From Octopus vulgaris (taxonomy: Eukaryota), in NCBI GenBank assembly GCA_951406725.2, contig OX597815.1, forward strand, positions 210,676,001-210,740,000: a DNA stretch of 64,000 nucleotides. Reading direction: 5' to 3'. This document shows, in pieces, positions 1 to 64,000 of the stretch. The notes beneath the pieces were generated by a model. That model had not been told where the DNA came from. It did not search any database and saw only the letters and a program-made list of their open reading frames with translations. Each line of letters opens with the position of its first letter. Position 1 is the stretch's first letter. The translations under genes and the position numbers were made by a program.

Positions 1-490
1 TAGAAGGGCCTCTCATTTATAGTCTACATGTGACTATCAATATTCTGTTTACCATTATATACACCATCACACATGTGATTATCTGATTTCTTTGTTTTTT
101 TCTTTGCTGTGTCATATTTACTTTAACTCCTTTTATAAGAGATCATTTTATTACATTTCCAAAACTTCACACAAGGATGCATCTATTATGTAACATATTA
201 CCGCTATGAAAATTCAACCTCTAGCTTAAACACCCATGTTTTTAGTGTACGTGGCCATGATATCTATCTTGCTCAGTTTTCAAGTAAATCTAAGGCATCT
301 TAGGTTTGTTACATCTATCTAGGCAAAGGTTAGGATTTTTCTGCATTCAAGTTGCAGAATAGAAATGGCGAAAATTATACGATTAAGTAGAATACTGCTA
401 AATGTAGATATCTTGAAATAAACTATAACGTACACCACGTTTTGGTACCTTTTAGAAAAGTGCTGAGTGCCATGAAGATAGAATATACGC

Positions 491-529
<39 letters not shown>

Positions 530-2817
530 GACTTTATTGGTACTAATAAAAGGTACAACACATTTTATTATTGCAATATCAGTTGAGGAGCTGTTAGAGT
601 CTGTGCTGTTTTGATGAAGACAACGTTTTTTTCCCCCCAAGTACAGAATTATTGTATTTCAACAATGGAGACTAAAATTTCCAAAAAATACCCACATATA
701 TACAATAACAAAAGAGAATCCCCTAAAAATGATTAGCTATTTATGTTATTATGGCTAGTCTTTGCTTCTCAGTTCCATTCATCTATGTAAAAAAAAAGAT
801 TGTTACTACCGAATTTTCATGACTTAATAAAAGAGTGTTGACAGATGTTATCCTCAGATGTTCCGCTATAAGTTAGAATAATGCTGCATCATAAACACAA
901 TAGAGATCAATAACAGGCCCTAAGATAGTTCTGAATGAAACATGATGTTCTTTCATCATTCTCATCAATTATTCTTTCTGATGTTTCCCAAACACGACAG
1001 GAAATAAGAAAACAGGTAGACATCTTGCTGAAAACATCTTCCAGTTAAGTAAACAACCCTTAGAAAGATTTTGGACAAAACATAGAAATATAAAAGATAA
1101 ATATAAAGAATTTCTCTCACATTAACACGAGTTCTGGAAGCCTTAATTTCAGCATCTATTTATGTATACAGAAGTGAGCTGAAAGAGTGATTCAATAGCT
1201 GAGATAAAATGTTCAATCTAATTTTGGTCAATGGAAAAGTAATTATTTATTTAGAACAACCCGATTATTACACAATTAAATAGCCAGGGTATAGATTTCA
1301 TTATAAAATAGTATTGAAGTAAACAGTGTTCTTCCTTTACAGCTTTCTTTCTTAAAATAATTTGCAAAGTATATTACAAATATTTATATGTATGTATAAT
1401 ATCTTGGTTTTATTACTTTGAATTTCTCATTAATAGAAAAACGTGATTTCTAGCTTAAACAACAATGAGGTACCCGTGTGTATGCACATATATATTTTTG
1501 AATAAATGTGTGTCTGCGTGCTCTCGCTCACGTGCGTACGTGTTTGCGCGTGTGTATGTAGTCGATTATGAATAGTATACATGCATACGTGCACACGCAT
1601 TCACGAGTTTATGCATGGATGCACAGATATCATAGAATAACTGGTTGTGTGTTTACGCACTTATTACATGCTAAACTTCTTCCATGTCCTTCATATTTTG
1701 ACGATATCTTTGATGTCTTGTTGCTGTAATAGCTTGATTAACCCTGTTCTTTCTGGCTATGTAAAACACGGCTCCTTAATGCTGTTATTGAAAAAGGCAT
1801 TCCAAATGTTCCAAAAAGAATAGGTACAAAGCCCGGGTGGAGTAACTATGAATTATCATCATTTTAAGACAGCTGTTTTCTTTTTCTGTAATCTTTGATA
1901 TTATATTTTCATCTTTTCCGACTTCATGTCCTGAATTCCAATGCCGCCGGGTTCGACTTTGCCTTTTGTCTTTTCGAAGTTGATGTAATATGTAGCAATT
2001 GATCACTGGGGCGATGTAATCGACTTAACCTCTCCCCCGAAATTTCTGGCCACGTGCCAATATTTGAATTCATTATTATATCCACATCTGATGACCAACT
2101 GATTTTAAACTGCTGATCATAATTTCTTTTGTTAGTTCCCCATCATTATGTCTGATAAGCGCTCCTCAACTCTTGTAGAAGTCTTGACAGGAACATCCCA
2201 ACAGAATTCCCTTAACATAGCTGTAGCTTTCTTTTTTATTTGTATCTTCAGCCGACTCCATTATATGAATTTCTTTGATAATTGTTCTATCTACTATACC
2301 ATAGTTTAGGGCGCAATATTATAGACGCCACAGCAGCATGTATATGAACATGAGCAAATATAATTATGTTAAATGCTATATAAAATTAACTTTTAATTTC
2401 TTATAATTATCTTCCCTCAAAATGATGCTTCACACTTGCCAAATGGTATAACAGCGGAACACAGACATACGCACATGTATACATAAACGTGAACACTTAC
2501 ATGCATACAAATATATAAAAAAAAATTTGTAAAATCCTCCAGAGTTTCTCTATTTGCGTATGTATGTATGTATGTATGTATGTATGTATGTATGTATATA
2601 TAGTGATAAAGCTGTAAGTCCTAGTGGAAGAACAAAATTGGATGAATATATTTTGAAGGCAAAAGTTTTAGTTTATACACAACTAGACCCAACAACATTC
2701 TTTTAGTTTGCTCTTAATTCTTCTTAAGGATAAAATATGTATATCCGAATATGTTACTTGCTATTTCCTCTATCTAATCTTCTGTAATAATTATGATAAT
2801 TTTTTACATATTTGTCT

Positions 2818-2905
2818 TGCACTGAAGAGAACAGTGTCTTGTAAATAATTTTATTCTACCATGTTATTTACATGCTTAATATCGCTGTTCGAAACGATCG
2901 AATGA
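2818..2905 (+). ncRNA. Degenerate hammerhead with long helix II (PLE 3' remnant)
   Basis: CTGAAGA (2822) gaacag..gtaaataa/ttatttac..ctgttc GAAA cgatcg; U16.1 and helix I decayed. Confidence 0.45.
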
Positions 2906-3014
2906 ATGTATTAAAATTCTTTTCAAATTTAACCATCTTCTCTTCTCCATCTTTTAACAATTTGTTGAGTTTCTATGGGATACTTTTCCATAAATTCTCA
3001 TGACATACCACACA

Positions 3015-3084
<70 letters not shown>

Positions 3085-3085
<1 letters not shown>

Positions 3086-3503
3086 GGGAGTAGACGTGAC
3101 CGTGTGGTGAGAAGCTTGCTTCCCAATCACATGATGCTGGGTTCAGTTTCACTCAACTAAAGCCTCGGGTCAGGCCAAAACATTCTGAATGGATTGGGTT
3201 GACAGAAACTGAAAGAGAGAGAAGAGAGCAATAGTATAAGAACCAGGCTTTAATAAAAAGTCCAGAGCTCGATTCAAGGCCTCGGCATGGCCGCAGTCAA
3301 ATGACTGAAACAAGTCGAGGATAAAAGATAAGCACATACACACACATACATATATACGATGGGCTTTTTTCAGTTTCCATCTACCAAATCCACTCAGAAG
3401 GCACTAGTCGGCCCGAGGCTTGCCGAAGGTGCCAAGCAGTGTGAGCAATCCCGAAACCATGTGGTTGGTAGGCAAGCTACTTACCTCAGCCACTCCTGCG
3501 CCT
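3085..3503. mobile_element. Two opposed SINE family B fragments
   Basis: Plus copy ~3085-3330, minus head ~3355-3503. Confidence 0.7.
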
Positions 3504-3532
3504 ATACACACACACAAACACACACACACACA

Positions 3533-3589
<57 letters not shown>

Positions 3590-3590
3590 T

Positions 3591-3820
3591 AAGGCGGCGA
3601 GCTGGCAGAAACGTTAGCACACCGGGCGAAATGCGTAGCCGTATTTCGTCTGCCGTTACGTTCTGAGTTCAAATTCCACCGAGGTCGACTTTGCCTTTCA
3701 TCCTTTCTGGGTCGATAAATAAAGTACCAATTTCGCACTGGGGTCTATGTAATCGACTTAATCCCTTTGTCTGTCCTTGTTTGTCCCCTCTATGTTTAGC
3801 CCCTTGTGGGTAGTAAAGAT
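3591..3820 (+). mobile_element. tRNA-derived SINE family A (Nin/Deu-like core), full length
   Basis: aaggcggcgagctggcagaa head, B box gagttcaaattcc, core gtcgactttgcctttcatcc..gtcgataaa..gtacca; ~20 related copies in the window. Confidence 0.9.
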
Positions 3821-4039
3821 ATATATATATATATATATATACTTTCTATAAGGTGAGCACAAGTATGTACATACGCCGCTCTAGGTATATATTAACATAA
3901 ATGGAACAAAAACGCAATAGAGGACAATAAAACTTTGGGACAAATAGATGATACAAAGGCGGACAGGAAAAACAACTCTTAGAAGGACTGGAAAAAAAAG
4001 GACGGGTCATTCGTGTCATTCTTTCTTCAGTTAAGTTAC

Positions 4040-4073
<34 letters not shown>

Positions 4074-4453
4074 TTACATACATACATATAAATATAAATA
4101 TATATATATACATACATATAAATGTTTGTCTCAGTAAGTGTGCATATATAATTTTGTGCGAAAGCATGAATCATTTTAGAAGTTTGCATGTATCCTGAAT
4201 ATCAAGAGAAAACTCGATATCGAAAACCTAACAATATTTTGAGATAGACAAAAGTATAATGCATTACAAAGTATACCAGCAAACTAAATATTGTAAGTGG
4301 ATAGCAATATTAAAGTGACATTCATCATTTGGTGTTCTATTGAAACGTTTCATCATTTCCTTTTTTAATCACGTCTCACATGATGTTTATTTAATCGAAA
4401 ATCTTAATGTTATTAGAACTATATGTGTGTTTATGTACTTATATATCTATCTA

Positions 4454-4503
<50 letters not shown>

Positions 4504-4596
4504 TGAGAGAGAGAGGGATAGATAGATGTGTGTGGGAGTGCTTGTGTATGTTTGAGTATGCCTCTGTGTTTATGTACATATATATATATATATATC

Positions 4597-4648
<52 letters not shown>

Positions 4649-4881
4649 TATATGCATGTATGTATGCATGCATACATACAGTCATTCACACTTATATATA
4701 TTTAATACATAGTCATATAGTGCCGAATACAATACGTGAAATCATGCAGGTATATATACACATACATGTTCATATATGTATACATGCATCTACATATATA
4801 TATATATATACATACACACCCATATATATATACATATATATACATACATATATATATGTATATGTACACACACACACACAC

Positions 4882-4933
<52 letters not shown>

Positions 4934-5659
4934 TACATATACACACTCACACGTACACGAATACACACTTCACTTTTAGCTACATTTTGATGAAATTTTC
5001 TGTTTGTATTACATTTCATACTTTCTATGTATCTATCTATGTTGTTACTTAGTCCCCTTATCAATTTGTTTAGATGTCTCTCCATCAAAGACTTGTTTTC
5101 AAAGAATACGACACTTTGAAAGCAGACAGGTGTTCCGCTTGCAAAATAAATGCATTAACAAAATTTTTGAATATCTTTTGTCCATCAACTTAAATGTGCG
5201 ATTCAAGGTATGGACAAAATTCTTTTCACATTGTTCGTAATTTTTCTCTTTTGTTGTTGTTTTTTTTTTTGTTTTTTTTTTTCATTTTAAATTCACTTCT
5301 CTGTTGTTATTGCTGTCACCATTATGGCTCCTTCTCTTCTCGTTGTTGATTTTGACGTTGTTGTTTTTCTAGTCGGCAGCAGTTAGTCGCACCGAATCAT
5401 GCCGTCGACGATGTCTTTATTTCTAAATGATGCTGATGGTAATGATGATGATGATAGTAGTAATGACAATGACGACGACGGCCATGGCAACGGCAAAGAT
5501 GAGGATAATGAGGGGAAACATGACGCTGATAATGATGAGGATGATGATGTAATTTGCAATGGCGATGGTGATGGCGATGATGATGATGATGAACATTATG
5601 GGTTATTATGATGGCATTGTGTTTATGCTTCTTGGACTTCGTATTGTTATTGTATGCTT

Positions 5660-5725
5660 CAGCTATTACTACTACTCCTACTATTACCATTGCTACTACT
5701 ACTACTACTATTGCCATTGCTACTG

Positions 5726-5767
<42 letters not shown>

Positions 5768-5950
5768 TTACCATTGCTACTGCTACTACTACTACTATTA
5801 CCATTGCTACTACTACTACTACTACTACTACTACTATTACCACTGCTACTACTACTACTACTATTACCATTGCTACTGCTACTACTACTACTACTACTAC
5901 TACTACTATTACCATTGCTACTACTATTACTACTACTACTATTACCATTG

Positions 5951-5993
<43 letters not shown>

Positions 5994-6082
5994 CACTACT
6001 ACCACTGCTACTGCTGCTACTGCTGCTGCGGCGGCGGCTGCTCGTTATAACAATAATAATAATAGTGGTGATGATGATGATG

Positions 6083-6143
<61 letters not shown>

Positions 6144-6225
6144 TAAGAAGAAGAAGAAGAAGAAGAAGAAGGAGAAGAAGAAGAAGAAGAAGAAGAAGAA
6201 GAAGAAGAAGAAGAAGAAGAAGATT
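5660..6225. repeat. Compound trinucleotide microsatellite (CTA/GCT/TAA/AAG) with higher-order unit
   Basis: Direct reading; attaccattgct(act)n recurs. Confidence 0.95.
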
Positions 6226-6852
6226 GTGTTTTTCGCTGCTCTCCCCAGTCAACAGCAAAACCAGTAAAAAATAATTCTCAAAAAAACTAGAATATCTACA
6301 ATTTCTTATGAGTGTTTTAAATTTCCTTCGAAACAAGTTGAAAATCTTGCATATCCACAATTTTCTATGATCGAACACACAAACGATCATGTTCAAAAAC
6401 TTTCAAATTTTAATACCTACAACTGTCTCTGAAGACCAGTCCTTTGCTGAGTATTCGAAAATGTAAACATCCTTTTAGTACAAGAACACCATAGTTTAGT
6501 ATCAGAACACAAACGATCATTATTAGAAATTTTTTTTAAAATATTCAATAACTACAATTTTCTGTGCATATATATTAGTATACGCATTTAACAATATTTA
6601 TATACGTGTGTGTGTGTGTGTGTGTGTATGTGTGCGTGTGTGTGTATATATATTATTTTATTTTCTACTCTTAATTAAAACAGAACCGGGTGGGTTGACC
6701 CTGTCCAAGGCCAAGCCCCCCCCCCTTTTAATGGTGGCTTTTAGTAGGAAACGGATTCGACCTCTGCTGACCGCAAGGGTGTGACGCTTCACTTGCTTCC
6801 TGATCGCACTACTACTGCTGATACTGTTGCTGCTACAACAACAACAACAACA

Positions 6853-6895
<43 letters not shown>

Positions 6896-7229
6896 GTATT
6901 ACTACAGCTACTAATAATATTGATAATAGTGATTTGCCTGAAGACAAACATACATGCGACAGTGTTTACATTCTGCTGACAGAACGTATAAATCACATTA
7001 CCACTTCTGTCACCATTGTCGCAAACGCCATAGCCATCCTACTGCAAATAGCTTGGAGACAGCACGGTGGTTCTGTCTTTTGTCTCCCTGTCTATGTCTC
7101 TCTCTGACTGTCAATTCAATATCTGCTTCTTTTTTACGATGCTACATGAATTATGTCGGCCTGCCATTTGACACCTTCGAGGCGGCAGGTAATGACATGG
7201 ATTAATTGAAAACTTCTCAAAATAAAATT

Positions 7230-8409
7230 CACCACCACCACCCCACCACCAGAAAATGATGATGCTTGGGTCCTCTGAACATTACCCAAAGAACCAGACA
7301 ACTGGTTAACCCTGTGCGCTTATAAGCACGGTCATGGATGCCAACCATGGAAATACCTCCTAGAACCCGTGTCGTTCGAAGAACGGTTTCATCGGTGACC
7401 TCAGGTTCTGACACTGAGCTCGAAAAGTCTTTAAATCAGGACCAGCCTCCTCAAGAACCTGTTGCAAACCAAACCAGGGATATTCCCGAAGCTGACGCTC
7501 AGGATCAACTATCAAACCTATCTCAAAGAAATACAAATACAAGACTGAAATGGACTAATGAGGAATATATCGAAATTATGCATGTTTAATTTTATTCAAG
7601 ACTAAACCAAGAAATACAAAAAGAGACCCGCAATAACTGGAGGTGCAAAAACCCGCATAGTAGGCTGTACTTTGACAGTAATAAACAAGGATCTGTGAGA
7701 CGTGATATCCTAAAAAATAAAAGACTGACAGCGAAACTGACAAAATAGAGAGATCTGTCAAGAGTCAGCTCAGTATAACACTCACTTATACCCGCATATG
7801 CAAAAAGCTCTGAAATCACTCAAACCAGCAAAACTCAAACCAGCAAAACAGAACCCTTTGAAGGTGGACCATCAGTTGATACTAAAAACACTATAAATGA
7901 CCACGCCAGCAATGAACTGTTAGATTACTAGAACAATATCTAATGCAAGAATACTAGAACAATAGTCAAAAAATGGAAATCCCCAGGTATAGATAAGATT
8001 CCGAATTTCTGGCTAAACTTTTTAATGAGCACTCAACACAACTTAGCTGTAGATGAAAAAGAAGCGAAGATAATAGATGTTGCAATGCCAGGCGATTCGA
8101 GGGTGAAGTGTAAAGAAAGAGAAAAGATTGCGAAATACCAGCCACTGCTCAACATGATAGTAAAGTTATGGGGCATGAGGAAATTAATGGTGATGCCGGT
8201 GGTAATTGGAGCATTGAGAACAGTTTCCAAGAGCTGTTGCTCGAAGTAATCCGGAAGACAGCATTGCTAGGTAGAGCTCGCAATCTAAGGAGAGTATTGT
8301 CTCTTTGAGTCAGAAGAGAAGGCACTACTTCAAACCTTTGGCGATTTGTTTTTGCCTGCTTCCAAGTAAAGAATAACCGGAAATTAAGAACTATCTGAGA
8401 GTCTCTCAG

Positions 8410-8410
<1 letters not shown>
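7230..8410 (+). mobile_element. Internally deleted R4/Dong-type non-LTR retrotransposon
   Basis: N-terminal 'RLKWTNEEYIEIM' (ORF 7338-7589) and REL C-terminus 'IIDVAMPGD..EKIAKYQPL..LWG..PVVIGAL..KTALLGRARNLRRVLSL*' (~8040-8310); (CAA)/(TAA) tail. Confidence 0.7.
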
Positions 8411-8890
<480 letters not shown>

Positions 8891-11737
8891 AACAAGACAG
8901 CTCCGCGCTGAACAACAACGTAGATGTGCTACACCAGACTCTCCATTCGTAAACAAATCTAATCTTATAACATCGGTGGAATGTGATAAAAGAACCGGTG
9001 GAAGACTTGGAGGAAACGGTCTTTTATCGAAAATAATCACAGAAAAGGAAATTGTAAAGCCATGCAAAGCGCAGTTTCTCCTATGCACGATGTCTCATTG
9101 AAACGTGCGAAACACACGCGAAATATACACCGGAAAGTTTACAAAGTATCAAATGTAAATGGAAAAAATAGTAAGTACACAAATTGAGTAACTACACATA
9201 CGCTCGAATGTCTACACAATACATTTTAAGGCGGAGGTAAAGATCATGGACCGCACCCCCCTTTGGGATTTTTTTTTTACAGGAGCACACTATATCGAGG
9301 GCGGAGATATCGAATCTGCAAAAAAAATCTGCATTTCAAAATTTAAATAATTAAATATCTAAGGAATCTCGGCTAGTATCTGAGTTATCTGCCCTTCATG
9401 CTCAATGGTAACGCCTTTTCAGCACCCAGTACACATCACAACTCTTATATGGTCTTGAAGGAGCCATAAGAACTTGCATGTCAGTGATGGCACTATTCTG
9501 TCACATATAATGGAAGGCAGTTGTCTGTATTCCTCTACAAGTTATCACAAGCGGCAAAAATCTTGGAGTCCACGTTATGCCCGATGTTCTTGACACGTGT
9601 TTCGTCTCAAGTATTTTAGGATTAATTTATGAAGAAAGTAGTACTGATGAAGCTGAAACCAGTTCATTAATTTAGGGAGAGGGACAAGTATTCTTGTGCG
9701 ATGCATTAATGTGGAATAGGCTGCCATGTATATTCTACATATGTAGAAAATAATCACATATTAAGAGGAGCGAGAATGTATGTCGGGAGATATTTAGAGT
9801 TCATTCATTCAAGCATGCAGTTAGATGAAGCGCCGAGCATGTATCAAGTGTTTTGGCTTTTGCACCAGCAATGTTCATAATGGAAGAATGAGTTATTAAG
9901 AGAAGTTTTGATCCCCCAAAGTAAAAGGATGATGAGTTCAGAGAGAGGTTAGTGCCCTCCGTAGAGAATAAGAAGTAATGAAGACAACTGTGGTGTTTGG
10001 AAAGATTTTGAGTATTATAGAGTGGCTTTGAACTAAAAGAAATAGATACGATATTCTTCGAAGAAATGGATGAAGAGGGCTCTTTTGCAACACGAACCTC
10101 TGTTGGCCTCAACCCCCTGCCTTGTGATAGTTTTTGACACACATTCAGATGATATCAAACGAAACGTTGCAGTTTTCCCACGCCAACGAAAAACTTAATT
10201 CGTAGTCTGTTTCAGCGAAATAGTAACACACATCGGTTGATTTACAGAGCAGAAAATCTTGCTGCTGTTCTAAATATGTCGCTTTATATTTTGAAATTGC
10301 CTTCATCCAAAACGAGGTGCTTTCACTTCGGCTGTAGAACATACAACTCTTTAGATGTAAGTACGCATCTTGAAGTTTACAATGCCACCAGAATAATTTA
10401 AAACATAATAGTAAATATTAAAACTAAAGACGATATAGAGTTGTATTCAAAACAACATTCACTCCTATCTGCATTTAAAATGGTTGATCTTATTGGAGTT
10501 ATATCTCATATCTTTTGTTGTATTTTTTACGTTTGAAAACTGCCTACAGGAAGGTTTTGTCTATATATTGTATAAATAATCTCAGCTGGTATATTTTTTC
10601 TACTTAAGCTGTTTCATATATGATACCCTACTTCATAAAGAAGTAGGTTGTACATAGCTGAAGGAAGTCATCTAGGAAATATAACAATACATGACAAAGA
10701 AAATGAAAGTATAAATGATATGTAAAGGAAGATCAGCTGAGAAGTAAGCAACCAAATATGGCATCCAGTGGTGAGGAAATTAAAACTAAGCAAAAGCGAA
10801 TGATGACAAATTGTTCGCATAAGTCAGGCGTTGGTCGAAGTAGCACAAATAGATTAAGTGACCACGTATTAAGACGTGCTTGCATGTGTGTATGTATTTG
10901 TGTGGGGGTATTCTGTATTTGAGTGGGTTCTATTTTTATGTGTGTATATATTTGTGTGTGCGTGTGTGTGTATGTGTGTGTGTATGTGTGTGTGTGGGTT
11001 AATGTGTGTTAAACAGCAACAAACTTACAACTAGCGAAGTGGGGGGGCAAACTGAAAAAATAAATTCTGAGTGAGATCTAACCCAAATATGAAAAAGTGC
11101 TCAGACAAGAAAAATGTTTATGTACCATTGTATTTTGAGATAGAAAGTATATTTGGTTTTTTAATGAATTTTAATTATCTAGATGCATACAACAAAATAG
11201 TGAAGCGAAGGTTTTGACATAAAATCTAGCATAAAATCTGTAGAGGAATACATAACCTAGTTACAATCAGATTAGATAAAAGATGTATCAACACGGGAGA
11301 GGAAGCTGTGAGAAAAAATAAAACGATGCGAGATAAAATAGATAATGACAGAAACAAAGGAAAAAAGAGAACAGGACGAAATAGACATCTTTATATATCT
11401 TTTATAGATTTCCTCCTGTGTGACATGTAACTAATTTCAGTTTGGTTATTTTATTTGTTATATCTACATCTATAACATTATCCGCTCACACTTAGGTCCA
11501 GGATATTACCCTCATAGGGAAACTACTTCTTGTTCTTTTTTTTTTTGTGGAAAGTTTGATCGAACCATCACCAGACTTAATCATGTCACTTCTAAACAAT
11601 CACATGTCCTCGTCTTTCTTTTAGACTGAGAACTATTTTCATAAATCTTATATTTCATCGTATTGATATGTAGTGGTAAACTTGAAATGAGTAGGAAGAA
11701 TTTTCTTTTATTTGATATGCCATTAAAATGCATATCG

Positions 11738-11982
11738 TTAATATTATGTTAAACTGTCGTATGTCCAAACTGGGCCAAATGCGTTTTTTTTTTCAATATT
11801 TATGTTTGCTTGCTATAACCAGTTCTTTTGGTCAAATTATCGTATCTCCAGCTGCTTCAGATGTCAAGATATCAAAACCTGTCAAAGTGTACTACAACGG
11901 GTTTTGCTATAAAATGCTGAAACTATTTTCCCGTTTTCTGAAAAAACAACGTTTTGGACTTACGACACTTTTGCACATTAGT
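11738..11982. mobile_element. MITE
   Basis: TIR core aactgtcgtatgtccaaa (11752-11769) vs tttggacttacgacactt (11953-11970), 2 mismatches. Confidence 0.6.
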
Positions 11983-13967
11983 AATGATATATAGAAAGCA
12001 ACCAAGATGTTAGTTCTTTTTCTGAGTTTAGATAAATACTGTTATGTTAGGTATTATTCCAGTACCATGAGGAAACCTTACAAGTGACTAATTAAGTTTG
12101 ACGAATGAAATTAGAATTGCTTTAAAATTTACTTAAATTGTAGACTCTGTTCGCATGAAAAATATTTTCATTAATATTGATTTCAAATTTTGGCATAAGG
12201 CTAGCAATTCTGAGTGAATGGATGAGCCGGTTACCTCAACCCAAGTGTTCAAGTGGTACTTATTTTATCGAGCTTGAAAGGATGAAAAGGAAAGTCAACC
12301 CAAGCATTATTTGAACTCAGAAGATTACATTAATATTAACATATAATGAACGTACAAAATTAAATTGTCCCCACTTGTGTAAGTGAAATTACTCAATGAC
12401 AATCGAGAAATACGAACATGTCTCGTATGCATTGCGGATTCGTTGTAGTGTATCGTGCCACCTGCGCTAGAGACACTATCATAAAGAATTCAGGACATCC
12501 AGTACCAAATTCCAGCTGATTCTCTTCACTAAGACAGACGAGTTACTTTCACATCGCATAAAGAACAAAATATCAGTTTTTGCAGGTAGGACAGTCGAGT
12601 AAAGCTACAGAGATTGACAATAAGTTGGATGAGAAAACTTCTACAACTCTAGGATGAAATGGAAAATTATCACTACGGGTTACGCTACAGAATTGTTACG
12701 GTGTCTGGGATGCAAACCTGCATGAGCTTAGTGAATTATCTTAGTACGCTAAATACAACGCTGAATTAGTTAAGCAGACCAATAAATCGATATTTAAATG
12801 TTTAATTGACAATTAGGTTATTTAATTTTACGGTTGTGCTCTAGTATAACTGCAAACGCATGGCTGAAACACGGAATTGAAATAAATAGGTAAATAACTA
12901 GGTAGATCTCATCGAAAGATAATGCTGCAAACGTATTCATATAACATCAAAATAATATAATTAATGACATTAATGACCAAAACAGAAAAATGAAAGAGCT
13001 GAGTATAACAGATGGGATGTGAGCGAACAGGAACAAAATAGATGTATTGACAGATATTGCACAGACTATTAAACTACACTTTGCTGAATGGCTATGATGT
13101 AATGCAGGGCTTGAATACGCGTTTCTTATAAATTCACATGCGACTTCCATATTTTCTCACACGATAGCAATATCATTGTTTTAAGAATTTGTTCTTTCAC
13201 AAATGGCATAATTAGAACAGTGCTGATTCAAATATTTCCGAAGTTAATTAGGTTTTTTTCTAACTGCAATGTTGATAAATGGTGAACTGTTAATATTGGT
13301 GAATTACGGGAAGAGCTGTCAGGTTATTAAAATACCGTCTATTAAAAGGCAATTTTAATTTTGTCATTTCAAAAGGAGAAATACAATACGGACAATTCGA
13401 GAAACCACAGCGAAATACAACAACCATGAAAATAACTCGAACTTCAACAACAACAGAGCATTAATGAATTCTTTCACTTCAGAGCGACGCAGTTTCGGGT
13501 TCAGTCTTCCTTTGCAATGTGCGCACACGCACACACGAGTCCGCACCCCCACAACCACCCACCTACATCCCCCACACATCTAATATAATAAATGCGAAAA
13601 CTAATTTCTGTGTGTCAGTGTGTCACAATTAGGACCCCTCTATCACTATTCAGTGACACTCCTATTATTCCACAAGATGGTGTGATAGTAGTAGTAGGCA
13701 TAGAGACGGTGAGTGCGGTGGTGAAGACAGAAGAAGAGAGAAAGAAAAAGAGAGGGAGAGAAAGTAAGAGAGAAGGAGAGAAAGAGAGGAACAAAGACAT
13801 TTCTGGACAGTTGATGATGTTTTATAAAAAAGTAGTAATGTTAATGGTGGCAGTGGAGATAATAATAAAAGAGAGAGAAAGAGGGGTTATGTGAGAGAAG
13901 GAGGGAGATTATTTCATAAAATATCTTTATAATGATATTAATATTTTTAAATTATTTTTATTAATAT

Positions 13968-14175
13968 TGCGACGAGCTGGCAGAAATGTTAGCACGCCGG
14001 GCGAAATGCTTAGCGATATTTTGTCTGTCTTTACGTTCAAATTCCGCCGAAGTCGTCTTTGTGTTTCATCCTCTTGGGGTCTATGAATTAAGTACCAGTT
14101 GCGTACTGAAATCGATCTAATCGACTGGCCCCTTCCCCAAAATTTCGGGCCTTGTGCCTAGAGTAGAAAAGAATG
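13968..14175 (+). mobile_element. SINE family A
   Basis: Same head and core; tail gtagaaaagaat. Confidence 0.85.
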
Positions 14176-14226
14176 TTTATATTTATATGCAACACGCCCC
14201 AGACACACAGTCGTGTGTATATGTAT

Positions 14227-14258
<32 letters not shown>

Positions 14259-15503
14259 CTATATGTGTGCGTATATGGACATATGTATATACACGCGATT
14301 ACTTTCTTACAACTCATGTTCCTCTTTGTTTAGCTCTCTTTAATTTATTTTCCATCTCGATTCTTTCATAGATGCTACATTGACAAAATTGAAACGGTTT
14401 TTCTATTTTCTCTTTTTTCTACCACAACCCCCCCCCCCCCCCCCCTACGCCTATATGGATTTTTTTTTGGTTTTTCCTTTCTTCTTTCTTTAACTAGCGA
14501 CACCAAATGTTAATTGTGTTACAAACGTATAATGTATATAGATGTGCATTAGCACATACTTACGCATGGAGACGTATGATTGTGTATGAGTATGTAGGTA
14601 TCTATGTGTATACGCAAGTATATATATGCATATGTTTGTCTGTAATATGTTTGTATGTATGTAAGCCTGTATCAGCTTTTGCGTGTGCGTGTGTGTGCTT
14701 ATATATGAATTTATATGTTTGCTTATAGTGTCTATACGCATATATCTATCTGCATGGATGCGTATGTGTATGTAAATATGTGCGTATATAATTATATATA
14801 TATGGATATTTGTAAGTGAATATATTTTTATGTATGTTTGCGTATATATATATATGTGTATGTATGTATACATATGTATGCATATACATATATATGTATA
14901 TATATGTATATATATGTATATATATATATGTATATACATATATGTATGTATGTTGGTACGTATATATATATATATATGCACCTGTCTATTTGTATGTATG
15001 CCGATGTGTACATATTTGTGTATATGCATGTGTTTATGTATTTATGAGAATATATGCACATTAGTTCATATGTATAGAGTTTTTATACTTGTATTTTTAT
15101 ATGTATGTGTGTGTATGAATTGCTAATAGAAAATAAAAACTTGTTACTGTTTTATTAATATCTACGGGCTTTCTCAACCCATGGCCTACATTTTTAAAAA
15201 CAAACTTACCTTTATATTAATTGATTAATTATTTACCATTAATTAATTTACTCTGGACATGCATGATTTCTTTTTAACTTTAAATTATTTTTTGACTCAA
15301 TGTGGTCTTCGGTTTTATACAACACGATATTTATGTAATTTTTATTTTTTATTTTATTTACTATTTGTATATGTAGTGTCTCAACTTGAAAGACCGTTAA
15401 GGGAAACAACCAATCAAATTAAAGTATGTATTTGTCGATGTGAATTATATCAAAATATAAATTATACGCACAACCTCAATTTCTTATTTCCTTCTGGATC
15501 ACA

Positions 15504-15541
15504 ACCGCCCGATGAACGGGAACGTGAAACTGAGTAGCAGT
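15504..15541 (+). ncRNA. Minimal type I hammerhead (PLE terminus)
   Basis: accgc-CCGATGA-acg-ggaa-cgt-GAAA-c-tga-GTA-gcagt; extension atcacaa/ttgtgat; downstream aataaa. Confidence 0.75.
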
Positions 15542-15669
15542 GTTTTGTGATATTTTTGTGATGTTTTTGCAGCTTTAATAATAAAGTATATTACTCTACC
15601 TCCGGTATTCGAGAACTATTCTTTCCCTCGTTGTTTAATATTTATGTGCTTATTCGGCTATGTACGTAT

Positions 15670-16575
15670 ATCTTACCTTCAAAACGCGGAGTAAATGAAA
15701 CAGGGACAACTGATGCATTCCTTGTTTCTCTGTTTTTTCGTCGTTCGAAAAAGTTCGTTTTCTATGTTTTTGTTTTTATGTTTTCGTTTCTCATTGTGTT
15801 CAACGATTTTTTGATGTCCTGTCCCCATATATTCATGTATATATACATATATATGTAGGTATGTACATATATGTATGTATGCATATGTTTATATATTAAT
15901 TATATTATTATATGAGCGAATGCCTCGCATCTTTTTCCAAGTAAGTTTTATCTTAATAACTACGATGCGCACGCTTCTATCTCTACCATCTCTTCTTTTT
16001 CTATCTCTCTCCCTCCCTTGTTCTTCATCCTTTCTGGTTTTCTCTCTCAACCTTCCCTATTCTTCTCTCCTCTTCACCGTTCCAGCTTTCTCACTCTTCC
16101 TCCTTGACTCTCTCGTCGCTGACACGTGACGAAAGGGGAGCTATCTTTCTGTACATTTCCTTCCTAAAGACAACACGTGCTTATACCTTTCTCCACTCAT
16201 AGCTCGTCCTCCAAGCGTTCATAATAATTTTTCTATCGTCTTGACTTAACAGCTCTCACCGTTTGTTTTTACTGTCTTCTTCTCACTGTCCTGTTCTTGT
16301 TACCACTTTCACCCTCCGCAAAAAATCCCAGATTTTATTTGATTTTGGTTTGCGTGAAGGGCTCTTTCAACTAAGTCGTGTATTGTCCTTACCTTCGCGA
16401 CGCGGAGTAGATGAAACAGGGACAACTGATGAAGGGGAATATTCTTTATGATGCATGCCTTGTTTCTCTGTTTGTAGTTTTCGTTGTTAGAAAAATATAG
16501 TTCGTTTTCTGTTTTTGTTTTTATGTTTTCATTTCTCATTGTGTTCAATGTTGCATTGATGTCCTGTACCCATAT
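15670..16575 (+). mobile_element. PLE-like 3' remnant with tandem partial terminal repeat
   Basis: 15672-15830 duplicates 16389-16575; pyrimidine-rich UTR-like body; TA flanks. Confidence 0.5.
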
Positions 16576-16608
16576 ATACATATATATACATATATATATG
16601 TATGTATG

Positions 16609-16666
<58 letters not shown>

Positions 16667-17623
16667 TTTATATATTATTCATATTATATATATAGAGATA
16701 GAGAGAGTGAGAGAGAAAGAGAGAGAGACATGTGTGTGTATGTATGTGCGATTGGAAATTAGAATTTTTACATGAATATTTATAAAAATAATTTATTCAA
16801 TAATTGTAAATGAAAGCTTAAGTCTGTAAAGAATATTCGGTATGATATTAATCTTATTAATAAATTTTCAGTTCTACGATTTCTTTTTAATATCTAGTTC
16901 CTAAATATCGTTAATTACTTAGTTCATATTTCTCTGAATTATTCTGATCAAAAATGTCTGAAATTTATTTATCATTACATACTACATATTATCCCCATCT
17001 TTATACATTTTCTGAAATGTTATATTGTCGAAAAGCTTAAGTGCCCTTTGCAAAAGGTCTTTCTTTTCTGGAACATATATTTCAGAAACAGAATACCACA
17101 GTATATTGTATTGCATGTAGGTTCTTACTTTGCTAAATAAAATTCATGTAAGAATCATTTGTAGGTTGTTGTTTTTACCTTTATTTACCATCCAAAGTGA
17201 AAGCACGTTAATCAATTCTAATTATTGTAGTCAAATATCTTGTCAAAGGTAACGCTTTTAAATAATATAGTTCTCGAGGAAAAAGAGAAACAAATGGTTA
17301 ATTACACCACCCAGATGTTTACCAAATTATGAGAATTATAACAAAATAATTCGTGTGAAAAGTATTTCATGGAATTTACCATATTAAAGGAGAAATTTAT
17401 GAAACTGTGAATGATTAACTAAGTAATATTATTACACAAACTGATTGTTAGACAAGGATTTCAATTTGCGATAAAACATTTACAAATAGAATAATCAGCC
17501 TTTTATAAATGCTGTGAAATATTTCTAAAATATAAATCATAATTCAAATTGAAAAAGAGAACAGCTTTATAACATTAAAATGGGTTAGGAATCATTCATG
17601 ATGAACTTAAGTTTGGCAACAAA

Positions 17624-18245
17624 ATGTTAATATAAATTTTTTCGATCTATATTGGGTTCTTTGCCATCAAATTTGAATTCTTTGCCATCAAATTTGAATT
17701 CTTTGCAATCAAATTTGAATTCTTTGCAATCAAATTTGAATTTTTCAATTGGTGCCCAAGCCTTGAAAAAATAAGAGAGTTAAACTACATCAGCCGTAAG
17801 GGAATGCATGTCTGTTATCTAACTCATCCAGTAGAGCCCACCAATTGATATCTGAAAAGTTCGAAGAAATAACTGATGAATACTGCGATAGCTTCTACCA
17901 AAAGATGGTTCGTTGTGCCGACCAGTCTGAACAAGGGGAGATAATAGAAAAAGAATCATTCGTTTATTATCTCCCCTTCTTCAGACCGGTCGACGTAATG
18001 GAGCATCTTTTGGTAGAAGCTATCGCAGTGTTCATGAGTTATTTCATCGAACCTTTTAGATATCAATTGGTGGACTCTACTGGACTATTTAGATAAGATA
18101 GGCATGTATTCCCTTACGGCTGATGTAGTTTAACTCTCTTTTTTTCAAGGCTTGAGCACCAATTGAAAAATTTAAATTTGATTGCAAAGAATTCAAATTT
18201 GGTGGCAAAGAATCCAAACTAGATCGAAAACATCTATAATAACAT
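17624..18245. repeat. ~620-bp foldback palindrome with 21-bp subrepeats
   Basis: Arms complementary around a loop at ~17947-17963; ttctttgcMatcaaatttgaa x4 on left, x2 on right. Confidence 0.9.
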
Positions 18246-18857
18246 GTTTTTTTTAAAATTTTTTTAGAAAATACTAGAAATAGCTGTACCTATCGAATAT
18301 CTAATAAGTAAAGTTTTTGCGTTCCTTTTGTTGTCAGGTTCCAACATACAGTGTCAGGTTGCTAAATAGAGTGTTGATTGCAAAAATGTATATTATAAAA
18401 TTTTTAGTGGTGTGTTTAATACTAAATATGATCTCCATATTTTTTTTAAATCTCAGAACATGGGGAAGGTTGTTATTTCTAAAGACTGGGTAGCATAATC
18501 AGTTTTCTTTAAATGTGAAACACTGCCCCTTTGTTATCTTCACCATTTGTAACAATTGAGAAATAGAGAAAAAAAAAACTAAAAAAAAACTAAACATCAA
18601 ATTAGAAGTGTATGTGTCTAAATGTAAGAAACAGAATTATTGATGTTAAAAAGAGACGTAGAAAGGGTCATTATTTTCCGACCTGGTACATTTCCTACGT
18701 AAAAGAAAGCAACACCTTTAAAAATGTAACAATAAAATAAACAGTTAGAAGTGTTTAATCCTGATGACTTTTTCAATGTACATTTCATTTACTTTTATTG
18801 AAAGGTTACCCCAAGTAAAGGGCCACTTATATGTTTGGCTTTTCAAATCCAATTGTT

Positions 18858-18935
18858 TAGACGGATGAGGCTAAGTTAGATTTTTTGAGGCACTTACTTA
18901 TGATTATTTCAATTACTGCTTCGAAACTGTATCTG
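18858..18935 (+). ncRNA. Degenerate hammerhead motif
   Basis: taga-CGGATGA-ggc..gcttc-GAAA-c-t-GTA-tctg; U4>G. Confidence 0.35.
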
Positions 18936-19127
18936 TAATAAGTTCGCACAGTCTCAGTACTTGGATACTATACTACTATATATCGAGGATGTTGTGCTAT
19001 TTTAGGATCCATCATGAAATGATGTTGCGTGAGACATTGGTCACTAAAGTGACCATTCTTCCGCTTCATTTTAGTTTTCATCACCTTGAAAACATGTAAA
19101 ATATAGTGTCAAAACCGATAAAGACAT

Positions 19128-19385
19128 TCTATTCTTTTACTTGTTTCGTTCATTTGACTGCGGCCATGCTGGAGCACAGACTTGAAGGTATTTTTTTAGT
19201 CGAACAAATCAACTCCAGGAATTATATTTTAAGCCTAGTACTTATTCTATCCGTCTCCTTTGCCGAACCGCCACGCTACGGGGACGTAAACACACCAACA
19301 CTGGTTGTTAAGTGGTAACAGGGGTACACACACAGACAAACACACACACACACACGCACACATACACACACACACACACACACAT

Positions 19386-19443
<58 letters not shown>

Positions 19444-19615
19444 ACGACGGGCTTCTGTCATTGTCCGTTTACCAAATCCACTCACAAGGCTTTGGTTATC
19501 CCGAGGCTATAGTAGAAGATATTTGCCCAAAGTGCCACCCAAGATGCCACACAGTGGGACTGAACTCAGAACCATGTGGTTGGGAGGCAAGCTTCTTACC
19601 ACAGAGCCACGCCTG
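19128..19615 (-). mobile_element. SINE family B
   Basis: Full reverse-complement copy. Confidence 0.85.
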
Positions 19616-19824
19616 TTAAATATTCGCTAATAATTAGAGAATAAATAACGCAACAGAATCCTATTATAGATATCTACTATAATTTACTGACATCATTCGC
19701 CAAGAAAATTACATTAGTTTGCTAGACATCAGACTTTTTTCATTATATATATATAGCAACTTCAACCAGATATGCACCACTTACCCGTGTTTTTCTTTAA
19801 ACTACGTAACAATTATTATTTTAC

Positions 19825-20185
19825 CAACCAGATGGTTTCGGGTTCAATCCTACTGTGTGGCAACTCTGGCAAGTGTCTTCTACTATAGCCTCGGACCGAC
19901 CAAAGCATTGTGAGTGGATTTGGTAGACGGAAACTGAAAGAAGCTCATCTTATATATGTATATATATATGTATGTGCGTGCATATGTTTGTGTGTCTGTG
20001 TTTGTCCCACCAACATCACATGACAACCGATGTTGGTGTGTTTATATCCCCGTAACTTAGCGATAGAATAAGTACTAGGCTTACAAAAAATAAGTCCTGG
20101 GGTAGATTCGCTCGACTAAAGGTGGTGCGCCAGCATGGCCGCGGTCAAATGACTGAAACAAGTAAAAGAGTAAGAGAGTAAAGAG
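19825..20185 (+). mobile_element. SINE family B
   Basis: CORE-like ggcaagtgtcttctac plus tail. Confidence 0.85.
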
Positions 20186-20227
20186 ATAGTATAAACGTCA
20201 ATGCCAGTCAGATCAATAGAAATTTTG

Positions 20228-20670
20228 GATCTTTTCGGTTTGAACGGCAGTTTTTAACATAATTTCTAGGTAACTAAAAAATTTTAAACTTCGTACACTG
20301 GTAGAATGTGTTTATAAAACATCTTTTTCTCTTGGCTTTATTGAGAAAATTCTATAGTTTGTAAGATGGCTGTTGTTTTTTTCTTAAGTTTCTGCAATTT
20401 CAACCAATCAGTGACGTCTATTGAGGTAAACAACATTCTGTGCCGTATGAATATGTCCCTCGTTTAAGAAACAGATTGGGTTTATTTACATTTGTGAAGA
20501 AAAAAGATACCCTTCTCCCCACAACTAACCCTAACCCTAACTAATCCTAACTAACCCTAACTAACCCAACCCTAAAACAGATTGAAATGCAATAGATCAA
20601 TACTAGGAGTATAATTATGGGTGACAATTTCAGATAACACAGCTAGAAAATACCGCCGTTCAAACCGAAA
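20228..20670. mobile_element. MITE with internal telomere-like (TAACCC)n tract
   Basis: TIR ttttcggtttgaacggcagtttt / aaaataccgccgttcaaaccgaaa; CTAACC repeats ~20524-20575. Confidence 0.85.
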
Positions 20671-21934
20671 TGTTAGCCTTTTCTGTACCAGCATGGTATA
20701 TAGTGTCTAATATTACTGTACGCTGAAAATCATAGCAGTCATTCAATAACAATACCATTATTTTCGTATGTGAATGCTAGTAGCACAAAAATACTTCCAC
20801 CTGCTAAATAATAGTCAGTTGGAAAGTAAAAAAATATATTACTTTTTCTTTTAATTCTGCAACACCTTTACTCTTAATCTAGACATTGATAAAAGAGGTT
20901 TCATTTTATTATTTGAGGCAGTTGGGCCGGCGAACTGCTGGATTCGCCAGAACGTTGGAAAAACTGTCATGCAACATGTAGTCCGATTCAGGCTAACGTT
21001 GCCCTTCATCCTTTCGAAATTGATAAAATAAAGTAATAGTCAAGTGCTGGGGTTGTTAGTACTGATAAACGCTCTACCACAAATCTCACACCTTGTACCT
21101 GTATCGGAAATAAGAATTTATTTGAAATCTGAAGACAAATTCTAGAAATTCGAGCTCATAAAACTGTTAGATACAGACTAGAATGTTTATAAAACACTTC
21201 TCCATTCTTATCAGACTGTTATTGATTTTTAAAACTATGCTTCTCTGATCACACGCCATTTCACACACAACACTCATTCAGCCACTTATGTCAGCTACCT
21301 CTGTCACTAATGGCATTTCAGCTATGTTATCGACCCTATTGATCGATAGATAAACACACCGGTGATAGCATTATTTACTCAAAGAATATCATTTTAAGAC
21401 ATTTGCTAATATCATACGGCATTAAGCACTAATGTGAACTTTAACAGTGACAAGAGAAAAAATAACGGCAAAAGTCATTTAAAATCAATTGGACATGAAG
21501 AGTTAAGATGTAATCCAATACAATACAAATAAATGAAAATTATTTCAGCGATGATATCATTTATGACATTCAGAATTTATTTAAAAAAAAAAAACATCAG
21601 ATAATCTTTGGAAAATTGAGGAAACTTCTCAAACTACTGCAGTAAACATGTAAATACAAACATTACAAAGCAACTTTTCGCAAATTGTTTCAGTGTAAAT
21701 ATTATGCATTTGATTCTGTAAGTTTTATCCTTTTTTTATGTGTTGTTTTATGTGTTGTTGCCTCTTTCATAAACAAGATAAGATTCGTGTACACACGTCG
21801 ATGATAATCAAATTGCATGTAACGATAATCACGACAATTATAAGAAAGAAGCACACCTTAAGCGTCTCTGTAATATTATTGTTAATAACAACAAAGACAA
21901 ATAATTTCAGGCATTGTAATATTGAACATACACG

Positions 21935-22656
21935 ACAGGATAACCCCCAAAAATGTTAGGTTCGCCATGAAGCTGCTTCAATTTTTTCCTTTGTTCATGC
22001 GTAGTTCGACGCAAACTTTCGACGTCGCAGGTAGTATTTTATGCGGAATATAATGCAGAAAATGAAGAACCACAATGAATATTCTCGATACATGCTTTTT
22101 TCTTTTAATAAAAAAAAAGGTAAGAAAGCAGCTGAAACCTGCACGAAGATCTGAGGGGATGTGTCTGTGCTGGAAGTAGTTTTCCAGATTTCGATCGAAA
22201 ATTTCTTTCGATTCAAGATGTATATTGCTCTGGCCGGCCTAATTATATTAACAACTACAAAATGATGGACCCCATTTTACGAACAGAATATTCGAAGATA
22301 TTCTCCAGATGTGCAAAATGAGTGAAGTCCCCTTACATTAAATTGGCTATGTCAGTGGGCTCGACCTTTGGGTCCCACATAAACTGAATTATCATTTATT
22401 CCGCAGTCTTCAAAAGAATTTGAACGGAAAAATATGAATTCTGCAGACGAGGTCAGAACAGAACTGGAGGAGTATTTTTCATCATGGACAAGGGAATTTT
22501 GGAAGAGGGACCTCGCAAATCTACTAGCTAGATGGAAGAGCATTGCAGAGAATGAAAGAGAGTATATTTTAAATTAAAAACGAACTTTGTTTATCTTGAT
22601 TTTTAAAAGTTAAAGACGTATTAAAAAAAACGCATTATCTATGGGATGACCCTGTA
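21935..22656 (+). mobile_element. Degenerate mariner transposon (internally deleted)
   Basis: HTH remnant 'KGKKAAETCTKI..FSRFRS..SGRP'; C-terminus 'DEVRTELEEYFSS..FWKR.LANLLARW'; right TIR ..gggatgaccctgTA. Confidence 0.8.
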
Positions 22657-23784
22657 CTTTTCAGACAAGTCCAGTAACTATAGACACATACGTGTCCATT
22701 GCCATATTCAGGTGATGTACAGAACTTTATCATTCATTTCTACATTTCTACAATTGTTTCTTAGAAAATTTAAATTAACAAAATACAGAATTACTTTGGC
22801 ATGTATCCTTGTACTTCTGTCTATAGAGCCGATCGGGTCCTACTCATAAATTTTAATTAGATGCGCACCCAGTAGGTAATTTACAACTAATGAATCCCGC
22901 ATATATATACCCATAAAAAGCACACGCAAACGCAAACATGCATAAACTAGTACCTAACAGGAGTCTTTTATATTTGCTTGGAAATGGAACCCGAGTATTA
23001 ACACAATATCTATTTACATATCATAAACAGCTGGCCCTGAATGTAGTTTTATATACATTTCTAATATTTTTTTTATATACATAGTACATTCAAAATGTTG
23101 TCTCCAAATACAATGTTATGCTAACAGCTCACGTACGCAATTTGCCTTTTATTTTTTAATATGCATGTGTTGCTTTATGTAGGGTATAAAGACAAAGCGT
23201 CAAACACGATTACAAGTAAATAAAATTTAAACTGAAAAATGGTTAGCAGTTTATTTTTTAAAGCAATGTACATGTAACGACACTAGTCATGTTAAACTCA
23301 TACGAAGATTTAGAATTCAGATCTCACGTAAAAATAACGACCACAAACAAAGCAAAACATAATCACTGCGTACATGCCGGAAAATATGTGAACTCTAGCC
23401 ATTAAAACTACATCAGGTGCGAAAAACTTGTGGAATTTTCCATTTTTAACGCATCATGTATCATTTTGACCTATTCAAAAGCCTTCCAAATTTTGGAATT
23501 TCGGATAAATGTTTATTAATTTGTAATTAATTGAGCATAGCTAAAATATTGGGGTTGTCATCCCTGCTAACGATACATTCTCCTCACGACCGATATAAGT
23601 TTCATAGATTATAATTCATTGATTAATAACCCTAAATATGTCAGCACTTTCCATATTCATATTACTGATTCAATACATTCCAGTATTTTATTGGTAATTT
23701 TTGTATCGAATCAAGAGAAATAGCCGAAAATGTCGATTTGAACATTATTAGGCCGTAAAGTAACATTACTAATAAATGGCTTCA

Positions 23785-23990
23785 AATTTTGGCACAAGTT
23801 GAGCAGGTTATGAGGGAGGGAGTTAGTCAATGACATCAACCCCAGTACTTGACTGGTACTTTATTTTATTGTTCCCGAAAGGATAACAGGCAAAGTCGAT
23901 CTCATGGCATATATGAATTCAGACTGTAAGGAAACCGAAAAATGCTGCTAAGCATTTTGACTGACGCGCTAAAGATTCTGCTAGCTCACT
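23785..23990 (-). mobile_element. SINE family A
   Basis: Reverse-complement core and head. Confidence 0.75.
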
Positions 23991-24699
23991 GCATTATTTA
24001 AATAATCTACTATCCCCCTCTCCAAAATCTCAGGTAAAATCGACCTCGGTGCAATTTGAACTCAAAACATAAAGATGGACTAAATGCTGTCACGCATTTG
24101 GTCCAGCGCGTTGATGCCTTAAAATGTCTAAATAACACAACCCGTTGTTTTTTCTAGACGTCAGCCGGTTATACCCAACCTCTGTTTTGTGATACATTGG
24201 CTTGCGTTAGAACGGCTTGTGTAAATTTCAATCTAAATAGTAGTGGCCACAAACATGAGATTAAAGTATTGCTATGCTAGTCAACCATTGTTGATATGAT
24301 TCATTTTATTCTTGTTGGCTTTCTTCGAAAATGTTGGATTGGAAAACAGGAAACTATATCTCTGATCTCAAAAGAAGTGATTCAGTCTTTGAGACAATGA
24401 ATAAATTTTATGAAGTTTCTCTTCTAAATATAATAAATAATTTTCTCTCTTTAAGAAGAATGACATTATCTAAGTAATTGAATGCCACTTGAATATGAAT
24501 AGTTTGAAATATTCTGTTCAGCCTTTTTTCTAATGTACCTTACTCTATTGATCTTAATTTAATTCTATATTTAGGCCACATACTAACTTGATTTATAAAT
24601 CTCCTCATCTTTAAAGCCTACCTATTTTAACCTCATAAAAAGAAAGATAACAACAGGCAGGACAACAGAAGTAGCAATGATGTGGAAAATATAGACATA

Positions 24700-25245
24700 A
24701 ATCTAGTAATCTGATGTGAAAAAATAAGATTTACAAAGTATATTGAATATTCCATGAAAGCCTAATTTCACCCCTATAAACTACATGAAATCTCGTTATG
24801 AAATTAATCAAAATATTTATCGACTATAATAAACTTAACTTCAGTGAAATACAATTCAAATTCATGGGGAATAGCCTATGAACAAAACAAATTTATACGA
24901 AGATAGGATATGAAAAACCTGCCCTGAATTCTGCTCATTCTTTCCTTGTACATACAAATTCATGCAACTAAGTTAAACAGCTCGTGAACATGTTGGACAT
25001 GAACAATCCATTTGAATAACTCATTTGCCTAACTAGATAGAGAGCAAACTAATGGGAGAAGTTCTGGGCGGTGACAGCTATTAGACTGGCAGTGTCATTT
25101 AAATGACATTATGATGACCTTCAAAAATGGAACAGGTATTGTGATTTCAATTCTGAGATATGAAAAGTGGACTGATGATGGAGAAAGGTTGTTTTGATCA
25201 TGGCTGTGCATCACTAAGGTTGACCTGAATTAAACAACAACAATA
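24700..25245 (+). mobile_element. Highly degenerate RTE-like LINE 3' end
   Basis: Remnants 'LNIP*K', 'HVG', 'YDDLQKWN'; short (CAA)n tail. Confidence 0.4.
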
Positions 25246-26482
25246 AAGAATAAGATTTTTGATAGCAATCGCTGATATGAAACCCTAATATAATGACAAA
25301 CGGCCGAATAATTTTTGTGCTGCTTAGCTCCGGGCTGGGAGACACAAAGAGAATTAAAACTGTGGTAGAACACCAAACTTGAATGAGATAGAAAATTGAA
25401 TTGCTATACTAAATTTGAAATTACATGTAATATCTCGAACCACATTGATTATCCAGTAGCAACTAATGAAGAACATGTTATTTTCATTCCGTTGTTTTTT
25501 ATAGGAATGCATATACTTAGAGAGATGAAGTTTATAAATTATTGGGTAAGATTTTATATAAATGATAATTTAAATATCCAAAAACGAGCTAATGGGTGTC
25601 AAACTAGATATCTATGCTTTCTGGGTGACAAAGTTATTGATTAATCTTCAATCAATTTTCATACTTTTTTATCGAATCCAATATATAAGCGTGTTTCTGC
25701 TTTCTTCTTGCTTTTTTCATGTTACTGTTCCTCTGATGTCTCGGTATCTATCAGTATGGCTCTTGCAACACAGATATTTTTCAACTACAGAGCAATAACA
25801 GGACACGTTCCATCTACTATTATATCAAATATAATGTGGTATGACACCAAGATTTAATGTTTACTGGAAATAAACTCATGAATAAAAAGAATATTTGAAT
25901 AAATGGTTAAGATATCTATATATGCCATATACAGCATTACTAGGCGCATCCTATACTTTTAATGCTAAGTGACTGTTGAATAATCTATGTAGGTTGCTTA
26001 GTTGGAATTCCAGCAGTAGATTAATCTGGTAACTTGATGGAACGGGTCTGTGGTAGACGTGATTCTAAAGACAAGAGACATTTTCCTGGTCAGGAAACCT
26101 CACATCAATATTTTCACGATATAAGGGCAGGGGTGGATATGAAGATGGAAATGGTACGTCAGTAAATTTGTTGTAAGCTGGATGAGATTTTCGAATAAGG
26201 CTAAAATGAATGAACTGCTTTCAGCATAGGCCAGGAAATGGCAATTATAAGGCAACAGATGCTCTTGAAAGCCGGGTAAATTTATATTTTCATTCTCATT
26301 TTTTCTTTCATATACTATACGATTCCTTCTGAAAGCTCTTCCTGTAATATCTCCTCAATGTCCCCGAAAGGATGGAAGGCAAAGTCGACTTGGGCGGAAT
26401 GTCAACTCAGAACGTAGCGACAGACAAAATTACCCTAAGCATTTCGCCCAGCGTGCAAACGATTCTGCCAGCTCACCACCTT

Positions 26483-26495
26483 AACAATAATAACA

Positions 26496-26562
<67 letters not shown>

Positions 26563-26564
26563 TA

Positions 26565-26620
<56 letters not shown>

Positions 26621-26659
26621 TATATTATATTATTATTATTAATATTATTATTATCATCA

Positions 26660-26723
<64 letters not shown>

Positions 26724-26728
26724 CATCA

Positions 26729-26781
<53 letters not shown>

Positions 26782-26790
26782 GTTATTATT
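26483..26790. repeat. (TAA)n/(TTA)n array with strand switch
   Basis: Direct reading. Confidence 0.95.
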
Positions 26791-27295
26791 CTGAGAGAGC
26801 AGTGCATATTGGGAGAAAATATAGAGTGACACTGGGGTAAAATATACGTAGCCCAGTATACCCATCATGACTATCCGTCTGATAAGTATACCCCAGGCAC
26901 ATGCATCACAACCATATGTTCGTGACATGGTGATCTCATATCGATAAACAATGCAGGATCTTGCAGGTGGGGCCCAGTTAGAATTTTCTTCAGGTCGAGT
27001 AGCCCATCCATTCAAAAGGTCCCCGAATAAGGCTTGTTTAAGGATGTTGAAGGAAACAGCTATGTTTTCAAAGGTGAATTATTATCCAAACGCCAAAGAA
27101 TTCCTTTCAAAATATGGTTATGATGCTCCCCCACTACTTGCAAATGTCAGTACCAGAGGTTTGCTAGTCAAACAAGTGATTATCAAATCTCTGGTACTGA
27201 GCAGAATATTTGCTGCAGTCCATCTTTTACACCAAGACAAAGCAATGTACATGATAACACATCCAATCAGTTAAGATCTGAAGTCATGAGAGCTG
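26790..27295 (-). mobile_element. Non-coding interspersed repeat at a TAA array (putative Dong-dependent non-autonomous element)
   Basis: Shares both end regions with the copy at 27874-28120; abuts long (TAA)n. Confidence 0.55.
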
Positions 27296-27299
27296 TCAT

Positions 27300-27612
27300 T
27301 TGTGATTTCAATTTGAAGATCTTTATAAGGAGAAAGCTTTTCGTATTACTTTCTTGAGACATTTTGATCTTGTGGGACAGACATATCTATTAACAGACAA
27401 GTTCCTTTGTTGTCGTCCTTAATCACAATGTCTGGTCGATTGGAGTCAATTTTTCTGTCTGTTTGTATTGGGAAGTTCCAAAGGATGGTGACGCCCTCGC
27501 CATTTACAACATCTTCTGGATGGTGTCTGTACCACTTATCATAGGATTTAATTTTGTAGTAATTGCAAACCTGCCAGTGGATTTACAGCCCTAGTCTGTC
27601 ATGTCTTATGAC
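27300..27612 (-). mobile_element. R4/Dong REL fragment
   Basis: Minus frame 'RHDRLG..IHW..WYRHHPE..ILWNFPIQTDRKIDSNRPDIVI..LIDMSVP'. Confidence 0.85.
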
Positions 27613-27873
27613 ATCATTATTAATTTTTAAAAAATTGTTATCATTTTTATTGGCAGGATCATTAACATGCCGGGAGAACTGCATAGGGGTATTTCGCTGT
27701 CTTTACGATCTGGGTTCAAATTCAAATGCGGTTGATTTTGCCTTTCATCCTTTCAGTGTTGGTAAATTAAGCACCAGTGAAGCAGTGGGATCCATGAAAT
27801 CGGATAGTCCCCTCCCCACAAATTTCAGGCTTTGTGCCTTTAGTAGAAAGAATTATCAATTTTTTATTTATTA

Positions 27874-28120
27874 TTGAGTGAGAAAGCAGTTCGTGCTATC
27901 ACTACTCCTGCTCGTGATCAGCGATGCACATATCTTCAGTCACTAAGGGACATGCTCGACTTGTTACGGTCAAGCAACTGACAAGCAAATCTGTGGTATT
28001 GAGCAGAATATTTGGTGTAGCCCATCTTTTATACCAAGACATAACTTGTACATGATAACACTTCCAATAATTTAAGATGCGGACCCATGAGAGCCAGTAC
28101 CTGGTATTGCATCAGGGGCG
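27874..28120 (-). mobile_element. Internally deleted copy of the TAA-associated repeat
   Basis: Same gaga..gcagt end and 'aaatct.tggta.tgagcagaatattt..accaagaca..gataacac' segment; TTA flanks. Confidence 0.55.
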
Positions 28121-28371
28121 TTATTATCATCATTATTATTACTAAGGCGGAGAGCTTGCAGAATCGTTAGCCCACCGCAATAGATTAAGTCCAAACATCA
28201 CTGACGTCGACTGTGTCTTTCATCCTTTTGGGGTCGATAAATTTAGTACCAGTGAAATACTCGGGTCGATGTAATCGACTAGTCCTGTGTCTTGTGCCTT
28301 TAGTAGAAAGAATTATCATCATCATCATCATCATTTTCACCACCACTACCATCATCATCATCATTATTATG

Positions 28372-28404
<33 letters not shown>

Positions 28405-28405
<1 letters not shown>

Positions 28406-29540
28406 GTTTCATTATCGTCTTCTTTCAATTCTGTTTCCATTTCTTGCCGAGTGTCTTCCTGATACCTAGAGCAGAGAAACGCGCTGTATACATTGGTAAA
28501 CCATTAAAATAAACACACCAAATTGTCAATTTACAACGTCATGCGAAAGAGAAAAAAGGGAAGAAAGAAAGAGTAAAAATAAAACAATACGAATTAAAAA
28601 AGTAATCAAAGAACATAAAGAGGAAAAGGGGAAAGAAAATTCACAGCGACAATGCTCTTCACAATATGTGTAACGTACCAGTTAAGACAATCTTTTGCAC
28701 TTCCTGCATAGATGGTAAACCAGGGATCATTCTTAAATAATTTTCAGTTCCTTCTTTGATCATTCCATTTACTCCTAGAATCACTGGTATCGTAATCGTC
28801 TTGAGATGTCACATATTTCCGATATCGATTAGCAAATCTTCTGAGCTTATCAAATTCTTTTGCTGTAATATTTATTTCTTTACTTCTTTTGCTGTAATAT
28901 TATGGTCACAGGGTATGCTCATGTCAATCAATAAACGGACTATATTATTTTGGTCTTTCTTAACAAAATCTGGTTTGTTTGCTTTGGTGGTCCGGTCTGT
29001 ACATACTGAGAAGTCCCAAAGAATTGCTACATTTTCTCTCTCAATTACATCCTCAGGGTGGTTCTTGTACCATTTCTTTAAAAAAAATTGATTCTATAAT
29101 GCCGACAGTGTAGATATTGGCCAACTCTGCCATGTCCTGATTTGTACTCTACAGGTGCTAAAACCTTACATCCAGAAATTAAGTGGTCCACTGTTTTTAT
29201 TCCATTGCTGCAGTATCGGCACTTTGGGTTTACACTATTTTTCATCACATTGGCTTGATATTTTCGCGTCAATAAGCTCTGACCTAGGACAGCCAGGATA
29301 ACGTCTTCAATTTCTGCTTTGAGCCCTGAGCTACGTAGTCACTGACGGGTGTACCTCTGGTCTACATCAGCTTGTTTGCTACGAGTCATATATTTGCCAT
29401 GCCGAGGTTTTTTGTTCCCTCCTATCAGCCAATTGTTCAAACGCATTTTGCTTTGCTATTGATTTAACCATTGTGATTACAGTTACTACACTTCCATCAT
29501 CCTGTTCAACATGGGTATTATGCTTAAACTCGCCTGAAAA
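28405..29540 (-). mobile_element. Older R4/Dong LINE fragment (CCHC + REL)
   Basis: 'KCRYC..TVDHLISGC..EYK.GH.RVGQYLH'; 'QKIVLTGTLHIL*RALSL*'; ends in TAA. Confidence 0.85.
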
Positions 29541-29580
29541 TATATTGCTCTCCTTCATATTATTATCATTATTATTATTA

Positions 29581-30000
29581 TTCAGTAGTTTTATTTTTAT
29601 AGCGTGCTTTCACTTCACTACCGAGCGCAGCTCTGTGTGCCTTGGGTATGTGCTGTGATTTGTTGTGATGCTCTGATGGTTATTGTATGGAAAGTGTTCT
29701 GCGTAGGATGTGTGCAGTGCCTAGTAGTGCAATTTTCTGTATGTTATATGTGTTTGTAAGTCCTGGTGTTTTTGTTATGTATTTGTCTGAATATTTTTTT
29801 ATCATACCTAATGCACCTACTATGATAGGAATTGTTTCTGTTTTCAGATTCCACATTCTAGTTACCTCTATTTCCAGGTCTTTGTATTTTGAGAGTTTCT
29901 CCATTTCTTTTAGAGACACGTTGTCATCTGCCGGTATTGATACATCAATTAGAAAGCATTTTTTTTCTTCATGATCTCTGACAACTATATCTGACAACTT
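29581..30000 (-). mobile_element. 5'-truncated R4/Dong LINE 3' end (REL endonuclease + 3' UTR) in TAA array
   Basis: 'DIVVRD..CFLIDVSIPADDNV..EKLSKYKDL..MW..PIIVGALG..IQKIALLGTAHILRRTL'; TAA repeats on both sides. Confidence 0.9.
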
Positions 30001-30001
30001 A

Positions 30002-30060
<59 letters not shown>

Positions 30061-30764
30061 CATTGCAATACTCTAATCAACTGTTACTGTGTAACTGTGA
30101 AATTCCTCTCTATACTCATGGCTCCCTATCCCGATTGATAATAGATTGCAGGTAAATATAGAACAGAATATTTTTCCTGTCTACTTCAGAGTTATCCAGG
30201 TAACATATGAAATTTTATAACAGAATCTGCAAAGGTTTGCTGTTTGCGTAATGACGCCCAAAACATCCAGGTTATGTTTTAGACTAGTTGGTTGAATATA
30301 GATTAGTCTAATGTACATGGAACATTTGATCTAAGCTTTATGAAGTTTTCATTTTATTTTTACTTATGTATTTCTTTCGAAATAACTTCAGTTGTTCCTT
30401 CATCACACCACTAAAAGTAAATCATATCATCACATAGAGTGGAAGCTACTGAAATAATCATCAAACGGATTTGTCTGCAGAATATTTATGCTCAACATTT
30501 TATGTATTATATTTTTAATAAAACTTTTTTGTGCCATTGATATGATTTTTTAAGCATTGCATTAACGCTAATCCACAAAATATTCATGAGAACCAGTCTG
30601 AAAAGGTCACCTATATAACCGAATCATTTGTTAACTTTTTATGGCATTTCAGAGTATTGGAACATCAATTTCAATAGATATGTTTGAATAAACAGGAACA
30701 CATTTTCAATCCTTTCTATATAAAGATAACTACTGATTGTAGAAAGGAATAAAGTATAAAAAAA

Positions 30765-30825
<61 letters not shown>

Positions 30826-31525
30826 TGTTCCACCAAGAAAAAAGAGAAACAGGTAAAATTATCTCTTGACGAAAGAGGAAATAAAAAAAAGACAAGGAAA
30901 AATAGAATATATTTAGACAAACATTTTAAACTGCTCTAACTCCATTAAAAATACTTTTGAACTTAAATACCAAATTTTGTGAAGAGGGAAATACAGAAAG
31001 AAAATAAGAGGGAAAACTAAATAGGTAGAAAGAAAACGAGAGAAAGAAAAGAGTGAGAGGGCCACAGATAAAGAGAAAATTAGAGTGATATACAGAGAGA
31101 AGTGCTAAACACACAAAGCTAAACAAGTTCAAAATATAGTATCAGCATCATTAAATAAATCTATTCTTGGTTTTGAATGCAAAAAATAAATAAATTAAAT
31201 ACAATAAACTTAAGAAAAAAATTTATACGACATAAATAGTCTATTTACTTTTGAGAACAATTATTATTTGATACATCACTTTGAATGCCCATTATTTTAT
31301 ATTTGCTGTGTACACTTTAGATATTTTCTAATAGACACTGATATCTGTTATAAAAAAACTAAAACATAAATCATATTGATAAATCACACAAACATAAATG
31401 CATATATGTATTTATGTATGTGTAAATATATGTATGTATGTATGTATATGTATGTATTTATGTATATATATATATATGTATATAATATATATGTATGTAT
31501 ATACATATATATATAAATGTACATA

Positions 31526-31580
<55 letters not shown>

Positions 31581-32713
31581 GTGTGTGAGTTATAGAAAAT
31601 GTAGTATCTATTACATTATTTATAATTGGTCCAAATGCTAGAGATGAATTGTTGCTTTGAATTTTCCAGAAAATGTTATCTTTATTACTATATTTAGTTT
31701 AGCTTTCTATATTGAGTTTTGTTTAAGTTCTAAATATACCTCTTTACATTCATGCACAAACATAAATTCACTCGCAAACAATTACATATTTACTATCATA
31801 TAAATATGTGCTTGATATACGTATGAAAATGTAAATTATAAATGAATATAAATCAAAATATCAAATGTTAAAGTATGTGTGTATTAGTGTATTTGTTTGT
31901 GGATTTAAAACGTGTTTTTCGCCCGAGTTCAGTTACATCTGTATGTAAAAAGATATATATATATATTTAGGATTGCAGCCGATTGATGTTATAAATATTG
32001 CTTCCAGAGGGATCAATGACTTTCAGGAACATTAACCAAGAGAGGAATTAATGTTGTAGAACATTTGAAGAATTTGCATCAGCATAGTTTTTTTAGATCA
32101 CAGGGAGTAAATCTGCCTATCAATATTCTTGGCCTAGAATCTGTCATTAATTCATTAATAACACGTGGATCCAACAGAGAATCTACATAAAACGCTCAGC
32201 TAACTCACTATATGTAAGCTAAATGCAATGGAACACTAATTATTCCAATTCCGGAATTCTGGGTCTAATGTGGTAAACAATACAAGCATGGCACTGTCAC
32301 AAGAACTCTAACAGAAAACTTGTTTGATCAACCAAAAAGTAGTGTGACATATTATTTAGGTGTGAGTAACTAGAAATGATAATACTAAATGATATTAAGC
32401 ATAAAGCAATTGATGAGATGTTCTATAGCATAGGGGCATGGGTAGAAATCGTTTAATTCCTGATCAACGATATCTTCTCATACGATATATGTCATAAAGA
32501 TATATTTATATATATCATTTCATATGATATATATGAAAATTAACTATGGGAGTATTCTTTTGTGATTAGCTCTTGCAAAGTTCTCACCTCACTAACCAAA
32601 CATCACATATAATTTAAACAAGTGCAGACTGGTGCTTTTTTTCCATTCGGATTATCTAAAGCTGTGTTCCACTCACATCCTAACTACAAAAGAGTATCGG
32701 TGTAGGGAGAAAC

Positions 32714-33075
32714 TACTGATAACTAGTTGAATGACCAGATCCAAGCTTCTCTGCAAGATCCTCAACAGTTACGAGATGTAACTTCCAGGATAAGGCTCGT
32801 CTTCTAGACTGTAGATTACGGCTCGGAAGTTTTTGAACCACCGTTGACACTGGCTTACACTTATTGACCGATCCCCATATATGCACTTTCTGTTGCGTTG
32901 TTGCTTTTATTGAACTCATAAAGCAAAATATGCAGAATATGCTCCTTTGCCACTTCCATTATAGCTTTGAAAAAATAACTGTTAAAATCGAACTGCACTC
33001 TTCAAAACTTGTACTAACAATAAGTACAAGGTAATATTATAGCAAGTTGACGCAGACAGTTTATCCCGTCCTCCA
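32714..33075 (-). mobile_element. Mariner transposase N-terminal relic
   Basis: Minus frames 'MEVAKEHILHILLYEFNKSNNATESA' and 'VTVEDLAEKLG.GHST'. Confidence 0.75.
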
Positions 33076-33510
33076 CCGACTCTTAGTTCATCCAATTGAA
33101 AAATCCGCATTATTTATGGGATAACCCTACGTGCTAGAATTTTTAATTTTGTATTAATAATTAGAATTTAGGGTAAACAATTGTGTCTCCAGTTTTGTCT
33201 TATAGTTGTTATCATGTTGTTATTTTATTGTTTTATATCCCTGTCACCACGCCATCATTTTGGAATTTCTGTTTGTTGTGCGTTCTGTTATAATCTACAT
33301 ACTGTTACATATTACTTCTTGCTAAAATATGATAATCTTCTTTTAAATCTTACTGTACCTGAAAATAGAAACGAGCATATTGGACAATTTAGTTCTACTT
33401 GCCTCTAAAACAAAGAATGATTATTGCTAAAATACACTTGATCATAATTCTGCGCCAAGAAATGTAACCGTGGTTAAAATAGTGTTAACTTCTCAATATT
33501 TCAATATACC

Positions 33511-33665
33511 TACGTTCTGAGTTCAAATTCTGCCGAGATCGACTTTTACTTTTATCCTTTCGGAGTTGATAGAATAAGTACCAGTTGCGTACTGGGGTCG
33601 ATCTAATTGACTGGCCCCTCCCCTACTCCCAAAAAATTTCGATCTTTGTGCCTAGAGTAGAAAAG
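33511..33665 (+). mobile_element. 5'-truncated SINE family A with 16-bp TSD
   Basis: TSD aatatttcaRtatacc at 33495-33510 and 33666-33681. Confidence 0.85.
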
Positions 33666-34937
33666 AATATTTCAGTATACCGCGTGTCTTCGTAATGATT
33701 ATGTCTTCATCATAAAATATAATATCATTCTTAATCATATTTTCAACGCAAAATGGAAATGAAAAATACGCATTAGCCGAAAACCAAATTATGTCAGAAA
33801 CTTCATACAGACCAGACTGTTGTTGTCTAGGTAGACAATAACAATACATCTATATTGGTAAAGTGATTACATTTCACCGATAAAATATCCACATCATTTG
33901 ATCATTAATTAAATGAATACCATTTATACACGCAGAATGACAGACGCATGTGGGCATAGCGATATTTATATATATATATATATATATGTATATGTATGTA
34001 TGTATGTATGTATGTATTTAGACCTTGACAGAGAGAATAGGAGATACATGTAGACACAAAGAGCATGAAGAAATGATGCGAAACAAAGAGAGGAAATGTC
34101 GTTTATTTAAGAACACGTCAATGGAGCACTGACTCAAATTTGGAAAATAGAGAAATAATTTATATAGGAACATACCTTACGAAAAATAGGCAAACTTAAT
34201 AACATAGAGGAAATATACTTATGGAAAGAGAATTAGAAATTCTAATTAAAGGAATATTTCCACAGAATTTATTGATTTCAATCAAATCAATCATCATAAG
34301 TATAATCCAACCTTGAAAATTAATCAAATATTTGATATCATTCTATAAAATACTATAAAATACTCGTTCATAAATTAGCAAACAATATATTAATTATCTA
34401 CATCAGATATTATGCGGAGGTTAAATATAGAGAAAATGATAGATGAGATGGAGTAAATAACATCCGTAAACTTTAATAAAATTATGCAGAACACAAAGAC
34501 GTATACCAAACAACTGAGATTTGATATTTTAGATAAAGGAAGAAAATTTATTATTCAATTTGCTTTTTTTCAACTAAAATCTTTTTTAATACATAGATGT
34601 AGTGCTACAACCATAAACTGTAGCACCAAAGCCTTGCAGTTTATTGAATAGTACAATTACTATTTAACATAAAGTACTCCTGAATTAAATAGAATTCTTA
34701 TATGAATACGAGTGTCTCTCCTAACTTATTTGACCATTGAGGAATAACTTAGGAATGTTCACCAAGGCATGAGCTACCATCTGAGAAAATGTAACACACA
34801 TTGCCTTATGCAGTCATAGTCGATGCACAATAATAAAATACAATGTTCACGGTGGCAGTGGCTTTGAGAATACATTTTTTGGTCATGGGGCACTTAACAA
34901 GAATCAACTACGTTAACAACAACGTTATTTATGCATC

Positions 34938-35324
34938 GTGGAGGCGCAATGGCCCAGTGGTTAGGGCAGCGGACTTGCGGTCGTAGGATCGCGGTTTCGA
35001 TTCTCAGACCGGGCGTTGTGAGTGTTTATTGAGCGAAAACACCTAAAAGCTCCACGAGGCTCCGGTAGGGGAATGGTGGTGATCCCTGCTGTACTCTTTC
35101 ACCACAACTTTCTCTCACTCTTACTTCCTGTTTCTGTTGTACCTGTATTTCAAAGGGCCGGCCTTGTCACTCTCTGTGTCACGCTGAATATCCCCGAGAA
35201 CTACGTTAAGGGTACACGTGGCTGTGGAGTGCTCAGCCACTTACACGTTAATTTCACGAGCAGGCTGTTCCGTTGATCGGATCAACCGGAACCCTCGTCG
35301 TCGTAACCGACGGAGTGCTTCCAC
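34938..35324 (+). mobile_element. Full-length tRNA-derived SINE (family C) with TSD
   Basis: A box tggcccagtgg, B box ggtttcgattc; 11-bp TSD atttatgcatc at 34927-34937 and 35325-35335. Confidence 0.9.
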
Positions 35325-36277
35325 ATTTATGCATCATATTAGACAGTAAAATAGTGTCGTTAGTTGATGCTACACGCAAAACATATAGAAGAAATATGAA
35401 GTATTTGTCTATGATTTAAGCAGCTTACACAGGTCCAGATATACTTACTAATAAATTAATTCTATACTAAACAAACAGGAAGACTTTGTACAGAAATGAA
35501 AAATTCTGATCATATGTGAATTAATTGAAACCGTTTTAAGAAAATGAATCAAATCAGTAAAGTTAAATAAGTTTCATAAATTTGTCAAAAATAAATCATA
35601 AACTATTTGATTATAAATGTCTTACTTTTAGAAATATTTCTTGATTAAAAATGTACAAACTTCAGAATTAATTTCTGTCAAGAATATATTACCACACTAA
35701 TGAAATCAGTTAACGTAAACTTTTGTTATTTATATATTCTACGATGGGAGAAAACGAGATGGCTGGGATAGGAATTGAACAAGGAGTTTATCACCCTTCT
35801 ATTGCTTCTCCTCCACCACACTCTTACCACAACCAATTTCAAGTATCGTACTCTCGCTCCGTCATTTTCTTTTCCCGAGCTGACAGAATCGTTAGCACGC
35901 CTGGCAAAATGCTTAGCGGCATTGCGACCGTCCATACGTTCTGAATTCAAATTAGGCCAGAGTCAATCGATGCAGCCCCTACCGCAAACCTGCTGGCCTT
36001 GTGCCAAAATTTGAAACCATCACATTTCTTCTTAGTCACACTTTTACTCCAGTTACTTTTTCTATGCTTTATAACACTCTTATATTGTTTACAATCCATC
36101 ATTATCTTCTTCCAAGTAATCTCAGTTAATCCATCTACACCTGCACATTCAAACAGGCATAAAAGTAGTCTGCATTATTTTCAAGAGAAAGTAGCCAGGT
36201 GGGCTGAGTTATCTTTTCATAGATTCAACTGTGCTAACTTCTGCTGCTCATATGTGAGTGTACATTAATACAAAGTA

Positions 36278-36312
<35 letters not shown>

Positions 36313-36374
36313 CCTTCATATGTGTGTGTGTGTATACAAACTGAATAACCCGTCGTTCGCAGGCAGTTTTTACA

Positions 36375-36899
36375 GTAGAATGTCTGTATGCGTGTGGGAA
36401 ATGTTTGTCTATCGATCTGAGGAAAATCTTTCCCACACAAGTCTTGACGTTGAGGGTGGAGCAAACCAAACGACATATCTGCGGTGCTTCCTTTTCCGGC
36501 TGCCAGGGTCAGGCATGTAGGAGATGCAATCTTTAAACCCACTTGATGCCAGTGCTTCATTGTAGTAGGGAGCTGAGACGTCGAAGATATCTTGGCTCGA
36601 GGATAGATTCGAGGTCCTCTTGCTTACACTTTTCACTAGATTCTTGAAAAGAATAGTGGGGTGGCAGGGGGCTGTGCTAATATAAGACAGTCTCTCATTT
36701 GGCTTGTGATAGGGTCTGCATGTACCAAAGCCCAGATCTAAAGTAACATCTAAGAAATCTGCTGTGGTAAGATTAGTTGCAATGGTGATCTTAAGACCCA
36801 TTGAGCCTAAGATGCTAATTAGGTCCTTTCTAGGTCTAGCATTTTGTGGCCGTTGGATCCTCTAGAGATGGCTAGGGAGTCATCTCTGTAGACACCAAA
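36375..36899 (-). mobile_element. Degenerate PLE RT fragment related to the 47.9-kb element
   Basis: 'FGVYRDD' at 36879-36899; ORF 36409-36801 'ADFLDVTLDL..RPYHKPNERLSYI..CHP..FKNLVK..VVWFAPP' parallels the 47.9-kb ORF; frameshifted. Confidence 0.9.
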
Positions 36900-37013
36900 A
36901 GGATGAAATGGAAAATGTCAACCTCAGTGAAATTTTGAGTCAGAACGTAAAAACGAACGAAACGCCGCTAAGCATTTTGTCCACTGTACTAACGATTCTG
37001 TCAGCTCGTCACT
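36893..37013 (-). mobile_element. SINE family A 5' half fused to PLE fragment
   Basis: Head and core end at ..catccttttggtgtc, which runs into FGVYRDD codons. Confidence 0.8.
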
Positions 37014-40000
37014 ATAAAAGGAAAAGAAACGTTGACTTCGGTGGAATTTGGACTCAGAAAATAAAACCGGAAGAAATGCTTCGAAGCACTTTGTCTAGCG
37101 TACTAGAAGGACTAATAGTGAAATTATTTTGGCCATAGATCTAATTTTCTAATTCAATGATTATTCCCAAACCCTAGGTTTTAAAACAATTTATTGCATT
37201 TCTACATTTTTTTTTTTTTTAATGAGAAATTATTATTTGGCCGTCCATATAATTTGATACTGCTTTCAGTTGGTTTTCAACAATTCCTGGACTTACAAGC
37301 TTTCACATTATGAGTGCAAATTGGAAGTTGTTATACACAAATATAATCCTGGTGCATTAAGGAAAATAATTGGCTCATCTTTAAAAAAAAAAGCAGAAAG
37401 CCCATGACTACATCATACGATGAAGAGTTCAAATATAAGCTTGAAATATATTTATCTATAATTTCGCTGAGTATAATGTATATGCAAGTTTTCATTAGGC
37501 ATCAGAATTAAGGGCATACACTTGTTCTAAACTGTCAACTGACAGACAGTTTAAATATAAGTTTAGAATTTATCAACAAATAATATCCCTGTGCATAACC
37601 TATCACCAAATTCTAAATTAGTCATTAAAGTTAAAGGCAGACATACCCGAGTATCAATATCCAGCCTTGAAATTAGTTTCATTTAGTTTTTTCAACCACA
37701 TAAATACTTCAACGAAACATATAACGATTATCACCTTACTTTGGCTATACTTCATACCTATGATAAACGGCATATAATATAACACGAAAATGTACAGACT
37801 AAATTTTGTATAATTTTACCAATATTTAAATATGCTTCAAATGCAAAAATCAATAATAACTAAAGCAACAGGAAGAACTAGAGGTTACCCATCAATTATT
37901 CAGTTTCCAATTATAGTTCAAATGATAATTTATTATTTGCAATACTAGTTGATTATTCATTCAACACATAATCACTGTAGCCAGTAATTTGTCAATTTGT
38001 GTAACATATTCTTTATTCTGCATATAAAATGTTGCATTCAATTTAGATAATAATATAATTTAGATGACATCATCCAATCTGTTCAAATTTATGAGCTCTC
38101 CTACCCTATGAGTATTCCTTAGTTTTGTCCTTTTGCGTCATTAGCAAGAGATTTCATTCAAGTTTATTTCATTCAATATTCTAATGGTGTGTTTTATTTG
38201 ACATTTTCATTATTTCTTGTTATCTGAGTAGCTCATATAAATACCTGTTTATTTCAGGCAATAAACTTTTATCAAAGTACATTTGTTTATATATTTCGAG
38301 ACCAATATTTGTATTGTGTTGATTACTATATTTGCCAATATTTTCAGCAGCAACAACAACCAGGGCATCATCATTATCATCATCATCGTCGTCAATCGTC
38401 GTCATCATCATCATCTCATCAGAACTCTTATAAACGGTATTATTATCACCTTCACCATCATTCTTAGCGTTCTTGTCCTGCCTCCGACTGTCTATCTTCG
38501 TGCAGTTTTCCATATACAACCAAATTCATTATAGTTTTATTAATGAGATCATTTATTTACACATAATTCACCAGTATTTGCAACAGTTGATTACTAGGAG
38601 CTGTATTACATCTTACCAGTAGAGAGTCATGAATATATGTTGCTTTTTGGCTAAGAATTTAACGGCTAACAATTTTGGCTAAGAATTTAACGATTCATGT
38701 TGTGAGAAGTGGGAATATAATATGTTCATGTTGGATAATGGATTCCTTTTAAATCAGAGAAGAAACCTGTCTTTTCTCGGAACACTGGTGCCTATGAAAC
38801 CTGTCTTTTCTCGGAACATCGGCGCCTTTCTCTGATTGTACAATGCTTCTGTAATTATAGCTATTTTGACGGGGAAGATCATGGAAAATTCTACTAGAAA
38901 ATGTGGGTTGAATGATCACAGCTGAAATATGATTGATCAGAATTCAGGGCAAGTCGCTTGGTATCATGAGGCATATTTCTCATAATTCGGTTGTGGCGAT
39001 TTCGGTTTTTAACTCCACAGCAACACTAGCATAACTGACATTCTGTGTGTAGAAACATTTTAGAATATATTAAAGACCTCTCTTTAAAGTATCCACGTGC
39101 ATCGATGTGGGACATGCAGATATTTATAATTTTAATTAATATTTATAATTAACGACATTTATATTTATATTTATAAGTAAAGTCAGAAATATATGTATTA
39201 AACTAGTTTATTGTTTTCCGCTATGACACGAAATTTAAATTGATTTTCAATTGAAATACGTATGAGCTCCTAATTTTGTATATCTCATCTAATCTTTGAT
39301 GACTAGTTTCAAATAATTTTCTATCCGTGTGAATCTTAATCTGAGTGAATCTGTGAGTAATAAACATGCAATAATTTTGGTTACTTAAATTTTATTAAGT
39401 AACATGGTGTGCTTTAATGTACGAGGAGCAATAGATAAATAGAAGTTATGTATTTATGTTACAGTAATACAAATCGTAAACTGAAAAACAGATTATATTA
39501 TATTTGAAGGTAACATTTTAGACGATAATAGCAAAAGTTTACATGGCAGAGAAATTCGATGTTATCAATATATTAGCTTCAAATTTCCGTGACACAATAA
39601 TTTAGATATTCACCAACACTTCACAATGTGAAATGAGAAATACAAACAATTATTAGTATCGTTATATTTCAAGATGGCCTTTTTGTTTTCTGCCAAATAA
39701 ACACACGCGCTATGTACTCGTTCTTGACTTCATATTTATTATTGTACTTATTTTATTGTCATTTGTCTTAAATCTTTCGTCACACATACTGTGACCTCTT
39801 CTGCTACTCTCAATCTCATATGCCTCCTCCTGAAGGAAAATGAACTTATAGTGCATGTGTTCACATGGCAAAAAATGGCCATTCAAAATTATATCAATAT
39901 CTGTTTCAATACACGATTTCACCTCAGGAATCTTGCACAAATAAATATACAAACGTAATAATTGTGAGTAACTTTATAAGAAAAAACATATATCCCTCTA

Positions 40001-40704
40001 AATAAAGAAGAAATCACCTCATAATTTTGGGTCGAGTCTTGTAATTTTTGCAAGGCCAGCTGAATGAAAAAGAGTATTTCAAGGTAGTAAAAAGATCAGA
40101 TAAATATTATACGCTAATTGAATTTCACTAACTCATGTCAATGTAAATTGACCAGATATCCAAAAGCTGGCCTTACTTTGCCTCTTACTAATAATTCAGT
40201 GTTGTTAGCAGTTTGACATTTGTTCATTCTAATTTAGCATTTACAGCACTGAGGTAGCAAAAGGAAAAAAAGATAAAATTATGCACATGCACAAAAATAC
40301 ACTCAATTATGTCTTTAAGTAATGGAGCTTATGTATGTATATCTAAGTGAATAATTGAGGAATTGCCAACAACTTCTCATCTCCTATCACACCTCATCTT
40401 CCACCAGAGTCCACTTTAAAACAATGAAATAGAATTAACTGATACATCACAGCAATTCATGCACCAACCTCTTCTCTAAATTAATAAAATAAAAGTAACT
40501 GTATTTCACACCGTTTATACCAAAATTTCTCCAAAGGAAAGAAATTATGTGAAAGAATGAAAAAGGCAGACAGACAGAGATTTAGGGAAACACTTTTTCG
40601 TGGCCGATGCACCTGATCTATCTGCTGCATTACTGTCTAAGATAATCTTCCGCATAAAAAGAATGTCAATATATGGTAGAATGGCTCGGGTTCTACAAAG
40701 AAGT

Positions 40705-41122
40705 TTCTTATTTCTTTATTGCCCACAAGGGCTAAACATAGATGGACAAACAAGGACAGAAAAAATGATTAAGTCGATTATATCGACCCCAGTGCGTAAC
40801 TAGTACTTAATTTATCGACCCCGAAAAGATGAAAGGCAAAGTCGACCTCAGCGGAATTTGAACTCAGAACGTAACGGCAGACGAAATACCTTTTTCTTTA
40901 TTACCCACAAGGGGCTAAACATAGAGGGGACAAACAAGGACAGACAAAGGGATTAAGTCGATTATATCGACCCCAGTGCGTAACTGGTACTTAATTTATC
41001 GACCTCGAAAGGATGAAAGGCAAAGTCGACCTCGGCGGAATTTGAACTCAGAACGTAGCAGCAAACGAAATACCGCTAAGAATTTCGCCCGGCGTGCTAA
41101 CGTTTCTGCTAGCTCGCCGCCT
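40705..41122 (-). mobile_element. Tandem/partially duplicated SINE family A
   Basis: Full copy ~40890-41122 plus a 5'-truncated copy ~40705-40890. Confidence 0.88.
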
Positions 41123-42401
41123 TCAACAAAGAAGCTTCTGCCTGATCCCTCCATCTGCTATAAATAGCAGTTAAATCTATGTCAGTTAACAGAATACCAC
41201 CTAAAATAAAGTATACTGAGGGCATTTTATTTCTTAATAAGGAGACAAGAATATCACGAATGGAAAGTTTTTCATCATAACATTCTCCGATCAGAACTGC
41301 TTTGTTGCTGTACAATTACAAACATTTACTTGATGCAAACGAAGAAACGCCTCTGAGAATTCATCTGACCTGTTAAAACAGTAGCTAAATATCTCCTAGA
41401 TCACCCCCTCCTCTTAAACTTGTCTCGCATTAGAAACGTTGGATAACATAGTCAATGCTGAACAGAGAAAAAAAGACGAAATAATTCATTCTCATACACA
41501 CACATACACACATGTTCACGCAAATATAAATATGTGGGGTTGGTTCCTCTGTGTGTGTGTGTGTGTGTATGTGTGTGTGTGTCTGTGTGTTTATGTGTGT
41601 GTGCGTACGTATGACTTAGAAAACAACAAAAGTCATTCATTCTTTATTAGTGTTCTCATATTCCAAATATGTGAAATCTACTATTCCAGAGATGCTGTGT
41701 ATTCGTCTTAGTTTCTCTTATCTAAGCAATCTAAAGCCTTCACACCGTTGGTCGAAGCAGTAGTATATGAATCAATAAGTAAAAGTATACAAATGTGCAT
41801 AAACTGTCCTGGGAAAATAGAATTGAGAAATGTCTATAAACTAAATAAATCAGAGACACCATTTGTAAGAGAAATAGTAGGAAAATTTTGTGTTGTAATG
41901 CATATGATATAACGAAACAAACTGGAAATTATTGTCCCATGAGGAGAATGACAGATATTTCCATGTTCAAACAAGAACAGGAGACAATTTGGGAAAAATA
42001 TTTGTCTTCCATCTTTTGTGCAAATTACAGTTTCACTGAAGTTGTTGACGTAGTAATAGGTGAAGTACTGTTTTGTATATAAGGCTTGCTAAGTAGAATA
42101 ATTTGTTTTGTCGGAAACAAAGAAATGTCGAAATTTTTGGACAGAATCATTTTTCTGAAAGAGATTATTTTTGTTATTGGTAGTCGTAAAAGCAATGTTC
42201 GTAAGAAGTGAGATTGAGGAAAATCATAATGGAGACTTAAAGAGGAGATGGCGAGGAAAGAAAATGGAGATTTAAGATAGTGTAAGGCTAAAACTAAGGA
42301 TAGAAGATAAGTAACAAGAACGCTAACAGATTTTAAGAAAACCATGTAGTGTTGAAATTTGGAAACCAGAAGAGAAACTTTGATCTATATAGGCGCCTAT
42401 A

Positions 42402-42451
<50 letters not shown>

Positions 42452-43089
42452 TGTGTGCGTGTGTGTGCGTGCGTGTATTTATGTACCTAAGTATGTATTT
42501 ATATATTAATGTGTAATCCGATTGTAAATGAAAATATCGACTCAGATCGGTGAATTATCGAAACATAACTTTAGATGAAATGTTACACAATATTACACCG
42601 AGCTGTTTAAGTGCTCAGTAGTAGAGTACATGTAACTATGCAAACGCAATAACGCTTAGGGAGGCAATTTACCAAGAAAATTCCATGATAGGCATCAGTT
42701 GCGATTCGACGAAAACAGAATTCTTGGAAATTACAAAATTATAAAACTACAAAATTTCTGACAGCAACAGGGGCAGGTGTGATTGTGTGGTAAGAAGTAT
42801 GTTTCCCAACCATTGGGCTCTCGGTTCAGTCCCACTCCGTGGCCCCTTCGGCAAGTGTCTTCTACTGTAGCCCCAACCGACCAAAGCTTTGTGAATGGAC
42901 TTGGTAATCAGAAACTGAAAGAAACTCCTTGTATATATAATATGATGTTTAATTTCGTTTGTTCATTTAATTATTTGCGTACACCTTGATCATCATCTGA
43001 TCTTGGCAAGCTATACAGTTTTGGAATGCTCTATGTTTAAGCTACATGAAATTACCAGCTCCCTATGTCTGATTTTTAGGGTTTTAGAG

Positions 43090-43239
43090 CCCCCCAAAAA
43101 ACAAACTGAAGCTAAATTCATAAGATAAAAGTTAACGGATATCAGTTTGCGTTAGCTTCAGCTAATTTGCAAAGTTGAATTTCTAGTTGGCGGATTAAGA
43201 GTTAGAGAAGCTAACTTTCAGGCTAGCTGTGCCCACAAT

Positions 43240-43241
<2 letters not shown>
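43090..43241. mobile_element. Possible hAT-type element end
   Basis: Repeated aagcta/ttagc subterminal motifs ending tagctgtgcccacaattg; recognised by recall only. Confidence 0.3.
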
Positions 43242-43298
<57 letters not shown>

Positions 43299-43303
43299 AT
43301 ATG

Positions 43304-43603
43304 ACAATTGCAGCGTGGAAGGTGTTATAAGCCATTCAAGAAACATACAAAATCCGTTAGATTCACTTCAGCATTTAAATTTAAGTTTTCAAAAAATTGC
43401 GTGCTGCACGGAATTTTGTCAGTGAACAGGTCGCGGCCTCAAAGCGACGAACATATTTTGACAAATTAAATTTAAATGTTGAAGTAAATCTAACGGATTT
43501 TGTGTGTTTCTTAAATGGCTTATAAGCACCTTCCACGCTGCAAATGTTTTCGTTTCAGCACACGATCTCAGGTCAAATTACTTGCTATGCGAGTACATCT
43601 CCG

Positions 43604-43606
<3 letters not shown>
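43304..43606. mobile_element. Second copy of the hammerhead foldback element (left arm lacks ribozyme part)
   Basis: Closely similar to 53886-54218 including the tail; next to TA/TG microsatellites. Confidence 0.85.
43415..43465 (+). ncRNA. G3-C8 hammerhead motif with GAAA>GAAC lesion
   Basis: tttgtca-GTGAACA-g-gtcgc..gcgac-GAAC-atat-tt-tgacaaa. Confidence 0.55.
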
Positions 43607-43674
<68 letters not shown>

Positions 43675-44094
43675 TGTGCGTGTGTGTGAAGTTATAAGCT
43701 GACGGTGGTGTATACATGTGCATGTACGTATCCATGTGTGTAACTTTGTGTTTGTCCGTCACCACCACTAGACAGCCAGTTCTGATGTATTTACGTCGCT
43801 GTAATTTAGAATATCGACAACAAAAACCGACAGAAAATGCCAAGCTCAAATAAGATATCAATGGTAAAGCATCGATTGCCTAAATCCTTCAATGCAGTTC
43901 TCAGCATGGCTACTGTCCGATGACGGAAACAATTAAAAGATAAATAACAAAAGAAAATACCATGACTGCCATCTACCTAAATGTATAGTACTTAAGTTCG
44001 TTTTGATGTATTTAATGAAAATTCTCAAAATTGTAAAATTTGTAGATTTGTAAAGTTGTCATTAGAAAACGTATTGTGATATTAATTGCTAATT

Positions 44095-44305
44095 TCACGT
44101 TTTGGCACAAGGCCTGCAATTTCGGGAGTGATGATAAGTCGATTATATCGACCCCCCATACTCAATTCGTACATATTTTATTGACTTCGAAATGATGAAA
44201 AGCAAAGTCAACCCCTTGGCGGGTTTGAACTAAGAACGTGAAGATGGATGAAATACGGCTAAGCATTGCGCCTGACCTGCTAACAATTCTGCCAGCTCGC
44301 CACTT
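44095..44305 (-). mobile_element. SINE family A
   Basis: Reverse-complement head and core. Confidence 0.8.
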
Positions 44306-44857
44306 TAACATCATGACATTAATTATTGACTGACTTTTTTTCCATTTCTTTCCAGCTAGTCAGGTTTGTTTCAACCAGTTCTCTATCATTTGGAACATCG
44401 ATGTTATCTCTATGCAGAGATTCTGCATTTAGCATCTTACAAAATAATTACACACGTAGATGCTTCTCTCTGGAGTCAGCTACTAATTTAATCCTTCTTA
44501 TGAATCCATTGAATTGAGGGATCAAACATATCATAGATTATATACATCTCTTATACCTGTTTTTTCCCCACAGACTACAAATATCTGTGGTTTTTCTCCG
44601 ACAAAATAATATAAAATTTTGGACATGTATACCCTCAACAATATATACAAACAGTGAATGGTTATAAAGTCGGTTATATGTGTGAGTAATGTGTGTGGTG
44701 TTTATAAAGAAGTACACACACACACACACATATATATATGTTTATATGTATATATGTATATATAAATATGTGTGTGTATATATATGAGTATATATATATT
44801 TATAAAAAAGAAGTTTGAAAGCGCCACAATATAAGATAAATTTTAATTTTCTGAGAG

Positions 44858-44905
44858 ATTTTACACGTTTCGGTTCTTCTTGAAAAAACGAACCTTATCA
44901 AAAAT
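44858..44905 (-). ncRNA. Type I hammerhead, U3-A8 core variant
   Basis: Minus strand: attt-TTGATAA-ggttc..gaacc-GAAA-c-gt-GTA-aaat. Confidence 0.6.
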
Positions 44906-45066
44906 ATATATATTTTAAAAGTTAAGTGTAATAAAAATTTCATAATTGTTTCTTACTAGTCACAACTCAGTCTAAGTGGTGGTGCTTTGTGTGTGGGAGC
45001 AGAATAGTTGTCTTGTGCGTTGACTAGAATCGGTGGCTGTAATAGTGAAAGTGCCACCTACGCTTG

Positions 45067-45202
<136 letters not shown>

Positions 45203-46039
45203 ATGTATGTATGTATGTATAAACTTATTGTTAAAAAAAGTCGGGATGTGTGGCGTTCGGTTACTCAATAAATGAAAATTGCATTAAATGAACAACGATA
45301 GCTAAAAAGCGTACATGTAGGACAAAAATAGAAGGTCCTAATTCTTCCTCACTTATCAACCGAATGTTAATACTTAGTTTCATGGATGGATGGAAGGTTG
45401 GATGGATGGATGGATGGATGGGTGGATGGATGGATGGATGGACGGACGGACGGACGGATGGATAAATGGATAGATAGATGTGTATACTTTAGTCAAAGGA
45501 GAAGCGGTAGGGATCATCACACTGATAGGATTTGAAACCAGAACTAAACGAGTAAAATCAAAACACTGTAAAGTACTTGAAAATCATTTTGATAAAAGTG
45601 CCTAAGTCACATAGATTTTCGTGCATCTTGAGTAGTTTCGGAGATAGGATCTAAAGTTAGCCAATTCTTAATGGTCATTACCCTCTCTATTGCACTCGTA
45701 GCGGTTAAATTATGACAATCACATACTGTTAGAATATAATAACGACATTTATTGACAAATAATAATCAGTTTGTGCTTTGTTTTATTCAGTTTTTAAATT
45801 TATGCAATTAGAATTTGAAGAATAATAAGTGTTCCTTATAAAATATTTCAATAGATAATTGTAGCAAATGCTTTTATTATAAAGAAATTAAAATAAAAGG
45901 AACGGAAAGGTTATTAATTTTTTTCAAAAGCAATGAAATATAATTGCATGTGAAGGACAAGTTGACACAATACGTTTCTAGAAATGAAATAAAAGGAGGC
46001 TGGATTTCCAAGAAATGAAGGATGGATTCAATATACAAA

Positions 46040-46080
46040 GGATGATGATGAGGATAATAATAATAATGATGATGATGATT

Positions 46081-46116
<36 letters not shown>

Positions 46117-46290
46117 GTGATGGTGGTGGTGGTGGTGGTGGTGGTGGTGGTGGTGGTGGTGGTGGTAGAGGTGGTGTTTGGTGATGATGATGATGATAAT
46201 AATGATAATGAGAATGAGAAGAAGGAGAAGAAGAAGAAGAAGAAGAAGAAGAAGAAGAAGAAGAAGAAGAAGAAGAAGAAGAAGAAGAGG
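46040..46290. repeat. Compound GAT/GGT/AAG microsatellite
   Basis: Direct reading. Confidence 0.95.
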
Positions 46291-47737
46291 AAATATTCCT
46301 AGTACTGATTGAAAGTTCGCCATTTTGAAATTTATCATATAATAACCTTAATAATTATACTAAATTTTCTGGTTTGCATAAGGTTTTAGCGAGCCTTTTA
46401 CAATATGATTTTAGTTATTTTCGAAATCATGTTCCGTGTAAATATATGAATTTGAATTAACTGTAAGCATTTTACAGTTTCTAATTAGCCATTCCATTTT
46501 TATTCAAAAAATTATATACATATCGTTGGACTAATGCTTAATTCTAACATATGTATCTTTAAGGATGTAAGCGACAAAATTCGATTCGATATTATTTATT
46601 TACAAGCAAACAAATATTGCAAAACAATGTCTTTCCGGTACTCTTAATGATATTTTCAGATTTCTATGAGGGCCAAGCATATGTGCTAATACTAGGACGT
46701 GGGTTACAAACAATTACATATTTCCATATCTCCTGGGAACCTATTCACAAAACGGGAGCTGGTCCGAAATAGAATGCAATAGATTGACTAAAACCAGACA
46801 GTAGTATCTTACAGAGTTACAAATACATCAACCACAAAAAGGAAAATCAGGAGCACCCTCTAAAATGTAATTCTACAGTTTCCCGGCACTAACTTTCCCA
46901 TTAAAGGCTTTCGCAGACCAAAATACAATGTAGGCGATAGTTGCAAAAACTGGTGTGCAATGGAATTGGACAGGAAGTTGTGTCATTGCGGGACATGCTT
47001 TTTAAGTGGCATTAAAGCAAAATATGGTTATGGAGATGCTTAATTTACTTAAAAATAAAATTTTAAAATGAATACATGCATGTAAAAATATTTTGGATAC
47101 TGGGAGTGAAATGAAATAATCTTAATATGTGTGTGTGTGTGCATATATATATATAAGCATTTCATTTAATTTTCATGTATGCGCAGGAACCAAGGTATCC
47201 AGACATACTCTTATACTATTTCATTAATGTTATATTGTCGTGCTATCAAACTTCAATTGCTTAGATATTTTGAAGATTCTATGTATTACTTCTAAAATTT
47301 TAAAATATCCATCTAAATTATCCATTAGCTTCAAATTAAGAATTCGGATAGATGCTATCACATCTAGTACGGAATATATTGCTTGTAATTAATTTATTTA
47401 AAACGCTTAAGTGGCATATTTTGTAATTCTAATTTCCTTTTATTACATTAAATACTAGAAATGATTTCAAATATATACTTAATGTATTTTAACTTCTAAA
47501 TTTTACTGCATTTTACCGCGGGGAGAATAATTCTCAATTATGATAAAAGTTGTGGAAATAACATTTCTCTTTAGTGATGTCTCCTATCGGACTCCTGGGC
47601 ACGTTTCTGTCTATTTACACTTTCTCAGTAGGAAATACCGAAGGGGACCACCCTGGGCAGAGAGAAGTCGTAGCTTTAAAATAGAATAGTCAATTGTCAG
47701 TGACTGACATGAATAAATACAGAAGCAGTACGATCTA

Positions 47738-47782
<45 letters not shown>

Positions 47783-47794
47783 TGTGTGTGTACG

Positions 47795-47934
47795 AGGCAT
47801 AGGAGTGGCACTGTGGTATGTAGCTTGCTTATGGAGCACAGGGTTCCGGGTTCAGTCCCACTGCGTCGGCAAGTGTCTTCTACTATACCCTCGGACCGAC
47901 CAAATCTTTGTGAGTGGATTTGGTACACGGAAAC
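47795..47934 (+). mobile_element. SINE family B 5' part fused to PLE
   Basis: Head and CORE-like part end at cggaaac; the rest of the SINE is absent. Confidence 0.85.
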
Positions 47935-49063
47935 CTTCAGTAAGACATTCCCTAACGTACATTTCGCCATCTACAAAGATGATGCCCTCGCCTTAACAGC
48001 TAATACAAATGGACCAGCACAAGATCGTTTTAGGAAGGATATTATCCAGTTAATGAAACACTTCGGACTTAGTATAACTATAGACACTAACCTGACGGTT
48101 GTCAATTTCTTAGACGTTTCCTTAGATCTTAATAATAATATTTATAAGCCTTATAGGAAGCCCAATGATAGACTAAGTTATATTAATGTAGGTTCATGCC
48201 ATCCCCCTATAGTATTCAAAAATTTAGTTAAAAATATTAGTAAGAGGATTTCTAGCCTCTCATCTAATGAGGACATCTTCAATAGCGTTGCCCCAGTTTA
48301 TAATAAAGCTTTAAAAGATAGTGGTTTTAGCGAAAAAATAAAATATACACCTATCACCAGCCCAACAATAAGGAAAAGGAATAATAGAAATAGGAAGGTC
48401 ATCTGGTTTACGCCCCCTTACTCACCCGAGGTGGCCTTCAATATAGGTAAATATTTCCTAGCACTGATAGATAGACATTTTCCAGTTAACCATGCTTATA
48501 GGAAACTCTTCAATAGACACAATTTAAAAATTAGTTTTAGTTCAACTACCAATTTTAAAAACATAATCAATCATAACATACAAAAAACACAAGAAGAAAA
48601 CAGCTGTTCATGCAGGAATAAAGAATTGTGCCCGCTAAATGGAGCTTGCATGTCCAAGACCATCATATATGAAGCTACCGTAAACTCTATAACCACTAAA
48701 GACACCGTTTCGACGAAGAAATACGTGGGCCTGACAGAGGGTAATTTCAAGTCCAGGTTCAATAACCACACTTTGAGCTTTAGGCACTGGAACAAAAGAA
48801 AAGCGACACAATTATCCAATCATATTTGGTCTTTAAGAGATAAAGGTGTCGATTATAACATACAATGGAAGATTTTGGCCAGATGTAAGCCCTATACTAA
48901 CGGCAGCGGAAGGTGCGGTTTATGCGACATGGAGAGATGGCTTATCTGGAAAAGCAGCTTAGACCCTACCACATGTCTAAATACAAGGACAGAGCTTTTC
49001 GGATCATGCCCACATGTGACTAAATTTCTGTTACGTTTTTGGTCCCCTAAAGAAAACGGATAG
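47831..49063 (+). CDS. Chimeric ORF (410 aa): SINE-derived ATG/N-terminus in frame with PLE RT C-half + GIY-YIG endonuclease
   Basis: Stop-free frame from ATG at 47831 inside the SINE across the junction at ~47934; N-terminal RT motifs missing; expression unknown. Confidence 0.45.
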   Translation: MEHRVPGSVPLRRQVSSTIPSDRPNLCEWIWYTETFSKTFPNVHFAIYKDDALALTANTNGPAQDRFRKDIIQLMKHFGLSITIDTNLTVVNFLDVSLDLNNNIYKPYRKPNDRLSYINVGSCHPPIVFKNLVKNISKRISSLSSNEDIFNSVAPVYNKALKDSGFSEKIKYTPITSPTIRKRNNRNRKVIWFTPPYSPEVAFNIGKYFLALIDRHFPVNHAYRKLFNRHNLKISFSSTTNFKNIINHNIQKTQEENSCSCRNKELCPLNGACMSKTIIYEATVNSITTKDTVSTKKYVGLTEGNFKSRFNNHTLSFRHWNKRKATQLSNHIWSLRDKGVDYNIQWKILARCKPYTNGSGRCGLCDMERWLIWKSSLDPTTCLNTRTELFGSCPHVTKFLLRFWSPKENG

Positions 49064-49416
49064 AACATGCTTTCTGTGTTATGTCCCAAGAAGATTTTAT
49101 ATATTTTTATATATTTTTATATATTTTTATGTATTTTTATATAATTTTTATGACGAAAAATGCGAGCGATGTATAAGTACGCAGGCAAAGCAGAGTTATA
49201 ACAGAGTAATTTCCCTTCATTTTTAACGGTATTTTTTCATAACGTTTTCAAATAGCCAGATAACCGAAGAGATGGTGTTGTGGATTTCCACTTCGGCATC
49301 TGAAACTCAGAGTTTTATCTTGACTACCGAGTAATGTAACATATTGTATAGATAAATTTCCTCTATTTACATAATATTGAGGTCTCTTTCTTTCTTTTGT
49401 TATCTTACCGTTTTAT

Positions 49417-49418
<2 letters not shown>
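47935..49418 (+). mobile_element. 5'-truncated Penelope-like retroelement (RT C-half + GIY-YIG + 3' pLTR with hammerhead), possibly Naiad-like clade
   Basis: ORF 47780-49063 has YKDD (47972-47983), 'VNFLDVSLDL..YKPYRKP', thumb, 'CSCR..CPLNGAC', GIY-YIG 'IIYEATV..YVGLT..FKSRFNNH', 'CGLC..E..I..LN.R.E..CPH'; AT-rich 3' region with hammerhead; ends in (TA)n. Clade assignment is inference. Confidence 0.92.
49258..49320 (+). ncRNA. Type I hammerhead in PLE 3' pLTR
   Basis: Helix I agataa/ttatct; CCGAAGA; helix II gatg..gtgga/tccac..catc; GAAA; ctc-a-gag; GUU site. Confidence 0.75.
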
Positions 49419-49492
<74 letters not shown>

Positions 49493-49494
<2 letters not shown>

Positions 49495-49654
49495 GCAAAG
49501 GCATAACAGCGTAGTAAGAGGCTTGCTTCCCACCCACATGGTTTCGGGTTTAGTCCCACTGCATGACACTGAGGGCAAGTGCTTCTACTACAGCCCCAGA
49601 CCGATCAAATCCTTGTGAGTAGATCTGGTAGACGGAAACTGAAAGAAGCCCGTT

Positions 49655-49693
<39 letters not shown>

Positions 49694-49708
49694 TAATATA
49701 TATATACA

Positions 49709-49745
<37 letters not shown>

Positions 49746-50022
49746 GCATATATATGTGTGTGTATGTGTGCGTGTGTATGCAAGCGTCTGTGTGTGTGTG
49801 TTTGTTTGTGTGACTTTGTGTCTGGTTGTGTGTATCTTTGTATCTGGGTTTGTCCCACCACCATCGCTTTACAACTGATGTTGGTGTGTTTACGTCCCCG
49901 CAACATAGCGATAGAACAAGTACCAGGCTTACAAAGAATACATTCTGGAGACGATTTCTGCCAGTGAAAGACCATTTAAAATAGTGCTCCGTCATGACCA
50001 CAGTGAAATGACTGGAACAAGT
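49493..50022 (+). mobile_element. SINE family B
   Basis: Full copy with expanded internal microsatellite. Confidence 0.85.
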
Positions 50023-51161
50023 ATATGCTTACTGTGCCACCATCTTTTCATAGTCTGTCTAGAAATGGCTGACTTTGAATAATACATATGCATGAGTTGT
50101 CCGATTTCCTTTCGGCTCTAATTTCTCCATTAACTTACCTCAATTACTTATATACAATTCTTTTACATATGTCAGTTCATCTATCCCTCCAATAATCTTT
50201 CATTCTCAGCTGATCGTTTTTCTTCTTATTAAACTTATGCACTCAAAAATGTTAATTCCAAATGGTTTAAACAAGTATTAAAACAAGCTGCTCAAATCCT
50301 ACCCTCAATAAGGAGTTGCCAAATGGGAATTTCTGTTGAGACATTTTACTATATTTTTTTTTTCGTTTCTTCTTCATCTTCCGAAAATTGAAAATTATAA
50401 ATTTTTCTTTCTTTTAATTCGCATTTACTCTGCGGAATTCACATGGAAGCATCTTAAAACAAATTTGAAATTAATTGTATTTTGATAGAAAAATATATTT
50501 GTAAAAAAATTCAAAAATATCTTCAAGTTTTTGAGTCAATTACATTTTGAATTAATCTTCAAATTCAGAATCACATTAGTATACTGAAATTGATTAAATT
50601 TAAATCATTACATGAATTTTGCTTTTCTCTATATATTTTCATATTTAAACTGAAATTTTTACAAGACATACTATAGTTATTTTAATATGACCACACTTTA
50701 AAGCAGATTTTTGAAAGCTGGACAAAAGAGTCTACAAAATCAAAATAAGCATGATATAATTTAAAGCTGATCCTTTCAAATGCTGAATTATAAGCTAAGG
50801 CAAAGCAGGTGTGACGTTGTAAAAATGTCGTAATGACATTGTAATTCGAAATAAATAAATCCATAAGTACCACAATGTCACAAGTTTCAGGAAATTGTAA
50901 ACTATTCTGTGATATTTTATGTTGACTACAGTAAAATGTATATGAAAATGAAGACAATGTTGCTAAATTATGAATATACTGCTTCTCCCAAGGAAATTTT
51001 CCAAAACGTCTCATAAAGTGTAACAACAAAGCGGAAGTGATACGTAGATATAGTTACATTTCACATACGCAGATGTACGTTCGTAGGTTGACTATGAAGG
51101 AGCAATGCTAGAACTGTGAAATCTTGCACGCATTAATTTCAATACTCCTTATTGATATTGC

Positions 51162-51552
51162 ATTCTTTTACTTGTTTCAGTTATTTGACTGCGGCCATGC
51201 TGGAGTACAGCCTTTAGTCAAGAAAATCGACCCCAGGATTTATTCTTTGGAAGCCTGGTACTTATTCTATCGGGCTCTTTTGCAGAACCGCTAGGTCACG
51301 GGGACGTAAACACCAGCATTGGTTTTCAAGTGATGTTGGGGGGACAAACACAGGTAGACAAACATATACACATATGTATATATACATATACATATATACG
51401 ACGGGTTTCCTTCAGTTTCCCTCTACCACATCCATTCACAAGGTTTTGGTCGGCCCGAGGTTATATTAGAAGACACTTGTCCAAAGTGCCACGCAGTGGG
51501 ACTGAACCTGTGGTTGGTTAGCAAGCTACTTACCACACAGCCCCTCCTGCGC
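51162..51552 (-). mobile_element. SINE family B
   Basis: Full reverse-complement copy. Confidence 0.85.
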
Positions 51553-52279
51553 ATTGTTCATTTTCTGCAGGAAAACTGAGATCTCAAGTTCAAAGCAGTC
51601 TTTAAAAGTAACTAGTTGCGATTTTTCTTGAAAATCGACAAAGTTTGGCGTCGTGGTGTTATCAAGTTCTTGCAACGACATTCATGCTCTCATGGTTGCT
51701 ACATTAGGGTAGATGTTCCACACACATTTTGTAAAATCTTTTCCCAAAGGTTAGTGTCTTTCTACTTTCTAAAAAGGTTATTTTCACGTCCTGCCTTATA
51801 TATATATATATATGTATATATAAGACAGGGATTTTGTGCGAATAAATCTCTCAAAAGGAATTTCTAAAGACATGAAGGTGCTAAATCGATAAAGAGAAAG
51901 TATCCAAAATCCCAACTACCTACTTTATCTCTCAGTCTTTCTCTCTCTCTGTTTTTCATCTCTCATTCTCTCTCTTTCGCTCTCTCACTTTATACACGCA
52001 CACATACGCACATATGTATGTATACACAAACACACACACATATATATGGAAGATACTGAAGGTCTATCTCCAAAATTTGGGATTGAAAGCTTTACCAACC
52101 ACAGACATGGATGCCACTGCATTGTTCCTATATCACATCCTCTCTATTTAGAGAAAGTTTACAGTATTGTAACAGTTATATTTGGAGGGCCCACAATTTC
52201 AACAGACTGCCCAAACAACCTCGAAGTTCTGTGATGTGTAAATGTGAATGATTTTTCAAAGATTATTCGCACAAATTCT

Positions 52280-52682
52280 AGTGGTGGTGGTGGTGGTTGT
52301 GGTGGTGGTGGCGGTGGTGGTGGCGGTTATGGTGGTGGTTGTGGTGGTGCTGGTGCTGGTGGTGGTGGTGGTGGTGGTGGTGGTTGTGGTGATGTTGGTT
52401 ATGGTGGTGGTTGTGGTGGTGATGGTGGTGGTGGTGGTGATGGTGGTGGTGGTTGTGGTGGTGGTGGTGGTGGTGGTTGTGGTGGTGGTGTTTGTGGTGG
52501 TGGTTATGGTGGCGGTTATGGTGGTGGTTGTGGTGGTGGTGATGTGTGGTTATGGTGCTGGTTGTGGTGGTTGTAGTTGTGGTGGTGGTTGTGGTGGTGG
52601 TTGTGGTGGTGGTGGTGGTGGTGGTGGTGGTGTTATGGTGGTGGTGGTGGTGGTGTTATGGTGGTGGTGGTGGTGGTGGTGT
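52280..52682. repeat. (GGT)n degenerate microsatellite
   Basis: Direct reading. Confidence 0.95.
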
Positions 52683-53648
52683 CGCTTGTGTCAATAGTAT
52701 CAACAATCTCAGCAAGGACGATATATTTTTACGATTGTGCTGCATTATTACTCACCGATATATGAATCTTATAAATATGTCAAACAGTTCTACTTCCAAA
52801 AACAAAGAAAAACAGAAAAAAAGAAAAAATCTGTTGTTTATATTAGGCTACGCAATATTTCTGCAGATATATTCCATTGACAAATATATTTCCATCCTAC
52901 TCAAGGACAAAATATACAAACTATGGAAACACATTATCTCATTATTTGTATTTCACAACCCCTTACACTTTTTGATTTGGAAACTTAGTCTGTTATTTAG
53001 ATGTTATTTCCAGTTTTAAATGGATTCATTTGAATGTTTATATTGTCTTATTCATCCAAAGATAACAAAAGCGAAATAATAACAGGAAAATTCTGTCCTA
53101 AAATTATTTTACCTAAACCTCCAAATAGGCATATATTTGCACGTTATGCACACACACACACACACACATTTATATATACATGTGTATGTACGTGTGTTTA
53201 TGATGTATGCTTGTATGTATCTGTGTATTTGTATTCATGTATGTATGTGTTGTTCAATTTTACACATTCCTGAACAACAAAGTCAATGAAAATATTGGAG
53301 TTATTTCATGTTGTTGGAAAGATAACTATTTTGAAAGAATAAAGAAAGATTTATTCTCTAAGCCATAATGCTTCCAAAATATTTACAAAGCGATAAATTC
53401 CATTCAGAAGCATATTTTCCATTGAAGAATTACTCTAGCCAAGTTAATGCATTGAATTCCCTGTGTTTCATTGTTTTATCATGTAGCTTTAGATTTTTAA
53501 CAACCAAATTTGAACAAGGGAGATAGATGTTGGCGAAATGAACAGAAATTATATATTTTATCCATCCAAGATGAATCACCTCTATAGTATGTTTACTACC
53601 CTACAAAAGTCACCTACGAAATCAGAAAAGACATATATATATATATAC

Positions 53649-53697
<49 letters not shown>

Positions 53698-53785
53698 TAT
53701 ATACATATATATATACATATATACATATATATATATATATACACATATATATATATATACATACATACATACATACACACATACG

Positions 53786-53885
<100 letters not shown>

Positions 53886-53960
53886 CAGCGTGGAAGGTGT
53901 TTGTAAGCCGTTTAAGAAACACACAAAAGCCGTTCGATTCACTTCAACATTTAAGTTTAA

Positions 53961-54011
53961 TTTGTCAAAATATTTTCGTCGCTTTAAGACTGCGACCTGT
54001 TCACTGACAAA
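53961..54011 (-). ncRNA. Type I hammerhead ribozyme, G3-C8 variant (inverted arm)
   Basis: Reverse complement of the 54030-54080 motif with one loop II difference. Confidence 0.7.
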
Positions 54012-54029
54012 AATCCATGTTGCATTTTT

Positions 54030-54080
54030 TTTGTCAGTGAACAGGTCGCGGTCTTAAAGCGACGAAAATATTTTGACAAA
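54030..54080 (+). ncRNA. Type I hammerhead ribozyme, G3-C8 core variant
   Basis: Helix I tttgtca/tgacaaa; core GTGAACA; one extra G then helix II gtcgc/gcgac; GAAA; palindromic helix III atat; site UUU. Confidence 0.72.
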
Positions 54081-54215
54081 TTAAACTTAAATGTTGAAGT
54101 GAATCGAACATTTTGTGTTTTCTTAAATGGCTTACAAACACCTTCCACGCTGCAATTGTTTTCGTTTCAGTACACGATCTCAGATCAAGTCACTTGCTAT
54201 GCAAGTATATCTCCG

Positions 54216-54301
<86 letters not shown>

Positions 54302-54772
54302 TAGTAAAAAGTGAAAAAACTACAGAAGGCTTGTTTTAAAAGGTTAAAAAGTATATATTTGAGTCATTATGTCTGAAGAATGTTATAAATTTTTTTCATA
54401 CAATGTATGTATGTATGTATATGTATATGCATGTATGTATATATAAATTGATAATAACAACAAGGTACAATGTGATACCATAGAGGAAAAGTTCAATCGT
54501 CACTAAGTGTGACTAACGGTGCCGAACCACCAAATTTGCGAGAAATGAGAGTTAAAATATAAGAGCGCAAATATATGCATATACTGATAGGGGAGGTAAC
54601 CACCCTGGCATATATGTATATATATATAGTTGAGAAAAGATCAGAGATCTATACAAATCAAATTTTAATATATAAAAGATGGAGGTGGGAATAGCACAGA
54701 AGTAAATCTAAGACCTTTCAATTTAGAAAGAATTTAATAAAATGATTTTGATATTATCTAAAGAAAATATAA

Positions 54773-54815
54773 AATGCTACCGGTTTCGATGATGAATATA
54801 ATCTTATCAAATATT
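54773..54815 (-). ncRNA. Degenerate type I hammerhead, U3-A8 variant
   Basis: Minus strand: aatat-TTGATAA-gat..atc-GAAA-ccgg-TA-gcatt; helix I imperfect. Confidence 0.45.
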
Positions 54816-55224
54816 AGTAAAAATTTGAAGTAAAAACAGTTTATCTTCTGTTTGGTGGTCAAAAACATGTTTGGAGATTTTTCGTTGAAGTCTTCTTTAA
54901 ATGTAGTTTGATATAGTGTTCAAGGCGCTAGAGCGAAATAAAGAGGGTTTAGTTGTCTAAACACACACACACATGCACAGACATAAAAGGTATATAATTG
55001 AAAGTGTTGTGCGTAATTATAAATCTTAGCTGTTTTCCCAGACGTTAAAACAGATGCAGATATCAAAGCGAACGTAGATATAGATTGAGAGCCTCCTAAA
55101 TCTATATAACTTGAAAGATGAAAGAAAACTATTACTAGATATATTTCTTGTTACAAAAGCAAGCATAAGAATGGTTCCAAAAAGACTTCAGGTTAGTGTT
55201 AAATATGCCCGCAGTCATAACCTG

Positions 55225-55444
55225 TGCGAGGGAGCGCTGAAATGTTCCTGGCTTTGGGTAAAAGGAAATACAGGAGGATCAGTTAATTATGGTATTATCC
55301 AACATATTCCTCTGTCCGATTCACACACTCCCTGCAGTGGTCCTTCAGCTTTCCTAAGCGCAGTAAATAAATCTGGAAGGCTGAGCCTCCAACCAGATTT
55401 TTCCCGATAACCTTAGAGCAGGGAACTTTACATCAGCCCTTTAT
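55225..55444. mobile_element. Mariner-derived MITE
   Basis: TIR cgaggg..gctgaaa.gttcctgg and degenerate inverse; related fragment at 63275-63385. Confidence 0.6.
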
Positions 55445-55764
55445 ATGTGTTCGTTAAAACTGCGTAAAGTTTGTTGCAGAAATAATTATGTACAGACACA
55501 AACTAATATATGGAAGATGGTATCAACCAATGCCTTCTGTTATTTCGTTTGACCTTGAGGGCAAGCTAACGTAATCGCATTCACATCTCCTGGTAATTAT
55601 TTATGAATAAAAGAAAAACACTGATTGAAAAATTATAAAACATTCGTACACACATATACACACACTCACGCAGGTACACACATACGAATACATATTTATA
55701 TATACCTAGATACATTCAAGTATTCGGAAGTATTTATATATACGTATATATGCACATGCATATT

Positions 55765-56594
55765 CAAGGTAGGTGAAAAGTAAGTAGGCATTAGAAATTG
55801 GGCATAAAATTCATATTCCTTTTACAAATTTATTGTATTAAATGATTCATGTTCTTTATTACATGGCGAAATGAAAGTAAATCTTCATATTTCAACGTAA
55901 ACACCGATGGCGTCAACCTATCTTCTGAAACGACTACGGATGAAATGAGCAACCTTTTGAAGGACGTTGTCCTGAATCCTTGTCTTCAAAGTCTTCCAAT
56001 GAGCGAGGTTTTGTCTTGTACACCTCCCCTTTTGTCTAATCCCACAGGTGAAAATCACATGGAGATCCGGACAACTTGGAGTCCATTCTATATTCCATTT
56101 TGCGGTCACAGTCTTCAGGTTTTAGCTCCTGCACGTAATGGGATTTCCACGGACGAAGCTCCAATTCTTTAGGCAACGCCATACGTACTGTGTGTCTTGT
56201 TAGTCCACTTTCACAAGCTGCTTGACGTGTTGATTTTTGTGGGCTGCGATTAAACATTTTCTGCACTTTTGCCACGTTCTTTTTGCAACGTTCACAGAGC
56301 CCGTGGTCATCGGCTTTGCATGACAACTTTTTATTGTCTCCGGGCGTAGTATTGCATGCTTACTTTTCCATGCGCACCACCATCTTTAAACAAAAACAGT
56401 GTAATTCCACACTTAATTATGTGATGCTATCTTAATTCACTCCTAAATAGTCAAGCGACCGGCCATCTGGATAATAAGGAATAAGAAATTTCCACCAGTG
56501 TTGTCAGTTTAAAAAATGTTTTCGTCATGACTTCAGTGATACTAAAAATTATATAAGCAGTTTTAAATACCTAGTTACTTTCACCCACCCTTTA
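55765..56594 (-). mobile_element. Tc1/mariner-superfamily relic with TIRs
   Basis: TIRs aggtaggtgaaaagtaagtagg / cctagttacttttcacccaccct; 'RSPQKSTRQAA.E.GL..TV..L..RPWK..VQELKPED' and WPPRSPDL/CDF.LW remnant. Confidence 0.85.
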
Positions 56595-57134
56595 CATGTG
56601 TATGTGTGCGTGCATGTGGGTTTGTATACATAGAAACACGTATATATGTATATTTACGTACATATATACATAAACAAATATATATACATATCTATGCATT
56701 TGTATTTATATATACATATTTATACACACACATGTAGATACATATATGTAACTGTGCATGTGTGTGTGTATGTATGATGTGTCTTTATGTATTCCGAGTA
56801 GCCCGACAGTGTGTTGTTCTACTTCGTCTCCATGTCTAATCTCGTCGTTCATATCTCAGATAGAGAGATCAAGCGTAATATCGGTAGACATTAGTTTATA
56901 TAATCCCAACGCATCATTGGATAGAAGAACGGAGTTTCTTATATCATAAAGAATAGATATATTTGTATTAAAAAAGTTACGTGTGATACAAAAGAAAGCT
57001 CATTAAATATTAAAAGTTATTGTATCCGGATTACGTAGGAACAGAGGTGGATAATCTGGTATTTAACTCGTCGAGCACCTTAGGCTATTTCATACCAGAT
57101 TTTCCCCATAGCTTCTCACTTTCAACACAATGCA

Positions 57135-57267
57135 TTTCAGTTTCCGTCTACCAAATCCACTCACAAGTCTTTGGTCGCCTCGAGGAGGCTATAGTAGAAG
57201 ACACTTGTCCGAGGTGTCACGCAGTGGGACTGAACCCGGAACTATGTTGGTCGTAAGCAAGCTACTT
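57135..57267 (-). mobile_element. SINE family B body; head continues at 59301-59328 beyond the ORF1-only insertion
   Basis: Sequence resumes as accacacagcc after the TSD. Confidence 0.85.
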
Positions 57268-59300
57268 TATTTCATTAAATTTGTCATGAAGAAAGTACAA
57301 AGATTGGCGGGCTGGACAAACACATTAATGAATGAAAATGAAATAAAATTAATAAATGAGAGACGAAACCCAACACCCGCCGATTGAATTTTTCTCGAAC
57401 AATTTTCTGTTTTTAAAAATCAATATGAGGTTTCAAACCTCTTACAAGAAGGAGGCACTAAAACCTCTTACTTAACATGTTTTTTGTTTTTAACATACAA
57501 TTGAGGTTATAAGCCACTACAAATAATACAATAAGATGAAGTTTCAAACCCTCTGACGAGACTTGTTCACCTCCTACTCTTCGATATATCTATCGATATA
57601 TCCATCATCTTCAATGCCTGTATCCCGCCATTTCCTATGCCTCACTCATGTAGGCCATATGCGACACTCCTCCCCAAATCCTTTAAGCCTTTCTCACAAG
57701 GGAAACCTTATGTCCTCCTCCGCTATCAGCGAAGGCCATTCGGGATCCCGTGTGAAGGGCTTATCTACTGTCTCTTTATGCTCTTCTACTATTTTTTCCA
57801 CCTCCCCGCCCTTGTAGAAACAGATAATTAATTCATCATCTTTAAGAATAGGGATTGTTTCTTCCACCCTGGGTGGCACAATTTCGGGACATGCAGACGG
57901 TAATCATTTCCCTCTGCGATGCCCCGTCTTCTTTCTTTTCTTTCTTTTCTTCCTGACTTCGGGAGAGTGGAGCTCTTCTGCTTTATCCGGAGTCTCTCCC
58001 CCACCTCCCGAAGCCTTAGGGTCCTTCGGCAGGCAACCAGTGTTGCCCACCTTCTTCCTTTTGAATCCTTTTTGGGTTGAGGACCGGGTAGGAGAGGTGG
58101 CATCTAGTGACTGTTCCAGGCCCTTACCATGGTGCTGGGGGCAGTTCTTTTTAATGTGGCCTGGCTGCAGGCACACGTGACGCTTGGGGGGACGTCACTC
58201 AAGTATCACCGGATACCTGGAGCCACCCATTTAAAATAATCTGGAAAAACTATATCTGTTGCAGCCGATGGGGTCAACAGGGTCAAAATCGATTTTGACC
58301 CTTCCCAATCAACCGCCGGCAATACCCTTGCATTTAAGAGACTGGTCCCGCTATCCCCCAGTCCCCATCGGATGGTATCTTCAATCCAACCCGCCTTGGT
58401 GCCCGGGGGTAACCCACATACCCAGGCTCTTATTAATTTCCTCCCGCAGTATGACAGGAGAGACAGAATTTCGTTGCCTCCAAGGGGTGACTTGCGAAAT
58501 TGCGAGCCTTCTCCAGTGTGTGAAACAGCAACCGAACGGTTGTATGCTTGACACCGCGGGATATGTATTTCACAGAGGACAAATAGTCTTTCAGTTCATT
58601 TTCTATAACTGGTTTTGGGAAGATGCTGATGGTATCAAGAACTTTAGAATAAGTTCTAACCACCACTGTCCTCTCTTCCATATCTTTTAACCTCTGCTTG
58701 GGTGGGACAATCTCCCACTCCAAAACAGCGGCACCATTCTTTATCGCCATGAGGAAGGAAGTTCAAATATCCACAAAAATAGAAAAACACTAGAAAAAAG
58801 AAAAAAAGTCCGAACGAAAAAATAGACAGTAAAACATTAAACAAAAGAAAACAAAAAGGACAGTTAAAAAAAACACGGAAGAAATAAAAATATGGTTCCA
58901 AATGCCAACTACACAATTCCGGCCACAGGTACTCCTGGTCCTCTTCTTTGGTTGGTACTCCGAGCTGGAATCTTAAATCCACAGAAAACGAATCTTCGCC
59001 ACAATGGGCCACAAAAATTTTCAATGACTGGAACAAACTTTAATTTTTGGGCGGGGATACGCCCCCAACATTCTTTCAACAAGCAAGAATCACAATAGTC
59101 GCCAATAGCAGGCGAAATTGTCCCAGAGCTGGCCGAAATTTACTGAAAAAAATTCCAAAACAATAAATCACGCCCAGCTCAAAACAAACAAAATCACCTA
59201 CTTCGAACGTACTTCTTAATCTTCAGTTTTTGGACTGAGCGCACTAGCTCATATCCTCCTTGTTCAAGTGTTGAAGCAAAACACCAACACGCATGCGCGA
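57268..59300 (-). mobile_element. ORF1-only L1/Tx1-type non-LTR retroelement (HAL1-like)
   Basis: 15-bp TSD gtaagcaagctactt at 57253-57267 and 59301-59315 splits a SINE; single degraded gag-like ORF; no APE/RT sequence seen. Confidence 0.8.
57570..58750 (-). pseudogene. Frameshifted ORF1/gag-like protein (RRM-like region + CCHC knuckle + basic region)
   Basis: Stitched frames: MAIKNG..; 'YCGRKLIRAWVCGLPP'; 'YPVILE*RPPK(R)HVCLQPGHIKKNCP', matching the L1/Tx1 ORF1 EG.P..CxxCxxxGHxxxxC pattern; K/R-rich tail. Confidence 0.75.
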
Positions 59301-59962
59301 GTAAGCAAGCTACTTACCACACAGCCTATATTGATGATATTTCTTTTAAAACTTTCTGTCCAAATTTGTATACCCCACGTTTAAATGCATTTATGTAGTA
59401 GCTGTGTTTTATGTAGACTCTTTCTGAACCTACAACCTATTCCTGCAAGACAAACTATTCCAGCAAGACATCTCTTTTACAGGACGGTAGCATTATAATT
59501 TTGGATACTGATATTACAATAAGAACACCAACTTTATAAATTATACAAAAGGAAATGTGTTCGTGAATTTTCCAATAATTAAAACTAATTTTTATAACAT
59601 ATACATTATTTAGTGTTATTCACTCAGACCATTGTAATATCATTTAATTTATTCAGTGGCATAATATTCAACAAAGAAACTATAATTACATATAGCAGAC
59701 AATAAATTAAGTTAACAATTGATTTTATTCTTTCGGTATAGAGTAGCATTTTCTCTAACCACAAGTACAACAAACTAGAAACTACTTGAGTTAGACTCTT
59801 CTGCATGCTTCCATACAGAAGTGCGTACAAATTTTTTTTTAAATATATCATACAGAGGAGTGAAAATGAAAATGTATGACAAGTGAGTATTAATAAAATA
59901 AGTAGTGCAAAACGATTGCAATAGGAAATTGAAACTGTGTCACAGAATCGATTAAGGCAAAG

Positions 59963-60385
59963 GATCTTTTCGGTTTGAACGGCAGTTTTTTCTAGCGGTG
60001 TCATATGAAATTGTCACCCTTAATTATGACCCTAGTATCGATCTATTGCATTTCAATCTGTTTGAGGGTTAGGGTTAGGGTTAGGGGTGGGGGGAAGGGT
60101 ATCTTTTTTTTTCTTCACAAATGTAAATAAACCAAATCTGTTTCTTAAACGAGGGACATATTCATACGGCACAGAATATTTTTTCACCTCAATGGACGTC
60201 ACTGATTGGTTGAAATTGCAGAAATTGAAGAAAAAAACAACAAATATCTTACAAACTATAGAATTTTCTCAATAAAGCCAAGAGAAAAAGATGTTTTATA
60301 AACACATTCTACCAGTGTACGAAGTTTAAAATTTTTTTAGTTACCTAGAAATTATGTTAAAAACTGCCGTTCAAACCGAAAAGAT
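59963..60385. mobile_element. Second copy (opposite orientation) of the TTAGGG-carrying MITE
   Basis: TIR atcttttcggtttgaacggcagttttt at both ends; (TTAGGG)3 plus G-runs at ~60065-60099. Confidence 0.88.
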
Positions 60386-60410
60386 TATATCCACAATATT
60401 TATGAATGAC

Positions 60411-60626
60411 CAAGGCGGCGAGCTGGCAGAATCATTTGCACGCTGGGTAAAATGCTTAGCGGCATTTCGTCGGTCTTTACGTTCTGAGTTCACATTCCGC
60501 CGAGGTCGACTTTGCCTTTTACCCTTTTGGGGTTGATGAATTAAGTACCAGTTGTGTACTGAGGTCGATCTAATCCCCCAAATCCCCTCCTCAAAATTTT
60601 CAGCCTTTTTGCCTTGAGTAGAAAAG
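60411..60626 (+). mobile_element. SINE family A with 16-bp TSD
   Basis: TSD aatatttatgaatgac at 60395-60410 and 60627-60642. Confidence 0.9.
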
Positions 60627-60650
60627 AATATTTATGAATGACTGAACGTT

Positions 60651-61000
60651 AGGCGCAAGAGTGGCTGTGTGGTAAGTAGCGTGCTTACCAACCACATGGT
60701 TCCGGGTTGAGTCCCACTGCGTGACACCTCGGGCTGACCAAAGTCTTGTGAGTGGATTTGGTAGACGGAAACTGAAAGAAGCCCGTCGTATATATGTATA
60801 TATATATGTGTGTGTGTGCATGTGTGTCTGTGTTTGTCCCCGGTGTGTTTATGTCCCCATAACTTAGCGGTTCGGCCAGAGAGACTGATAGAATAAGTAC
60901 TAGGCTTACAAAGAATAAGTTCTGGGGTCGATTTGCTCGACTAAAGGCGGTACTCCAGCATGGCCGCGGTCTGAAACAAGTAAAAGAGTAAAAGTGTAAA
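60651..61000 (+). mobile_element. tRNA-derived CORE-like SINE family B
   Basis: Head ggcgca.gagtggctgtgtggtaag, B box gggttgagtccc, internal TA/TG tract, tail ccagcatggccgc..gaaacaagtaaaagag. Confidence 0.9.
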
Positions 61001-61591
61001 AGAGAGTTTATTCCACCGATACCAACAGAATGCAATATTATATACATTAATTTTACTAGAAAATAAACATAAAAGATATACATATAGTCATGTGGTTTAG
61101 TTGTTCTCTCTTCACCTGCGTAGTTCTGGTTTCGATCTGACAATGTGGTACATCAGACAAGAGTTGATTCTAGTACGTTGTGAGTGAAAGATCCTTAAAT
61201 AAAACACAAAAACTGAAGATCGTAAAAGCGCTTAGAGAAAAAATACCCTCCATCAGGTTCGTGTTAATTCCGCTTCTTTTTATATTTATCTAATAATTTT
61301 TACGATAGTCCTAATGCAAATCACGTTTTTTTTATGCGTTTATATATACATATTTCAGGCTGTCCTAAAATGGTTTAAGCCAGTAAAAGAATAATGCATA
61401 TGGAGAATTGAGTTCAAATTCCGCCGAGGTCGACTTTGCTTTAATCCTTTCGGGGTCGATTAAATAAGTACCAGTTATCCTATTTTATTATGAAGAATCA
61501 TGTTATTATAAATGTGTTTTCAAGCTACACGAAACTAAATATCGTTCAATTAAATTTATGCATTCATATATACATAAATACATACATAAAT

Positions 61592-61658
<67 letters not shown>

Positions 61659-62429
61659 AAATAAAGAAAGTAAGAAAGCGTTTATTCATAAGCTGTGCCA
61701 TTAGATTCCTGTGATTTAGAGTTTCGATAGAAAGGGTTAAATATTTATGTATATAGCTGGCTTAAGATCAAATAAACTTTTGATAGTGTTCCAATATGGC
61801 TGTCCTAAAATGGTTTAAGCCAGTAAAAGAATAATGCATATGGAGAATTGAAGAACATGTGAGGTGGAAAGTATCTGTGGCAAATGAAGTTATCCTATTT
61901 TATTATGAAGAATCAGATAAATGTGTTTTCAAGCTACACGAAACTAAAATGTTCATGATGCATAGTGCTAGAAGGAACATTTATCATCACTTCATTTAAA
62001 CGCAGAAAATTATCTGTCTCAGTTTGCCCATTGCATAACGCCAGTCATTTTTGTACAAATCTTCTCTGTTTTTCACAAAGATGGTTAATCAAATTGTCAT
62101 TTTACTTTTATTTTGAAACAGTTTGCCTAAAATCTAAGTGTTTATTAAATGAGATTTGGTCGCTATATTCAAGCAGGTAGACAAACTAAACAGGCATTCG
62201 CTCATTAGTTTAGACATTCAGTGAGAAGAGATTTGTATTGGAGATAAAAAGGATTATTTCAGCTGCCATTTTGAAAGATTGCATAAGTGGTTTGATTAGA
62301 TATTGTGCATTGGCAGATGTAGATAACATTACCAGAAACATATGCAAAAAGATCAAATTGTTCCCGTTCCAGAGTAACAGCCAAGAAAAGAGAGAGTAGC
62401 TTCAGAAATGTAGCAATTCTGTAAGTCGT

Positions 62430-62625
62430 GGTTTCAAATTTTGGTAGTAACTTTGGGAGAGCTGGCTAAGTCGATTATATCAGCACTTATTCTATTGGTC
62501 TCAAAAGGATGAAAAAAAAAAAAAAATCGATCTCGGCAGAAATTTAACTCAGAATGTAAAGACGGACAAAATACTGCTAAGTATTCTGCCCAGTGTGCTT
62601 AAGATTCTGCCAGCTCGCCGCTTTA
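62430..62625 (-). mobile_element. SINE family A
   Basis: Degenerate reverse-complement copy. Confidence 0.7.
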
Positions 62626-62909
62626 GGAACTCCGAAGATAATCGCGATGAACCTAAGATGCAAATGAAAACTACTTTACACCATTTAAACAAATAAAGCT
62701 TTTAAAGTCATTGTGGATATTTTTAAAACATTATATATTTGTATATATACGTATGTACGTATATATATATGTATATATGGATGGATGGACGGATGGACGG
62801 ATGGACGGATGGACGGATGGACGGATGGACGGATGGATGGACACTGATCAAGTTTAGGTGCTGATTCTATATATTCATGAATGAATACATACATATCTAC
62901 ATACATTCA

Positions 62910-63197
62910 TCAGATTCACAGGTCGGCGTCGTAAACCACACGGCGTCACCTGATGACAGACATGGAAACACTCTAAGCAATTCAAACTCACCTTTGTGTA
63001 ATACGCGTGCGTGTCTTTGTGTATAAAAAAAAATCTTCCATAATCGATGTATTTCAACAATAAATCCAGTAATGAATAGTAGCTCACAATAAATAGGGCT
63101 GAAATCTCTTAGGACAAAAAATGTGCAAGATCACCTGCAGAACTTGAATCACGTACCTGCTGTTAGGTTGCCGTGATGACGCCATTACACTAAAGTG
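62910..63197 (-). mobile_element. Possible additional tRNA-derived SINE
   Basis: Minus-strand A-box-like tagtgtaatgg, B-box-like gattcaagttc; GC-rich tail followed by (ATGT)n. Confidence 0.35.
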
Positions 63198-63274
63198 GAA
63201 TTCCGACTTTCAGTTAGATGCTTTAATCGTGAATTAGATACGAGCGTGCATGTTTGTTTCCAATTTATGATTTT

Positions 63275-63385
63275 ATTCAACATATCCCCCTCTCAGATTT
63301 ACACAATAATTGCAGCGGTCATTCAGTTTTTCAAAGCTTTGTAAAAGAACTTGATAAGCCCGGTAGTTTTCAGCATCTCTCGTAC
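63275..63385. mobile_element. Partial copy of the mariner MITE
   Basis: Matches the 55285-55440 interior; TIR ..ttttcagcatctctcgTA. Confidence 0.5.
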
Positions 63386-64000
63386 AAAATGTGTAACTTC
63401 CATTCCTCACAGAGAAATAATTTGTTTCACCTTTCGAAACTTCGGATTTGATTTTTGCGACGTATTTCAAAATTAGTTTCCTTGGATTCTACTCTTTTTT
63501 AAAGTAATTAAATCAGTTGCTATATTTACTATACACGTTAAAACGAACATTTGACATGGTAAGTAAATTTATAGTAGAAATGATACTAAAATCGACGCTC
63601 ATTCTACAAACAAGCAAAACGATACTCCTGGAGCGAGCAAATCGATGCACGATAACTGAATGAAACCTGACATCAATAGTTAAATAATTTAGAGTCTTGT
63701 AGAAATTAGTATTATATAAAAAAAACGAAGTCGGCTTTATTCCTGAGATCTTAGAGTACAATAAAACAGCATTGGCACACATTAATGTATTTGCTGAATT
63801 TGCTGCAACACCTTACAGCATTGACAGACATAAAAATGTATTGTCCAAAAGTAAACAGAAAAATTAATATGGACGCTGGAAATACCGTTAATACAAAACA
63901 GGAATGTTCAATGATAGGCAAAAGACATGAGAACTTTTATTTTAGGTATATAGTTTACACACCACTTCACATACACGCTTACTCAGCCCCTTGCATGTGT

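Follow-up and report, generated by a model that had tools for sequence, protein, structure and literature searches.

What kind of element forms the foldback at positions 53886-54217 of this Octopus vulgaris DNA (the window, meaning the whole stretch of 64,000 nucleotides analysed), and what is to be made of the hammerhead-like motif carried by both of its arms? A reading made from the sequence alone had described inverted arms of about 125 bp lying in (TA)n, and the layout is as it proposed: a palindrome extends from 53886 to 54152 and is followed by a one-sided extension to 54217, the arms measure 128 bp, and both ends abut (TA)n. Alignment of the arms to each other spans 128 columns, of which 4 are mismatched and 3 gapped, and the foldback gives a folding z of -27.8. 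The left flank (53632-53885) is a (TA)n-rich target and the right flank (54218-54270) a (TA)n target, the target duplication not being readable within the repeat. Alignment to the parental pLTR at locus L299, which is discussed below, shows that the two arms are unequal. The left arm (53886-54025, minus strand) is an inverted leader of a Penelope-like element (PLE) covering about +3 to +140 of the PLE unit, with a short 3' end and a complete G3-C8 hammerhead motif; the right arm (54030-54217, plus strand) covers +16 to +205 and has the long 3' end with a tail. This one-sided tail of about 60 nt (54159-54217, plus strand) lies between the two preferred 3' ends of the unit, at about +147 and +205, that are evident from the bimodal distribution of ends among copies. 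The window holds a second insertion of the same family at 43304-43605, with a left arm of about +52 to +147, inverted, and a right arm of +4 to +205; it is probably a decayed copy, since its GAAA box has a point change. A scan for prokaryotic promoters, which is not relevant to this DNA, gave no match.

The complete type I hammerhead topology with a G3/C8 core that had been claimed for each arm was found in both. In the right arm, motif reading and the family alignment place the minimal motif at 54030-54080 on the plus strand. It consists of a 7-bp helix I (54030-54036 with 54074-54080), the core GUGAACA with G3 at 54037 and C8 at 54042, a 5-bp helix II (54045-54049 with 54059-54063), GAAA at 54064-54067 and ATAT at 54068-54071 -- the palindromic helix III, 6 nt long, occupying 54067-54072 -- and U16.1 and U17 at 54072 and 54073, with cleavage predicted after U17. 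A G inserted between A9 and helix II, at 54044, had gone unmentioned in the sequence-only reading. The mirror motif in the left arm, located by a motif search in the window, lies at 53961-54011 on the minus strand with its G3 at 54004. Helices I and II are present along with G5, A6, A9, G12, A13, A14, the A15.1-U16.1 pair and H17, while the literal CUGANGA box is absent from the family motif. Three matches to the hammerhead motif were detected in the window, versus none in 100 shuffles. Rfam gave no hammerhead match at E<=10 (its 58 other matches were mostly to hairpin miRNA models, none at gathering score), in agreement with the earlier expectation that standard searches would miss the motif.

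In the predicted fold of 54030-54079 helices I and II form, at -13.0 kcal/mol. Pairing of G3 with U17 extends helix I (-13.7 kcal/mol, versus -12.4 unpaired) and is a possible inactive trap. The corresponding G3-C17 pairing is predicted to be stronger, at -15.9 kcal/mol, which fits a remark in the accessible part of PMC3884650 but is not specific to this family, as the youngest copies of a sister family also have U17. The helix III palindrome is 6 nt long in young copies and 4 nt in an old subfamily; when a dimer of the motif was cofolded, the helix III dimer did not form in that prediction. The pLTR hammerheads of metazoan PLEs, as presented in the available text of PMC4209133, are likewise of type I, with an unpaired base between 9 and 10.1, a G10.1-C11.1 pair, a palindromic helix III, a pLTR location, and many single or opposite-strand copies. 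Unlike the set given there, which includes the Schistosoma U3-A8 form, the octopus motif has G-C as its 3-8 pair and a longer helix I (7 bp), and its inserted base is G where that consensus has H.

The repeated unit is a terminal repeat, consisting of pLTR and ORF start, that belongs to an autonomous RT–GIY-YIG Penelope-like element. Sequence upstream of the unit, running through a branch point, pyrimidine tract and YAG, is retained in 506 copies; in such extended copies a microsatellite-rich 3' UTR of about 1 kb lies upstream of the unit, preceded by the RT-GIY-YIG ORF. The longest parent open frame is 1,025 aa, and no single copy was recovered intact from ATG to stop. The parent protein P0122 (997 aa) scores 25.5 bits for its C-terminal GIY-YIG against the Pfam cut-off of 22.6, while the evidence for its RT is a YVDD motif and RT-labelled homologs, Pfam RVT_1 having given no score. 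At the tandem junction of L299 the tail runs through an ATG equivalent to window position 54127 and on into the ORF for 129 codons; junctions of this type recur in L268/L269 (the same locus), L278 and L279, and such partial tandems form pLTRs that overlap the ORF start. From this junction and the window translation, 54127-54217 (plus strand) comprises codons 1 to 30 of the parent's RT-GIY-YIG ORF, starting MAYKHLPRC. Because the L299 tail reads on into the ORF, the unit is not non-coding, contrary to the earlier claim. The PLE origin proposed at the same time is upheld, as is the expected autonomous partner with the same terminus, while the proposal of a non-autonomous, retrozyme-like family gives way to the finding that the unit is the parent's own pLTR and ORF start and that head-to-tail arrays are nearly absent among the first 100 listed places of each search.

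The link between short copies and parent extends to the loop II variants of the hammerhead motif, eight of which, the window's included, occur with the parent's upstream sequence. At L414 the window's variant is present in a pLTR that, with nearly all of the 3' UTR, is joined in inverted orientation to an RT segment showing 98% identity to the parent; among the 22 copies with an upstream ORF on the same strand, 21 carry another variant than the window's, a count partly biased by the search. On the basis of its RT motifs, which we take to be those of the Nematis clade, together with the linker C-X3-C-X2-C that precedes GIY-YIG in P0122 and meets the pattern CX2-5CxxC, the parent probably belongs to Nematis. 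A quick tree, drawn without named references, separates it from the genome's other PLEs. Among named homologs the best is a hypothetical protein of Octopus vulgaris (58%), which is nearly identical to a sister family in the same genome. The CX2-5CxxC linker is described in the accessible portion of PMC8557442 as common to Nematis and Neptune. A metagenome scan yielded 2 short relatives ending at or within the ORF, with the hammerhead region not covered.

Other PLEs were also met in this genome. A 5'-truncated Hydra-like PLE (the clade label is from motifs) lies in the window at 47940-49420; all 150 of the 150 scored matches to it are 99-100% identical over 146 aa, other copies contain a 717-aa open frame, and the 3' end, at about 49258-49320, bears a hammerhead-like motif whose position 4 is C, as in the 5 other loci listed. 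An abundant PLE represented by L111, L114 and related loci has two overlapping frames of about 479 and 781 codons with an overlap of about 78 nt, the second in the -1 frame, so that a programmed frameshift is possible; its 3' end shows a U3-A8-like hammerhead core with a weak helix I, and a UTR with CCAAT/TGACGTC repeats. The 3' ends of L126 and L127 belong to another PLE family, whose hammerhead-like motif combines a C in position 4 with the palindrome GTAC. Hammerhead core variants seem common among the PLEs of this genome. The sister PLE of L310, L311, L313 and related loci is very young and has a 1,312-codon frame with an N-rich insert; its hammerhead now carries A9C through drift, and the youngest copies U17 as well, one copy, L425, being canonical. 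As candidate parents of the unit, a 781-aa GIY-YIG family was rejected, its ends sharing no DNA with the element, as was the Hydra-like family, which has a different terminus. A 3.4-kb tandem at C2:171.24 Mb, considered as a possible array of units, looks from the one repeat unit read like a local duplication with flanks.

The number of copies, and whether GTGAACA is fixed across them, were the questions which the sequence-only reading had left for a genome-wide search. Exact matches to a 17-mer spanning the core number at least 6,746 in the 2.8-Gb genome, versus 1 for a control, and the 3' anchor of the unit has 8,653 matches. With the flanks unchanged and any base but G allowed at position 3, 236 matches were obtained, and 1 of the first 100 listed has C3-G8. 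(T3 with G8 was seen in 9 of these 100 first-listed matches, above expectation for two independent point changes; of the two that were inspected, only one belongs to the family.) For a sample of 99 arms, collected via the 3' anchor from C1, where about 98 of the first 100 places were retrieved, G3-C8 is present in 62 of the 70 arms that span the whole motif and C3-G8 in none. Within hammerhead arms the mean non-consensus is 0.26 for loop II plus N7, 0.03 for the core and 0.05 for the stems, with 0.065 in the 3' flank, and differences between subfamilies inside the hammerhead are concentrated in loop II.

An older subfamily, with 72-95% local identity to the query copy, has G3 in 19 of 33 and C8 in 26 of 35 decayed arms, so that its majority also carries the swap. 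Old and young subfamilies differ at N7, in loop II, in palindrome length and in the distal pair of helix I (G-C versus U-A); they are identical at 13/13 core positions, 23/24 stem positions, 5/9 loop positions and 102/129 flank positions, the conservation of core and stems relative to the flank having p = 0.006, or 0.028 if the compensatory helix I pair is counted as two changes. In the sister PLE family the 3-8 pair is C3-G8, with a homologous, compensated helix II; its main subfamilies have A9C, while its copy L425 is fully canonical, with CUGAUGA and C17. The 3-8 pair is Watson-Crick-compatible and covaries, as G-C in the young and old subfamilies and as C-G in the sister family. Judged from these comparisons of sequence, the G3-C8 swap is a natural covariation, the sister PLE family having C3-G8, and an old and stable variant; the compensated change claimed earlier, C3>G with G8>C, is upheld as genuine and fixed across the family. 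The unit is also present in contigs from runs bearing three other organism labels, with no core variant at >=3%; coverage is thin at that end and the labels are coded, so that this carries little weight. In the literature, as far as the accessible texts go, G3-C8 hammerheads appear as engineered forms and no natural one was seen, though Lunse et al. or supplementary lists could include one; the engineered C3G/G8C change gives partial rescue in a PLE hammerhead (PMC11167929, in the part available), and a natural U3-A8 variant has already been described (PMC4209133 and PMC3088659, from the parts available). The accessible part of an octopus repeat annotation (PMC13282606) leaves hammerheads unmentioned.

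How the copies are built can be seen from their ends. The 3' ends of the 99 arms are bimodal, with 42 at +144..151, 56 at +198..209 and 1 at +155. The 3'-anchor sample resolves into 84 insertions, 47 of them inverted and 37 single-armed; a foldback, real as its arms are in the window, is thus one of two common outcomes rather than the design that defines the family. Among the 47 inverted insertions, 43 combine a long with a short 3' end, 1 is short plus short, none is long plus long and 3 are unclear. (TA)n flanks accompany 52 of the 84, and target duplications of 9-14 bp are found for 20 of the 32 others. One duplicated locus accounts for six of the 84: at L334, L375, L376, L379, L380 and L383 on C1 the same inverted insertion, its junction and flanks identical, adjoins a Hydra-like 3' end and has been copied at least 6 times within a larger unit. 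The 5' ends of the arms are at -5..+12 in 42 cases, +13..30 in 21, +31..52 in 9 and +53..68 in 7, with 10 further 3' and 10 upstream; some of the upstream starts are alignment overruns into simple repeats, and one arm was counted twice. Thus 63 of the 99 begin at -5..+30, the 5' ends clustering just upstream of helix I, and most copies contain the intact hammerhead motif rather than starting at the predicted cut. Position +1 is included in 47 arms, 13 of which run on into genomic sequence; in the 34 non-genomic starts (one duplicate among them) a G stands at -1 in 24, with -2 random or mixed, and about 8 of these 24 extra Gs could reflect microhomology with the inverted arm. Same-strand pairs within 1 kb number 1 in the first 100 listed 3'-anchor places and 0 in the first 100 core-17-mer places. 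In L009, L014 and L027 the inverted arms end at, or close to, the 3' strand of helix I; in L009 the sequence passes directly to the leader, so that the ribozyme core is deleted, likely by a template switch across helix I.

In the anatomy of its insertions the family resembles Adineta Pen2a (PMC3846280) and the endonuclease-bearing PLEs of Craig et al. 2021 (PMC8557442), which according to the accessible parts of those papers form head-to-head inverted pLTRs and solo pLTRs, with an optional tail that codes for the ORF start and target duplications of 8-10 bp. It is unlike them in that pLTR-only insertions dominate in the octopus, by the thousands, and in its tail length of about 60 nt versus 30-40. 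The PAc element (Poseidon, Anolis carolinensis; Frangieh et al. 2024, PMC11167929) is similar, as far as its available text shows, in having a hammerhead followed by two preferred 3' ends that fall within the ORF start, a tail between these ends, AT-rich targets and uncut RNA as the main template; in PAc both target strands are cleaved and extended, and the RT starts at the two internal sites that define the tail. It differs in that C3-G8 is the natural PAc pair and the swap was engineered there, and in that about 55 nt separate the predicted cut from the downstream ATG in the octopus element, whose protein linker is C-X3-C-X2-C.

The window element is an ordinary PLE stub insertion, and a host function is not indicated. 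With good confidence it may be taken as an inverted double copy of a PLE leader, likely twin-primed from mRNA, whose natural G3-C8 variant is likely a weak ribozyme dependent on a dimer or on protein. As proposed here, transcription of a tandem copy would begin at an A that precedes helix I by about 15 nt, and the transcript would be capped; the ORF protein would nick AT-rich DNA on both strands, and each nick would prime cDNA at one of the two internal sites (about +147 and +205), as in vitro for anole PAc. The cDNAs would then reach the cap, gain an untemplated G, and join either each other, giving a foldback, or the other target end, giving a single arm; the majority of templates would be uncleaved, with the ribozyme cutting a minority only. 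Under such a model the long and short ends should face outward and the insertions should be the size of stubs, which matches what is observed. Reverse transcriptases can copy a cap as an extra G, as is known from work on L1.

The fixed 5' end may, all the same, reflect splicing rather than a cap. The context of +1 is a textbook splice acceptor, with a strong branch point, a pyrimidine tract and a YAG conserved as CAG or TAG at +1/+2, and in PMC4209133, in the part available, the Penelope intron ends at helix I; an origin by splicing from a very short upstream exon would nonetheless call for a shared exon, and none was found beyond one G. Alternatively, the inversions might come from antisense self-priming, as proposed for rotifer PLEs in the accessible text of PMC3846280, which does not predict the long-plus-short combination seen in 43 of 44 resolved pairs. 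Splicing or self-priming, taken together, is considered unlikely. Still less probable is that the short copies are an independent non-autonomous retrozyme-like family whose RNA, transcribed from short loci, would be processed by the ribozyme, perhaps circularised, and mobilised in trans. Short copies do outnumber ORF-linked ones (8,653 anchor matches versus the 506 with upstream extension), several loop II subfamilies are without an ORF-linked copy in the sample, and retrozymes have been proposed as PLE derivatives (bioRxiv 10.64898/2026.07.22.740005, in its available part; PMC6765202, likewise available in part, is a further source for PLE and retrozyme features); as described in that preprint, non-LTR retrozymes share with the octopus unit its short length, abundance, type I hammerhead and relationship to PLEs. 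Unlike them, the octopus unit is without tandem arrays (head-to-tail pairs being nearly absent among the first 100 listed places of each search), ends within the coding start of its parent, and has an autonomous parent with the same terminus; moreover the copies begin upstream of the predicted cut, and the eight loop II variants linked to the parent's upstream sequence include the window's. A DNA MITE or foldback transposon, which the near-perfect palindrome in a TA target might suggest, has next to no probability and was rejected: 37 of the 84 insertions have one arm only, the arms differ in length, target duplications range from 9 to 14 bp, there are no fixed terminal inverted repeats, and the unit overlaps a retroelement ORF. 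The case of a MITE lacking a PLE partner, which the sequence-only reading had named as fatal to its own proposal, accordingly does not hold.

Twin priming from a largely uncut mRNA, the reading preferred here, leaves the question of whether the motif cuts at all. It is possible, if doubtful, that the hammerhead fold survives as a relic that does not cut, serving just upstream of the ORF start as an RNA structure for protein binding or translation control, with G3-C8 conserved for structure alone. The uncut motif is retained in most copies, and among the 99 arms 5' ends do not accumulate at the predicted cut (7 at +53..+68); A9C is tolerated in the sister family, and in its main subfamilies suggests, from sequence, weak constraint on catalysis in that lineage; G3·U17 pairing is favoured in folding; and the PAc hammerhead, according to the accessible text of PMC11167929, cuts only with protein and is dispensable for insertion in vitro. 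Against this, all the other catalytic positions are kept between the old and young subfamilies, and helix III is palindromic at both of its lengths. Genome-wide, 10 (TA)n junctions lie at the predicted cut or one base before it, 8 of them exactly at the cut, versus 5 near one control site, none exact; the totals are alike (p = 0.30), and the excess at the exact site (p ~0.03, with a conservative expectation and small numbers) is a weak hint of cleavage. On the self-silencing dsRNA and possible ADAR substrate put forward in the sequence-only reading, contigs of the one run guessed to be RNA have three A>G sites, the same as in the DNA runs.

A bolder version of the preferred reading -- that a stable natural G3-C8 hammerhead, in which U17 would avoid a G3-C17 trap, cuts a minority of PLE mRNAs, and that the stubs record twin priming on capped sense mRNA -- is put forward tentatively, as somewhat short of probable. 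Whichever way this falls, descriptor searches based on CUGANGA miss thousands of motifs in this one genome, and the octopus family completes a natural covariation series for the 3-8 tertiary pair of the hammerhead: C-G is canonical, U-A natural, and G-C, in the literature as far as accessible, was previously a laboratory mutant. The origin of Penelope inverted repeats and tails is treated as an open question in the available parts of PMC3846280 and PMC11167929, and the anatomy of the octopus insertions, with long and short ends in 43 of the 44 resolved inverted pairs and an extra 5' G, provides a testable model for both. If the tentative version is true, the thousands of stub insertions in this octopus would be a genome-wide record that settles how Penelope inverted repeats and tails form.
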